A DNA stretch of 63,636 bases, counting the filler, from Choristocarpus tenellus KU-1152 (lineage: Eukaryota > Protista > Phaeophyceae), in assembly GCA_964200185.2 (NCBI GenBank). It is 9 parts of 9 records of this genome, joined end to end, with 100 filler letters (N's around TTAATTAATTAA, not from the genome) between each part and the next. Parts side by side here need not be neighbours in the genome. Positions count along the whole stretch, not along the records: positions 22,393 to 25,394 come from CAXNAD020023010.1; 8 more parts are not named here. One strand, given 5' to 3'. Each line of letters opens with the position of its first letter. Positions within the stretch are counted from its first letter, which is position 1. The translations under genes and the position numbers were made by a program. Under the pieces are notes generated by a model. The model did not search any database and was not told the DNA's origin. It saw only the letters and a program-made list of their open reading frames with translations. Shown piece after piece: positions 1 through 63,636 of the stretch.

Positions 1-229
1 CTGCATACAATCTTGCAAAAATCAATCCTGATGCGGGAGACAAAAAATCTCACCATGTTAAAAAAAAGTAATTTGACGCACACGGTTTGAATAATTTGAA
101 GTCGGTCTCTTCAAGAGACAACGGAACACTTAGTGTTAGAGCAGGAGTAGAATCATAGTCCACTGATAGATTCAAGGAGCACGCCTTTGGTTTTCAGAGA
201 ACATCGATACATTCACATTGAGAAAGCAA

Positions 230-780
230 TCAACCAAGCGTGATGATACAAATACAACAGTAACAGAAAGTGGAGAGGAAACAAGATCTTCGTAATACCC
301 TCCCCCCCCTTCCCCCCACCTCCCTCCCGCCACCCCATACAAACACACACTTGCCCTCCTCATCCTCCTCCATTGCCCCTTCCCCCACAAGTCTCAAATT
401 TCCCCAAACAATCCCCGCCTCTTTGCCGTGAAACCCACACACCTGGAACACAAGCGTTCGCAACTCTTTCAGTTTCATTGGTCTCATCTCCAACCCCTTA
501 ACATCATCCAGCATCAGGCTCATAAAACCGTCATAACCCTCTAAATCACTCAGTCGCAAGCTCCTTCGCCTCGGCTTGGTCTCTTGCCCCCCCTCCGAAC
601 CAGCCTCCCCTGGCGCCTCTGGTTCTCCTGCCTTATCCGCCCCCCCCTCCACCTCTGACCCTGTTAATTGCTGGGATGACTCTGTGGATATCTCACGTTA
701 CGCAATGGGGACAGGTGGGGGTATTTCAGGGGGAGGTGGTTTGTATGCTGGGGAAGTTGTCTCCCCTCTTTCAGCTGGGA
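230..780 (-). pseudogene. Probable exon remnant of an unidentified protein-coding gene
   Basis: Protein-like frame PAERGETTSPAYKPPPPEIPPPVPIA*REISTESS...LRLSDLEGYDGFMSLMLDDVKGLEMRPMKLKELRTLVFQVCG follows a TAG acceptor near 781 and contains one in-frame TAA. No family recognised. Confidence 0.3.
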
Positions 781-806
781 ACTACCAACACAATACATCA
801 AGTATA

Positions 807-878
807 GGAAGGTGGAGGGGAAGGTGGAGGGGAAGGGGGAGGGGAAGGTGGAGGGGAAGGTGGAGGGGAAGGTGGAGG
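807..878. repeat. 12-bp purine-rich minisatellite (GGAAGGTGGAGG) x6
   Basis: Directly visible tandem unit; one unit has a T>G change. Confidence 0.9.
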
Positions 879-3108
879 GGAGCAGGGAACGTGAAAAACG
901 ATTAGAGGCCAAAGTGAGATAGATTCCTCTCAAAGTAAGGGACGAACATTTCAGTTTGGATATGGAGGTGGTTAGATTCACAGGGACAAGACTGTTTCAA
1001 GTTAGATATTAGGTAGAGGTATAGGTAGGAGGGGTGGAGGATGCAAAGTGAAATATGATTAGAGACAAAAATGGAAGTCCTCTCTCATTAAGAGATAAAA
1101 ATCTTAGTGTGGATATAGAGGTGATTCACAAGAACAAAAATAGTTCATTTCCAGTTAGATCAAACTCTGCGTAGAATGATAGAAGCAGGTTGGTAGTACT
1201 CAACTCCTCCCTGCTGGTAACCCCCCATGTACAACACTCATACAGGGCAATCCAGTTCACTGCAATGCTCCAAACCATTACGCAGTCATTCCATCAAACT
1301 AGATCCACAAGGATACCAATCTACTGCAGCGAAAGCAGTATATGAACTGAGCCCCTCCGATCGACACATATACAATCAAAATGAGCACTTTCACGGTCCA
1401 ACCAAATCCTTTCAAAAATTCCCTGAGGATGGTACTACATATTCCCTTCGATCCACAGCAGCGAACATATACACCACAAAAATGCAACATACCTTGACCG
1501 CTGCTTTCAATGTCATCTCCTCCATCCGCCGAGGACCTGGTGGCTCCCCTTCCTCCAACCGTTTTCCCGGTCAACCAACCACCTCTATTCTGAAACACAC
1601 TCCCGTTTCCCCTTTCTCGACTGGTTCCAAATCCACGGAGAGACTGCGGAGAGCACAATCCTAGACTGTGCTGAAAGCGAAGATACCCAGTTCCACCTGC
1701 TTGCATTAGGATTGCATCGGTGGGGAGCGAGGGGAGCTGTGCACTTTGTACCACGGTTCTGAAATGACAACTTTCGAACCCCATGTACATATTGCACCTC
1801 CAAAACGCTTGTGATGCGGACTCTAATGTGCACATGGAGGCTGGTCAAGCCCGTGGTAAAAACGTGTGTGGGGAGCGACTTGGTAGTCAAAACCTAGTTT
1901 AAGATGAAGGAGAAAGGTTTATCCATTTATAGAAACACTTCCATTCGAGGGAATCACAACAATTTCGGCAATCTTTCTCACACATAAAAACACAACACAT
2001 ACGTATTGTATCGGGTTTGCAAGTAAGGGTTTCATGTGAAGTGTTCACGTGTGATTCTGTTCGCTGCGATTTCCCTCGAGAAGTTGACTCGGCAGCTCCA
2101 AACTGGGCGAAAAACCTCCACGGCACTCCACCCACGCCTTATCCTTTCGTTGACCATACCAGAGCAAATGAGAGCAAAAGCGTGGCACAGTGCTGTCTCG
2201 ACCTAGCAAGTCCTGGCATCTATGTGGTAGCGTCCAAGTGCTCAACAAGCCTTGAGGATAGTAATATGGTATGTAGAATGTGCGCATACAGCTTAAGTTC
2301 CACACGCCATCATTTACGTAACAGAATGAGTTGTGCATAAATGATACCACTTTCTTCAACTTGTATTAATTTCTTGTCCTTCGTGCTTACCCAAGAAGGG
2401 TGCAAGAGGTCGAGGTCCTAGGGACGTCCGCGTTATGGGAAAATGGAAGGCCCCAGGAGTGTCAGGCAGGGCCCCGACAAGGAGAAGCGCCATCATGGGC
2501 CTCAAGCTCCCAGTTCGTGGCATCGCAACAGTTGAGAAGCACGAGCCTAAGTTTCAGAATGCTCTTCTTCGCCCTCTGATTACAATTCTCCAACAAGACT
2601 AGTATCTCCTGCAATACGCAGCACCCAGGAGGTGCCACTATATGGCGTATCAGCGCCCACAGAAAACAGTAGAGGTAGGCTCCTACTTTCTGGATGATAC
2701 TGCAATGATGGTGGGTAGTGTGTGAGGTGGTGGGCGCGACAGGTCACGACCACGCGCATCACATACAAATATCGGTATGCAATTTCTTTATACCATCATA
2801 CCGCCATAGACAACATACCCATTATTGACAAAAATAAAAACTTTCTGCAGACATTGAAACTCCCTCCACTATTAGTGTATAGTGTTTACCAATAGCTTCG
2901 CCCTCTGGGGTTGTCCTGTCAAAAATTTTGACATCGGATTTAAAAAATAAAAGCATATTCGTTATGCCCGTCACAATGCCGTTCAGTTTACGGGCTCTGT
3001 TTTTTTTCACAATTTTTTTCAATTCTTGAAGAAAGACTGATCATATTGGGGTTCGAACACAGGATTTTGTAGGTCACCAAGAGTGGGAACAGATACACTA
3101 TTACTTGA

Positions 3109-3387
3109 TTATAAAGTATAGGGTTTAGGTGGGGAAAAAGCCTCCCCACCTTTTCTTCCTGTGTGTTCGCGCACCCACTCTTTGACCTCGGCAAGGATGT
3201 CCTCGTCTAGGCCCAGAACGAAACGCCTCTGGTCGCGCCCTTGCTCCAACACCTTGATGTGGCCCTTAATTGGGAAGTATCTCTCCCATTTACTCACAGT
3301 TTCCTGCTTGATCATCGCATATTCTGCTGCCATCTTGAGCGTCATTGACGGTCTTTCCCGTCGTTCATACACAGGTACAGGATTCAC
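3109..3387 (-). mobile_element. Degenerate DNA-transposase N-terminal (HTH-like) fragment
   Basis: AAEYAMIKQETVSKWERYF...GRDQRRFVLGLDEDILAEVKEWVREHTGRKG resembles the N-terminal region of IS630-Tc1-like transposases. No catalytic motif seen. Confidence 0.35.
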
Positions 3388-4503
3388 AGTATTAGAGCAT
3401 TTATTATCACATTTCCTCGTTGAGCGCCGGAAATGGGTTACCTTCTTTCAGGTTTCAGAGCCCTTGCAGTCCAACCCTAGCACCTCCTTTCTCGTTTCCT
3501 AAGCCATTCTGGCTCACATAGCTTCCAAACAGCTAGGGCATGCTGCAACTGTTGACTACTAACATATTCTACACTCGGGTTTTCACTTAGCCGTTTCCTG
3601 AGTGCAATGGCACGCACTCGTACTGCTCTCCTCCCCAACCTTCCCATCACCCAGTCACTCTGGTTCTCCCTTCGCCCGCCATGACCACAGACTTCGTCAC
3701 TATACCTCCTGGTGATGGACTCGCTGCTCTCTCCCTGTTTTCCCGAGGTGGCAGAGACTGCAGAGCAGTTCTCCAATGTGGTCAAAGACCCAACCACATT
3801 TTTGTGGTAATGCTTTCAATGCATCTTCTCTCAGAGTCATTGTCGTGACCGCGTGGTCCATTTCGCGATTTGATTATGCTGCTGCACCACACTACTCCTA
3901 CTTCCTCGTCACCTAAAATCGCACTGAGTGTCACACGGTACTTGCTTTTCCGTCGCCTCCCGAAAGAGAAGGTGCCAAGGGTAGATCCAGGCAACTCTCC
4001 TTGTCTCACCGTCGTGATTCATGTTGCTGTGTAAGTCATGTGTGTGTGTCTCACAGAAAATCTGCAGAAGTCGTTTAAAAGATCTCCAGAAATCTTGAAA
4101 TTTTTTTCGGGAACATCTCACAAGCCAAACTTGGACAGGAACTTACCCCAGATCAGTTTTCTGCAAGGATCTCAGCCAACCACTTCATTTTTGCATCTTT
4201 AGAAGCCGTGACCTTCAAAATTGCGACAGAGATTTTCCATTAAATTGATTTGTTCACAAACCACCCAGCGTTGAAAGGTGGTTACAAGGAAAGGCTACCT
4301 TCCTCAAAGAAAGGAGTTCAAGGCAAATCATGAAGTGTAAAATGACGTGATGAAATTATTATCTACTTCGAACCAATTGAAAATTTTCAATTCAGAAGTA
4401 CAGGAAGGCAGTAGTACAATATTGATGGTGGTGAAGTAACTAATAGATTATTGGTTTTCACACATAGAGTATTTTAGAGTGTTTTAACATTTATGATATT
4501 TTA

Positions 4504-4682
4504 GGGTCAAAGTATCTGAGGGGGAGGGTGGTTTGTGAGGGGGCGTCCGTTTTGGTCAAACAGCTCTTTTTTTTGCTGACATTGCAAATCTGACACGTGC
4601 GACCAAATCACACAAAAAAAGTGTAAATCGAAAAAAGGGTGAAAAACGGGTGCCGACACCCCCCCCCCAGATACTTTGACCC
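4504..4682. mobile_element. MITE family A, complete, 4-bp TSD TTTA
   Basis: TIRs GGGTCAAAGTATCTG / CAGATACTTTGACCC, flanked on both sides by TTTA (4500-4503, 4683-4686). Close homologue at 58265-58458. Confidence 0.92.
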
Positions 4683-6555
4683 TTTATTTCTTTAGGGCTT
4701 ATGCTGACATATGTATAGTTTTCAATTGCTTTCCCCCTGACACATCTGCAAAATGTCAGAGAGGCATAATAATAAAATAATATATAATTCATAACACTAA
4801 CAATGACAAAGTGTGAGTCGAATGCATGTTTCTTGTTATACCGTTATTGCCGTATGTCATATATCGTATACCGTTGTATCGATTGAGGTTCCTTGTCAAG
4901 CATCCATGATTCCACTGGCGGATCTTCCGTGAGAAGGAATCTAAGGAATCTCTTCAACAGACCAATTCCACAGTTTTGGGACGGCTCTTCATTCAGAGTT
5001 GTCAAACATTAAAGGTTCACTTTATTCTTACGTCCTGACTTTTGGTGATTATTCCCCTCTCTAAAGATGCTCATCCCTCTTCAATTCTCCCTGCAAGTCC
5101 TTGTTGTCTTGTACTATCCCAACCTTAACCTCGTACTCTCAGTTACGGTTCGTCTGGTCCATCTTACCCGGTGATTATCTTCGCCACCCTTACCTGAGTG
5201 AACCACGCCCCTACAGAATCACACGATTCACACGTGTATTGCTTACAATAATAAATAAATGTCTTCCAATGCACATATCGTACATATTTTATACAATGAT
5301 GTATACGCAAAACAAGAAACCATGTCTACACTAAGTCTCTCGACCAGACTCTCGACCAGAAACCTTGAGGTGTAACTCGGACCTGCTCCGCCTCCCTCCA
5401 GGACACGAGCCCAATGATCTTAAAACGACAAAGCTGACCCTGCAATGCGAGAAAGGGCAAGGAGGAGGACAAAACAACTATTCGCACAAGTAGATGATCA
5501 ACCAAATAGGCTGTTGTTGTGAGGATGTTGTCGGAACAAGGTAAGATGGGTTGACGATTCAACTCTTGATGCATTGTGTGGCATAGATTAATAACACAAC
5601 AAAGCGTTTGGTGGTCATGACTCCACTGTTAAAATTGACCAACTGAGAAGGGATTTACCACATAGATTATTTCCTTAATAGTCTTCACCAACTCACAGAA
5701 CATACTATAAACAATCGCCCACACGGGTTCTTCCCTTTGCTCGTCGCTTGCTATTATTATTGCCGTTATTATTAATAATACCTCAGTTTAAGAACCATCC
5801 AGACCCCGTGGTCAGAGGCACAATACACTGCAACACTTCTCACACCTCACTATATTTCTACTGAAAAAAAAAAAAAAACTCCTGCTCTACAAAAGTCATT
5901 TGTAGTGTTTATGCTCGTACCTCCCTTGATTACACCATCCGTCTTCACATACAAGTGGTTCAGAGGTGTAATAGGACTTGTTCGAAATTGGCAGGTTCAA
6001 TCCATGTCGACTTCATATTTCTTTCCATAGAAATCTTCAAGACACCAAGTCCACATGGCTGGTGTTCCTCGTGGATACAGTCGAAACACTATACATACTA
6101 GTGGTGGAGGAGGTGATGAGAGCTAAAGACAGAGTAACCATTGTGGGGCCGTGGTATTTGGATTTTCTCTTAATATGTTGTATCATTATTACATGTTGCA
6201 TGGGATATTGGCGAAGAATTTCTGGTTACCCAAGTGGATATTACAAATCTCGTATGGTAGCTCATGCCTTTGTGTCTCCTCGCTAGACTCAGGGGCTTAC
6301 GAATGTTCCATCAAAAGCTAATCCTGGGGATCGCAAGCTGTTAGACTTTATGAGGTTTCGCCCGAGGATTGCTATCCCTCTAATCAGCGACCAACTTCGG
6401 CAGGGCAGTTACTAATGTGAGGTTGTGTATCCTGGTGGCGTGTTCAGCCTCTTGACTGATGTGTAACCTTGTAACCATGCCGGGACTCAATCCCATTACA
6501 GTAGCGTTTGTTAGGACACTAGTAAATTGGGGGGGGGGGGTACTCGTGTTTCATC

Positions 6556-6655
6556 NNNNNNNNNNNNNNNNNNNNNNNNNNNNNNNNNNNNNNNNNNNNT
6601 TAATTAATTAANNNNNNNNNNNNNNNNNNNNNNNNNNNNNNNNNNNNNNNNNNNN
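6556..6655. other. Artificial contig spacer (N44-TTAATTAATTAA-N44); same at 22293-22392, 25395-25494, 40300-40399, 44272-44371, 49218-49317, 53002-53101, 58101-58200
   Basis: Identical 100-nt N-flanked linker giving stops in all six frames, repeated eight times. Confidence 0.98.
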
Positions 6656-6803
6656 TCGACACTTTATCCCAGTCAATTTTGGGTCAAGCCCATCCTCAAT
6701 GAAAGCTCCATCCTACTTTTACTTTTACAAGGTGTGTGTGTGGACGCAAGAAACACAATCATGTAAATTTCTCTAAACCACCCAGATCATGTGAACAAAG
6801 TAG

Positions 6804-7070
6804 ATCCCATAGTATCCTAGACGGGGTCAGGTGTCCTTTGGGAGTCTGTGTGATCCTGTAGTGATTTCTACGTCATATGAGTAAACATGTCAGATATAAG
6901 GGCAATTTCTTCATCTGAACATACCTTCCTATTTCACCCCCTTTCCTGAACAAAACTCAGAGGAAAATCACCTGCAAAACAAGCATCAAACTGAGGTATC
7001 TTACAAAACTATATCAAGCCCGGAATGGACAACCTGGGCTAAACATCTCCCCTCTAGGATGCTAAGGTCC
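6804..7070. mobile_element. MITE family B (diverged copy)
   Basis: Ends AGTATCCTAGACGGGG...CCCCTCTAGGATGCT. Interior is colinear with 19223-19487 and 43203-43479. Confidence 0.75.
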
Positions 7071-7188
7071 TAGGCAATAAAGCAAGGTGTAACACAAGGA
7101 AGAAACTTGAAAGGGTATATTCCGTAGATAATTTGTAGCATTTCCATTAAATTCACCTACAAACAATATCAAGAGGCAAGATATTTGG

Positions 7189-10100
7189 CTACAAGCCACA
7201 AAATGTCTCAATAGCCACCGCTACCCCGTCCATGTCATTGGTTGGAGCAACAAACCTTGATGCCTCGCGCACGAGTGTTGATGCTTGGCCCATACAAACC
7301 CCATAACCCACCATCCTGAGCATATCCAGGTCATTCTCTTCGTCACCTAAGGCCACCACCTGGAACGTTGGTGGTATGGATAGAAATTTTTGGGAAGGGC
7401 GTAACGCACACGGATGTAAAGAATGGTATGTCAATTTAAAGAATGAGTTGAATATTTCATGCAACGTACAGAGAGTTTCATAAGGAGGTAGAGGAAGCAA
7501 AAGAAAGTTTGACTTTTCATCATGCTGGGCAAATGTGAGGGGACCAGACCGCAGGCTGAGTCGGTTCCAACTCTTTCTGGCATGTCAAAACTGTATCCAC
7601 CAAATATTGGAAACTATGTGGTCTGTGGGCTGGACAGGTTCAAATAATTTCTGACCTATTAGGACCATGGTTATCAGAGATATTTCGGAACTGGGCAGTA
7701 GGTTGTGGCCTGTAGTCACATAAAAACAGATATAATACAAAGCTAGCCTGGTCTGATCCCCATAAATTTTATCACCATACCAGGAAAGAGCGTAGCTGAG
7801 GAGACTCCAAAAACACATATTTCCATCCATAACTGTAGCTGTTTCAACACGACCAGGTCACGAGGTACCAATATGTTCTCACAGAGCCAGTTCGTGGTCG
7901 CACAATGCTTCAACATAACCAGGCTACAGGCTAGCCTGGTTCCAATATGTTCTGACAATACCCGTCCCTAACCATCAACTGTTTCAAGATGGTCAGGCCA
8001 TGGGGTGGACTGGTACCAATATGTTTGAACAATGCTGAACCATGATTAACATCTCCTTCCACATGTCCAGATCACAGGCCACCCTATGCCTATGATCTGG
8101 ACCCAGCCCATACCAACTATCTGGACAAATGAAAAACACGGCAAAAAAAGGTAGGAAACTCTTTTTCTAAAAATGATTGTGACCACCAGGAACAAATGTT
8201 GCATCATTGACCTAGATTTTCACACATGAACTAGAATCTTAGATGATATACTTCATAAGAAGTCCAGCGCAAATAATAGAAGACCGGAACTACTACAGGA
8301 TGACAGATTGCTGTTCAATGCCAAACAAAGACGTATCCCATCTTTACAACTGCCATCAAACCAACCTGGCGAAAAAGTACACTCCATCACGTACAAACAT
8401 CTCAATACTGAACCTGGCATATACTTCGAACAGCAGCATGTGTTCTAAGCTTGACTATTCGCTGTTGACGACTACATTTCTTAAACCAGGTGAATGTATT
8501 CAAAATAAAATCATGTCATGGTTGACAAAGAGCCTTGTAGTCGACACTGTGAGAGGTATCACTCTCGACCACGACAATACACCACAGTTGATAACAATGA
8601 TCCTGCTCTTCTTAACCTTGAGAGCCTTGTGGTCACACTTTGAAAGGTGTCACTCTCAACCATGACAATACACCACAGTTGACAACAATGATCCTGGTCT
8701 CCTTAACCTTGATCAAGCCGGCAGGGATGTTTAAAACCGTTTTTTTAGTAAAAAACAAAAGTGTTGTGTTGAAGTTTGTTATAGGTCTATTACTCTACTA
8801 GAAAGTAAGCAAAATAATATTCGGTTGATTACACGTCGAGTTAACTCAGACACAAGCAAGTCGTAGGGGCCTATATCTTGTGGGTCTTTGCTCGGGTGTC
8901 AAAACATTGGAAAAATCGGAGAGTGCGATGTATGTGACTTGTCATTGGTCGATTTCGCGTAAACGGAGAAAAATATTTAACATCAGGAAAGCTGCTGTAC
9001 CTAAATATTTGAACTTCCTCTCCTAGCGTAAAAAAAAAGAAGGAAAAAACGGGGAGGGTATTCCAAAAAGCTGATTCTCATCAAGAAAATTCTATTTGCA
9101 AAATTCTCAACAGAACAATTCGCATCTAAATGTACATTAAGAGCCGAAAAAGGCACTCTCAAACATCCCCTGTAGGCGCGTAAAAAATGTATGTTAACGT
9201 TTCTATATGTGCCGGGCAGTCCTTTGGTTGGCAGGGCCTTGGCAGGGACAGACAGGGACCATACACTCATTGTCGGTTTGTTTGACACCACGATGGAGCT
9301 ATGCTTGGTGGATCACGGCCGCTGAAAGGTCCAACGCAACTACTTTTCCACAGGGAAATCTTGGGTATCACCACCTCGCACACTTAGTCATCCTGTGGAA
9401 TAACTTCAAATTAAGTAGTACACACATGTAAGGATTTTGAATATCAACTGCATCATACTTTGACACTTGCTCTGAATGACATCAGTCAAGTATATGCGCA
9501 GGTCTTACGATTTCTTGGGCACACTGAATACACAGCTAGCTTCCGAGAAGAAGGGACAAAAAATGCAGTAGATGGAAAAGGCCCAATGATCTGTACGTAC
9601 CTCTTCTGGTGATATGCCAAGGTGGAGCAAGAGGGCCTCCACCCCTGTGCCCTTCGATGAACCAGGAGGCAACACCTCAAGCATTTCAGGGATTCCACGC
9701 GTCAGTTCAGAAGGGTACCCATCCAGGAAGGCTGCAAGGTCTGACCGAAATGCATCCACCTCTTCCCTGAAAAATTCATGTTTCAATTCATAATATTGCC
9801 GTTGGGGAAGGGGGAGGGGGACGTCAACAATCAAGCAGATGCAGCACACACCACAGTGGAATACAAGGGTTTGGTGGATGCCAGAGCCTTCAACACAGTT
9901 CTAATTTGAAACAACAGTTTGGGTTAAGGAAGCAATCAATTCCAAAGATACTGCGATGTCACTGTACCCTGCCACAGTATGGCACATCCCATACAACACA
10001 CTGTAGCTGTGGTGCTGGTATATCACTATCTTGACAGCATTGTTTTTCCCCTCTGCACCCTTCTTCTGCATGAAATAGTAGTAGATATCCAACACCTAAT

Positions 10101-13100
10101 GTGATAGTGAGCAGTTTCCTCATGATGGGGTTGCTTTTCCTACGGCTCAGAGTCGAGTAGAACGCTACCATTATAGGTTCCCGTTTAACTTTTCTTGACA
10201 GTCTCAGCGCAATATTGTTGAACTAGCTGTACATCACACAGTTGTTAGGGTAAGAAGTCTTGACAAACTCCCCTGCTCTGAAGATGCAATGGGACAAATA
10301 CCTCAATAAATCAAAACATTACACAAAAAGCCTCCCTGACGATCGCTAAACCCTGCTCACAATGCACAATAGTCTTACTATTAAAACCAATCGTGACTAA
10401 CGAGAAAATCTCTGGTCATCAAATCTACATTCTGGTAGTTGAGTAACCAGTCCAGCAGGGGTTTGAACCTTCAAGCTCTGTTTCTATAAAGGCATCTAGA
10501 TAAAACGTATCACTGAGGAGGTAAGTTATGCTCCTTCGTTCCTACTGATATAGTGGTATCATAACATATTGAAAAAAAATCAGAGATTGAGGGTTCACTG
10601 TTTAATGACCAAATGGTATGGTTTAACGAATCTTAGTATAATATCTTCAATTAGAATTGAGCTAAAGGTATCATATAGGAAAGGAGACTCGAAGCTGAGA
10701 TGAGTGTTTGTGCTACCTAGGATGAATGCAAGCAAAAGAAGTACAACTAAATGTTTCCCTTTTGCTGGGTTATCATCATGGGGAGGACCAACAAAACTTG
10801 AGAGAAACAGGAGAGTTGTGGAAGGAGAACGGGTGGTGCAAGAGCTCTCACAAAGACTATTAGCACAATCTACTCTTGGGAAGCACGAGCACATATTAGA
10901 CCAATTAATACCAATTCAAACTCTAACCAGTAGCAACAGCTGACTCTCAAACCCTGCACAAAATCTTCTCAACCACGACTGATTTAACGATGCATCTGGA
11001 ATAATCAAACTTGATTTCCATTTTGCGCCATACTATTGATCAATAGAGGAGTAATGTTAACTTGCCTTACTGAGTTAATTGAGTATGTCCCTACATATTC
11101 CAAGTCCCACCTAAAAAAAAAGAAGAATCCATGAGCTAACTCAGTGCATTACCAGCTGCATCAACCATACACATTAAAGAAAAAAATCAATTGGTTTTTG
11201 ACCCCCCTCCCCCCCCCACAACAGTAACAAAACTTGAAACCACACAAACTTGCCCAGCTGAAGGAATGTGATATTTCATACATAATGTACAGCACCTGTA
11301 GAGTGGATTATCATGTTATTCACTTGTTGTATTCAACTACTCTTTTGACAGTGAAAGGAAGTGGTAAGAGTTAGGAGTGGTTCAAAATCAAGGCCTTCGA
11401 GGTGCTGGTCCAAAAAAAAAAGCATCAACAATTCTTGGCGATGTAACAGCGTACTTCAGAGAGTAGCAGTATAACGTTTACACTATTAATGTCTAGTGTC
11501 TATCAAATTAATTGTCACCTCATTTTCAGTGACACAAATGCTCACTTCGCAATAGCCCCGTATAGGTGAACACACCCAAAAGGGCAGTGTGAGCTGACTA
11601 CGTGGCTCAAGGTGTACTCACGATGTGATGCGATACCTCTCTCCAAGAACCGTCTGATGTCTCATTGCCAAGTCCAAAATCGTCAGGCAACAGAGACGAA
11701 GAACTGAGGAAGATCTCTTCAATAGAAAGATGTCAAGATAGTGATATACAACTGAGCGACTTAGGTACTAGTTCTGCACTAGGCAAGTACCATAGAGGCC
11801 CATTCGCATCTCAGTATCTTGAACAAATCACAGGCCAGTGCACTACTCAACTTGATCTCTAGACCATCACCCCACACATTCTGCCCAGTGCCCAAGCAAC
11901 CTTCTCAAGCTTTTGCTTGTTCATCAAACAGATCAAGTCCCCTTGCTTTTTCTTCAACCTCCCACTATATAGAGTCAAGAAAAAATATATACCCTCGGGT
12001 TGGGCTCAAAAAACTGCAACCTCTGATCCATCAAGATAGTTAGATGGTTCATGACCTAGCTTCAGCCTCCAATTAATGGAGCACTTAGCAAAGCAAAGGG
12101 TGTCCGCTGTTTACTACCCTGGCATACTATCCATCAAACAACAGTTTACCTTGATGAACCCCAGAAAAAGAGTCGGTTGAGTTTCATACCCTCTTGGACA
12201 GCCACATCCAGAGGCCCAACCTGCAGTTTGACAGACAAAGATCAACAGCATGGGAGTGGGGATGACCTAGTCATCAAAACTCTGCTTGCACAGTAAGGAA
12301 GGACACACAGCACCTTTTGAGTTGCCTGACCAATCAGAACCTCATGAGAACAAAGATAAGCAGGAAAGTAATCAATTAATGTAACTTGAAGGTGCACTCC
12401 ACTAGGGCAGTCTATCAGGCAAAATCAAAAGCTGGGATGATACCCAGTCGAATCTGCAAGTCATCACTCCATTAATTGCACACACTTGCACATGCCTCAT
12501 ACTCAAAATGTATGTCTCCAGAGTAATATAGGAGTGGTACAGAAGTAACTAATAGGAAACCACCAAATTGCTGTTCCTAGCTCAATTTTTTTTCAATCTT
12601 TGACAGCCAAAATTCCTTTTGTATGCCACTGTTCTTAGTATCATGAGAGAAGCCCTCATAGTAATCCATAGATTCGGAGTAGTGAATTGGAAAGCTCACA
12701 ACCCTGGTGTTCCAGGGAGTCCTTATGGTTGCACGATGGCGGGTGGAAGATGAGATTTTAGGTTTTGGAGTTGTCAAAATTGAGCACGGAAAAATCTCAA
12801 CTGGATGATGTACAAGAAAAGAACAGATTGTATTGTTAGGCAAATGAACACAATGCGTATTCAGCTACATGATAGTTTCCCACCTTTCAGTTGTTTGTGG
12901 TATCTACGTGATACAGTCTCATGATCAGGCTCATCATTATCAGAGTCCGCCGGGCAGTTGAAGGTTAGCGAGATCATCAATGAATGGAGGAAGAGAATAT
13001 TTTTTGAAATGTTTCCAGTGAGGGTAGGGAGAAGGAAAAGTTCACAAGGGTAAATGTAGGAAGCTCACACCTACGCAGTTTGTTCAACTGGAGTCGTACA

Positions 13101-16100
13101 TCTTGGGAGCAGAACCAAGACAGGTAACAGGCATTTTAGATCAGATCTTCCGGACTGGATTGAGCACACCATGGAGGTTAGGCCACCGAAGTAGGGCCCG
13201 TTCAAAGTCTTGAAGAGACTGAAGTTCATTTGCAAGAGAGTTAAGATCAAGATACCCCCTCTAACTGAGCAGAAGAATGATTACATTTGCTGCTTTCTTA
13301 TTTTGCCTCTGCTCTTAATAAAGAGTTCAGGGGAAATTCAGTTCTTGTGTACACGGATGAGAGATTTGTTCACCAGTTACACACACGATAAATCTAATTC
13401 TGATTCCAAAGTTCAGGAGAATGGGGCAGTTGACGGTGGTTTGGGCACACAACAGGGAACGGCTTAGGGGATGATAACTGAGGGATGATATCACCAAGAA
13501 TGGGCCACTGGTCACACTCTATGATAAGAGATTTCCAATTGTAGAGGGGTTTGTAGGGCAATACAAGAACAAGAAGGGTGAAAATTTTAACAGACTTGTT
13601 GGGTAGTTGACAGATAAGTTGTTACAACCTGCTAAGACTGTCAGAGGGGATTACCATGCCTCAATGGATAACTATACGTGTGCATGTCTGCGAACACCTT
13701 GCTCCTCTTGCCTACATTCAAGTTCCTTGGGAAGAAGATGATACCGGTGCTTGACAGCCCCTCATACCACCATAGTTATGACAGGGAGGTCAAGAAATCT
13801 GAGTCTAACACATAGACCTTCAATGTCAACCTCTTGTGATAGTATAGTGTGCAATCAATTGCTGTTGAGCAAGTCAGAGTGACTTGCAACTCTGAGATTC
13901 TACCCCAAGATATTTTCCTTCAGTGCTACTTTAAGGTTGTTGCAAATTGTGAGGTTGACACTGCCACCAGGCCATACCCACAATAGCGCCTGGACACAAC
14001 CTCTCTCTCAGGATGGGTTTCCCTGCAAAACCCTACAATATCACTGTTCTTGCCACCTATATCCAATTTTCGACCTGTTCCAAAAATGTCAAATAACGAG
14101 AAATCTCAATCTACTAGAGCTCTGCACGATGCATGAAGAAATCTGATTATCCTTGCTCTTCGCTGGCATAGGCAAATGAACATTACCCTCAGCATTCATC
14201 TTACTTCAAGATATATTTTATCCACTCTGAGCAAGAATTGCAAAAGGTATGGCCTGGTGCCTACCTATAAGTTCATTCCACAATATTCTGTACATCTTCA
14301 ACTACTGTCAAGCACCCACAACAAGGCATATATGCAAAAAGTGCATGTATTGATGTATCTTGAGACATTGTTATGCTTGTAGTACGATATAAATGCGTGT
14401 GTGTATGTGCTTCATAAAAGAATTCAGTCAAATATTTGGCAATGCCTTGGATATACCCAAGATACCGGAACCATATTTGAAGAAATTTCTTTTTAATTTA
14501 TTCAACATGCGCAAGAAGTCCAAAGATGAATTCAAAAACAACTGTGTGTGATCTGAATCACATGATATCAAACAGTTGAAGGCATTGGTGGTCAAGCGTT
14601 CCAAATGTCCAGGCAACAACAGCTGAACACAACTGCTTCTAAGTATTAAGTACAAAAATGGCTTCAATGCACTGGAAAAAAAAAATGGAGCTTTTCGTAA
14701 AAAAAAGTAACAATTGACAATAAGACAATCGCATCAAAAAACCAAACATAGACAGAGACACATCTTTCCCTACATCCTGAGGAATGTCTCATAACCCCTC
14801 AACCTCTCACCTCTACTGGAAGTGGCTCCTTCAAATCTGGGTATCTGCAGGGTCAAACACACACACACAAACACACACAAACACAAGCATTCAATATATC
14901 CATGGAACAGGCATGTGTCACCATCACATCAGCCAGGATTTTTCTAAAAAGGGAATGGAATGATAGAGCAGGTAGAGGGGGGGAAGGGTTAAGAGGGGTT
15001 CAGAGGATTGGGAAAACCAGGAGCAAGAAATGCTACCACTTTGTTAGGATAGTTATGAAATTGGAGATATTCGGGAGAGAAGAAGTTTAGAAGAGGGGGA
15101 TGTGCAATGTCCTTCAGAATCTTCACTACACCCGATGGACATTGTGATCTTGGAAGCCGCCCAAAGATCAAGAAAGACATCCATACAGACCTCTGATGAA
15201 GAGGTTTTGGTTTATGGATCATCAGTGCAAAATTTCTGCCAACTAGTGGAGTGCAACTAAATACACCGGTTGCCCGCATCACAAGTCTACGGCACTCCTA
15301 CAGCTAAGAGAACAATATGCATGCCTTGCAAACATCAGCACCCAATGTCCTTCACCCCCACTGAAACAAGAAAACAATGAGAATTTTCTGTTCCTTCCCC
15401 TTCCCCTTCTAGGCAAGAACTATTTGATTTAGAACCGCAGATTTCAGACATCGAGGGAAGACCTACTATGTTCAGACCGACCAAGTAAATGTCATAGTGT
15501 TCCAGATGTAGATAGCTGGCGGGGATGGTAACAGGCACAAGACAGGCATTCATCGTGACTTGTTCGGGACAGCTGGTATAGCGGTTGCAAGGAGTATTCA
15601 TCACACAGAACATATTGGCTTTGACAAAAGAAGAACAGTTTGACTCATGTTGCAAACCTCATCAGGAATCGTCACAGTCAAGCTAATTTACTACGAGCAC
15701 ACCACAAATATGTGCAAAATATTGTAACCCTAGTGTATACACGAAAAGCAAATCCCTCTTATGTTCCTGTTACAGATCTAGGCCATCTTTTGCCTTGTGT
15801 TTCTTCATTGGTGCAAACGAGTTATGATTTGGTTCATACAATTGCCTATGATCCCCCCTTTAAAAAAAAGGTTTTCTGATGGAATATTGTATCGAAGAAG
15901 GTCCAGGCAAGACTGGAGGCCAGAACAAGAGATTCATTTTCATGGAAGGCGGTATGATGAAATATCAATGATGATAATTGTATGTGTGTGGGGCTAGAAC
16001 GGAAGAGGTAGAGGTGGTGGTGAGACAAATGGAGAGACAAGTAACAGAAGGAGCATCACAACGTTCTTTTCATCACCAAGATTCGATTATATCGACCTCT

Positions 16101-18714
16101 TCGCTGACCCAAGCAATAAATCCTCACCCCCTCTCACACCACAACGAATAGAGAATGCTATGCTGATCCCGGCTTCAGGCTTTGTTGCTTGTGGCACCTC
16201 TCCTGCTTCTCAGGGGAGAGAACATCTCCACGACAATGACAAACCCCCAAATCCTACATCCTGTGTCCAAAAAACAAACATTTACCCTCAACAGAGCCGG
16301 AACAGCAGACAAGCTATTTGTGCCTTCACACAAAAAAAGGACTATAAAAATTTACAAACACCAAATGCATTGGTAGCGAAAAAGCTCCACAATCATCAAC
16401 AGACATGCCTGACAAATCAATACCAACATTGCGAAATCCACAAATGCTAACCAACACCACCATCACTGACAGGCTCCCCACATCACGACCATATACTAAC
16501 CTCATCCCACAACACCCATCTCACCAATACCAAACCCCTTACCACTGCACCAATACCACTCACCTCTCAGTCCTCTCATCCAACTTCTCACACACAACCT
16601 CTCTTCCACAACTACCCACAAGAGACACACCAGCAGCAGCGGCTAGTGGATGAGACCTCCAGAAGTCCACCACCCTGGAGGCCAAATCGGCACCTAGGAC
16701 TCTTTCATGAATGATCCCACCATGGTCGCCTTCCCCTGGCCCGTACACCTGCAGCCATTATCATTCAGAGCAAATTTTGGGCATCAGGGATTTGGGGGCA
16801 GGGGGTGGGTGTGGGATAGTGGTTGGGAGATGCATACTCGAGTGTGGGGGGGTTGAGAGGATGAGGGGTACCTGTAGTCATGAATTACTTACCAGCTCAG
16901 TGGCCAATGACTTCAGATATACTAAAAGGAGCTGCAAGTGAAGGACTGGGTTCCTTCCTGAGGCTGATTGATGACTTACACGGTGTGTATTCTGAGCCCT
17001 TATGCAACAATATGAGGTGAGATAAGATGAGACAGAAATACTTACACACATTCAACTATGGTAATGATAGGAGGAGGTGGGGAACACCTAAGGAAAATGT
17101 GGTGGAATACTGGGTTTCACAGCTCGAGGGGTCCATAACATAGCAAAAAAGCGAACTTGATGCAGGAGTTCAGGTGTAAGTGAAGAGGGCTTACAACATT
17201 GTGGTGATCAGCGACCTCATGCACTGTCAGGCACCATTGCCCATTGAGAGTGTGTGAAAAAAAAAGGGTTAACACAAGGTATCGGCATGGCGATAAATTC
17301 TGGTAGTAATGACAGAGTTACTGTGTCCTCCTGGAATATAAGAAAGCAGTATGAGTCCCGAAGGAAAATTGAATTTGTTGCAATCAAGTACCATTAAAAG
17401 AAAGCACACTTCAATTATAGTGACTCCAAATTTACCCACACTATTGGTTGTACCTAAGGAACAGCATGGAAGAGTCCTTGTTGGTGGGGTAGGAGGATTT
17501 GAGCCTCTGAAACTTTGGGATGGGATGAGGTCCCGTACCTAATTTTTGGTTATCCGAATATTCTTTTAGAAGTTAATACAACGCAATCAACCAGGGAAAA
17601 ATATCTCAGTGGTGGGGCACGACGAGTTGTTACCATTCTCTGACCCTGTGCAGCACACGATAGAGTTGTATTCTCTCTAGGGCGCACTTACCAAGGGGGA
17701 GAGCTCTCACCGCCAGCCCATTCATGCACACGACAGGAGTACCGTTCTGGCGCAGCTCTACTCCGAGCTCTCCTAGGACATTGAAGATTCCATTCCAGTT
17801 ACGGCCACTTGCAGGGATGAACATAACCCCTTGGGTTCTTTGCACAAGCGAAAACAAACGGTCAGAAGAGTGCAACATGTTGAACACGAAATGGATATTG
17901 GATACGTAAGCAGCAAGCGGATGCGGAGGTGGGCATGATGTTGTTTACTTCTTCTGGTAAAGGGAGACGCCACTAGCCTCAATAATGGTTAAGAGTAGGG
18001 GTTTTTCATGTTTGATCCTGAGGAGAGTTGGGCGCGATACCGGAAGAGCTATTTCGTTGCTTTTATCGTCCCACATGCTTACGGCTCACCTAGCTTTCTG
18101 GATGACCTCAAGAGTCCTTTTCGACACCTCTTTACCACTGTTTAGTAGCGTGCCATCTAGGTCCGATATCACCGCACGTATTCGTCTACCAGAGAGGAAT
18201 TCATGCTTATAGCGTTCCCCTGTCCTAGCGCAGGATATGAAAGACTCTCCTGCGAGTATGCTCATACTTCGACTTCCACAGTAGGCTTGGCGTAACCCCC
18301 CGAGGGCATGATGCTTGCCCCAACCAATGCTACCACCAACTCGTACACATCGAGACAACTCAACCCAAGGAGCTGCGCCTAACGAGGAGAGTTGGGTCTA
18401 AGGACGGTTAAGGTCTAAGTCGACTGGATCAAAATAGAGGCGAGGTCGCGCCGAGGATGTAGAGGGTGCAAAACAAATCTAGCAGACAAAATTTCATGAG
18501 TAAAACTGGACCATGATCTAATGTGTGTGTAGATCAATGAACGGGAGTCACACAGAAGAAAATCCTTACCAACGGAAATAGTAAAAGCCCTGACCATTGA
18601 TACAAATGATGACCCAGGCAATAGAAAGGATCTAAAGATGGAGTGTCGACGATAGACCTTACCCGACCCAAACCGTTGTGAGATATTGTTGTGAGAAGAA
18701 ATGATACTACGCAT
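7189..18714 (-). CDS. Cof-type HAD superfamily (IIB) hydrolase, multi-exon
   Basis: GT-AG exons 18714-18570, 18378-18090 (motif I ISDLDGTLL), 17837-17711 (motif II ASGR), 16748-~16620, one unresolved exon, 14844-14811, 12220-12150, 9766-9601 (LEVLPPGSSKG, motif III), 7359-7189 (GDEENDLDML, motif IV; TNDMDGVA). All resolved junctions are phase-consistent. Confidence 0.92.
7564..8035. repeat. Degenerate ~74-bp periodic satellite in HAD intron
   Basis: Motif GGTWCCAATATGTTYTSACAA recurs near 7865, 7938 and 8012, with weaker copies near 7564 and 7638. Confidence 0.5.
8529..8712. repeat. 92-bp tandem duplication
   Basis: AGAGCCTTGT...CAATACACCACAGTTGAYAACAATGATCCTG...TTAACCTTGA starts at 8529 and at 8621. 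Confidence 0.85.
8722..9172. mobile_element. Putative non-autonomous TIR element (hAT-like CAGGG ends)
   Basis: CAGGGATGTTT at 8722 and AAACATCCCCTG ending at 9172, with an AT-rich interior. No clean TSD. Confidence 0.4.
12940..13990 (+). mobile_element. IS630-Tc1-like DDE transposase pseudogene inside a HAD intron
   Basis: Frameshifted fragments LVYTDERFVHQLH (~13345), DITKNGPLV (~13490), GDYHASMDNY (~13647) and GKKMIPVLDSPSYHH (~13730) match the VYTDES, GDYH and VLDNAPYH motifs. Confidence 0.75.
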
Positions 18715-19222
18715 ATCAATGTCGTCACAAAAAAAATCTGACAGTTGTGAAGGAGATGAAATTGCCCTAGGCCGCGCTATTTGATTGCCCTGGAGCCATG
18801 TTGCCTATGCTATCACCAATACAGTTTACATTTTCACCATTTTTAAATTTTTCGCATCAAAATTTGTATCAGTAGTTACACTCGACTTGGTCTTCAATAT
18901 ACTGCACCCCTTCTCAACTGAGATCACACAACTCACTCCATACCACACCACAGCCACAATACTACCCTTGTTACCACACCAACTACACGGAAAATAACTG
19001 TGTATCCGATTCCCAACCAATAATGTGCCTGATTTCAGCGTATGGTATCCACTCACAAACCAGTGCGCCCAATTTCCGACACTGGTATGTGCTAACAAAT
19101 CCATATAACCAATTTCCACCTCACACTCCCACAGCAATCCTCCCAAAATTATCCACCTCCATCGATCACACTCCACATTCTTCCAATAAAACCCCACAAT
19201 CACTCAAAACACTCAACATTAA

Positions 19223-19487
19223 GATCCGAAATATCCTAGAGGGGGGGTCAGGCGTCCATTCGGGTCGGTCTGAACCTGTAGTGATTCTCATTTCATCTGA
19301 GTGAACGTGTTAGATGTGAGGGTAGGTAATTTCCATCTAAACGCAACTTCCTTTCCATCCTCCTGTCAGAACCAAATTCGGAGGGAAATCACTCGCAACG
19401 TGTGCAACAAACTGGGGTATCTTACAACAACCCCATCAAGCCGTGAAAGGACAACCTAGACTAAACACTTCATCCCTCTAAGATACT
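19223..19487. mobile_element. MITE family B copy
   Basis: GATCCGAAATATCCTAGAGGGGGG...CCCTCTAAGATACT; colinear with 6804-7070. Confidence 0.75.
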
Positions 19488-20510
19488 GTATGGTACTCAT
19501 CCACTCCCATACCGCACCTTTGAACTGGATACATCTACCACGCCTGAAGTTGACCCCCCTCCCCCCCCCCACATCTAACTCAATCGTGATCAATCAACAG
19601 GGTGAACTGGTGGGAAAGATTGCTCAGAAGTTGCCTTGATCCTGCCCCGTTTGACCTTCTTCTTCAAAGTCTGACCTTGGCCTTTCTTTCTGTCTACCCA
19701 TCCTTAGCCCCTCTCCCTGGTTGCAAATCATGTCATATTAACTTCCCCATTTACCAAGCCTGCTTTTTAAGCCATCCAATCGTCAAACATTCGTCTACCC
19801 TCCCTATCTTTCTTTTTCTCTTGTTAACAACGTTAGCTAGTGTCCTTGTCTACCACGGTGAACTCTCACCGTCACAAAACTCATATTACTTCATAAATTA
19901 TCCCTTTCCTGATCGTCATCTCGCCATCTCGCATCATTCGTTGAGCAAGAGCTTTTAAAGTAGGGGCCGTGTTCTAACCCACTCATCGCCAGGTATCTTT
20001 CCAGGGATATCTAGTAGTTTCAATATCCAGAGTCCACGTGGCAAAAGTTACTGTTGTACACCAAACCTCTCTTTAAACTCTCTGGATTGTTCCTTTCAGC
20101 AAAAAAAAATGAGAAAATTGTAAAAGAGTCAAGTACTGCACAAAAGATTCGAAGGAGGAGGCAGAGTGATGAGCGAGCGATGGGAAGGCTGGACACAACA
20201 TGCGAGAAGCAAGGCATGGATGAGGTATTTATTGGCATTCAGTCTTATCAGTAGTGCAAAGGCAGTGTAGTCCATGTCCAATAACCTAGTGTTATCCTTA
20301 CGTTTTATGTGCTGATACAAGTATATAACATAGTTTTCATCATCTACGTTTATCTTTGGTTTGATACAAAGTAGTAACGTGCGAAACGGTATGATGAGTC
20401 ACTGTTTATTCATACGTCAGTGAAACTATACACCTGGCGGGCAATTAATAATTCAGTGTATGTTCATCATCTAACTCAACCAGCGGCTTTGGGCGACGTG
20501 CCTTACATGC

Positions 20511-20777
20511 GAGTGAAAGTATCTTAAGAGGGTAGGGTATTAATTTAGTGTTTGTCCATTATTTGGGACTTGACTTCTTCCCACGGTATTTTTAGGACAT
20601 TTTCCTATTCCGAAATGTTTCGGAGTAGGTAAAATGTATATGTAATGAAAAGGTGCGTCCAGAACAAGGGTATTGACACTTCCTGACAAACACGATAGCC
20701 AAAACTACATCAAAATCGCAACATTGGGTTTTGGCCCCCAAACGGACGTGGATCTACCCTCTAAGAGAATTTGACTC
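20511..20777. mobile_element. MITE family C, complete, 4-bp TSD ATGC, GAG...CTC termini
   Basis: GAGTGAAAGTATCTTAAGAGGGTAG...CTACCCTCTAAGAGAATTTGACTC, flanked by ATGC (20507-20510, 20778-20781). Second copy starts at 41601. Confidence 0.85.
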
Positions 20778-22392
20778 ATGCGCTAAGCTTTACAACAGTC
20801 CACAGTGAAGAAAATATAGTGGACTTTGTACAGTAACCCTATCAAAAGGCATACGAGTCTGTTGACTGTGAACTCATGTGGAGACTATACTTGCTATCTT
20901 CAGTGCATCTGAGAAGATTACCGCAGTCATCCGCCAGTTCATGTTGGCAAATGCAGGCATGGATTCACACAACAAGAGGTGTATGAACTGATTTGAGGTA
21001 AGGCAAGGAGTTCGATAAAGGGGATATTCTTGCCCCCAATATCTTCAACATTGTCTCCCTGCAGCTCTAAGGATAGCAATAAAAAGTTCAACGCTGACTC
21101 GATCATCTCTAAGGGCCTTGCTGCCAACAAGAGATCTGAGAAAACAGCTTGAACAGAGGAGGTGGGCTGACATAATGGGTTAACACTTGCACCGTACCTG
21201 TAGGGAATGGTATATATAATATGCTGACAATGCGGGCATTTTGTGCGTCCAAGACCCTAGGAAGACTGTCCAGGACGACGGCAGTGATTGTAAAGGCGAT
21301 TGTTACATTCTGACTGAAACTGAGATTAAGACAGAAATAATTGTGTGCATTCAGTACCTCAACAAAGGCACTACGCAGTGCGTAGATCGAGGCTTCTGGA
21401 CAGATCTACAACCAGACCATACAGATTTGTTTACCTTGGGGGCACCATGAAGATAACCCGGATGATGCCCCCAAGAACACCCAGCAACAGGTCGAAAAGG
21501 CCTAGGGCTGCTTCGCTAGTACAGTGTATTGCTTGACCTTATCATCCTAATGCTTGAGGTTGATGTCCTTCAATTTCTCACGTATTCTTGTGTGACATAG
21601 ACATTTCGCCAGGTCCACTATGTCAAGCTCCGTTCCTACCATCCTAAACTCCTTCTGAGATTTGCATTAGATTTACAAGCAGGAACACACAGACCACACT
21701 CTCCAACAAAAATGCCCTGGTGTAGACCGGGTGTGCCAGCATCAAAGCAACTATGAGAAAACAGGTAATCTTATCCGCATGATCAGTTACACACATGTGG
21801 AGGATGACCAATTACTACAGGAAAGTTGTGATGGAAAGCAAAAGCAAGGTGGACAGGAGAAGCACTGGTGGATTTGTATGTACCCCGAGAAGTTTGAATT
21901 CAATCTATGCCTTGTGTTATTGGTTATCCTCTGGACACATTTTGGTCTCAGGGTTAAGACCCCTGGGACCGATGAGAATAGTTTTTTTTGTAGTACAATA
22001 TGCAGGGCCTCTGAGCACGGGATGAGCTAGTCTCCAGACAATATAAAGACAAACATCAACAACCTTTATAGCAGTAATCTTGGAAGCAGCCCCTTCCGCC
22101 TTCATTGGCTGGGTTAGCAGGTTCCACTACTTGACCCTGTATTGGAAGGTTACCAATTTATAATCAGTACTAGAAAATGCATACTTGTATTAGAGGACCT
22201 CTCAAGAGTAAACCAAGACGAGAAACATCATCTTGTTGTTATTAATATGCACTGAAATAAGGTCAAAGACCCAACCAAAGTATCTGGAGAGGNNNNNNNN
22301 NNNNNNNNNNNNNNNNNNNNNNNNNNNNNNNNNNNNTTAATTAATTAANNNNNNNNNNNNNNNNNNNNNNNNNNNNNNNNNNNNNNNNNNNN

Positions 22393-22485
22393 GAGGAAGC
22401 GCTCAACAAACTCCCCCAAAAAACGCGCCATCGAAAAATAGGCCCCAAACGACCAGCCCCCCCCCCCCCCCAGATACTTTGATTC
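22393..22485. mobile_element. MITE right end (C-run + CAGATACTTTGATTC), truncated by gap
   Basis: Same terminal motif as family A. A left-end-like CCAAAGTATCTGG sits just before the gap at ~22275. Confidence 0.65.
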
Positions 22486-22546
22486 GCTCTTCTCTGATCC
22501 TTGCAATATTACCTGCACGTTTTTACTGCCGAATATCTCTTCCCAG

Positions 22547-23915
22547 GGCAAGTGGACTTGGCATATCATAAACAAGAACCGCAATGTGCACGATAACCGG
22601 CTTTGTAATCTAGCCTACAGCGAAACTGGGCGTTACTACTCCAGGGACTTGGAATATCGAACACGACCCACCCCACCTGATCTCTCAGGTGTTGTCGATA
22701 GCTTCCATTGGAGGGTGCACCCCGATTTTCCAGAGATTGAGGTTCGTGGTTTGCTGTCACCTTTATAGCAAAAACAAGACTAGAGAATGCTGCGAAATGC
22801 TGCACTATCTGTGGTCTTCGTATGCTATCTGACCGTGGAGGTTACTCCAAGAGTGGTCACTCGTTTCTTTCCTGCTGCATTGAACCATTTCAGCATGCCC
22901 TATTTTCTGTGTTGAAACTCAAATTCAGCTCATGTACATAAAATGCGATCCATCCAACCCTCGGAAGGCACTCATGTGCATTTTTTTTGGTCTTCAGGTC
23001 GCTATGGAGGGAGCCATACGCTACTCGGATGCATCGCGCAATACCGTGAAGTACATCAGGCCTTGGATCGATCATTATGGTTCTGTCCAGTCTAGGTGGT
23101 TGGTTTCACCAAAGGAGAAAAAGAGACGAACAGTTGTGCTCCACAACATAGTGTACAGAACCTGGGGGAGGTGGATCCCTGAATACCAATCGAGCTACTG
23201 GAGGGTGGTACACATCAATGGTGACAAACAAAACAATCGCATGACCAACTTGGAGATGCGGAGCGTTGAGGTATGCAGATCATGAGAAATTTCTTGGATA
23301 AATTTCTTGGATGTTCACTCCTCCTCTTCCTTATCACGGTTGTTTTACCCTACAAGTTCGTACATAGTTAGGGTGAACCTTAGGAAGGCGTGCCATACCC
23401 TCAGAAATAATATCTGATGAATGATACTGGCTACGCTGGTGGGGGGTCCGTTTGAAACCTCTGCATTTTTTTTTTTCCCTTGTTTGTGTGCACCAAACTC
23501 TTGGGACATTGTGCACAGGCGAATACCCACCTCAGGGCGTATAGTTGATCTAGCTGAACCTCAATGCTCTGCCCGACCATAATAGAAGTATTGTAGACAT
23601 GACATCAAGTGATGGTTTTTGCCTTTCTACTTCACACAGGAGATTTACAGGATGCAGGAGCCGGATCAGAAGCTCCACGCTGTTAAGGCATCTGGCATCG
23701 CAGGGGTGGTGTGGGATGAAGCCAAGGAAAAGTGGAAGGTCAAAGGGAGAGCAGATAGGAAAGACATTCATCTAGGCTATTTTGATAAGGTCTCTGAAGC
23801 CGAGAGAGTGTTGGATGAGTTCAAATCCATTCGAAAGTTCTATCTCGTCAAGGCACTTGAGCAGACCAAGCGTGAACCTGGACCCGAGGATTCTGAAAAT
23901 GTTTCGATCGATTAG
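22547..23915 (+). CDS. Intron-containing HNH-NUMOD4-HNH-AP2 protein (3' part; 5' exons missing beyond gap)
   Basis: Exons 22547-22741, 22998-23270 and 23640-23915 all join in phase 0 (CAG acceptors; GTTCGT and GTATGC donors). The translation contains IINKNRNVHDNRLCNL (HNH-like), WRVHPDFPEIE|VAMEGAIR (NUMOD4-like, split by an intron), LHNIV...VVHINGDKQNNRMTNLE (HNH_3-like) and SGIAGVVWDEAKEKWKVKGRADRKDIHLGYFDKVSEAE (AP2-like). No internal stops. Confidence 0.8.
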
Positions 23916-25222
23916 AAATAGAAGGAGATTTAGTACCTTTTTGAATTTTTGGTATGGTTTTTACATGTGATATTTTTTGGAAAGAGTGGTCTGAGAAAGT
24001 GGTTGAGTTTTGAGGCCAGAAAAGCATTACAGCATCGTTTGTGTGTTGGAGGCAGCCGTCCTGTGTTAATCTGGAACTGTGCAACCTTCATGGATTGATT
24101 CCAGTGTATTCAGAAGCTTGACTATTCTGGAATTTACCTTATTGCTAGTCATACCAGCTAGCTCACACTTCCTAGCAGCCAATCAGCTGTCGCTCTTTCT
24201 TCAGTTTCAATTTCGAGATTGGACTTGTGAAATTCTAGAGCCCATATCAGGGCCAGTACTATGGTGCAATGATTGTGTCGATTTTTGTGTTTCTTTGCCT
24301 TTTTCATGTCAATCTTCTGTTGTATTATCTTACTTGCNNNNNNNNNNGGGCAGTATTTTGGGGGAAAGTTTTGTGTGTTTTTTTTTTTTTTTTTCTTTTT
24401 TTTTTTTAATTTTTTTTTTTTTTCCCCCCCCCCCCCCCCCCCCCCCAACCTGTGATTTATATTTCGTATATATGTGTCTGCCAATTTGGATCGAGTTCCC
24501 CTTCTCCTGATGCTCTTTTGTCAAATAGTCTCGGTGTCCACTGCAAGGGTCTCATCCTTCATCAAGACAATTTTTCTGTTTATAGATAGGTGTGTGTGAT
24601 GCTAATGAAGTGGAACATGGAGTGCGTTACTTGTAGTCAAGGGTTAAAGGGTTTTGATGCCAATATTCATAAGGAGAATAGTACTTTTCAAGTGTGTTTG
24701 AGCCTTGATCAGGAGACTTCATTCTGTAATGTAATGCAGGCAGCATCAAGTTTGAGTGACAAATGGTATGTTGTTCTCTTACAGAAATAATGACCAGTGT
24801 ATCAACCCACTTGCTGGGGGGTCAACTGACTTTCTTGCTTTCATGCCCTATGTGGTAACAATGGTCACTCTCCTAACTATGTGATAATCTACTTGAATAC
24901 TACAATTAATATTGCTAGTGTAATATTTGTCAAGAAACTGGTGCATTTTTGCTTTCAGGTTCCGATCTATTCCAACTTCTACCTTTTAGTCACATGACAA
25001 AGGAAACTCTCATTGAACTAACTCCCTGCTCAAGGTGAGGAGTGAGCACTCTATCCCTGAAGGGAGATACCTAATGTCATGTGTGTCTCTTGTAAAAGAC
25101 TGCTGTTCTGACTGACTTGAATGAAGTGATACACTTGGGCAAAGGGCAGACTCACTGCCTACCACCCTGAAAGAGTAGATAGAGGGATGGATATGTAGGT
25201 GCATCCCATTGGAGGCCTCATT

Positions 25223-25394
25223 GGCTCAAAGTATCTGAGGGGGGGCGGCAGCTGTCCATTTGGGGTCAATTTTTTCATGTCGCGATTCTTGGTTGATTTG
25301 GTAAGCTTACGTCAGATGGACAATTTAAACACACTTTTCTTGACTTTGTCCCAAATGGACACCCTGGTGTGGACTCCCCCTCCCCCCCCCCCCC
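25223..25394. mobile_element. MITE family D, right end lost in gap
   Basis: Starts GGCTCAAAGTATCTGAGGGGGGG. Interior is the reverse complement of 40422-40602. Confidence 0.8.
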
Positions 25395-25494
25395 NNNNNN
25401 NNNNNNNNNNNNNNNNNNNNNNNNNNNNNNNNNNNNNNTTAATTAATTAANNNNNNNNNNNNNNNNNNNNNNNNNNNNNNNNNNNNNNNNNNNN

Positions 25495-27535
25495 CTGAAG
25501 CTCACCCAGGCCCACACCTGCAAACCCCCCCCCTCCCCCCCGCCCTTTTCCCTCAGCATCAGGATGAAAAATATCCAAAGCACTTGCCACCCACAATCGT
25601 GCTCTTGAGGCCATCTCCGAGATAGCAGAGATTGATTGCTGCGCCTGCTCCACATATCCTTCTGGCTCAAGCAACAGGAGGCCAAGAGCGAGATGTCAAG
25701 CAAGATCTAACCCCAACCCTCACCCATGTACTCAATGTGCACACAAGTTCCATCGGTAACTCTCTCCAAGAAAAGAAAAGAAAGAAAGAAGACAATGAAG
25801 TTAATGCATTTTATACCCACCTCCTGGTGACTGCTCCGGTGGTGGTAGTGAAGCAGCTTCAGTGAGGACCTCAACACATTCTCTGAGTGTTGCTTTATTG
25901 TCCCTCTTTCGGCATTGTATGTCTCGCACACGCTCCTGAAGTACCTTCCATCTATTTCTCAATGCCATACGATCAGCACCACGTCTTGACCTGCGGAGGA
26001 TGGACAACAACAAAAAATCAATACAAAGTTAACTGGGTCAGAGGATTCTACTCTCAAGATGAACATGCAAGGCACTGATCCAAATAAGACTCAGCAGGCA
26101 AAAACAGGTACAAAAACAGATAACATTCACACCAGTCTCAGTCTTACCGATCCCAGTCTTGGCCTTGGTGAACAGCTGGGATGATCCCTGTGGCACAATC
26201 CTCCACTCCATCTGATTCCCCATCATCCTCTACCTCTTCTTCTTCATCAACTTCCTCGTACTCCTCTTGCTCATGCTCTTCCTGCTCGTCTTCCTCATCT
26301 TCAGTTGGAGACTCAATGGTCCTACGTACTAGTTCTGTAGGGTACCCATACCCATGAGGCTGGGAAACACTCCTGGACTCAAGAGTGCCAAGGGGCTCCA
26401 AGCGCTTGGTGTATGCAGCCTGCCACGATGACAGCTGCTGGATTTCCCTACGATTTACCTCTAACACCTGCTGTGAGCGATAGCCTGTCCAATCCCAAGC
26501 CCCAAACAGCAGAGATCGGTAAAGACGGAACCAACTTACAATTGTCGCAACACTGAACACTTTCCAAAAACCTAAAGTGAACGTAAGATTATCTTCAGGG
26601 CGATAACAAGATAAACCTGCACTAGATGAAGACGAAGGAAGGTGCAATCAACACTATGCACTGGGTCTTGGGAAAATCTGGTCATTCGGAGCAACACAAA
26701 CCTGTTCCAGCACACACTTCAGATGCCACAAAAAACTCGGCTCGGCTCACGTCCCCAGCGTGTTTGTGCAGAAACTCAAGCGCCACCTCATCAGCCTCAT
26801 TAGCCACGATGCTCTTGTCTGCCCCTGCGAGTAATTGCCACTGAAAACCAGAATTCAACGCACATCCCGGTTGTTCTTCCGACGATTGCTCGACTAGATT
26901 TCTGCCGAACAACAAAAAACGATCAACTGGGGAAGAGGTGCGACGGAGGAGGCTCAAGCGACCCTTCAGTTGAAGTGTTGTGAGCTTGTTTCTGGGTATC
27001 TACTCAAAGGCTCCTCATCATCCACACACACACCCAACTCCCGCCCCAACCCCTCCCCCGACATCCTACCTTCTCCCTCATTTGTCACTGAAGGCGACCA
27101 AATACAGTTCTCGAGCGCCGAAAGCTGGCCCGGTCGAATCTCTAGAATGTTACAGGAAGGAGGAAGTGTAGATGGTCATTAGTAAACGACAAAGATGAAT
27201 GAGAAGGAGATCATTTCAGGGACAACGTGTATGGTACCCAATACCCCCTCCCCTCGTTCAACCTGGAAAGATGAGTTGCTCCATCGTGAAGCATCACATA
27301 TCATTATCTCCTATATATATGTACCAGTTGATGATTTACCAGGAGCGCAAGAGGAACCCTTGGAAGTTGGAGTCTCCACATCAACGACACTGTCCACAAC
27401 CATGTCTGGAATCTCTGCCTGGTACAGATGGGCGTCGATCCTTGGCGATGTACGTGTGTGTGCTGAGGAAAGACGCACTGTTGACCTTCGCACATGGGGT
27501 CGTATATGACCTTCTCCCTTCACATCTCTGTTCAT
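25495..27535 (-). pseudogene. Multi-exon orphan gene with short introns and two in-frame TGA codons
   Basis: Phase-consistent exons 27141-27070, 26999-26702, 26616-26148, 25990-25821 and 25706-gap. In-frame TGA at 27087-27085 and 25698-25696. Acidic tract EDEEDEQEEHEQEE. No family recognised; upstream exons unresolved. Confidence 0.6.
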
Positions 27536-27747
27536 CGTCCTTGACTTTCCTCACGTCTATAGATCACCACAACTGATGGAGGGAAGGACGAGTCTACAAA
27601 TCCTACGATAGGGTGCAACGAACAGCCAAAAAAATCACGAAGCGGTGCAATACAAAATATGACAGCAATAGAAAAAGTCAATGAGTTTTATTTTATATCG
27701 ACACCATTAGACACACCATCGACAACAAAGTTTGCGAGGGTCGGTTG

Positions 27748-30700
27748 ATGTCTACTATGGAAATGGATGAGTTCACGCTCCCGGTTGATCTCGCCGGAAT
27801 CACCGATGATGTCCTTTTCACTGGAGACGATATCCTAGGTTTTAATCTTGAAGATTATACAACAATTACAAGTCTGGACACCTCTTGGTCAAATTTCCAA
27901 GCGGAAGATGCTGGGGCCGACGAGACTACGGCTGGTTCGGAAGTGGAAGCGGTTGGAGAAGAATCTACGTACCAGATCCCTGGGTTTTTTCCTTTCTGTG
28001 GATCCACTCCTTCATCCACCAGGCTGAAGATGGCCGGTTTTCCTATGTTGAAGAAAGTAAACAGGTGTGTTTATCATGAATTTGAAATAGACTACGAAAG
28101 CACGAAATGTGTGATCCAGGGTATGTCGTCTAATCGAGTCTGTCAAGGGATTTGAGCTCGAAACATCATGTTATGGAGTGCCCACATGGTTTTTTCTCTC
28201 GCCGGTGCAGTCTCTTCACGCAATGTCTGGTTGGAGTGTGGCACTCTACCCAACGTGACGTTTCAGAGACTTTCAGGCACCTTCAACGAACACATAGATA
28301 CCACGATCCAATGCTCCATGTCATAATTCCTATCACTCTTTTTATTCACTGAACAATTTTTTGCTCCACTTACGCTGGTGTCCGCCCCTTTTCGCTCGTC
28401 CCATTGACCAGCGGTTTCTTGCCGAGCAACACAATGAGCTACAAAGAGGAGGCGGACACCGCGCGGGAACTCGAGGTGATACCAACAGGAGATTCGAACA
28501 ATTGCGAAGTAACCTGCATGATGATATTTTGCTTATTTCCATCGACCCTTGATAGTGGATGAGAATATTCCTACCTCAGATTTTCTATTCAACCTTGCCC
28601 TATCTTTCGTTGCGCAGCGTGCTCTGTATGTTCTTTCTCAACAGAAACTGTTCCTCACGGATCAGCTGGGGCATGTGAACACATGGGCTGAAAGTGTCTA
28701 CAAGAGTCAAGGCTGGGTACCTCCTCCCAGCCATGCTAGAGTAGAAAATATGGGTGCAGACTGCGATGTTGGGATAAGGGCCCCTGCAAAAACTGACAGG
28801 GAGCATGAATTGGAGACAGATGGACAGCAGCAAAAAGAGGTTCGGGTAAGGATAAAATGTAAGGGTACAGACAAGAGACGTACAGACAGGCCATTGGTTG
28901 CTCTGGTTGATGAGACCATGTGGCCTGCAAGGGGAAGATCTTCACAGTCAGTCATTGCCAACATGAACAAACATACCAAACACGAGCTTCCAAGTTCATC
29001 CTCTGGAAGGCCATTTAAGAAAACCAAGGTACATGCACTTAAGCCTGGGCCCGTTTTACCAGTTCCACAGCCACCTCCACCAGCTCCACAGTCTGTAGAG
29101 GCCACCCATGAAAGTTTCGAGGAGGTGAACAGTGAGAATGTATCTTGGGAAGATGTACATGCAGCTGGCCAAGCATCCCCAGCAACTCCTGCACACCTGA
29201 GGATTTGGCTTGATACAGACCCCTATTTCAAAAACTTGAGTTGGAAGGAGCCACTCCCAGAAGACCTCACACTTGAAAGCACGTTTTCTAATACCTATTG
29301 CACAAGGCATGCTACCACACCTCAATCACAACAGAAAGTTGCTGCTGAGGAAGCAGGTATGTGCATGTTCGCAATATTAACCTACATCAATTGTAGATGT
29401 TTACTTTGTTGGAAAAGCAAAGGTTACCTGGTGTTGATGTAGCTAATTGTGCTGCTGTAGTACTGATTGTGTTTTTGAAAAAAGATTATTCTGTGCATTC
29501 CTTTCTGTAGTCGTATCTTTGAGGCAGTCATATGCATTCTGCACTACATGCCAGAGCAAAGTCTACTCTTGTGATACCGTTTGTGACCAACCATTATATG
29601 AGCAGGCTACGCAATAGACTTGCTGAGCTCCCTCAATCACTTGAAAATCATACTGACTGTAGAGATAATAGAGAACAAGAGGGACAAATCTGGTGGTGGG
29701 ATGCTGATGCAGCGTCTCTTGTCAGCTCTCCTAATTCCCAAGAAAGGGGTTAAGAACACAACAACAGAAACAGAGACGAATCACTTGGTCAAAGAAGCTG
29801 ACCAAAAATGGGGATCTAAGGAGGTGGTGGCAAAGAACAGTTTTGGTGATGCCTCCAAGAGACTTGGCAGGGGACTGGAGGTGGCCTGGCTGACCCCTGA
29901 GCAGCGAGTGTCTATTCAGCTGAAGGCTGTGGGACTACTGGGTAATACCCACAAGGAACAGGCAAGTACTTCTTCATATAGACAACAATACTGCTGTGCA
30001 GTTGTCCAGGTAGTTTCAATTTCTTGATCAACTCCACTTGTACTGATTCAATGGAAACGCACACAGTGAGTAACACTCTGGAGTGGCACCTGATAAACCT
30101 TTTAATTGTGGAATATATCACATCTTGGCCGCAGTATTTGCCACTTTGACGAAAATCTGTTGTGGAAAGAAAGCAGTACAATGTGGAGCTTCATTGCTTG
30201 AACCCAGTTGTAGGTTGTTCGGCCAACTCACCTATGGGACACTATGAATATAATTGTGTTTTGAGCTTCATTGCTTGAAGTTGAATCTGCTCAATCTGTG
30301 ACCAATAACCTGTTGGTATTGAGTTTTTTAAATATTGACATTGCTAGATAGTGCACATGGGATTAGCACAGATTCTAGTCAACAAGATGTCCATACCCAA
30401 CCAAACGCTTTCATATCTCAAAAGCAAGAAAACTACCCTACATGTTAATATAAGTTATGTGGGCATCAAATCTCAACAGTGTGCTCAAAAATTATATGTG
30501 CTAGGTTACTGTTCAAGTAGTAATTGGTACAACTTTGGACACAGTCCCAAAGCTCGAATATTTTGTGTGCACAATTGCTTGTATAAAATTTCAAACCAAG
30601 TTTGCAATTATTTATACAAATTTCTTCAACAATATTTTTTGGTTCTCTTGTGCCATCATCACAGTGCCACATACATAATATGTACATATGTAAATAAATA

Positions 30701-32731
30701 TGTTCAAATATATCTGTCCCTTGGATTGAACCACGTAAACATGAGGTGAGAAGATTTTGGACTAAAGACTTTTTTTACTGGAGCACTGCGGCTTGTGTGT
30801 GTGTTAGAGCTAGTATCCCAATGTTTTTCAAGTTGAGTTACTGGGTATCACCTTGACAGATCTGCTTGCAGCTCTACAAAAGTTGAGATTAGTATGTTAG
30901 ATTTGACAGTTTGATATACTTCATATATAGTGATTTGAACTTCAACCCAAACCCAGTCTCCAGAGATCAACCTTTCTTTATTGGGTCATGGCACACAGAG
31001 CCTACACTTAATAAGCATCTAGCAGAAGTTGGTGCCCAAGTAGTGCTTGCATATATCCTTTGTGATGCTTGAAACAAGGCGTCCTCCCACCAGATCCCTC
31101 ACCAGCAATCGATAGACAATACAATTAGCATTTAACCCTAAACTCTAACTAAACAACTTGGGAAAACTAACTCGATGGACAGGGTGTGTTGGTTTATTCA
31201 TGTCACCATCATGTGCTATAGATAGGTCTATGGGATCACAAGTTGGTACCCACTAAACCGTTTGTTTGTAGTCTTGGTTATACATGTTTTCCTGGATACT
31301 GTGGTACCTACCAGTGTGGTCATAGATCTACGGGAACACAAGTTGGGACCCTCTAAACCCTTTGTTTGTACTGGCGGTTTGACATGTTTGCCCTACATAT
31401 TGTACCACCTATTGGTGCGATGTGGACTGGTTGCTGTTACTGCTGGGCACTCAATTGGCCGTAACACTCAATAAACATGGATTGAACCCATTTGCACATA
31501 TTTCCGAACTTGTCCCAAACAGAGGGAACCTGGGACAGTCCAAATCCATGCCTCCTTTTTCCTTCACTTTCAAAGTGGCATGCGCTTGCTTTCTTGCATA
31601 GAATATAGTGCACCATATTCTATGATCCACCTCTACTTGACAACAAAAAGGCACAATTTGATCACTTCTCACTGTGTGTTTATTTGCACTCCACTATGCT
31701 TCTAAGCTCCATTGTGTGTAATAGGGTATTCTCATTCGTTTGTGAAACTTAGAAGGAAGAAACAACACTGGTTCAGCAGGAAATTGACAAAAGTCGTCAT
31801 TAGTTTATCCCTTTCCTCTTTTGCCTCTCTTATCTTTACTGCAGAGTGCAACTGATGAGACCTCAGCTGATCAAGACAAGGAGCTTCAAGAACTGGTATG
31901 TTCATGTCCAATCCTAGAGTAATCCCAGATTTGTGTCAAACGCCAATTTCTCAAATGGGGGATCTCCAATGAGTTCACTAGTAAGAGTTGAAGGCCCCTC
32001 TTGGGGAGTCAGTGTGATATGCAGTACGCCTACCAAAGAAAGTGAAATCCTGACAGACTTCCTTCCATTCCATGTTCCAAATGACCCAGCAAGCTGAACT
32101 CACGAGGACAAGGAACAATCTCAACCGTACCAAGCTGGCAATTCGCAAAAGAATCATGGAAGAATCAACGTTGAGGTTAGTAATGTATACTTCATACCAC
32201 ACGTACAGCACATAACATGTCACATTTTTTAATGCTGATTTTCCAGAATATAACCAGTACTGGCCCCATCCCCAGTGAATGTGAGGTTCGGAAACGGACT
32301 GAGAGGCAGGGGTTGCTCAAGGACTGGGAGGAGCTACTCGAGAAGTACAAGGTAACTGAAAAGGGCTGATGATTTGTCATCATTTCCGCATAAAGTTTGA
32401 AATTATCCCCTTCACAAAATTATCCCCCGACTTGATTTATCTCAGTAGGCAAGCTAATGCTACTTGGAGATTGCAACTCAAGTCGATAACATTTGACCTT
32501 TTCCACTCAAACTGGTTGGTCACACATTTGACATTACCAAGCAGGCTCGGAGGGCGCAAGAGGAAAATGCAGCCAAGGCAGAACGCGCAAGAATGGCTCA
32601 ACGAAGGGGTATGCCTTGGTGATCATTGGACTGGATTAAGAGACATTGGGCCTTGCTAACCCTAACCCTAACCCTTGCAGGATAAACAGGCAGGTACCAT
32701 TCTGATGATTAGTGAGCTCAGCAGGGCTAAG
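27748..32731 (+). pseudogene. Multi-exon orphan gene or pseudogene, divergent to the previous one
   Basis: Exon-like blocks 27748-28120, 28211-, 28361-29356, ~29511-29961, ~31844-31895, ~32247-32351, ~32545-32608 and 32681-32731, with splice-like ends and coiled-coil-like peptides (KDWEELLEKYK; ARRAQEENAAKAERARMAQRR). Frameshifts and stops present. Confidence 0.4.
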
Positions 32732-35700
32732 GTACTAGTTTTGTTTTCCATTGCCAGGGTGTGGACAGAGTCCTCAATTTGTAGCTTTGTTGATTTGTCC
32801 AGGGCAGTTGACTTGTATACATAATGTGCATTTTTCACTGGGTATGCTCTCTGGGAGATGTCAAAGCCTCAACCTTGCGTGCCATAACCCTTATTGTATT
32901 TTCGAATGCTTTCCAACGTCCCTCACTTGGTGGTGCCAGTACAACCACAATCTATGAAGGGATCAACAATTGGAGGAAAGGACATAGACTCGATCTCTCC
33001 TTGGAACATCTGTCATTGCAGGCTTGGGTATCAATATGTGTGGAATATGAACAGATTTGAACCAGCACTGAATCCAGTGTAGCTGAAAGCAGTGTAATTG
33101 TGGTATGTATTAGTAGACCTGTGTGCAACTGGTGAGTGCAGGTTGGAAAGTGTAGTGATTTGGGGTTGTGGATAGACAGCACGGTTGTGTTTCCATTGTC
33201 ATGGATCATCACAGGTATTGTGTGCCAACAAGACAAGGTGCAGTCATCTCCAGGAACTCATTTTTCATTTTGTTCATAGGTGAAGGTGTAATTATGTATT
33301 TTAATAGAACCCCTGGATGGTGAAGTCATTCAAGAACACATTGCACAACATTAAAACATGATCTTTAGGACCACTGTTCCTCTCAACTTTGAAGTAGCAT
33401 TTATCAATTATATTCTCCAGTTGCCATTATTTTCCACCACCAAAACAAGCTATATCACCTCACCTCATGTATTATGCTCAGTTTTGAGGTATTTCCACTT
33501 TCTGAGTTTCTTTCTCAGATCTATGTGGTGTACCACAATGGATTCTTGTCCATCTCATCTGACTCAACATTGAGTTGTTTCTTTCTTCCCAGTAATGTGG
33601 ACACAAATTTGGAAGTGTTTCCGGGGGACCAAGAGGTTGATCGACTGCCAATACATATATTGTCTCCTTACAAATTTTGACATTTGGCAACATATATGGT
33701 GTAGATTTGTGTTTGATGTGCAAGAATAACCTCACCTGTGGACCCCAGTGGTATTGAACCGAGCAGGGTATGATATTAGAGTAGTCCTCACAGAGCAAAA
33801 CAAAGGAACAAAATAGTTACTCCTACAGTACATTGTAGTAGGTCAGCCAAAATATGGTGGACACCATGGTGCATGCATGTTCAATGTGGATCTCACTTGG
33901 TAGACTCCAGATATGGAATGGTGTTGCTCATCACGTACCATTTTCATGTTGTCTTGTGGTCATGTAAATATCCTGGAAGAAAAAAGGTATTGTGAACCAC
34001 CACAGTTCAATTAGTTGAGAAATAACCAAGATCTTAACTGAAAAGTTCAGTTATTCAGAGGGTTTTTTCATATTTTGTGCGGCTACTATATCATGATCAT
34101 TAATTATTCTTTTAAGTGCTTATTTGTTTCTTTGTTCTGCATCATACTGTTTTGAGGTAAGTAATACGGATATGTTTTGATATTTATGTTCATTATCCAC
34201 GATCTTACATGTATGTTCCTTCTTCCTCTAGTGCCATTCCAAGAATTATATGTGTATAAGATAGTTACACTCTATCATGATAAATCCATGTTCACTCCTT
34301 GCAGTTAACCTGCTAGCCACTTTTGCTTCAGCCTTCCCTGAGCAAACGTGAGCAATATTCCGTCTCAGATATAACAGGAGGTTTTGTATATTATATATTC
34401 TGGCAATGGAGAAAGAGTACAATAAGTCGAAATTAAGTGTGTCTGGTGGGGGGCCCTCACGAGGCTCCTGGTATTTTGACTCACACTACTCCATGCTTTG
34501 CCTCATGTGCTGACAGTTGAATCAAGCTAATTGAAAATTTTCTTGTCAGTTTTAATTTTTAACTGTGACTTCTTTCCGCTCATTGCACACAGTAAGACAG
34601 GGGACAACTATTTGAAACCATTCTATTTGACTTGGAGGTTCATCGACACAGCACCAAAGTGGACAATAATCACACGGTCTGTGTGAGTGTTTGCATACAC
34701 AGTAAATTCATTGTCTGTTTAAGTGCTAGCAATTTGACAATAAATGACTGCAAATGCAAACAATGATATCACCTTCCACAAATACTCTGTTGCAATTGGT
34801 AGTCTTCAGGACAGAATAATCTGGGTCCCGAAAGATGCATTAATCAGGGAACTATTTGAGTTTTTTTCCTGTGAAAAAGTGCTTGCTTTCAATCATGCAA
34901 GGTGGCTGTCACATCTATAAAGCAACAGAAATATGGGAAATGTTGCTATGAAGCGCTTTATTACTACAAAGTGTATTTGTAACAGAAAAGGTCATGCCCC
35001 AGATAATGTGCCATAGGTGATGAAAAATATGAAACTGTCCCACATTAAATCAGAGTGTGGAGCAAGTACACCATGACATGAAATATGGGCCATTTCCTTT
35101 TGCATCCAAGGACAAAGTCCTTCAATTCTACTACAGAAGTACATGTGCTTCAGGGAAAGGAACCATGAAGCCATCTTGATAATTTCACCAGAAATAATAG
35201 TACATTGGGTTCTCAGAAACTTTTACGTCCATCTAAACATGATAAGGTGGCTCATTGTTGTAGAGGCTGTTCCCTGAACGAATTTTGGTTGACACCAGGC
35301 TTCTTTTCATGGAAATCTGGTTTTGACTATCCAATTTCTACATAGCAAGCACAACAGATCATACACCTTGTACGATTGTGCCTGTACCTGTAACACAAAA
35401 AGCAAAGCAAGAAACAAGGAGGCAAAGCTCAGTGTTGCCTAGCAACACTGAGGTGGGTTCAGCACAAGATTCAATGGAAGAGACAGAGTGACGAGTGGTG
35501 GAATGGCCGAACCCAACAAGCAAGAAGCAAGGTGTGTAGAGAAGTTCAATTATTCACAGTGCTAGAGTTAACCTCAAAGCATTTAGCATAAGAAGTAGTG
35601 CAATGTGTGTAATACCTCTGAACACAGGTCAGGATAGTCCCCACTGGGCCATGACAAAGCAAAGATAATAATAATAGTAATAATAATAATAAGACCTAAA

Positions 35701-36989
35701 TGCCAGGACAAATTATTGAGAGAATCAAGCAAGATTCCCAAGTAGTGTAGCATCTCCCGCCAGTAACAGATTCCCTTCCTTGGTTTGTCCCATCCAGGGT
35801 GGCAATCAAGTGCCAATAGACGATTGACTGAACATTTGGATGGTACCAAATCCGAAAGGAAGGAGAGTGAACCCCAACTCATAGCACAAGGATCACCATT
35901 ATTGCCCAGATATGGAATGGTGTGAGATGCCCATGCACCGAGCAGGTAAGGGAAGTACAGGATATCTAAGGCAAGAGATAGATAGCACAATTAATTGTGT
36001 GGAAACAACCAGCAGGTACCGTCCTCCTCTTCCTATTTCTCGTGCTTTGCCTGCCTGTTCAGAACAAGTTTGGTGCACCATTTGGCACCCTCTCAGGGAT
36101 TCATGATCAACAACATTGAACAAAGGAGATGCTGCTATTTGGAATTTGAAACTAGTCTATCCTAGAAGGAGGTCGATTTTGACTGCATTGAGTGCAAGTG
36201 GCTTCAAAAATCTTACGCCTTACACCCCTATTTGCTTGCAGATGAGTGTAGCAACAAGCAAGACCAAAACAGCAACAACACTGATCACATCAACATATAA
36301 TAATATGGTCCATATAATTTGCTATCAATTCACCGCCCTCCTCACAACAACTTATTCCTCAAGATAAGCGATGATGTTATGCACATTGATCAAAGTATCA
36401 TTGGAAAGCCCTATCTTGTGCAAAATAAGACAACAATATGTAAGTGTTCCTCTTTGGTGTGCATGAGATGGTGTATGGCCTTAGTCTATGGGTATCACTA
36501 ATGATATAGTATTTTCAGATCCAAAACACGATTGGTACTGTAGATAGACTATGCCGATCTGATAGTCATACTAATAATAATATTTTTCTGTACGGATATA
36601 ATATTAGTGGGACATAAATTGTTCTGGATTGCACTTCTTGACAAAAGAGACCATGTAATGATCCCATCTCCTTTCCTCTCCCGACTTCTATCAGGATCAA
36701 GTCTTCACTGAGCCAAACTAATTCAGAGGTAGGCAGGTTTGAACCCTTTTGCATTCTAACTCACCTTTCTTTACCCTGTGCAATACACTGTATCTCGTTG
36801 CTTTTTGTGCATGATAATGTACATAAAATTTATATTCCCCCTTTGCACACTCAGAGCAACACCACAATCCAGCAAAGGATGTTTCTGCATTTGTACAAAA
36901 TGGTACTTTCTACATTCGGAATTAAATGTAACTTCACGTTTACAACATCAATTCTCACCCAAGAGCAACCCACTGATAAATCTTCCAGA

Positions 36990-38230
36990 CAAGGCTTAGT
37001 TCTCACATATATTGGGAGGCATGCGAAGTTTGATATGGTGGGTTATCAAGACTGTGAAGGATCACCAGTGCAAAGATGAGCATGTTGCATTTGATGGGGT
37101 TCAAATACCTCATGAAACCATCAAAGCGTGTTTGATGAGATGCCTAGGTCGAAGGTCCCCTGTTATTCAAGTGGTTCACTCATCCCATCGTTCCCCATCG
37201 ATCCCAATACTTCAGTCCAGAAGTCTCTTCAGGGTCGAGACTCAAACACCTCCCAATGAAGAACAGCATGGTGGCATGATGCCTGGAGGTGAGAGGTGCA
37301 AGAATCAGATGCTTTGAGGGAAATGCGGGGGCAATCGCAGAGTACTTCGGAATTTCTCGAATCATCGTGTTCCATCATGTGAAGGAGCCAGATCATACAG
37401 GGTGAATGCATGGACCATGTACAACGTCGCAAGGGGCTATGTGACCGCCATGCAAGTATCTTCAACGATTGGGATGTCCCACGGGTACACCACCGCACAT
37501 CCTTCTGGAAATGGGTGACCAAAGCTGGGGTCTACCTTGCCTTTTTGTGGGATCTGTACAAGAATGAGAAGGTGATGAAAGTTGAGTGGTGGATTAAGCC
37601 AGTTAGTTCTCTCACACTAGCAGAAAGTCAACAGGGTTGATTTCGTCATCAGTCACAAGCATAGGAGGGAGGGAAGGGTGGCATTTGTGGACTATTAGTG
37701 GACGATCTATATGACTGGGGATACATGTGGACGAGAAGTGGTTTACATCTTAAGAGATAGGCAAGGTGTGTACCTGCACCCCACTGAGGACCCCCCCCAA
37801 ACCCCACGGGCATAGAATTAGGTGTTGCATTATGAGGTTGATGTTCCTTGCCGCTGTGGCCTACACTAGGCAGCTCTCCAACGGGGTGTGGTTCGATGGG
37901 AAAACCGGGATCTGGTCGATCGTAGACACTATGATCGCTCAGAACTCCAGCAAACACCACCCCAAGGGTACCACGTGTTTGTGCCCACCACGGTGGATGG
38001 GGAGAGGTATAATAAGCTCATAATCGAGGATGTCATCCTGGAAATCAAGCCCCGAATGACTAGACCGGAAGGACACACCATCTCCGTGCAGCAAGACAGG
38101 GGCAAAGCCACATACTAATGGGGGGGTCATGGAGGCAATCGAGGAGGCAGCGGGGGACGACATTGTCATAGAGACACAGTCACCTCACCTCAACGTTAAT
38201 GACTTGGGATTTTACTTCTCAAGGAATTAC
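36990..38230 (+). mobile_element. Mariner-like (DD39D-type) transposase pseudogene
   Basis: RLMFLAAVAYTR...FDGKTGIWSIV...AQNSSKHHPKGT, ISVQQDRGK and QSPHLNVNDLGFY match KVMFLAAVARPR, FDGKIGIWPF, QQDNA and PNSPDLNVLDLGFF. Confidence 0.85.
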
Positions 38231-39276
38231 AAGGACTGGAAATAGGGAACACATTGACCCCCCCCCCGAAGTATCCTGTAGGGTGAGAAAGTTCGTGGTT
38301 TGGCGCGCCTGTCTGCCATCATCTGTAGTAAACATGAAAGATATTCTAAGGTTAAGAACAAAGAAAAACATACTACCTCTCATCCTAAACTCATGTTACA
38401 TTCAATTCATTCAAATACTTCCATACATTTCTAATCACATCAAATTTCAAATTTGCACGTTGACGGCCTACCGTGTGGTGTGTTCTGATTGTGCAAGAAA
38501 TACGTAGTTCCTGTTTGTGCTTTGTACTTTGTTAGTCTTCAAGATGGTAGAAGTACTTTAAGTCTCCAGGCCCGTTGGTGACACACACATTTCCCACCTT
38601 TGCCTTACTCATTTGCCCTCATCAGTAAGGAACGGTTGGAGATAGGTTGTGCACGGCTTATACCTAAGTTTCTCCATGTTGCCATGCAGCGTTGCCTGGA
38701 AGATACCTAGTTGTAACGGCAAGTCGTGCTTGCCCGTGCAGTTTTATAGATCTGTTCACAGCCCTCTTGTGGCTGTTCAGTGTTGATGCCCTTGCGGTCC
38801 AAATACTCCTGACAATGCAGCCTTCTGTGGGGATCCACAACACCAGTACCATTTTGGTCCTTCCAGAATTCCATATTCTCCCCATTGTCTTTCTATCGAT
38901 CTCAAACTTCTCTGGGACTACCTTGATTGTTGTGAAACAAGGGCCAGTCTTTGCAGTCTTGAAGAAGCTCCCTCCGCGATCAGTGCCCTCCTTTCATCAA
39001 GCGTTAGAACCATATTCTTGAAAATTTCAGTTATCTTCTGATCGATGGGTGAGAAAAGTGACGGGGTGAAAGGCTTCTGACCGGGAACTTCAAATTTGGG
39101 TCTTGTTTTGACCCTCACAAGTCAACACAAAACGTCTGAATGTCAATATTCGAAAGAACGAGAGTTCACTCTTCACGATCATGAGATCAGTTTGATAGAA
39201 TCTAGGGTAGGGAAGGAGCTTTGTTGAAAAAGAGTCCAATTTTGTACCCAACTTTTTACCATGAGAGGTAATATTT

Positions 39277-39353
39277 ACTCATATGTATGAATGAGTCAAG
39301 GTCTCCACTCTAATAAAGCCGAGGTCCCAGGTTCAACCCCCACATGAGTACCA
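39277..39353 (+). pseudogene. Degenerate tRNA-Ile(AAT)-derived copy ending in CCA
   Basis: ACTCAT/ATGAGT acceptor pairing, CTAATAA anticodon loop, AGGTC variable loop, GGTTCAACCCC T-loop and terminal ACCA. D and anticodon stems are broken. Confidence 0.5.
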
Positions 39354-40421
39354 CTGGGAATGCGTCTAGGCTTGATGGTTCTCTGTACAGGGTGGCAATG
39401 ACAATCACCAGACTGAACTCATTCAACCGCAAAGGGCGATAATGAGTTTCATAGACATTGGTCCAGTATCTCAAGCATCTCAACGTCTGTTGAGCCAATT
39501 CAGAACAGAATAGAAACCTCAGTGCACGACGGATCGATCTCACAGAATGACTAAGCAAAGTTACACCAGAAAAATGAACCAGTCAGGATCCACGGATCTT
39601 CGTTCTGACAATCCCTCTGACTCTTTGGTCAAATCTGGATCTTGTGGTTGCGTCTGGTTCGTGGAATGATCAATATCGGAAAGATGAATGATTATGGTTG
39701 GCGCACACAGATGCATACGACTGTGCACAATATCCACAATGATGTGTGAGTGGGAGATCCAACACTGGGACTTGTCCCTGACATACGCAATATTGAAGAA
39801 TGTACTGCTTCTTGCTTTCAAAACGCAACTACCAGTGCTGGTAACACTGCTTGATTACCTTCCGTGAGTGCGATGCTCTTCTCCTTCACCATTGTTCTAC
39901 CTAATCGGACGTTGGAGTTAACATACTCAATCTACCCTAGACAGTAGATAATAGTATCACTAGACACAAAATAGTGCATATTTGGAAGTATCGTCAAACA
40001 CCCCCTCTCCTCCCTTCTCACCCTAACCTAACTTCTACCTGCAATCCAACAGTCTATTTGAATGATGGTTGGCCCAGAATGTGACATGACTTGTTTTGAT
40101 GTTGTGTGGTTCTGACCTATGATCCCTTCATTGTTATGACAGAATTCCCTGCTTATCACTTTGAAAGTCAAACATTCGCACAGACCTCACAGTTGCACAT
40201 GTAGGCTTAACTTAGTAATCCATTCCTCTCCTGGCACGTACACCCCCCCCCCCCAAACCACCCCCCCCCTACTACCCCCACCCACCACCCAACCTTCCCN
40301 NNNNNNNNNNNNNNNNNNNNNNNNNNNNNNNNNNNNNNNNNNNTTAATTAATTAANNNNNNNNNNNNNNNNNNNNNNNNNNNNNNNNNNNNNNNNNNNNT
40401 CTATCCTCGGTTTCTCTTTAT

Positions 40422-40602
40422 GATCCAAAGTATCTCGGGGGGGGGGGGAAAGTCTACACCAGGGTGTCCATTTGGGTCATATCCAGGAAAAGTGCACTTA
40501 CATTATCCATCCGACGTATGCAACCAAATAACCCAGAAATCGCGACATGAAAAAATTGACCCCAAATGGACAGCAGCCAACCTCCCCCAGATACTTCGAG
40601 TC
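40422..40602. mobile_element. MITE family D, complete, 4-bp TSD TTAT
   Basis: GATCCAAAGTATCT...AGATACTTCGAGTC, flanked by TTAT (40418-40421, 40603-40606). Confidence 0.85.
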
Positions 40603-41159
40603 TTATCACCACTTGTACTAAACCCATTATTGTATATATATATTATTATGCCCTCTGACATTTTGCAGATGTGTAAGGGGGGAAACCAATGAAAGCTATA
40701 CATATTATGTCGTTATTAGCCCTAAAGAAATAAAATACCCTACACGTAAGAACACTGTAAAACATTGTGAGTGTGGAAACTACTAATCTATCAGTTACTT
40801 CCCCAATATAAAATATTGTACTACTATCGTCCTTTACTTCCCATCTACCTACTATGTTGCATATTGTGTGGTTACTGGTAATATTATTTTCTTTATAATT
40901 CCTTAAGTCCTGGTGAAAGGTAATACCATACAGTATAAACAAGAAAATATATTGGACAATATAATAGCAAGATGTGAAAAACTATGGAGGAATTATGTAA
41001 AGGAAAACTGACATCAAAATTTTGTGTTCAAAATCGAAGATGAGTTTCTATTCTTGTGTTAGTCGATAATATTAGTTCCCCCTTTCGGAAGAAAAAATGT
41101 AACATAATGTTTTCAAGCTCTGTTCTCGCCTAGGAATGACCCACATGAGAAACCTTTGG

Positions 41160-41600
41160 ATGAGGGTTGGTTATCATATAGATTGGGAGGCGTGTAAAGT
41201 TTGACCTGTTGGGCTGTCGTGACTGTGGAGGATCACCAGTACAAAGTCAACCAAGTTGCGTTTGATGAGGTTGGTGGCTCACTCATCCCATCTTCCCTGT
41301 GGGTCCCAATTCTTCAGCCCAGAAGTTTATCCAGGATCTAGATTCAAACACCCCAACGAAGAACAGCATGGTGGTGCGCTCAGTGCTCCAGCAAACACCG
41401 CCTCAAGGGCACCAAGGTGCTTGTGCCAGACACGGTGGACGGGGAGAGGTATAAGAAGCTCATGATCGAGGATTTCATACCAGGAAAAATGGCCTACACG
41501 CATGCTTAGGGCGGAAGGATACATCATCTTCGTGCAGGATGATAGGGCAATACCGCACACCAATTGGGGGTTCATGGAGTCAATCGAAGAGGCGGCAGGG
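41160..41600 (+). mobile_element. Internally deleted second copy of the mariner-like element
   Basis: 41160-41375 aligns with ~36990-37272, and 41388-41600 aligns with ~37947-38157. Confidence 0.8.
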
Positions 41601-41902
41601 GAGTGAAACTATCTTAAGAGGGTATGAGTTTTGCCCTGTTTGTCCATTTGGGGCTTGACTTGCCTTAGGTTTTTTAGTGACATTTTCCTACTCCAAAATG
41701 TTTCGGAGTAGGTCAAATGTATACGTTATGAAAAGTGTGTCCAAAACAAGGATACTGACACTCCTAACAAACATATAGCATTGCGGTTTAGATGTAATTC
41801 TGGCTATCATGTTCGTTAGGAAGTGTCAGTATCCTTGTTTTGGACACACCTTTTCATAACGTATACATTTGATCTACTCCGAAACATTTTGGAGTAATGC
41901 TA
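41601..41902. mobile_element. MITE family C copy with inverted duplication of its interior (fold-back)
   Basis: Starts GAGTGAAACTATCTTAAGAGGGT. Arms 41689-41774 and 41809-41896 are near-perfect reverse complements. Confidence 0.85.
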
Positions 41903-43202
41903 GTCTCAGTGGAATGTGGAGAATCTTGGGCAATAGAATTGCACTCTCTAGGCGCCATGCATACCTTTAGTATGCTTTAAGTAATATTGCATCCATGCAC
42001 CAACGGCCTGCAGGGTTAGAAATTACTATTTAAAAAAAATTACCTTACGCCCACATGGTAGATAAATGAGAATTGCATCCCTTCAAAATAGGGGCTGAAG
42101 TAGTAAGTGGTGGGGACAGGGAGGAGAAGGAATCAAGATGAGTACCAAAATTGAACATAGAAGCATTGTAATTCACGACACAAGGAACTACTTTTACTTA
42201 CATCCTCTTCCAAGAGTCTGGAAAGCTGGTGGCCACTTTCAATCCTGAGTACTCTTGCACCCTTACTCTTGCCTCTCCTGCATGAAAGAGTGCATACATC
42301 AAACCCTGGCCTACTGATCTTGTTATACACATGGTGCAATGTCGCCACCTTTGCACCATTGCCTTGCCTGCCCGGAGAAACGTGGATAATAAACCCTGAC
42401 CTAAAAACAAATCTTGTCCTCCACTTGATGCATCACCACTGTCTCTGGAACTACCTGTCGCCCTACCACTCAGGGTATTCTGATTGTCACCAGGTTGTAC
42501 TGACACACTCCCCCCCTTCTGGTGATACTTTCTCGCATATTATACCCTATGACAGTGCAGCAGCTCAGACATGTATAACTGTTGCTAACCAACAACGGCC
42601 CAAAGACACGGCCGTGAGTGAGGATGAAGTGTATGGAAGAATGAGATGATGCATAGAGGAATAAACAGCAAAGTCCTTCATTTACTCTTCTTTTTAGTAG
42701 AATGTGAACATGCTATTTTAGATCCCTCCTGTGCTCTCCCTACCTACATCATCCCGCAAGCCACTGGGGGGTCACTGGCCCATTAGACCTTGAAGAATCC
42801 CCACTCCAACTTCTTCCTTCAAGCTTAGCAGTAGTGAAGCCAGTCAAATTGAGCATACTGCGTGAAACCTAAATGATCCAACACCTTCATTTCTTTAACT
42901 TCACTTTCTAGAACAAAACGGAAGTCGTATGACACTCTCAGAAGCACCACCGATTAATATTCCCTAGAGATCATGTATATTTTTCTTGCAACTCCTCCCT
43001 TTGTCCTTTTTTGGGAGATCTTTGTTTTAATGCTCACAAGTGCTTCGTCAGTCACAGTCCATGATAGTACAGATGGAGTTGATTTTTACGAGAACTTATG
43101 AAACGTTCCATTTTGGACAGAAGATTCTTGTACCCAAACTTGTTCAATTTTTTGTACTGATTCCGTGTATTCTGGCCTGCGCTAAAGGAATCTTCTGCAG
43201 AA

Positions 43203-43479
43203 GGCTCAAGGTGTCCATGACGGGGGTTCATGCGTCCATTAGGAACCTTGTGTCCCTGTAGTGTTTTTCATTTCACATAGAGGTGAAAGTGTCAGATGTA
43301 TGGGCAGTTTCTTTCATCTGAACGCACACCGTCCTCTTGCATACCTCTCCCTGGGCCCAATTGAAAGGAAATTACCAGCAAAATGGTATCGATCTAGGGT
43401 GTTTTAAGGTATAACCCAATCAAGCCCTGAATGGAGGACCTTGGCTAAGCACTTCCCACCCTCTGAGATAATATAGGCC
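43203..43479. mobile_element. MITE family B copy (diverged)
   Basis: Colinear with 6804-7070 and 19223-19487; ends GGCTCAAGGTGTCC...CCCTCTGAGATAATATAGGCC. Confidence 0.7.
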
Positions 43480-46030
43480 GAATGTTCAGGTATTTGCCCA
43501 CAACTCCAGGCGAGAGAAATTGATTTTTGTCAGTTCAACAGGGTATTATATTAGTGTGAACAAGGGCAGGTTCAGTCAACACCATTTCTACTACAACATA
43601 TTTAACTTGAAGACTTAAGCTTCTTACAGTTTCTGACAGGTTGCCCCACGAATTAGGGAAAATGAGAATAATAAACAAATCTTTGCTATGGAGATAAATT
43701 GAGAGAGAGGTGGGTTGAGAAACAGCTACTGGATCTGACGAAATTCAGTGCATACCATCACATCAAGGTCTCATACCATGGAAACCCCACCTTATATACT
43801 GAGTAATATGGTTTGTACCCATTGTCAGATGGCAACACAAAAGGGAGATCAGAGGAAATATATATACATCTTGCAAATGGAAGTAGACCAAACCATAGAA
43901 ATCTTATCCAAGTGCAGAGAATTGTGAGGAAATGCACAAATCATACACACATATTCAAGAAGATCAAGGACAGTATAACTGAATCAGTCAAGCACGTTCT
44001 TCTTACTGAAGGAAACGATATACTCACGTTCTCTTTCAAGATGATTCCCTGTGCATAATTAAATGGCGCAAGGCTCACCATGATGACAGCATGGTTAGCC
44101 CACATACAAAAGATAGGGCAATTTACCTTCTAACGCCATTCACATCACATATGTGTGTAGTGAGTATTGCACGGATCAGTGGACTTGATATATCCGACAG
44201 CGGAAGTCTAAGATACCATCACACGCAAATCTGCGAGGGATAATAGCAAATATGGGTCAATGTATCTGGGGNNNNNNNNNNNNNNNNNNNNNNNNNNNNN
44301 NNNNNNNNNNNNNNNTTAATTAATTAANNNNNNNNNNNNNNNNNNNNNNNNNNNNNNNNNNNNNNNNNNNNTGTGCAGAATACACCTCGAGGCTGATTTG
44401 GAGGCTGGAGCAGCCGCAGGACAAGCCAACAAACAAGGGACCAAAGCCCAGGTCCTCCCACCCCCCCACCCGCACTCACCACGCACACAGACAGACCTCT
44501 CTAACCCTGTACCTATCATAATAGCTGCTTTCCAGGTTTACAATCATACGTGACCCCATTCTCCTGTCTCAAAGACATGGTTCAAGGTTGTGTAAGTTGT
44601 TTTCACGCCCCTACATGGTCTCTGCATATCTCATACTGCTATTGTTTGCATCTTGACTGTGGTACTGTATCCTGTAGTACAACAGGTGTTTGTTTGGGTG
44701 GGTGGTAATATGGACTGCCTTCTGTTACTTCGTTTGGATAGGACACTTGATACCTGTGGCCAGTTGAGAGTCGGTGTGGTGCTCTGATATTTTGTGTACC
44801 ATCAAAACATTGGAGTAACTTTATCCCCCCTACAGGAGGTTTTTAGCTGAAAGTATGTTGAGTATACTTACGTGTTCTAAAATGGAATTGTGCGTTTTAG
44901 ATAGATGCCCTTGAGTGGAATGTGTTGTGTGTATCTTTTTCCCAGTAGGGTTAAGGAAGAATTGTTTTGTATCACTATTGCACCGTGGTAATGTTGGAAT
45001 GGCCCGTTACAGGTGGTTGTGTTCAGAAAACTTATTTCTTGAATGCTATAGAGTGATCCTCACGTAAGAGTAGTTGAGCATCATGTAGTCATATAACAAG
45101 TTGATTGTAAATTACATGTTAATAGAATCCTACGTTGTTCACAGAAGTTAACTTCGACCAACCACCCTGTCCCCCAAACCCGTACCCCCTTCCTCCCCCT
45201 TGAATTGTGTAGGGGAGACTCTAAGAAGGCCAAGTGAGTGCAGAGGAGGTGATAGCCCTGGATCAGTTGTGTTTGTAGAGTAGCATTAACTCTTTTGTTG
45301 TGTGTGCTCTGTGGTGATTTTCAACATCTTTTTTAGCAGGTGTGAGAGAAGTTTGTTGAAACGTGTAACACAAATTCTAAGTGTGTCCATGGCAAGAGGC
45401 TGAAACAATGCAGTGTACAGGCAGGGTGTATCAGTTTTGCAACAGCAGTGGATGGAGAAGAAGCAGTGGCATTTGAGGGGTGTTGTGGCGTGATGCTTGG
45501 TAGTTGAGTGACGTAACACCTGGAATCTGATAGTATTTTTGTCACACCATGTGGTTGTTGCTTGGAAGTTTGAGTCCCTTCCATGAACATTCAGAGGTTG
45601 TGATCAGAGATGTGTGCTTGTGTGTGTGAGTGTTGATTGTCCCCGCTTAGGTGCAAAGTAACACCAGGCGCATGGGTGCAATGTGTTCTCCTTTGTTGGC
45701 TAGTTGGCACAGGTTTGATGGGGAGGGCGCAAATGGTACAAATGCATTGCAAATTGGTGCCCACTTAATTATCTGATCTGTAAAAAAATCCCTCTCTGTC
45801 ATGACTAGATATATACGTGTTGCTTTTTTCAGGAAAGGATCAAATCACTTTGTGTATATGCTATTTAGTAGCATATTTGTCCCTTTTAAACTTCAAAATC
45901 GCGTATCATACAACATGTTTGGAATACAGTCTGTGTTACAGGCGATAGGTCTTGATGGCGGTTTCATAAACACTATTTTGACCTTGAAGTTCTAGATTTG
46001 ATATATTTTTACTTCTTGACTATTTATTTA

Positions 46031-46336
46031 TTATTTGGTCATTATGGTCCCCGATTGTGATAAGACATCGTCGATCAGTTCCTTTCTTATACGATGATAT
46101 TTCAACGACTTGTGCATCAGGAGTCCTATACGTGAATCAATATCATCTATAGGCCTGTAGATGGGAGCTATACATCCTGTAACATCTGCTCTCTTATTTG
46201 TTTCAGAAACAAACGGTTGTAAACGTCTGGATGGATACTGACTTGCATACTTCTCTATGTTACCAAACGTCAAAAACAGATAGTTAGGATTGATCTCACT
46301 AAGTACCCACCTCTTGTATAGACCACATATGCACAT
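46031..46336 (-). CDS. Intronless orphan ORF (101 aa) in an AT-rich tract downstream of the tRNAs; possibly viral-derived
   Basis: Protein-like composition; stop followed by TAAATAAAT. An in-frame upstream ATG at 46363 is separated from the ORF by one TGA. No domain recognised. Confidence 0.3.
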   Translation of the reverse strand: MCICGLYKRWVLSEINPNYLFLTFGNIEKYASQYPSRRLQPFVSETNKRADVTGCIAPIYRPIDDIDSRIGLLMHKSLKYHRIRKELIDDVLSQSGTIMTK

Positions 46337-46369
46337 GTCGTACTTTCAACATCGTACATCCATAATTGA

Positions 46370-46432
46370 CAGTCCCAGTAAGAATTGAACACACGACGGG
46401 TCCACCACCCACCCTCACCAGATGACAGGACT
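46370..46432 (-). ncRNA. tRNA-Asn-derived tRNA-like element (63 nt) with altered anticodon arm
   Basis: AGTCCTG/TGGGACT acceptor stem, TCATCTGGTGAG D-loop remnant, GGGT-GGTGG-ACCC hairpin and GTGTG-TTCAATT-CTTAC T-arm. Its 3' half aligns with the adjacent tRNA-Asn. Confidence 0.55.
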
Positions 46433-46479
46433 TCTTAATTTGAGGATTTGGAAAATGTATGTAACCATAATAAAATATC

Positions 46480-46553
46480 CGGTCCCGGTGAGGATTGAAC
46501 TCACGACCTCTCGATTAACAGTCGAACGCTCTAACCAGCTGAGCTACGGGACC
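46480..46553 (-). tRNA. tRNA-Asn (GTT)
   Basis: GGTCCCGTAGCTCAGCTGGTTAGAGCGTTCGACTGTTAATCGAGAGGTCGTGAGTTCAATCCTCACCGGGACCG forms a complete cloverleaf with anticodon GTT, A/B boxes and a downstream TTTT. Confidence 0.97.
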
Positions 46554-47429
46554 TCACAATACAAAGACTGTGGTGCAACAGTACTTCTGATTACCACATT
46601 ATGTACAAAACACTCATCTGTAATTTGAACTATCCCTTGCTACGAAGTTGAACCCTCTGACAGGGGCTGAACCCCTCAGGGTTCCTCGTCGGACAGAGGA
46701 GGAAGTGTGATGGTAATCTTTGCATCTTTGTGGGTAAGGAAGGTTTTTGTCATCTTGAAGCCAATGTGTGGCATCTGGACACAGGAACTATACTAAAAAT
46801 GAAGGACTTCATAGCGTCAATCTACGAGTTGCTTTCTTCTCGACACTCTGCTTTTATTGTATGTTTTCTTGCTTTCTTCACCTCACTTTGTTTTCCTTCA
46901 TGACATGTCTGGGTCATACATATATCGGGTAAACAAAAATCAAACTCACTAATGGGAATTTGTTAATTTTTTTCAACTGTACACTAATAATTGGTTATTA
47001 TATATCCAAAAGAGCATTCTTGAGATATATGTCACTCAAAGGATAGAAGGTACACGCAAAAAAATAGAGCATATATCTGCAATACAACGAACACAGTGAT
47101 AACTGAATGCAGAGCTCGTTTTGCTTACAAGTTACAGTCGTGCAAGAAAGAACTCAGATATTTCAATACGACATATGCAATATCTGATCTATTAAATTGC
47201 AGTTGTGACAACATTAAAATGTTATCAGAAAAGTGACTAATGCCAAACACATTATCCATCTGTATTCTTCGGACAAAAGCATGAGGAATGGCAACTCTAG
47301 AAAGAATAGCTGTGAGTTCACCCTGCTACTGTGACTGGATTCCTCTAGCCTTCTTGTGCGAGTTGCCTTCTTGTGCGAGTTGCCTTCTTTGGCGTTCTTG
47401 TCAACCTTCCATATAACCACCTTGAGCCA

Positions 47430-47681
47430 GATGCTCCACAGGAAGTCAAGAGGCTGCAAATTTCCAATGCGTTATTTTTCTTCAGTAGCACCATTCCAGA
47501 ACATCGAGATTATATGGTCCAAGTCCGTCTGGAAAGCAGGAATAACTAGAATCACAGCGGGAAAGTTTATTTCAACATGGAAAGTTGCCCTCTCTTTCCA
47601 CCACTCCAGCGGGTGATTTAAGCCAATTTTCTCACCGCCAACTTGAAGGCATGGTGATATGTTGAAGGAGTCAGCTTCCAC
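47430..47681 (-). mobile_element. hAT transposase C-terminal dimerisation-domain remnant
   Basis: HPLEWWKERATF...AVILVIPAFQTDLDHIISMF...ATEEK*RIG matches the PLxWWK...ILxIPA...ERxFS...KRxRL pattern. Confidence 0.65.
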
Positions 47682-48699
47682 TTGTGCTGACTATTACATG
47701 TGTTCCCTCCTCATGAGGCACAGACATATAACCCTCTGGTCGGCAACAAATACTGTTCTTATCTACATTTAATTCTTACCCATTATGACAATGTGAATAT
47801 GCTAAGCGTATGTAGGCTCAAAGGATTACAACAGTATACTTCAAAAAACACTATAGAGGTGAAACCTTCCCCAACGTGTCCAAGACCACTATGATAACAT
47901 ATTTCCTAAACGGATAGGTGTATGAGAAGTAGAAGAGGTACAAAAGAGAGCAGGACTCTTTCTCTTGCTATACATCCCATCATCTGCGTACCATGTTAAC
48001 CCTTTTTTGAAGTCACATCACCGACTCAGTTCCTCCAGCTTTTGACTTCATGAAATATCAGAACAGATAGCTTTTGTAGTGTGCATAAAGAGAAAGAAGA
48101 ATGCCCACAAGCCCATAACTGTATTCCCATGTCCAAGACTAGAAGAGATATTTTTCTTGCCTTACTTTTCAGAATTGAATTATTGAAAATGAATAATGAA
48201 ATTACTATCCTGGAAGTATCGAAAGAGTGACCATCCAGTAGTGTATATCGTATGCAAAGGGACCAGGTATGATTAAGTGCCTAACACTACGGTGTAACTA
48301 CCTGTGTTTTGACTTTAGCCTTCGCATTACATGGTAAACGGTTTGTGTTTGCCAATTCGTCACTGTCCCCTCTCCTCCTATTGTACATTGTATGCAGCAG
48401 TCTCTTCCATCCCCACCCACCAGATAGATGCTAGTTGTATCTAAGCTTGAAACACCCCCATTCATACTTCAAATACACCAGCAATGAATAACACTACTAA
48501 GGAACCGTGGTAGAAAAAGTACCAGTTCAGAATACAGGCAACATGTTTACAAAATAATACACCAAGAGAAAGAAACCCTCCCCAAGCCAATCAGCCAATC
48601 ATATTGCACCTGTCCAAGTCAGCAAGCAGTCATAGTTCGAACAACTGTCTTGTCCTGTTGTTTTGAAGATCCAGAAAGCATCCAAAAAGCATGCCTCAC

Positions 48700-49217
48700 C
48701 TTCTGTTGCGTGGAGAAAGGAAGTAACCCCCCAAACCCAATGCAATGGAGGCGCTCCCAACGATACCAATGCCCACCCACATAGGGAGGTTCCCAAACTT
48801 CTTGAGGCGAGAGACACCCTGGTCTTGTTCCAATGCCTTCTCATTGCGGGCTGTTATCATCGATACAACTGCAATCACAGCCGGATTGCACTCACCAGTG
48901 TCGATTACCGTCATGGGCATGGCTGTAGTCTCAGCTGCGGGGGTCAACAACTCACTCTTCTCACTATCCATCACCTTAAGAGTGGGGAACGCTCTCACAG
49001 GAGGCAGGCTTGAATGAGCACCCATATTTTCAGTAATGGGTTTTGGAGAGGCAACATGATCAGGGGCTTCAGTAGCAGGAGGAATGGGCAGAGGCTGAGG
49101 GACTGGGGAAGGGAGGTGGGCCAGCGGGTCAGGAGCTGGGGTTTTGGGTGTTGTAGTCCGTGAGGGTCTGGTGAGCATGTCAGTACTGCCAGGTGTCATG
49201 GTATCCTGGTTGTTGGC
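48700..49217 (-). CDS. Internal exon of a single-pass membrane protein (Pro/Thr-rich stalk + TM)
   Basis: Open from the gap; PT-rich region, hydrophobic WVGIGIVGSASIALGLGGYFL, then basic RNRR and an AG|GTGAGG donor. Confidence 0.55.
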
Positions 49218-49933
49218 NNNNNNNNNNNNNNNNNNNNNNNNNNNNNNNNNNNNNNNNNNNNTTAATTAATTAANNNNNNNNNNNNNNNNNNNNNNNNNNN
49301 NNNNNNNNNNNNNNNNNCTTCCACTTTATTCCCCTACCAGCAACGTACTATACTGCTGTGTGGTCATGACTCAGAAAGAAAGGCACTTTTCGCGAGAAAT
49401 TTTTACGCGCGCGCCAAACTCGTGTGAATATCTCGCCGATTCTGTACCAAGTGCCGAATACGAGAATTCCGGTACAAAAGCCTATTTTTTTTAGTATATC
49501 GAAAAAAGCGGTACAAAATGGGGTTTGGTACATAATAGTTAGCATAAAATAGGTGTAGGTACTGTATTTAGAATTTCCAGATTAGTCACCTGTCAACTAG
49601 TCCATATACTTTTATATAACTATATACTTCGTTTTTTTGAAAGGTTGTTCTAGAATATGAAACGAAGGATTTTATAATTTGGATTATTTTAGGTCATCGA
49701 AAGGGTCCTAGGTTGTGGTACAGTCGCATTAGATTGTTGGATGATTATAATCCTCTTCAGAAGGAGTTTTGGAATATTTATTTATAATATAGGGGTAGTA
49801 TAAAAAATACTACGTTTTATTCATCGAAAAAATACTGATGTACACAACACGCCCATCCATCCATCCGTCCTCTACGACCGTTCCCCTTTTTTTCGATCAT
49901 CTCCTCAACATCAGAGTACTAAGAAGAGGTTCA

Positions 49934-52900
49934 ATGGCGGGGATTCGATCGAAGTTCCCTCAAGCGCAGGCTTGGACATTTGCCCTTCCAGATTCTACAC
50001 CAACCCCATCGGTCCGAGAATCATCAACCTGCTTGGCCTCGAGGATAGGAAATTGGACTGATGGAGGTATTGGTCCATTTGAGGTGCCTGGATCCAAAGG
50101 CTGCTCTTCAGTAAGAGTAACACAAAACACTGGGGTGGTTGGACACGTGAGTGAACAAGGAAAGGATAAGGAGAACGATATTAGCGTTCCAAGGCGAGCT
50201 CAAAACGACCCTGCCACAATAGCAGAGATATCAGTCGAAGTTCAAGGACCCAGTAGTTCGGAATATTCTGATGTCTTGTCCACAAAGGCAACAGCTGAGC
50301 TAGAGGCCAACACAAATAAGAAGGCTTGCGGGCTAGAGCCGAAGATCGGCGCGATAGGAGTACGACCCACTACCACAAGGTATACCGAAACTAGGAAGGA
50401 AGATCAAGCAGGGACGTCCATCCTACAGATGTCGCCCTCCAGCGACGAATTCGATAGGATATCCGACAACGAAGAACTAGCTCAGCTCGTGCGTGAGATG
50501 CGTATGCTACCCGGAGGTGCGGTGGTCGACTTTCCTCAGCTGGTACGGATGCCAGGAGTCATGGATTGTCTGACCGAATTGCTGAGGGACCGCCAACGCC
50601 AACTGGCATCTCTGGACAATGTTTCCCATCAATTGCGTCGTGTCCAAACTGATGCGGAACAGCGCACAAATGAGATAAATACGCTCAGTGCTCGCCTGGA
50701 GGCCAGTGAACAAGAGAGTGCTGCCCTCGAACGCCGCCGAATTAGTACTGTAGAGGAACATCGTACTGAAAAGGGGCGCTGGCACTTGCATAGGCATGAA
50801 CTTGAGACCAGAGCGGTCCAGTTGGAGAGCAGAGATGTGCAATACCGCGCCGCTTTGCGCAAGAAGGACGTCGACTACAAGCGGCTACAGGACAGTATGC
50901 AGCGGACTGTTATCAAGGAACGTGGGTCTGTACGTGGCATGGAGATGAACTTAAAACACCAAGTAGCAGCAAGGGCAAGGGGTGGGGGTGTTAGTGGGAA
51001 GGATGACACGGGATCGGAGGGGACTTTCACACCGTTAGGGGGTCTCATCAACATGTCACTGAAGAATCGAGTGGACGAGCTCACGAAAGAGAATACCAGC
51101 CTACGAAGCATGCTGGGAGAGCTCCAGTCGGACCTGATGGAGCTGAAGGAGTACCAGGAGAACCATCACGATCTAGTCTCTGCCCGATCTGCAGCGGCGT
51201 TAGATGAGTCTTGCCTGTCAGCAAGGGAGGAGGCACTGCCAGAGGAGTTAGAGGGTATGTCGGCTGAATGGCTCAGGAATCGACTGGGTGACAAAATGGT
51301 TCATCAGGTGCGGATCACCGAAATATCCGTTTCTATCCTGCCCACCTCCCTTCCCTAACCTGATGTTTATCTTTTTCTTTTGTCATGATGTCAATAGTTT
51401 AGGAAGACCAGAAATTTTCCTTCTTTGTAATGACCCACCATTCATCTTCTCCTTCAGTCCTCTGTGTTGTGTTTCCACATGGAAAAGAGGAACTGAAAAC
51501 GCTGTATTTTTTGGTTCCTGCTCAGTTGGCTGTATATTGAAGCCTGCTATCTTCCGTCCATACTCATGTACTCATTTACCCCTACCCTAATTCAGAACAT
51601 TTTAGAGATGGTCCTGTTGAATTTGGCAATGATTTTGATGGATATAGATACGACCTTCCCAATACTTGCAAACACTTACAGTTGTATTCATACACCCCTT
51701 AAAATTCCCTGAAGAGTGTTTGGTCATTCTTTGCCTAGCCTGTCATTCATAATAACAAAATTGTTAGAACTGAATCACAAGTGCACAGATGTTTACGAGT
51801 TTAATGTTTGTTTCGTGTTCATGCTGCTGGCACTCTGTGCTAGATCCCTCCACTTACAACTTTGCAACTGCTTAATGTAAGGGGGTAGCACTCAGCACAC
51901 AATTCTGACGGAAAGATGGTTCTACGTTGTAGGCCTGATGGAAGGCTTTAGCAACAGGGAGACCCATTGTCTCGTGCTCCTACTCAGTCCCATACGATTT
52001 TTTTTGTATTTCTAATTTGTGTCCATGCCAACAGATGTTTTGCCTAGGGAACATGTAGGTCCACGTACAGTTGGCAACCTTTTTTAGTCGACAATTAAAT
52101 CATCACTATAATTGTAAGAACAACTGAAGAGGCTTGAGTGGCTAGTATCAAGGTGGAGTGCGCAATGCTAATGGGCTGCCACATAGATCTAGATCACGCC
52201 TGGAGGAAAAGTACACTGTGTGAAATTGCCCTGTTGCAGTACATTCCTGGAGCATTAAGCAATACAATCAACTGGATGCAATTTCTTGTAGGTATTCGCT
52301 GAGGTCTAAGCGCACCACTAGAGCTGCACACTTTCACATCAATACCCAACCCTTGCTCTTAGGACAATGCAAACTTGGAACATGTTGTCCCCATCCACCG
52401 CTTGCTCCCATGCCACCCCAAAAACACACCCTTCCAAACCTTTATGTGATATATAATGATATAAAATTCACTCCTTGTCAACATCTATCTATAATGACAT
52501 AAAATTCACTCCTTGTCAACACCTATCTATAATGACATATAATTCACTCCTTGTCAACATCTATCTATAATGACATAAAATTCACTCCTTGTCAACATCT
52601 ATCTATAATGACATATAATTCACTCCTTGTCAACATCTATCTATAATGACATATAATGCACTCCTTGTCAACATCTGTAGATCTTTTCCATGCGGCAAGC
52701 ACTGCTAAGGGTCATGGGTGATAGTGCTGAAGGAGCTCAGGCATCAGGTGCCCCTGGTGCAGGGGGAGTAGTGGTGGAGGCAGAGGAGGATGTAAGGGCA
52801 AAGCTCCGTGAGGCCAGAAGCCTGCTCCAGCAACAAGACTCCATCATGCTCGCAGCCATTTTTGACAAGCCCGGAGCTGCAGTTACAAAGGCATCAGCAT

Positions 52901-53001
52901 TGGGAGGATTGGGTGGGCAGGAGGGAGAGGACTTGGGGGGTGGGGATGGGCAGTTGGATGCCTCCTTCCTGTGGGAGAGCCGTGAGCGCCTGGATCAGGA
53001 G
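49934..53001 (+). CDS. Afadin/alpha-actinin-binding (ADIP/SSX2IP-like) coiled-coil protein, 3' truncated by gap
   Basis: Exon 49934-51307 (CAG|GTGCGG) joins exon 52681-53001 in phase 0. Long coiled coil with MDCLTELLRDRQR...RDVQYRAALRKKDVDYKRLQD, typical of the ADIP domain. Confidence 0.75.
52453..52680. repeat. 38-bp tandem repeat x6 ending at a splice acceptor
   Basis: ATAATGACATAWAATTCACTCCTTGTCAACATCTATCT at 52453, 52491, 52529, 52567, 52605 and 52643; the last unit ends CTGTAG. Confidence 0.95.
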
Positions 53002-53103
53002 NNNNNNNNNNNNNNNNNNNNNNNNNNNNNNNNNNNNNNNNNNNNTTAATTAATTAANNNNNNNNNNNNNNNNNNNNNNNNNNNNNNNNNNNNNNNNNNN
53101 NCT

Positions 53104-53221
53104 TATCCTTGATTAACCCCTATCCTTGATTAACCCCTATCCTTGATTAACCCCTATCCTTGATTAACCCCTATCCTTGATTAACCCCTATCCTTGATTA
53201 ACCCCTATCCTTGATTAACCC
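53104..53221. repeat. 17-bp tandem repeat x7 (TATCCTTGATTAACCCC)
   Basis: Perfect units every 17 nt, starting at the gap edge and ending ~25 nt before an acceptor. Confidence 0.95.
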
Positions 53222-53246
53222 TTGCCGCATGTCTTGCATAACCCAG

Positions 53247-56200
53247 TACAACATGTACACCTATGTCACCAAAGAGCTACCAGCCATTATTGCTGAAAAC
53301 TTCTCCGTCGACCCGACACGCTGCTCAATATTTGGGCACTCCATGGGAGGGCATGGGGCTCTGACAATCGCCTTCAGGTGTAACTCGTGGCGATGTTGGG
53401 GATATCTAGTATGCAACACTTATCTTCATGCCAGGATAGCTGATGTTCCAAGGCTGATATGGTTGAATAGATGAGAATTATTGCTATTATTGTTATTATT
53501 ATTGTTATTATTATTGTTAGTATTGTTATTATCGTTGTTATTATTGCTGCTATTAATAGTAGTACTTCGTACCTGTATGTAACTGTTATTGAGGTACACT
53601 GTATGTAACTGTTATTGAGGTAACCAGGATTTTTTACGCACTTCGCAGTCCTTTTTGCTTGTCAACGGGGTTTTTCTCAGACTGGAGGGCTGTGTTCTAT
53701 GCTTGTTTTCTTTCTGGTGGTTCTTCCATCACATCTCTCATCTTATTTTGGAATAATAGTCTGTTGTGGCAGTACCTCATTTGTGTACCCACTCCACCCC
53801 TCTGCCCCTCTCTTCTTGTTCCATGCATGGTTCTCTACAATATGTAACAAGTGGCTTGTTGCGAAATATGGGCTGTTTGTTCTGTAGTGGAGTGACAAGG
53901 AATTGTCCTTGATATTTGTTTACTGATTGAGTCATACTATCTGAGAGGGGGGTCTGCTCAGGCCCACTTGAATATTTGTACTTTTAAAATCTTCTGCTTG
54001 ACTCCATATTTCCCATTCTGGAATACCACTAACCTCCCCTCAGAGGCTGTAGTTGTAGAAGAAAATACAAGCATTCAACCATGTAAGCGTGAAATCACCC
54101 TCCAGCATGCTAGTAGAACATGCAGCAGAAGGCAGTCATGAGAGGACGGCCTAATTGGAAGCATTCCTCACCAACATCCTCATTAAAGATAATATGGTTC
54201 CTTCAATCAATAGAAAAGTGATAAAATGTTTTGGACTCCAAGCACTTGATAGTGAAACACTTTCTTTATGACAAGGGTGCCCTCAAAAGAGACTCCTGTT
54301 GACTGTCAAATGGTGGTCAAATCGGAGCCACAGCTACACAGAGAGTTGACATGTTTCAGGGAGACCTTCACTCAAGGAGCTGGTGTTGGACAGCGGTCTG
54401 CAATACCAAGAGCATTTTTCTGAAGAGGAAGTTAATTTGAAGTTAATTTTACTCCTGTGATGAAACAATAAGACGAGTTGTGCTAACATTTACACCATGG
54501 TCTTTGCAAGTGGAAACTATGGAACTTTCAACACATAATGTTTCTATCCCGGAAGCAAGAGTTTGCTCCATTTGGACTGATCCATGAGTGGGACTTTTGT
54601 TTACAGCAGTCTCCCTTTCTCCTCTTGAATGGTCCATCCAGTGATAGAGGTGTCTCATCCACTACAGTGTTATTTGTGCCCCTCTCCCCCCTGTCCATGT
54701 GGATGATGCAGGGATCCTACCAAGTATCGAAGTGTGTCAGCTTTTGCCCCCGTGTGTAACCCTGTGGATTGCCCATGGGGAGTGAAGGCGTTCACTGGGT
54801 ACCTAGGCTCTGACACCAGCAAGTGGGAGGTACACCTAACCGCCCTACCCCTACATGGACCAAAAACTGTATATTGTTGGAACGGTCCAGGAATGGGCCT
54901 CTGGAAACGCCTATTAGTGTATTAGTAAGTAGAGGAAGGGCGAGGGGAGTAAACTATTGACAACTACCCTTCTTAAATGAGAACAATCTGCTATTTTTGA
55001 GGTGGACAACCCAACAAACCGAGACCCTCCTGGTGTCTCAGGGAGAATGTAGATTTTATAGTCATGATGGTATGATGGTATGATGGTATGATGGCGGTGT
55101 ATTACAGTAGTGGGCTTGGTTTTTTTTTTTTCGCCATTGTCGTTTTTTGGTACCAAATATTGAGAGCAAATATTGACTGAAGACTAAATCTTTTGATTGA
55201 GAGGGTGAGGGATGTTGGACCTGGATGAAATCATCTTACATTGAACTGATCTCATGTTGTCTGAATGCACCACGAGGGGCTCTATAAAAACCTAACCCTA
55301 ACCCTAACCCTAACCCGTTAGTTGTGGGAAATACTACTTAACATATCATGCCCGTCTACACATTATCGTGGGCATATACAACTCTACCCCATACTCTCCA
55401 ATGTACCCTAACCAAGAACTCTTCGCTTTTTTGTGTGTGTGTGACACAGGACCACGACTCAACACAGCTCATGCAAAAGAAGGGTCCTTTCCCAGAGTTG
55501 GGCTCTATCCTTGTGGATCAAGGTGCAAGCGACAGCTTCCTTGAAGGTACGGGGAACATCATAGGTACATGCTGGGTTGGGCGGAAAGAGCAGTTGATAG
55601 GAGGGAAGAAGTGGATTGGTCGATTGTTGTCCTTACTTACTCTATTTGATTCGGAATTCACAGGTGAAATTTATCAGGATTGAGAGCAGAAGGCTCTATG
55701 GCTTGAGGCCACTGTACCTGAGCGATATTTTTTGAGCATGACAAAATTCACTGTTGGGAGGTCTGTGTGTCCTTGTTCTGTTCTTTGTTGCTAAGTGGGT
55801 AAGTAGGCTTTGTTATCTGGACCACTGAGCACGTAGAATTGTAAGCAAGGAAAGTTTAGTGTGTCTGAGTAGGTTAGCAGTGTGCTGGACAGAAGAGGAT
55901 CACGATCAAGTGAGCATTTTTTTTTATAGTCGAGAAATGTATGATACGTTTGAGAAACTGTGATAGCATTCAGAAGTGGTAAGAGAACCCTCAGTGGTTC
56001 AGTACGTGTGTTCTTTCCTGGGAGTACAGTTATCTGCAGTAGTATCTGGTTGGAAGTGATAACACCAAAACACTTTTTATTGGACCTTTTTTTTTTTATT
56101 GAACCTTTTTCGAGCGGGCTGCTGATCCTCTAAATAAGAAAATATTTCCTACTCTCTGCCGACTTGAAATTAGCAGTTGGCCAATCATTATGTGATTTAT

Positions 56201-57741
56201 TGTGGACGGTTTAACTGATTCCAAGTATGATTTATTGTGAACAGTGTAACTGATTCCAAGTATGATTTATTGTGAACAGTGTAACTGATTCCAAGTATGA
56301 TTTATTGTGAACAGTGTAACTGATTCCAAGTATGACGTCAGCAGCTTTTTTCTTGAGTTATAGATTCCGCCGACTGAAAACTGATTCAAGAGGAAGTGAA
56401 GAGGGTGGTCGTGTGTAACTGCTATTTTGCTTAAAATGTTATTTTTTTGTGATTATTACTCTTGTGTGGAGGGGTTGGTTGTGTGGGACCCATGTACTTT
56501 AGATATGCTTGGGCCCTGTGAAGATCCCAGTGAGGATTGCATCCTTGTTGCGTTCCGTTTGCAAACCTAATATGTTACTTGTTTTTGGTGGGGACCCGCT
56601 TGATAGTTTTGGGTAATGAGACTCTGTACTTTGGGACCAGTGAGGACCACTTCATGGGTTAATTGTGTCCGAAGATGAACTTGGTTGGCGATATTCTTCT
56701 CAAGTTTCAAAGTCATGTAGTCCCTTGTTGAAGGGCGTTTGTTGTGGAATATAGGATCTTTTGGTCCCATTAGGGCATATATTTTTAGGTCTGGTGTGGT
56801 TCTCGATGGGGATTGTATTCCCTTTCGTTGCAGACTTTTCATACCAAGAGCAGGGATGTAACAAGGTTGGTTTGGTTGTCAGCATAGTATGACTTTGAAA
56901 TACACCATAGTATATTTAATGTGTGGAGATGAGGTTACAGATATAATATACTGCCAGCCATGTACTATACATACACAAATGACCTATTGACCCCTCCATA
57001 TATGGCCTTCGTCGATCTCCTATTTCTTGGGAATATCGGCGACCTGGTGCATTTGGAGCCCTATATACATCCCTATTGAAGGGTTATATTGATATGTTGT
57101 TCTCCCCCCATCCCCCCAATATGGCAGATTCTCTTGGTATAGTGTGCTGTGGTGCTTTTGAAGTAGTGAATCTATAAAGGTTCCTTACTGTCTTTTCAGG
57201 AACTGAACAGGCTTTCAAGCACATGCCCTGTTGTGGGAACACAGTTGTTCCCCTCCAACAACCCTGGGTAGTGGTTTGTGCCCTCAGGCAACTAGATGAT
57301 TGGATTGCAAACAGGTGTTGATTGCACGCCTGTGATTGTGGCAGGATAGAAGAAAAAATCATGTGAGGAGGAGAGGAGTCCTTAAATACATCAACAACTC
57401 TCATTCTCTGACTGGGGATTTGTAGGCGAAACATTTGCCCTCCGTTGTGGTCTCTTCTGCTGTTTGGGCAAATTCTTTTTGTTGTTGGATTGTACTGTAG
57501 GGTTAGGGTTATCTGTAGGCATATCTCATTTATCCAAGCAACACACAGCATTGGATCTGGAGAACCATGAACAATGCAGGCAAGCGCCCACAAGGCTCTC
57601 ACATGTTTTAAGTGGTGTCTAACCTCACTTTGCACATCCCTAACCCTTACTCTGCCAATGGTCAACCCAGGGCAATTGAAACCTGAGGCCTTGGCAAAGG
57701 CATGTGCAGAGAAGGGGCAAGAACTGGATCTGCGAGTTCAT
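53247..57741 (+). CDS. ESD: S-formylglutathione hydrolase (esterase D), internal exons
   Basis: Phase-consistent exons 53247-53377 ([12 protein letters not shown]...[10 protein letters not shown]), 54712-54829 ([24 protein letters not shown]), 55450-55546 ([12 protein letters not shown]) and 57671-57741 (QLKPEAL). The N-terminus and the final GYDHSY exon lie beyond gaps. Confidence 0.95.
55291..55316. repeat. Interstitial (CCCTAA)n telomere-like tract; another at 32656-32674
   Basis: About four CCCTAA units visible. Confidence 0.8.
56191..56335. repeat. 35-bp tandem repeat x4
   Basis: TATGATTTATTGTGAACAGTGTAACTGATTCCAAG at 56226, 56261 and 56296, with a variant at 56191. Confidence 0.95.
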
Positions 57742-58200
57742 GTGAGTAACCTTCCAAACAATAACCCCCCAGCCCACACCCCTTGGTTAAGATCGGAGAT
57801 GTAGGGCATAGTGTGTATGTACTGCATGCTGTCTGGACTCCCTACCTTTGAAATGGGTTTTTAAGTATACCTCCTTTTTGTCATCTTGCATTCACCCCAA
57901 GGTTGGCAACCATCGCAGCTACTCAGTATGTCTTGTGCACTCACTTCAGCTGTAAGTGTGGGTTGCTGTAGAATGGTGGTATTAGATGAGACTACCATGT
58001 TTTTAAGATGCAATCCCTGCTTTTGCAAGAAAAATGGTGAGGTCCAGTCCTTAACAAATATATTTGGGTCAAAATATCTTGGGGGGGGTGTCGGCGTCCG
58101 NNNNNNNNNNNNNNNNNNNNNNNNNNNNNNNNNNNNNNNNNNNNTTAATTAATTAANNNNNNNNNNNNNNNNNNNNNNNNNNNNNNNNNNNNNNNNNNNN

Positions 58201-61006
58201 CAAAAGCAGCGCAAAGACGTGGTCAAGATGTCAGCCAGTTGTTTTGATGTTGGAACGTATTCTAGGGTCAAAGTATCTAGGGAAAGGGGGGGGGTGGTTT
58301 GTGAGGGGGCGTCCGTTTCGGTCATAAACTCTTTTTTTTGCTGACATTACAAATCCGACACGTGCGACCAAATCACACCAAAAAAATGAAAATCGAAAAA
58401 AGGATGAAAAACGGACGCCGACACCCCCCCCTCCCCCTCCCCCCAGTTACTTTGACCCTCTAGGTGGAATAGACCCTGGTCCACGTATTCTCTGGTGCAC
58501 TTCAGCTTCATGTCCATGTGCTTGGTTCTCCCGTTGAAACCTGTGATGCTGCCCGCCTGGATAGCACCACGGTTGTTACAGAACCAGGGAGTCTGGTCCT
58601 GTAGTACGCCTATCTCCCCCAGAATATCTCGAAGGAAAATGCAGTGGCGCATGCCGTATGCCATTGCCGTCCACTCTGCCTCTGAGCTGGAGAGGGTGAC
58701 GGCACCTTGAAGCTTGGAGCGCCAGGCAATCGGCGATCCGTTGAACAATAGTAGGTAACCTGTGACTCTCCTGCGTGTTTGGGAGTCAGTGCCCCAGTCG
58801 GAATCCCCATACCCCACCAAGAGCTCTCCTTCTCCTCCGTTCAAATCTTTACTCCCCCGACCACCATAGTGAATGCAGACGTTCAGTGTCCCTGCTACGT
58901 AGCGCAGAATGTGTTGCAGTCCGTGCCAGTGCCGCATGCATGGAGATTCCGCCCTACGCCCCAGTTCACGAACACTGTTGGTCAGGTCCGGTTGAATGAT
59001 GCCTGCTAGAAACATGAGTTGGCCAAGGATGCTGGCCTGGGGGTATAGGGTGGGATTCAGTTCCTCCTCGTTGTCGTGCCTGGCAGAGAGGTCCTTCCCA
59101 GGGTCCAGTGGTGTGGATGTTTCTCGCACTTCCATGGAGCCCATCCCGGCCATGACAATGCTTTCCGCGTATAGCTGTTGGTCCAGGGTGATGCCATCCG
59201 CACCCACAGTGATGCTCACCCTAATCAGCTTGTCCGGCGTACCTAGGTCCCGCCCCTCGTTCTTCTCCAGCAGTGATGCCCTCATCCTCTGTATCTCCTC
59301 CGTGAAGTCCCCAATGGTGGCAGTGTCGTCCACGTAGGTAGTGAGGATGGTGATGCATCTGTCTTCACTCTTCCTGAAGTAGAGGCACTTGTCGTGTTGG
59401 CTGCTCGTCCACCCTTCTGCTAGAATCGTGCTGCGTAGCTTATGATACCATGTCATGGCTGACTCCTTCAGCCCATAGATTGATTTCTCTGCCTTGATGG
59501 TGTGGCCGTCCAGAAGCTCCAGCCAGACATCCTCCTGCAGGTCTGCGTTGAGGTAGGCCTGTGTGGAGTCCAGGGTGTCGATGCTCCAACCCCTGTATGC
59601 TGCGACTAATAAGATGCACAACTACGGTCATAGTGTGTCATACCCCACCACCGGGCTGAAGGTTTCGAAGAAGTCCACACCTGCGTTTTGTGTGAAGCCG
59701 CAGGCCACGAGTCGTGCCTTATAGCGTTCCTCTGTCCCATCCGCGGAGCACTTGATTTTGAAGACGAAATCGCGTCTTGATAGCCTTCCTCCCTTGGAGC
59801 AGGGCCTTGTCACCAAACGTCCCTTTCTGCCATAGCCCTGTCATTTCCTTCGCCATGGTTTCTTGCCACTGGTCTGCATCCGGCCCACTCAAGGCCTCCT
59901 TGTTGTAGACGGGTCGTCTGCACCTATTGCAACCTCCTCCATGAGACCCATAAGGCAGTCAGTACACATCGTTGTTGTATGAGGGTTGACACGAAGTGGT
60001 TCATGTCCATTTCCTCATCCCCTTCCAGGTCGCACAGCTGGGATGTGTAGGCCACCCACTGGCACTGCTCCAGTCGGGAAGATCTCCGCCGTCCAGAGTG
60101 TGGGGCCAGGAGCTTGGCTGCTATCTGTGCTGCCCTATCCATGCGCTGTTGTTGTCCCATCCTGGGAGAAATCTCTTGACTTTGATGGGGTGCTGAGCGC
60201 TTTGCATCCTGTGTCCCATGCCCAATATTTTCGCCCGCATTCCCAGTCGTGTGTGTTTTGCTCCCTGTTGTGGCAGCCTCTTCTTCGCCTTTCGTGTGTG
60301 CCTCGCTCCCTGTTGTGGCAGTCTCCTCTCCACCTTCGCCATCTATGTTCATGTTGTTGTCGTGCTCCGACTCCCCCAGTATGTCCAGCTCTGGCTGCCC
60401 CACTAGTTCCAGCAGTTTGGCTTCAGGTTGGAACTTCACTTGTGCGGAGATCACCAGCTTGCCTTCCTGCGGGATCCACACATGCCAGCACAGTGACGCC
60501 CTGTTGTGCCCGACGAGGATCCCCCGCTTCGCATACGGGTGGAACTTGGCGTTGGCACCGCGCTTTTGCTTGGTCTGATGCTCGAAGCACTCCGTCCCAA
60601 ACACACGGAATCGCTTGTAGTTGAATAGCTTGCTGGTCAGGCGCTTGCATAGTGTCTCACCGCCCAGGTACTCGTGTGGCATGCCTGTGGTCTTGTATAT
60701 GGCATCTGCCACCGCAAAAAAACAGAAATCCTCCCCCAGTCCAGCATGGATCAGCTGGCTGCGTGCCACTTGCATCACCTGTTTGATTGCCCGCTCAGCA
60801 ATCTCGTTGCTCTGGGGCGTGAGTGGGGGGATCTTGCGCCATTTCACGCCCCGCTCTGTCAGCATGCGCTGGAACCTTCTGCTCCTCCCGAACTTGCCAG
60901 CGCCATCCCCACTGATGCATCTCACCACCATCCCTTCTCGAGCCATTTCGTCGATGTAGGCAGTGGTGGTCGCGGTCGGGGTGTCCTTGGTACACAGACC
61001 CATCAC
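58201..61006 (-). mobile_element. Ty1/Copia LTR retrotransposon pol pseudogene (IN-RT-RNaseH)
   Basis: Integrase (SGDGAGKF, TPQSNEIAER), RT (YKARLVACGFTQ, SIYGLKES, YVDD) and RNaseH (DSDWG, SSSEAE, KHMD, LADILT) in Copia order, with stops and frameshifts. No LTRs or gag seen. Confidence 0.95.
58265..58458. mobile_element. MITE family A inserted in Copia RNaseH, 4-bp TSD TCTA
   Basis: TCTA flanks both ends. Removing the element plus one TSD restores FHLEYVPTSKQLADILT. Confidence 0.95.
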
Positions 61007-61029
61007 GCGCTTTTAAAGTAAAAATGCTC

Positions 61030-61097
61030 TTTTACTTATTTTGGTCCAAATGGACACTCTGTTGTAGACCCCCCAACCCCCCCAGATACTTTCGGTC
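61030..61097. mobile_element. MITE family D-like right end between the Copia and Sola2-like remnants
   Basis: CCAAATGGACACTCTGTTGTAGACCCCCC...CAGATACTTTCGGTC resembles 25351-25394 plus the shared TIR. Confidence 0.7.
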
Positions 61098-61109
61098 TCT
61101 GACGATTGT

Positions 61110-62282
61110 CTATCTGGGAAGGAACCTTATGGCCTTTGCAGCAGCGCCACTCTTCCTCTGTGTGAGATCCCTCAAGGTGTATTGAATTTTGTTTGCCTTG
61201 ATTGTATCCACTAGGAACGAGGTTCCTGGCATGCACACCCGGTGTAGTTCCAGTCTCCTGGAAGCAGATTTCACCACAGCCCCGACTCCATCAGACAAGG
61301 ACTTGCTGTGAAACGAGGCAAAGAAGTTGTGTACTACGGAAATTCCCATCTGCACTAAGGACTGAGAAACCCACCACATCTGTCATCTGTTCTTGAACTG
61401 ACCCCCGCAGCCATTGGACCAGATGTGGAGGACCTCTAGGGTCTGTCCGTATTCTCTGGCTAGAGGTATTAGGTGGTCTTTCACAAATATCTCCACGACG
61501 TTCTGGACAAACTCGTTGTCTTGGCTTCGGTCTTCACAGTACACCGTCATGCTGTGAGCCCAAACCCTTCCCTTCCCAATATTTCCCTCTTCTCTGAAAT
61601 CCCTTAACCACCAGACAATTGTCAGAAGCGCCGTAAGGAACAGATTGAATAACTTTTGTTGTGTCAAGTCTTGGTGATTGTGTTGCAGGTGGGCACGGAA
61701 GTCCATGGATTGTATTGTTGCGTCTGCCAAATGGTGGTGTTGTGATGAAGGAAGCTCTTGTCGAAGTTTGCAAATATGACTTTTAGGAGCGTAGGGAATC
61801 CCTCCGTCCTTGGGAACGAACAGCACCTGTATCGAATGGGCCAGGTGGTCGCGTTTCGAGCGTTGTTGCTGGTGATAGATCGTGGTGATTCAGGTTTGTT
61901 GTGGTGTAATCGATTATGTTCGGTGCTGTGGGAGGGAACATTTGCTCGTTGTTTGACGTATATGCCGTGACATATTCAATCTACACTGTAATTATTTTAG
62001 CCGAATGAAACTTTCGCTCACATTTCGCCTCCAGCTCTGTTTGTCTGTAGACCCTGTGGCGTCTTCGTCATTGTTCTCCTCGATCCTGTTCCTCCTGAAG
62101 TCGGGGGCAGACTCTCCCACCATGCACTTAGCGATAATCAAATCGTCGATCATGAGATTTTCCGCCCTCAGCTCCGCATATTTTGCCTTGTCCATCTGGA
62201 TCATGCCATCTTTGGTGGTCCTGCTGGGGGTGGCAATGCCAAGTCTAGAGCACAGCGCCTGCGTGGCAGCGTAGACGGACAT
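61110..62282 (-). mobile_element. Sola2-like DDE transposase pseudogene
   Basis: LHIWSNGCGGQFKNR then (frameshift) HNFFASFHSKSLSDGVGAVVK match the SDGCxGQFKN / FFxxxHGKxxxDGxGxxxK catalytic blocks I associate with Sola2. The first Asp is mutated to Asn. The upstream ORF 61992-62282 is only tentatively part of it. Confidence 0.7.
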
Positions 62283-62971
62283 AGATATTTATTGCAGCAT
62301 GGGTGTATGTGGTCTGGATGTGAACAAGGGGATATGGTCGATTGGAAGAGTAGGTTGCTGTGTCGGTCCTGGACCCAGTATGAAGGTGGAACCGGCCTTT
62401 TTTCACAATGTTGTGAGGGTGTTGTTCGGGGGAAGGGGCTTACACAATTTTTGGTCACGAAGTGTTACGCGGAGTACAGCCGTGTTGGATGACACCCCAC
62501 TTTGAAAGCATGGAGAAGGGTATGTTCGATACATCGACAACCGAAACCGCCCCGATTAGAATATCCTGAAAAGGTGTGCATCGCGTATGCGGTCAATTGC
62601 GAGTCACATCTAAAAGGTTATGAAAATATACCATGGAGCAAGTAGGACGAAGCGAATGGGGGTAGTTTATCGAATGGTAGAGTGTGTGTTTTGATCTGAA
62701 TTTTTTTGGGAAAGAGTTGACAAATGCATGGTGGGTGTCGCCCCAGACAATATTGGTGTATGTATGTACAGCAATTTACATGTTCTGTCGAATGGTAAAC
62801 TAATACGTACGAACGATGAGTTTTGTGGTGGAAGGGATACTGAACGTTTCATGTGATGTCGGTCAACACATATCCTCACATGCACATACCCATTGTCAGC
62901 GCCCCTTTCTCTATAGGAGATTTGAGATCACGATTGAGTTTTGTGGAAAGTCGAGGACTATGGTTTAGAGG

Positions 62972-63238
62972 CGTGCGGCTTCAAAGAGGTTGATATGTGG
63001 ACAGTTGCAACTTTTGCCATACTTTGTCGTACGGTAAAGTATGGCGAAAATGACATGAGACGTGTGGCTTGAAAAAATTTGGTATATGGACTGCCGCAAC
63101 TTTTGCCACACTTTGTCGTAGTACAAAGTACGACAAAAATGACATGATGTGTGTGGCTTCAAAAAAGTTGGTATGTGGACAGCTGCAATTTTTGCCATAC
63201 TTTGTCGTACGGTAAAGTATGGCAAAAATGACATGAGG
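62972..63238. repeat. 89-bp tandem repeat x3, each unit with an internal hairpin
   Basis: Units at 62972, 63061 and 63150. Unit 3 has the perfect 16-bp IR ATTTTTGCCATACTTT / AAAGTATGGCAAAAAT. Confidence 0.92.
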
Positions 63239-63636
63239 CGAGCAGATGAAGGAAGAGCGAAACATGACTTGGCATAATTTCATTATTGTGTAAGGGTGAG
63301 GGACGGTGTTAGGGTTAGGGCTGGGACAGGTGCTGGGGTTGGGATCGGAAACAGGAACTGGAAGGAACATCATTTGGTTCCGATACATATCGGAACGAGG
63401 TTATCGGAGAACATGAACTTTGTCGTTAGGTTTCATCCTGCTCTTGATGGGAGGACGTGTGCGTCACTGGTTCGGAATTACGGTGGAACTGGTGAACACC
63501 TCTCTGATTTCGATGCAAATGTGTGATTTCGGAAGGATATAGTGACCATATGCTTCGCTATGCCTAGTCTTCAAGAGCTAATCCCTCATTCAGGTAATTA
63601 CAGAACGCACAGGCTACAGTGGAGTGTGTCTTGCTG

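Follow-up and report, generated by a model that had tools for sequence, protein, structure and literature searches.

I-HmuI, an HNH homing and nicking endonuclease of Bacillus phage SPO1 with the catalytic triad D74/H75/N96 (PMC12724721), is the best structural match to the algal protein described here, and the H-to-N spacing of the HNH_3 motif is 21 residues in both. The algal module differs in the replacement of the D74 and N96 equivalents, in being present as two tandem copies, in being followed by AP2 where I-HmuI has helical and HTH domains as its C-terminal DNA-binding part, and in being encoded by a nuclear gene with spliceosomal introns, outside any self-splicing intron. Phage and bacterial HNH–AP2 homing endonucleases (PHROGs 99, 959, 4578 and 3593; e.g. 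that of Escherichia phage phiG7) have HNH_3 followed by AP2, as here, share the conserved AP2 core columns and are 25-37% identical to the algal family over 110-150 residues. They are, however, intronless, single-module proteins of 130-250 aa that keep the D-H...N residues (34-37 of 37), whereas the algal proteins carry two degenerate modules, introns and an N-terminal presequence, and reach 471-545 aa.

Three eukaryotic cases bear comparison. Tetrahymena thermophila has germline-limited HNH–AP2 genes of the Tlr element (Wuitschick et al. 2004, PMC420138, as cited in PMC4117751), which according to the latter account belong to mobile elements confined to the germline and count as homing endonucleases. 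Compared by description, the likeness is that proteins with HNH and AP2 are encoded in a eukaryotic nuclear genome; unlike the Tlr genes, those of the alga are dispersed among host genes, form old intron-bearing paralogues and have lost catalytic ligands. Plant AP2/ERF proteins share with the algal family the AP2 fold and the proposed path from an HNH–AP2 endonuclease to a host DNA-binding protein, as set out in the endonuclease-to-transcription-factor hypothesis outlined by Magnani et al. (2004, PMC520932). Plant proteins have shed the HNH part, while the algal family keeps two inactive HNH modules and would thus represent an intermediate state. The algal family arose independently, with no orthology to plant genes and with its best matches among phage-type sequences, and the two probably differ in cellular destination. 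Finally, apicomplexan AP2 proteins, including those of the Toxoplasma mitoribosome (PDB 9i05, 9g6k), match the AP2 fold at Z 6.8-7.2 and show that AP2 proteins can act within an organelle, where the nucleic acid they work on is not a nuclear promoter. HNH modules are absent from them, common descent with the algal family is unsupported, and an organelle role in the alga is predicted from the presequence.

The window analysed is a 63,636-nucleotide stretch (filler included) of joined contig sequence from the brown alga Choristocarpus tenellus KU-1152, in which one 3,002-bp contig, taken whole, carries the gene in question. Our overall reading, to which we assign a probability of about 0.7, is that this is a member of an old HNH–AP2-derived nuclear family, of which the window holds the three 3' exons, and that its product is a non-cleaving binder, possibly imported into the plastid.

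Gene structure and splicing

The contig reads as follows:

22393-22546, + strand: 3' end of intron A, cut by the contig start; polypyrimidine tract and AG at 22545-46; C15 run at 22457-22471
22547-22741, + strand: exon of 65 codons; degenerate HNH motif of module 1 (WH-IINK...DNR..NL...SET), linker, start of module 2
22742-22997, + strand: intron B (intron 1 of the first-pass annotation); 256 nt, GT-AG, phase 0
22932-22997, + strand: ATG and first 22 codons of the deposited protein P0001, within intron B; without counterpart in the paralogues
22998-23270, + strand: exon of 91 codons; module 2, with the I-HmuI-like beta-sheet region and the HNH_3 motif
23271-23639, + strand: intron C (intron 2 of the first-pass annotation); 369 nt, GT-AG, phase 0
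23640-23915, + strand: last exon, 91 codons and TAG; AP2 domain (SG..GV.W...KW...HLGYF...EA) and C-terminal helix
23916-25394, no strand assigned: downstream non-coding DNA, probably 3' UTR and intergenic; 10-N gap at 24338-24347; T/C homopolymer runs

The three exons, their phase-0 joins through GT-AG introns and the 247 stop-free codons in sum had been proposed in the first-pass annotation, and the coordinates hold: GT donors lie at 22742 and 23271, AG acceptors at 22996-97 and 23638-39, and every junction is in phase 0. The first exon closes with the first strand motif of module 2, W.VHPDFPEIE, and intron C is placed one residue ahead of the position of the lost metal-binding Asn of that module. 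Unspliced, the frame meets stops at 22766-68 and 23283-85, the former ruling out read-through of intron B. The predicted product begins in the tail of a first HNH module, continues through another, I-HmuI-like one of the HNH_3 type and ends with AP2. Downstream, 23916-25394 yielded no further gene, and the remainder of the 3,002-bp contig has no Pfam or Rfam features and no notable repeats.

That the splicing is real, as had been argued, is borne out by conservation between paralogues together with the depositors' gene models, for which, according to the Phaeoexplorer paper, homologous proteins and RNA-seq were used. Intron 23271-23639 is spliced out at exactly these coordinates in the deposited NCBI model P0001. 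P0002 and P0007, paralogues encoded on two other contigs, are interrupted by phase-0 introns at the homologous '..PEIE|V..' and '..NL....E|E/V..' sites, and their third phase-0 intron matches the place of the 22547 acceptor ('DGK|GKWTW', 'DDK|DLWRI'). The counterparts of intron B, alike in position and phase, lie at 8111-8291 of the P0002 contig (L003) and 3108-3336 of the P0007 contig (L004). Exon lengths of 195 and 273 nt are identical in the window copy and P0002, the three exons match P0002 one by one (E 2e-23, 2e-26 and 4e-18) with matches ending at the splice sites, and exon 22547-22741 is 62% identical to its 195-nt equivalent. Across the junctions, the phrog_959 match of P0002 module 2 is continuous over intron B, and intronless phage homologues align unbroken over intron C (query 71-181).

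The start codon of P0001, inside intron B, is probably a forced start owing to missing 5' exons; residues 1-18 of that protein have AF2 pLDDT <50. We therefore correct the deposited gene model, whose intronic start codon results from contig truncation. A tblastn search with P0002 found no exon-1-like coding sequence upstream of 22547. An 'LPN' tripeptide just 5' of the acceptor, identical to the end of P0002 exon 1, was judged a chance identity, given the unrelated sequence before it and a stop 35 codons upstream. The absence of a first exon in the window copy is put down to the end of the 3-kb contig, and this exon, with some 180-260 residues, is predicted to lie beyond the contig edge. The same picture might be given by a 5'-truncated, non-functional duplicate of a functional family member, given that the first exon is not on the contig, that only 153 nt, broken by the poly-C run, precede the acceptor and that the deposited model had to begin at an intronic ATG. 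Such a pseudogene would, however, have to retain 247 codons without stop or frameshift, intact splice sites, conserved exon lengths and pN below pS; moreover, the truncation falls at the contig edge, where the assembly breaks at homopolymers as it also does on the paralogue contigs. We regard this explanation as improbable.

Domains, folds and catalytic positions

Profile searches support most of the proposed architecture. The sequence searches were run with single exons, with P0001 for the second and third exons together and with the deposited paralogues for the junction between the first and second. Pfam HNH_3 (PF13392) matches exon 22998-23270 at E 1.6e-6 and 28.1 bits (cut-off 24.8) and exceeds the cut-off in all three proteins (P0001 27.1, P0002 31.1, P0007 31.6 bits). 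The same exon matches phrog_959 at E 6e-11. Exon 22547-22741 alone gives E 0.11, and module 1 of the paralogues matches this profile at E 8e-9 and 6e-12, so that both modules match phrog_959. For the last exon, PHROG HNH-AP2 families match at E 8e-10, while Pfam AP2 (PF00847) stays under its 33.3-bit cut-off in the window copy (E 0.038, 14.7 bits) and passes it in P0007 (36.7 bits); the AP2 core columns G-V-x-W, K-W, LG-F and E-A are conserved. The NUMOD4 motif that had been named alongside these domains did not survive: Pfam NUMOD4 (PF07463) is silent on every module, with no match at E up to 10 among the exons, the whole paralogues and four isolated N-terminal module pieces, and the 'NUMOD4-like' motif amounts to a by-eye resemblance and a match to N-terminal positions of phrog_959. 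NCBIfam returned nothing meaningful, and a PDB sequence search with P0002 gave no match.

Structure prediction points the same way. The AF2 model (pLDDT 78.7) superposes on residues 1-106 of I-HmuI (1u3e) with Z 9.9 and an rmsd of 2.9 Å over 101 aligned residues at 23% identity, and Foldseek ranked 1u3e top with a probability of 1.00. Model residues 128-185 match the AP2 folds of TEM1 (7et4, Z 7.3), WRI1 (7wq5, Z 7.2) and AtERF1 (1gcc, Z 6.1). The window protein is thus modelled as an I-HmuI-type beta-sheet DNA-binding region and a beta-beta-alpha-metal fold, with an AP2 three-stranded sheet packed on a helix. In the AlphaFold model of full-length P0002, residues 1-253 (module 1 and the N-terminus), a part covered by two sequences, have pLDDT <50.

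The deviations from the HNH ligand pattern described in the first-pass annotation proved to be a property of the whole family. In module 2 of the three paralogues, the D74 position is V/R/R, H75 is H/H/H and N96 is I/T/A, compared with D in 34/37, H in 37/37 and N in 35/37 of the phage-type relatives. In P0001 numbering the lost ligand positions are V93 (Asp equivalent) and I115 (Asn equivalent), and two of the three proteins have Arg at the Asp position. Module 1 has WH, WQ and EY at its DH position, the His being lost in two, and the window copy has Thr in place of the Asn. Since the metal-binding catalytic residues are lost, the proteins probably bind DNA and do not cut it; judged from these positions, the family is probably nuclease-dead. 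Residual or altered nuclease activity is possible because module 2 keeps the general-base His and the structural Asn, and a Glu beside the lost Asn is conserved. These residues, and the fact that HNH-AP2 proteins are normally mobile endonucleases, could be taken to indicate a still active nicking or homing enzyme with a non-canonical site, or a part of a mobile or viral insert, giant-virus inserts being numerous in brown algae. Activity is hard to reconcile with the replacement of both metal ligands in 3/3 paralogues, with Arg at the Asp position in two.

The genomic context argues against an insert as well. The flanking DNA is host-like and the genes are not mobile cargo: no TE or viral ORFs were found near them, no flank ORF of >=110 aa has a Pfam match, and a host LSM gene adjoins P0007. 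Flank content and introns led us to reject a viral insert as the source of the locus. The spliceosomal introns are conserved, the paralogues are deeply diverged, and neither close copies nor IMG/VR relatives were found; the mobile or viral setting and intronless ORF of homing endonucleases are not seen here, and there are no dispersed near-identical copies, the sign of mobile cargo that had been proposed as a check. An active or mobile endonuclease is thus very unlikely, and we return to the non-cleaving binder as the preferred reading.

A small family of old paralogues

The gene had been put forward as a single domesticated endonuclease. Domestication is supported by host-like flanks, introns and constraint, as are the phage-type HNH–AP2 origin, the true spliceosomal introns and the intact frame, but the gene is not single: the family comprises at least three intron-containing nuclear genes in C. 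tenellus, namely the window copy (P0001), P0002 (471 aa) and P0007 (545 aa), the latter two being diverged paralogues with identities of 48% and about 30% and saturated dS. Intron places, the two-module layout and the ligand losses are common to the paralogues, and domestication would therefore be older than their divergence. The protein sequence is under constraint. Between the window copy and P0002, pN is 0.31 and pS 0.64, with per-exon dN/dS of 0.37-0.41; the dN/dS of 0.3-0.4 between paralogues, which answers a check proposed with the original claim, is approximate only because dS is at or near saturation.

In the phylogeny the three algal proteins form one group with support of 100/99, and their nearest relatives are phage-type or metagenomic proteins. 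This suggests descent from a single HNH–AP2 homing endonuclease of phage or bacterial type. A word-index protein search for close relatives with the 117-aa ORF, P0001 and P0002 found nothing but the query in each case, and pattern scans found the family motifs in none of 168 other matches, IMG/VR or the JGI metagenomes. From sequence comparison, then, the family appears small, old and lineage-restricted, as seen in one draft assembly. Literature searches turned up no earlier account of this family.

Short contigs (3-10.6 kb in all three cases) and the absence of the family from every other brown alga in the searches made would also be expected if the three contigs came from another eukaryote in the culture and the family were not brown-algal. 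The contigs are alike in GC (44-45%) and in exon and intron composition, the assembly was decontaminated and carries the NCBI label C. tenellus, and the aromatic +1 residue of the presequence (below) is in keeping with an algal host whose complex plastid is of the red type; we consider contamination extremely unlikely. As a C. tenellus family, these proteins would have arisen when an HNH–AP2 homing endonuclease of phage or bacterial type was captured, underwent internal duplication and later acquired introns, giving the putative layout of presequence, two I-HmuI-like modules (1 and 2) and a single or double AP2 domain. Cleavage would have been lost, and sequence-specific nucleic-acid binding may be exerted through the beta-sheets of AP2 and of the I-HmuI-like modules, which would serve as reading heads.

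Presequence, destination and meaning

P0002 and P0007 can be aligned gap-free over residues 1-22, with an uncharged h-region followed by C-x-A|Y at 21|22; the next 30 residues contain six S+T and 4-6 K+R against 1-2 D+E. This suggests a signal peptide of the ER type, conserved between the two, then Tyr/Phe and an S/R-rich stretch, a candidate plastid presequence that in a heterokont would point to plastid import or the secretory route. The ASAFind rule calls for F/W/Y/L at +1 (PMC4329603). With a matrix trained on diatoms, transit scores for P0002 and P0007 are 1.68 and 1.40 (4.62 at R23|F24), and both proteins fall in the class 'plastid, low confidence', provided that SignalP is positive. Because of the Tyr/Phe after the signal peptide and the S/R-rich stretch, plastid import is a plausible route: full-length proteins would enter the ER through the conserved N-terminal signal peptide and then the complex plastid. 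For import into the complex plastid, which would mean that they act on plastid DNA or RNA and not in the nucleus, we put the odds somewhat below even.

The first-pass annotation had favoured a domesticated, nuclease-dead HNH–AP2 protein working as a sequence-specific transcriptional regulator in the nucleus. In favour of this are the AP2 domain, a classic of transcription factors, the loss of the catalytic ligands and the fact that these are host genes with introns; moreover, KEKKRR, a basic cluster of the window copy, may be a nuclear localisation signal. Against this, the predicted signal peptide of P0002 and P0007 would route the proteins co-translationally to the ER and not to the nucleus, and KEKKRR is absent as a conserved feature in the paralogues. 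Nor do the proteins resemble plant-type AP2/ERF factors in keeping their HNH modules, in having phage-type or metagenomic relatives and in the signal peptide of the paralogues. A nuclear regulator is therefore unlikely in our view, and the plastid remains a candidate destination.

The most far-reaching version of this reading, in which a phage-type homing endonuclease became a nucleus-encoded, plastid-imported family of nucleic-acid-binding proteins with two inactivated HNH modules beside AP2, is one we put forward tentatively, the balance of probability being against it. If true, the family would be a living intermediate on the route from endonuclease to AP2 factor, and complex plastids would have a new class of factor that binds organelle genomes or RNA. 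So far, the case for deriving eukaryotic AP2 DNA-binding proteins from HNH–AP2 homing endonucleases has been made mainly from domain similarity. The C. tenellus family would be an independent case caught halfway, with the HNH parts present, duplicated and constrained and their metal ligands lost, in genes fully 'eukaryotised' by conserved spliceosomal introns and a candidate targeting presequence. If plastid-targeted, its members would constitute a previously undescribed nucleus-encoded plastid nucleic-acid-binding factor in heterokonts, and would be candidate regulators of plastid gene expression.

Gene structure and paralogues

The gene lies on a single complete contig of 3,002 bp (22393-25394) of the early-branching brown alga Choristocarpus tenellus, with the following layout.

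22547-22741: exon 1, 65 codons
22742-22997: intron B, GT donor at 22742, AG acceptor at 22996-97
22998-23270: exon 2, 91 codons
23271-23639: intron C, GT donor at 23271, AG acceptor at 23638-39
23640-23915: exon 3, 91 codons and TAG stop

All junctions are in phase 0, and translation reading through intron B or intron C meets a stop within 5-9 codons. A word search with the ORF spanning exon 2 returned one 100%-identical match, the 204-aa C. tenellus "unnamed protein product" P0001. Exact exon mapping showed that P0001 uses intron C precisely as drawn in the first-pass annotation. Its start ATG at 22932 falls within intron B. Residues 1-22 (22932-22997) are therefore translated intron, and the public annotation omits the true upstream exon 22547-22741. 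Just within intron C, positions 23287-23312 form a perfect 13-bp tandem duplication (AAATTTCTTGGAT x2); no other notable feature was found in the rest of the contig.

Two diverged C. tenellus paralogues were recovered by exhaustive HMMER search: P0002 (471 aa, 48% identity, E 1e-49) and P0007 (545 aa, 32% identity, E 1e-17), on contigs L003 and L004. Exact exon mapping placed phase-0 GT-AG introns of both genes at three sites homologous to those of the window gene, and the P0007 gene (L004 2095-5492) has five introns, two beyond the shared three (721 nt in phase 1; 492 nt).

Intron sites shared by the two paralogue genes and the window gene
Site 1: ..DGK|GKWTW.. and ..DDK|DLWRI..; window acceptor 22546|22547
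Site 2: ..PEIE|VAMEGAIR.. and ..PEIE|VSREGAVR..; intron B
Site 3: ..NLEVVSCE|ETYR.. and ..NLDAVE|VQEAW..; intron C

The window gene and P0002 share two exon lengths, 195 and 273 nt, and tblastn of P0002 against the window gives three pieces ending at the splice sites (E 2e-23, 2e-26 and 4e-18). The exon 2/3 junction is spanned in one piece by alignments of intronless phage homologues, while the phrog_959 match of the second HNH module of P0002 crosses the exon 1/2 junction unbroken. Since paralogue introns, exon lengths and unbroken homologue matches agree, we conclude that the three-exon, phase-0 GT-AG model originally proposed, supported also by intron C of P0001, is right, and better than the deposited one. 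According to the Phaeoexplorer paper, the gene models draw on RNA-seq and on homologous proteins.

The window gene lacks its first exon, whose paralogue counterpart has ~183-259 codons. Only 153 nt, including a C15 run, separate the contig edge from the 22547 acceptor. At or near the ends of all three contigs there are 10-N gaps and long homopolymer runs of C, G or T, which account for the cut in the gene. These resemble assembly break points, or else a recurrent simple-sequence feature of the C. tenellus genome.

Homopolymer runs and 10-N gaps
Window: 22457-22471, 24338-24347, 24378-24446, 25382-25394
L003: 1694-1808
L004: 8480-8532

Two degenerate HNH modules and an AP2 domain

The full-length layout comprises an N-terminal presequence and variable region, module 1 (a strand motif and a degenerate HNH), module 2, laid out alike, and AP2, of which P0002 and the window copy have one domain and P0007 two. 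The window gene was searched exon by exon. Exon 2 matched Pfam HNH_3 (E 1.6e-6, 28.1 bits, curated cut-off 24.8) and PHROG HNH-endonuclease families (E down to 6e-11); exon 3 matched PHROG HNH-AP2 families (E 8e-10), whereas Pfam AP2 reached only 14.7 bits against a cut-off of 33.3; exon 1 alone gave a marginal phrog_959 match (E 0.11). Both modules of each paralogue match one PHROG HNH-endonuclease profile at positions ~8-100 of 138 (E 8e-9 to 4e-13). The HNH assignment of the first-pass annotation holds at profile level, and AP2 is matched through PHROG. Pfam NUMOD4 matched nowhere in the exons or paralogues, so "NUMOD4-like" describes a visual resemblance only.

P0001 was modelled with AlphaFold on 40 aligned sequences (mean pLDDT 78.7), and the best PDB match of the model is I-HmuI, the HNH endonuclease of Bacillus phage SPO1. 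Foldseek gives this match probability 1.00, and VIA aligned 101 residues, spanning I-HmuI 1-106, at Z 9.9 and rmsd 2.9 Å. Towards the C-terminus the model matches the AP2 domains of TEM1 (Z 7.3), WRINKLED1 (7.2) and AtERF1 (6.1).

The catalytic residues of I-HmuI are D74, H75 and N96 (PMC12724721). We aligned the algal family with 37 single-module phage-type relatives.

Module 2 equivalents of the I-HmuI catalytic residues
D74: D in 34/37 relatives; V, R, R in the algal proteins
H75: H in 37/37 relatives; H, H, H in the algal proteins
N96: N in 35/37 relatives; I, T, A in the algal proteins

With the D74 and N96 equivalents replaced, module 2 of all three paralogues has lost both metal ligands but still carries its general-base His and a structural Asn. 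At the DH position of module 1 the window copy has WH, with Thr in place of the terminal Asn; P0002 has WQ and P0007 EY. The HNH deviations noted earlier are thus shared by the whole family. The core columns of AP2 are conserved. Being common to the paralogues, the ligand losses are older than their split, and by analogy with the I-HmuI mechanism they would abolish cleavage. Outside the algal family, too, ligand loss occurs, if sporadically: in two of the 37 relatives, the metagenomic/Logan single-module HNH-AP2 proteins P0031 and P0107, both the Asp and the terminal Asn are replaced (patterns T...S and R...H).

An old family under constraint

In the tree, the three algal proteins form one group (100/99 support) on a long stem. 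Their signature motifs YRTWG and PEIEV occur in none of 168 other retrieved proteins, and no relative turned up when IMG/VR and JGI metagenomes were scanned for family patterns. Next in rank come unnamed metagenomic proteins, bacterial HNH-AP2 proteins and, from the green algae Mesostigma and Cymbomonas, multi-AP2 proteins. For the window gene and P0002, Nei-Gojobori counts made per exon and summed gave rough figures of pN 0.31 and pS 0.64, with dN/dS ~0.4 wherever dS is defined; against P0007, dS has reached saturation. These rough numbers point to old duplications with persisting protein constraint.

GC is 44-45% in all three contigs, with similar exon and intron composition. Besides the HNH-AP2 genes, no long ORF with a Pfam match lies on the paralogue contigs, and an intron-rich, divergently oriented LSM gene (L004 1-1787, minus strand) stands ~300 bp from the P0007 gene. 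An insert of a transposable element or giant virus was also considered, and nothing points to one.

The window gene belongs to a gene family that is small and old, has two pseudo-HNH modules and is so far known from Choristocarpus only. Its product is a domesticated and probably nuclease-dead derivative of an HNH-AP2 homing endonuclease, as first suggested; origin, introns and loss of both module 2 metal ligands favour this, but the gene is one of at least three and not a lone case. HNH-AP2 capture by eukaryotes has a precedent in the Tetrahymena Tlr genes and has been proposed for plant AP2/ERF (references cited in PMC4117751), and the C. tenellus family resembles both in this respect.

Candidate presequence and probable destination

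Although overall identity between P0002 and P0007 is only 24%, residues 1-22 of the two proteins align gap-free. Both N-termini combine an n-region that contains Arg with a hydrophobic stretch free of charges; positions -3 to -1 read C-x-A and +1 is Tyr, P0007 having in addition Phe at +3. The 30 residues that follow are S/T- and K/R-rich and D/E-poor. For algae whose complex plastids are of the red type, ASAFind recognises plastid import by a signal peptide, F/W/Y/L directly after it and then a stretch of this composition (PMC4329603). Its published matrix, trained on diatoms, gives transit scores of 1.68 for P0002 and 1.40 or 4.62, by site, for P0007, which places both in the class "plastid, low confidence", given a positive SignalP result.

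The following are candidate bipartite plastid-targeting presequences on HNH-AP2 proteins.

L003 7239-: residues 1-60 of P0002
L004 2095-: residues 1-60 of P0007

Judged from these paralogue N-termini, plastid import of the family proteins may be given a probability of about 0.4. Another ER or secretory fate is a less favoured possibility. The nuclear role proposed in the first-pass annotation, that of a DNA-binding regulator, seems somewhat less likely again, as the conserved signal-peptide-like N-terminus speaks against it; the small remainder falls to a non-functional copy or artefact. An organelle or the secretory route is thus, on predicted targeting, the more likely place of action than the nucleus. 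Structural neighbours of the AP2 part of the P0001 model (residues 124-199) include AP2-fold proteins from the mitoribosome of Toxoplasma gondii (9i05_Xz, Z 7.2; 9g6k_Lk, Z 6.8), which recalls that organellar RNA binding is among the tasks open to AP2 folds.
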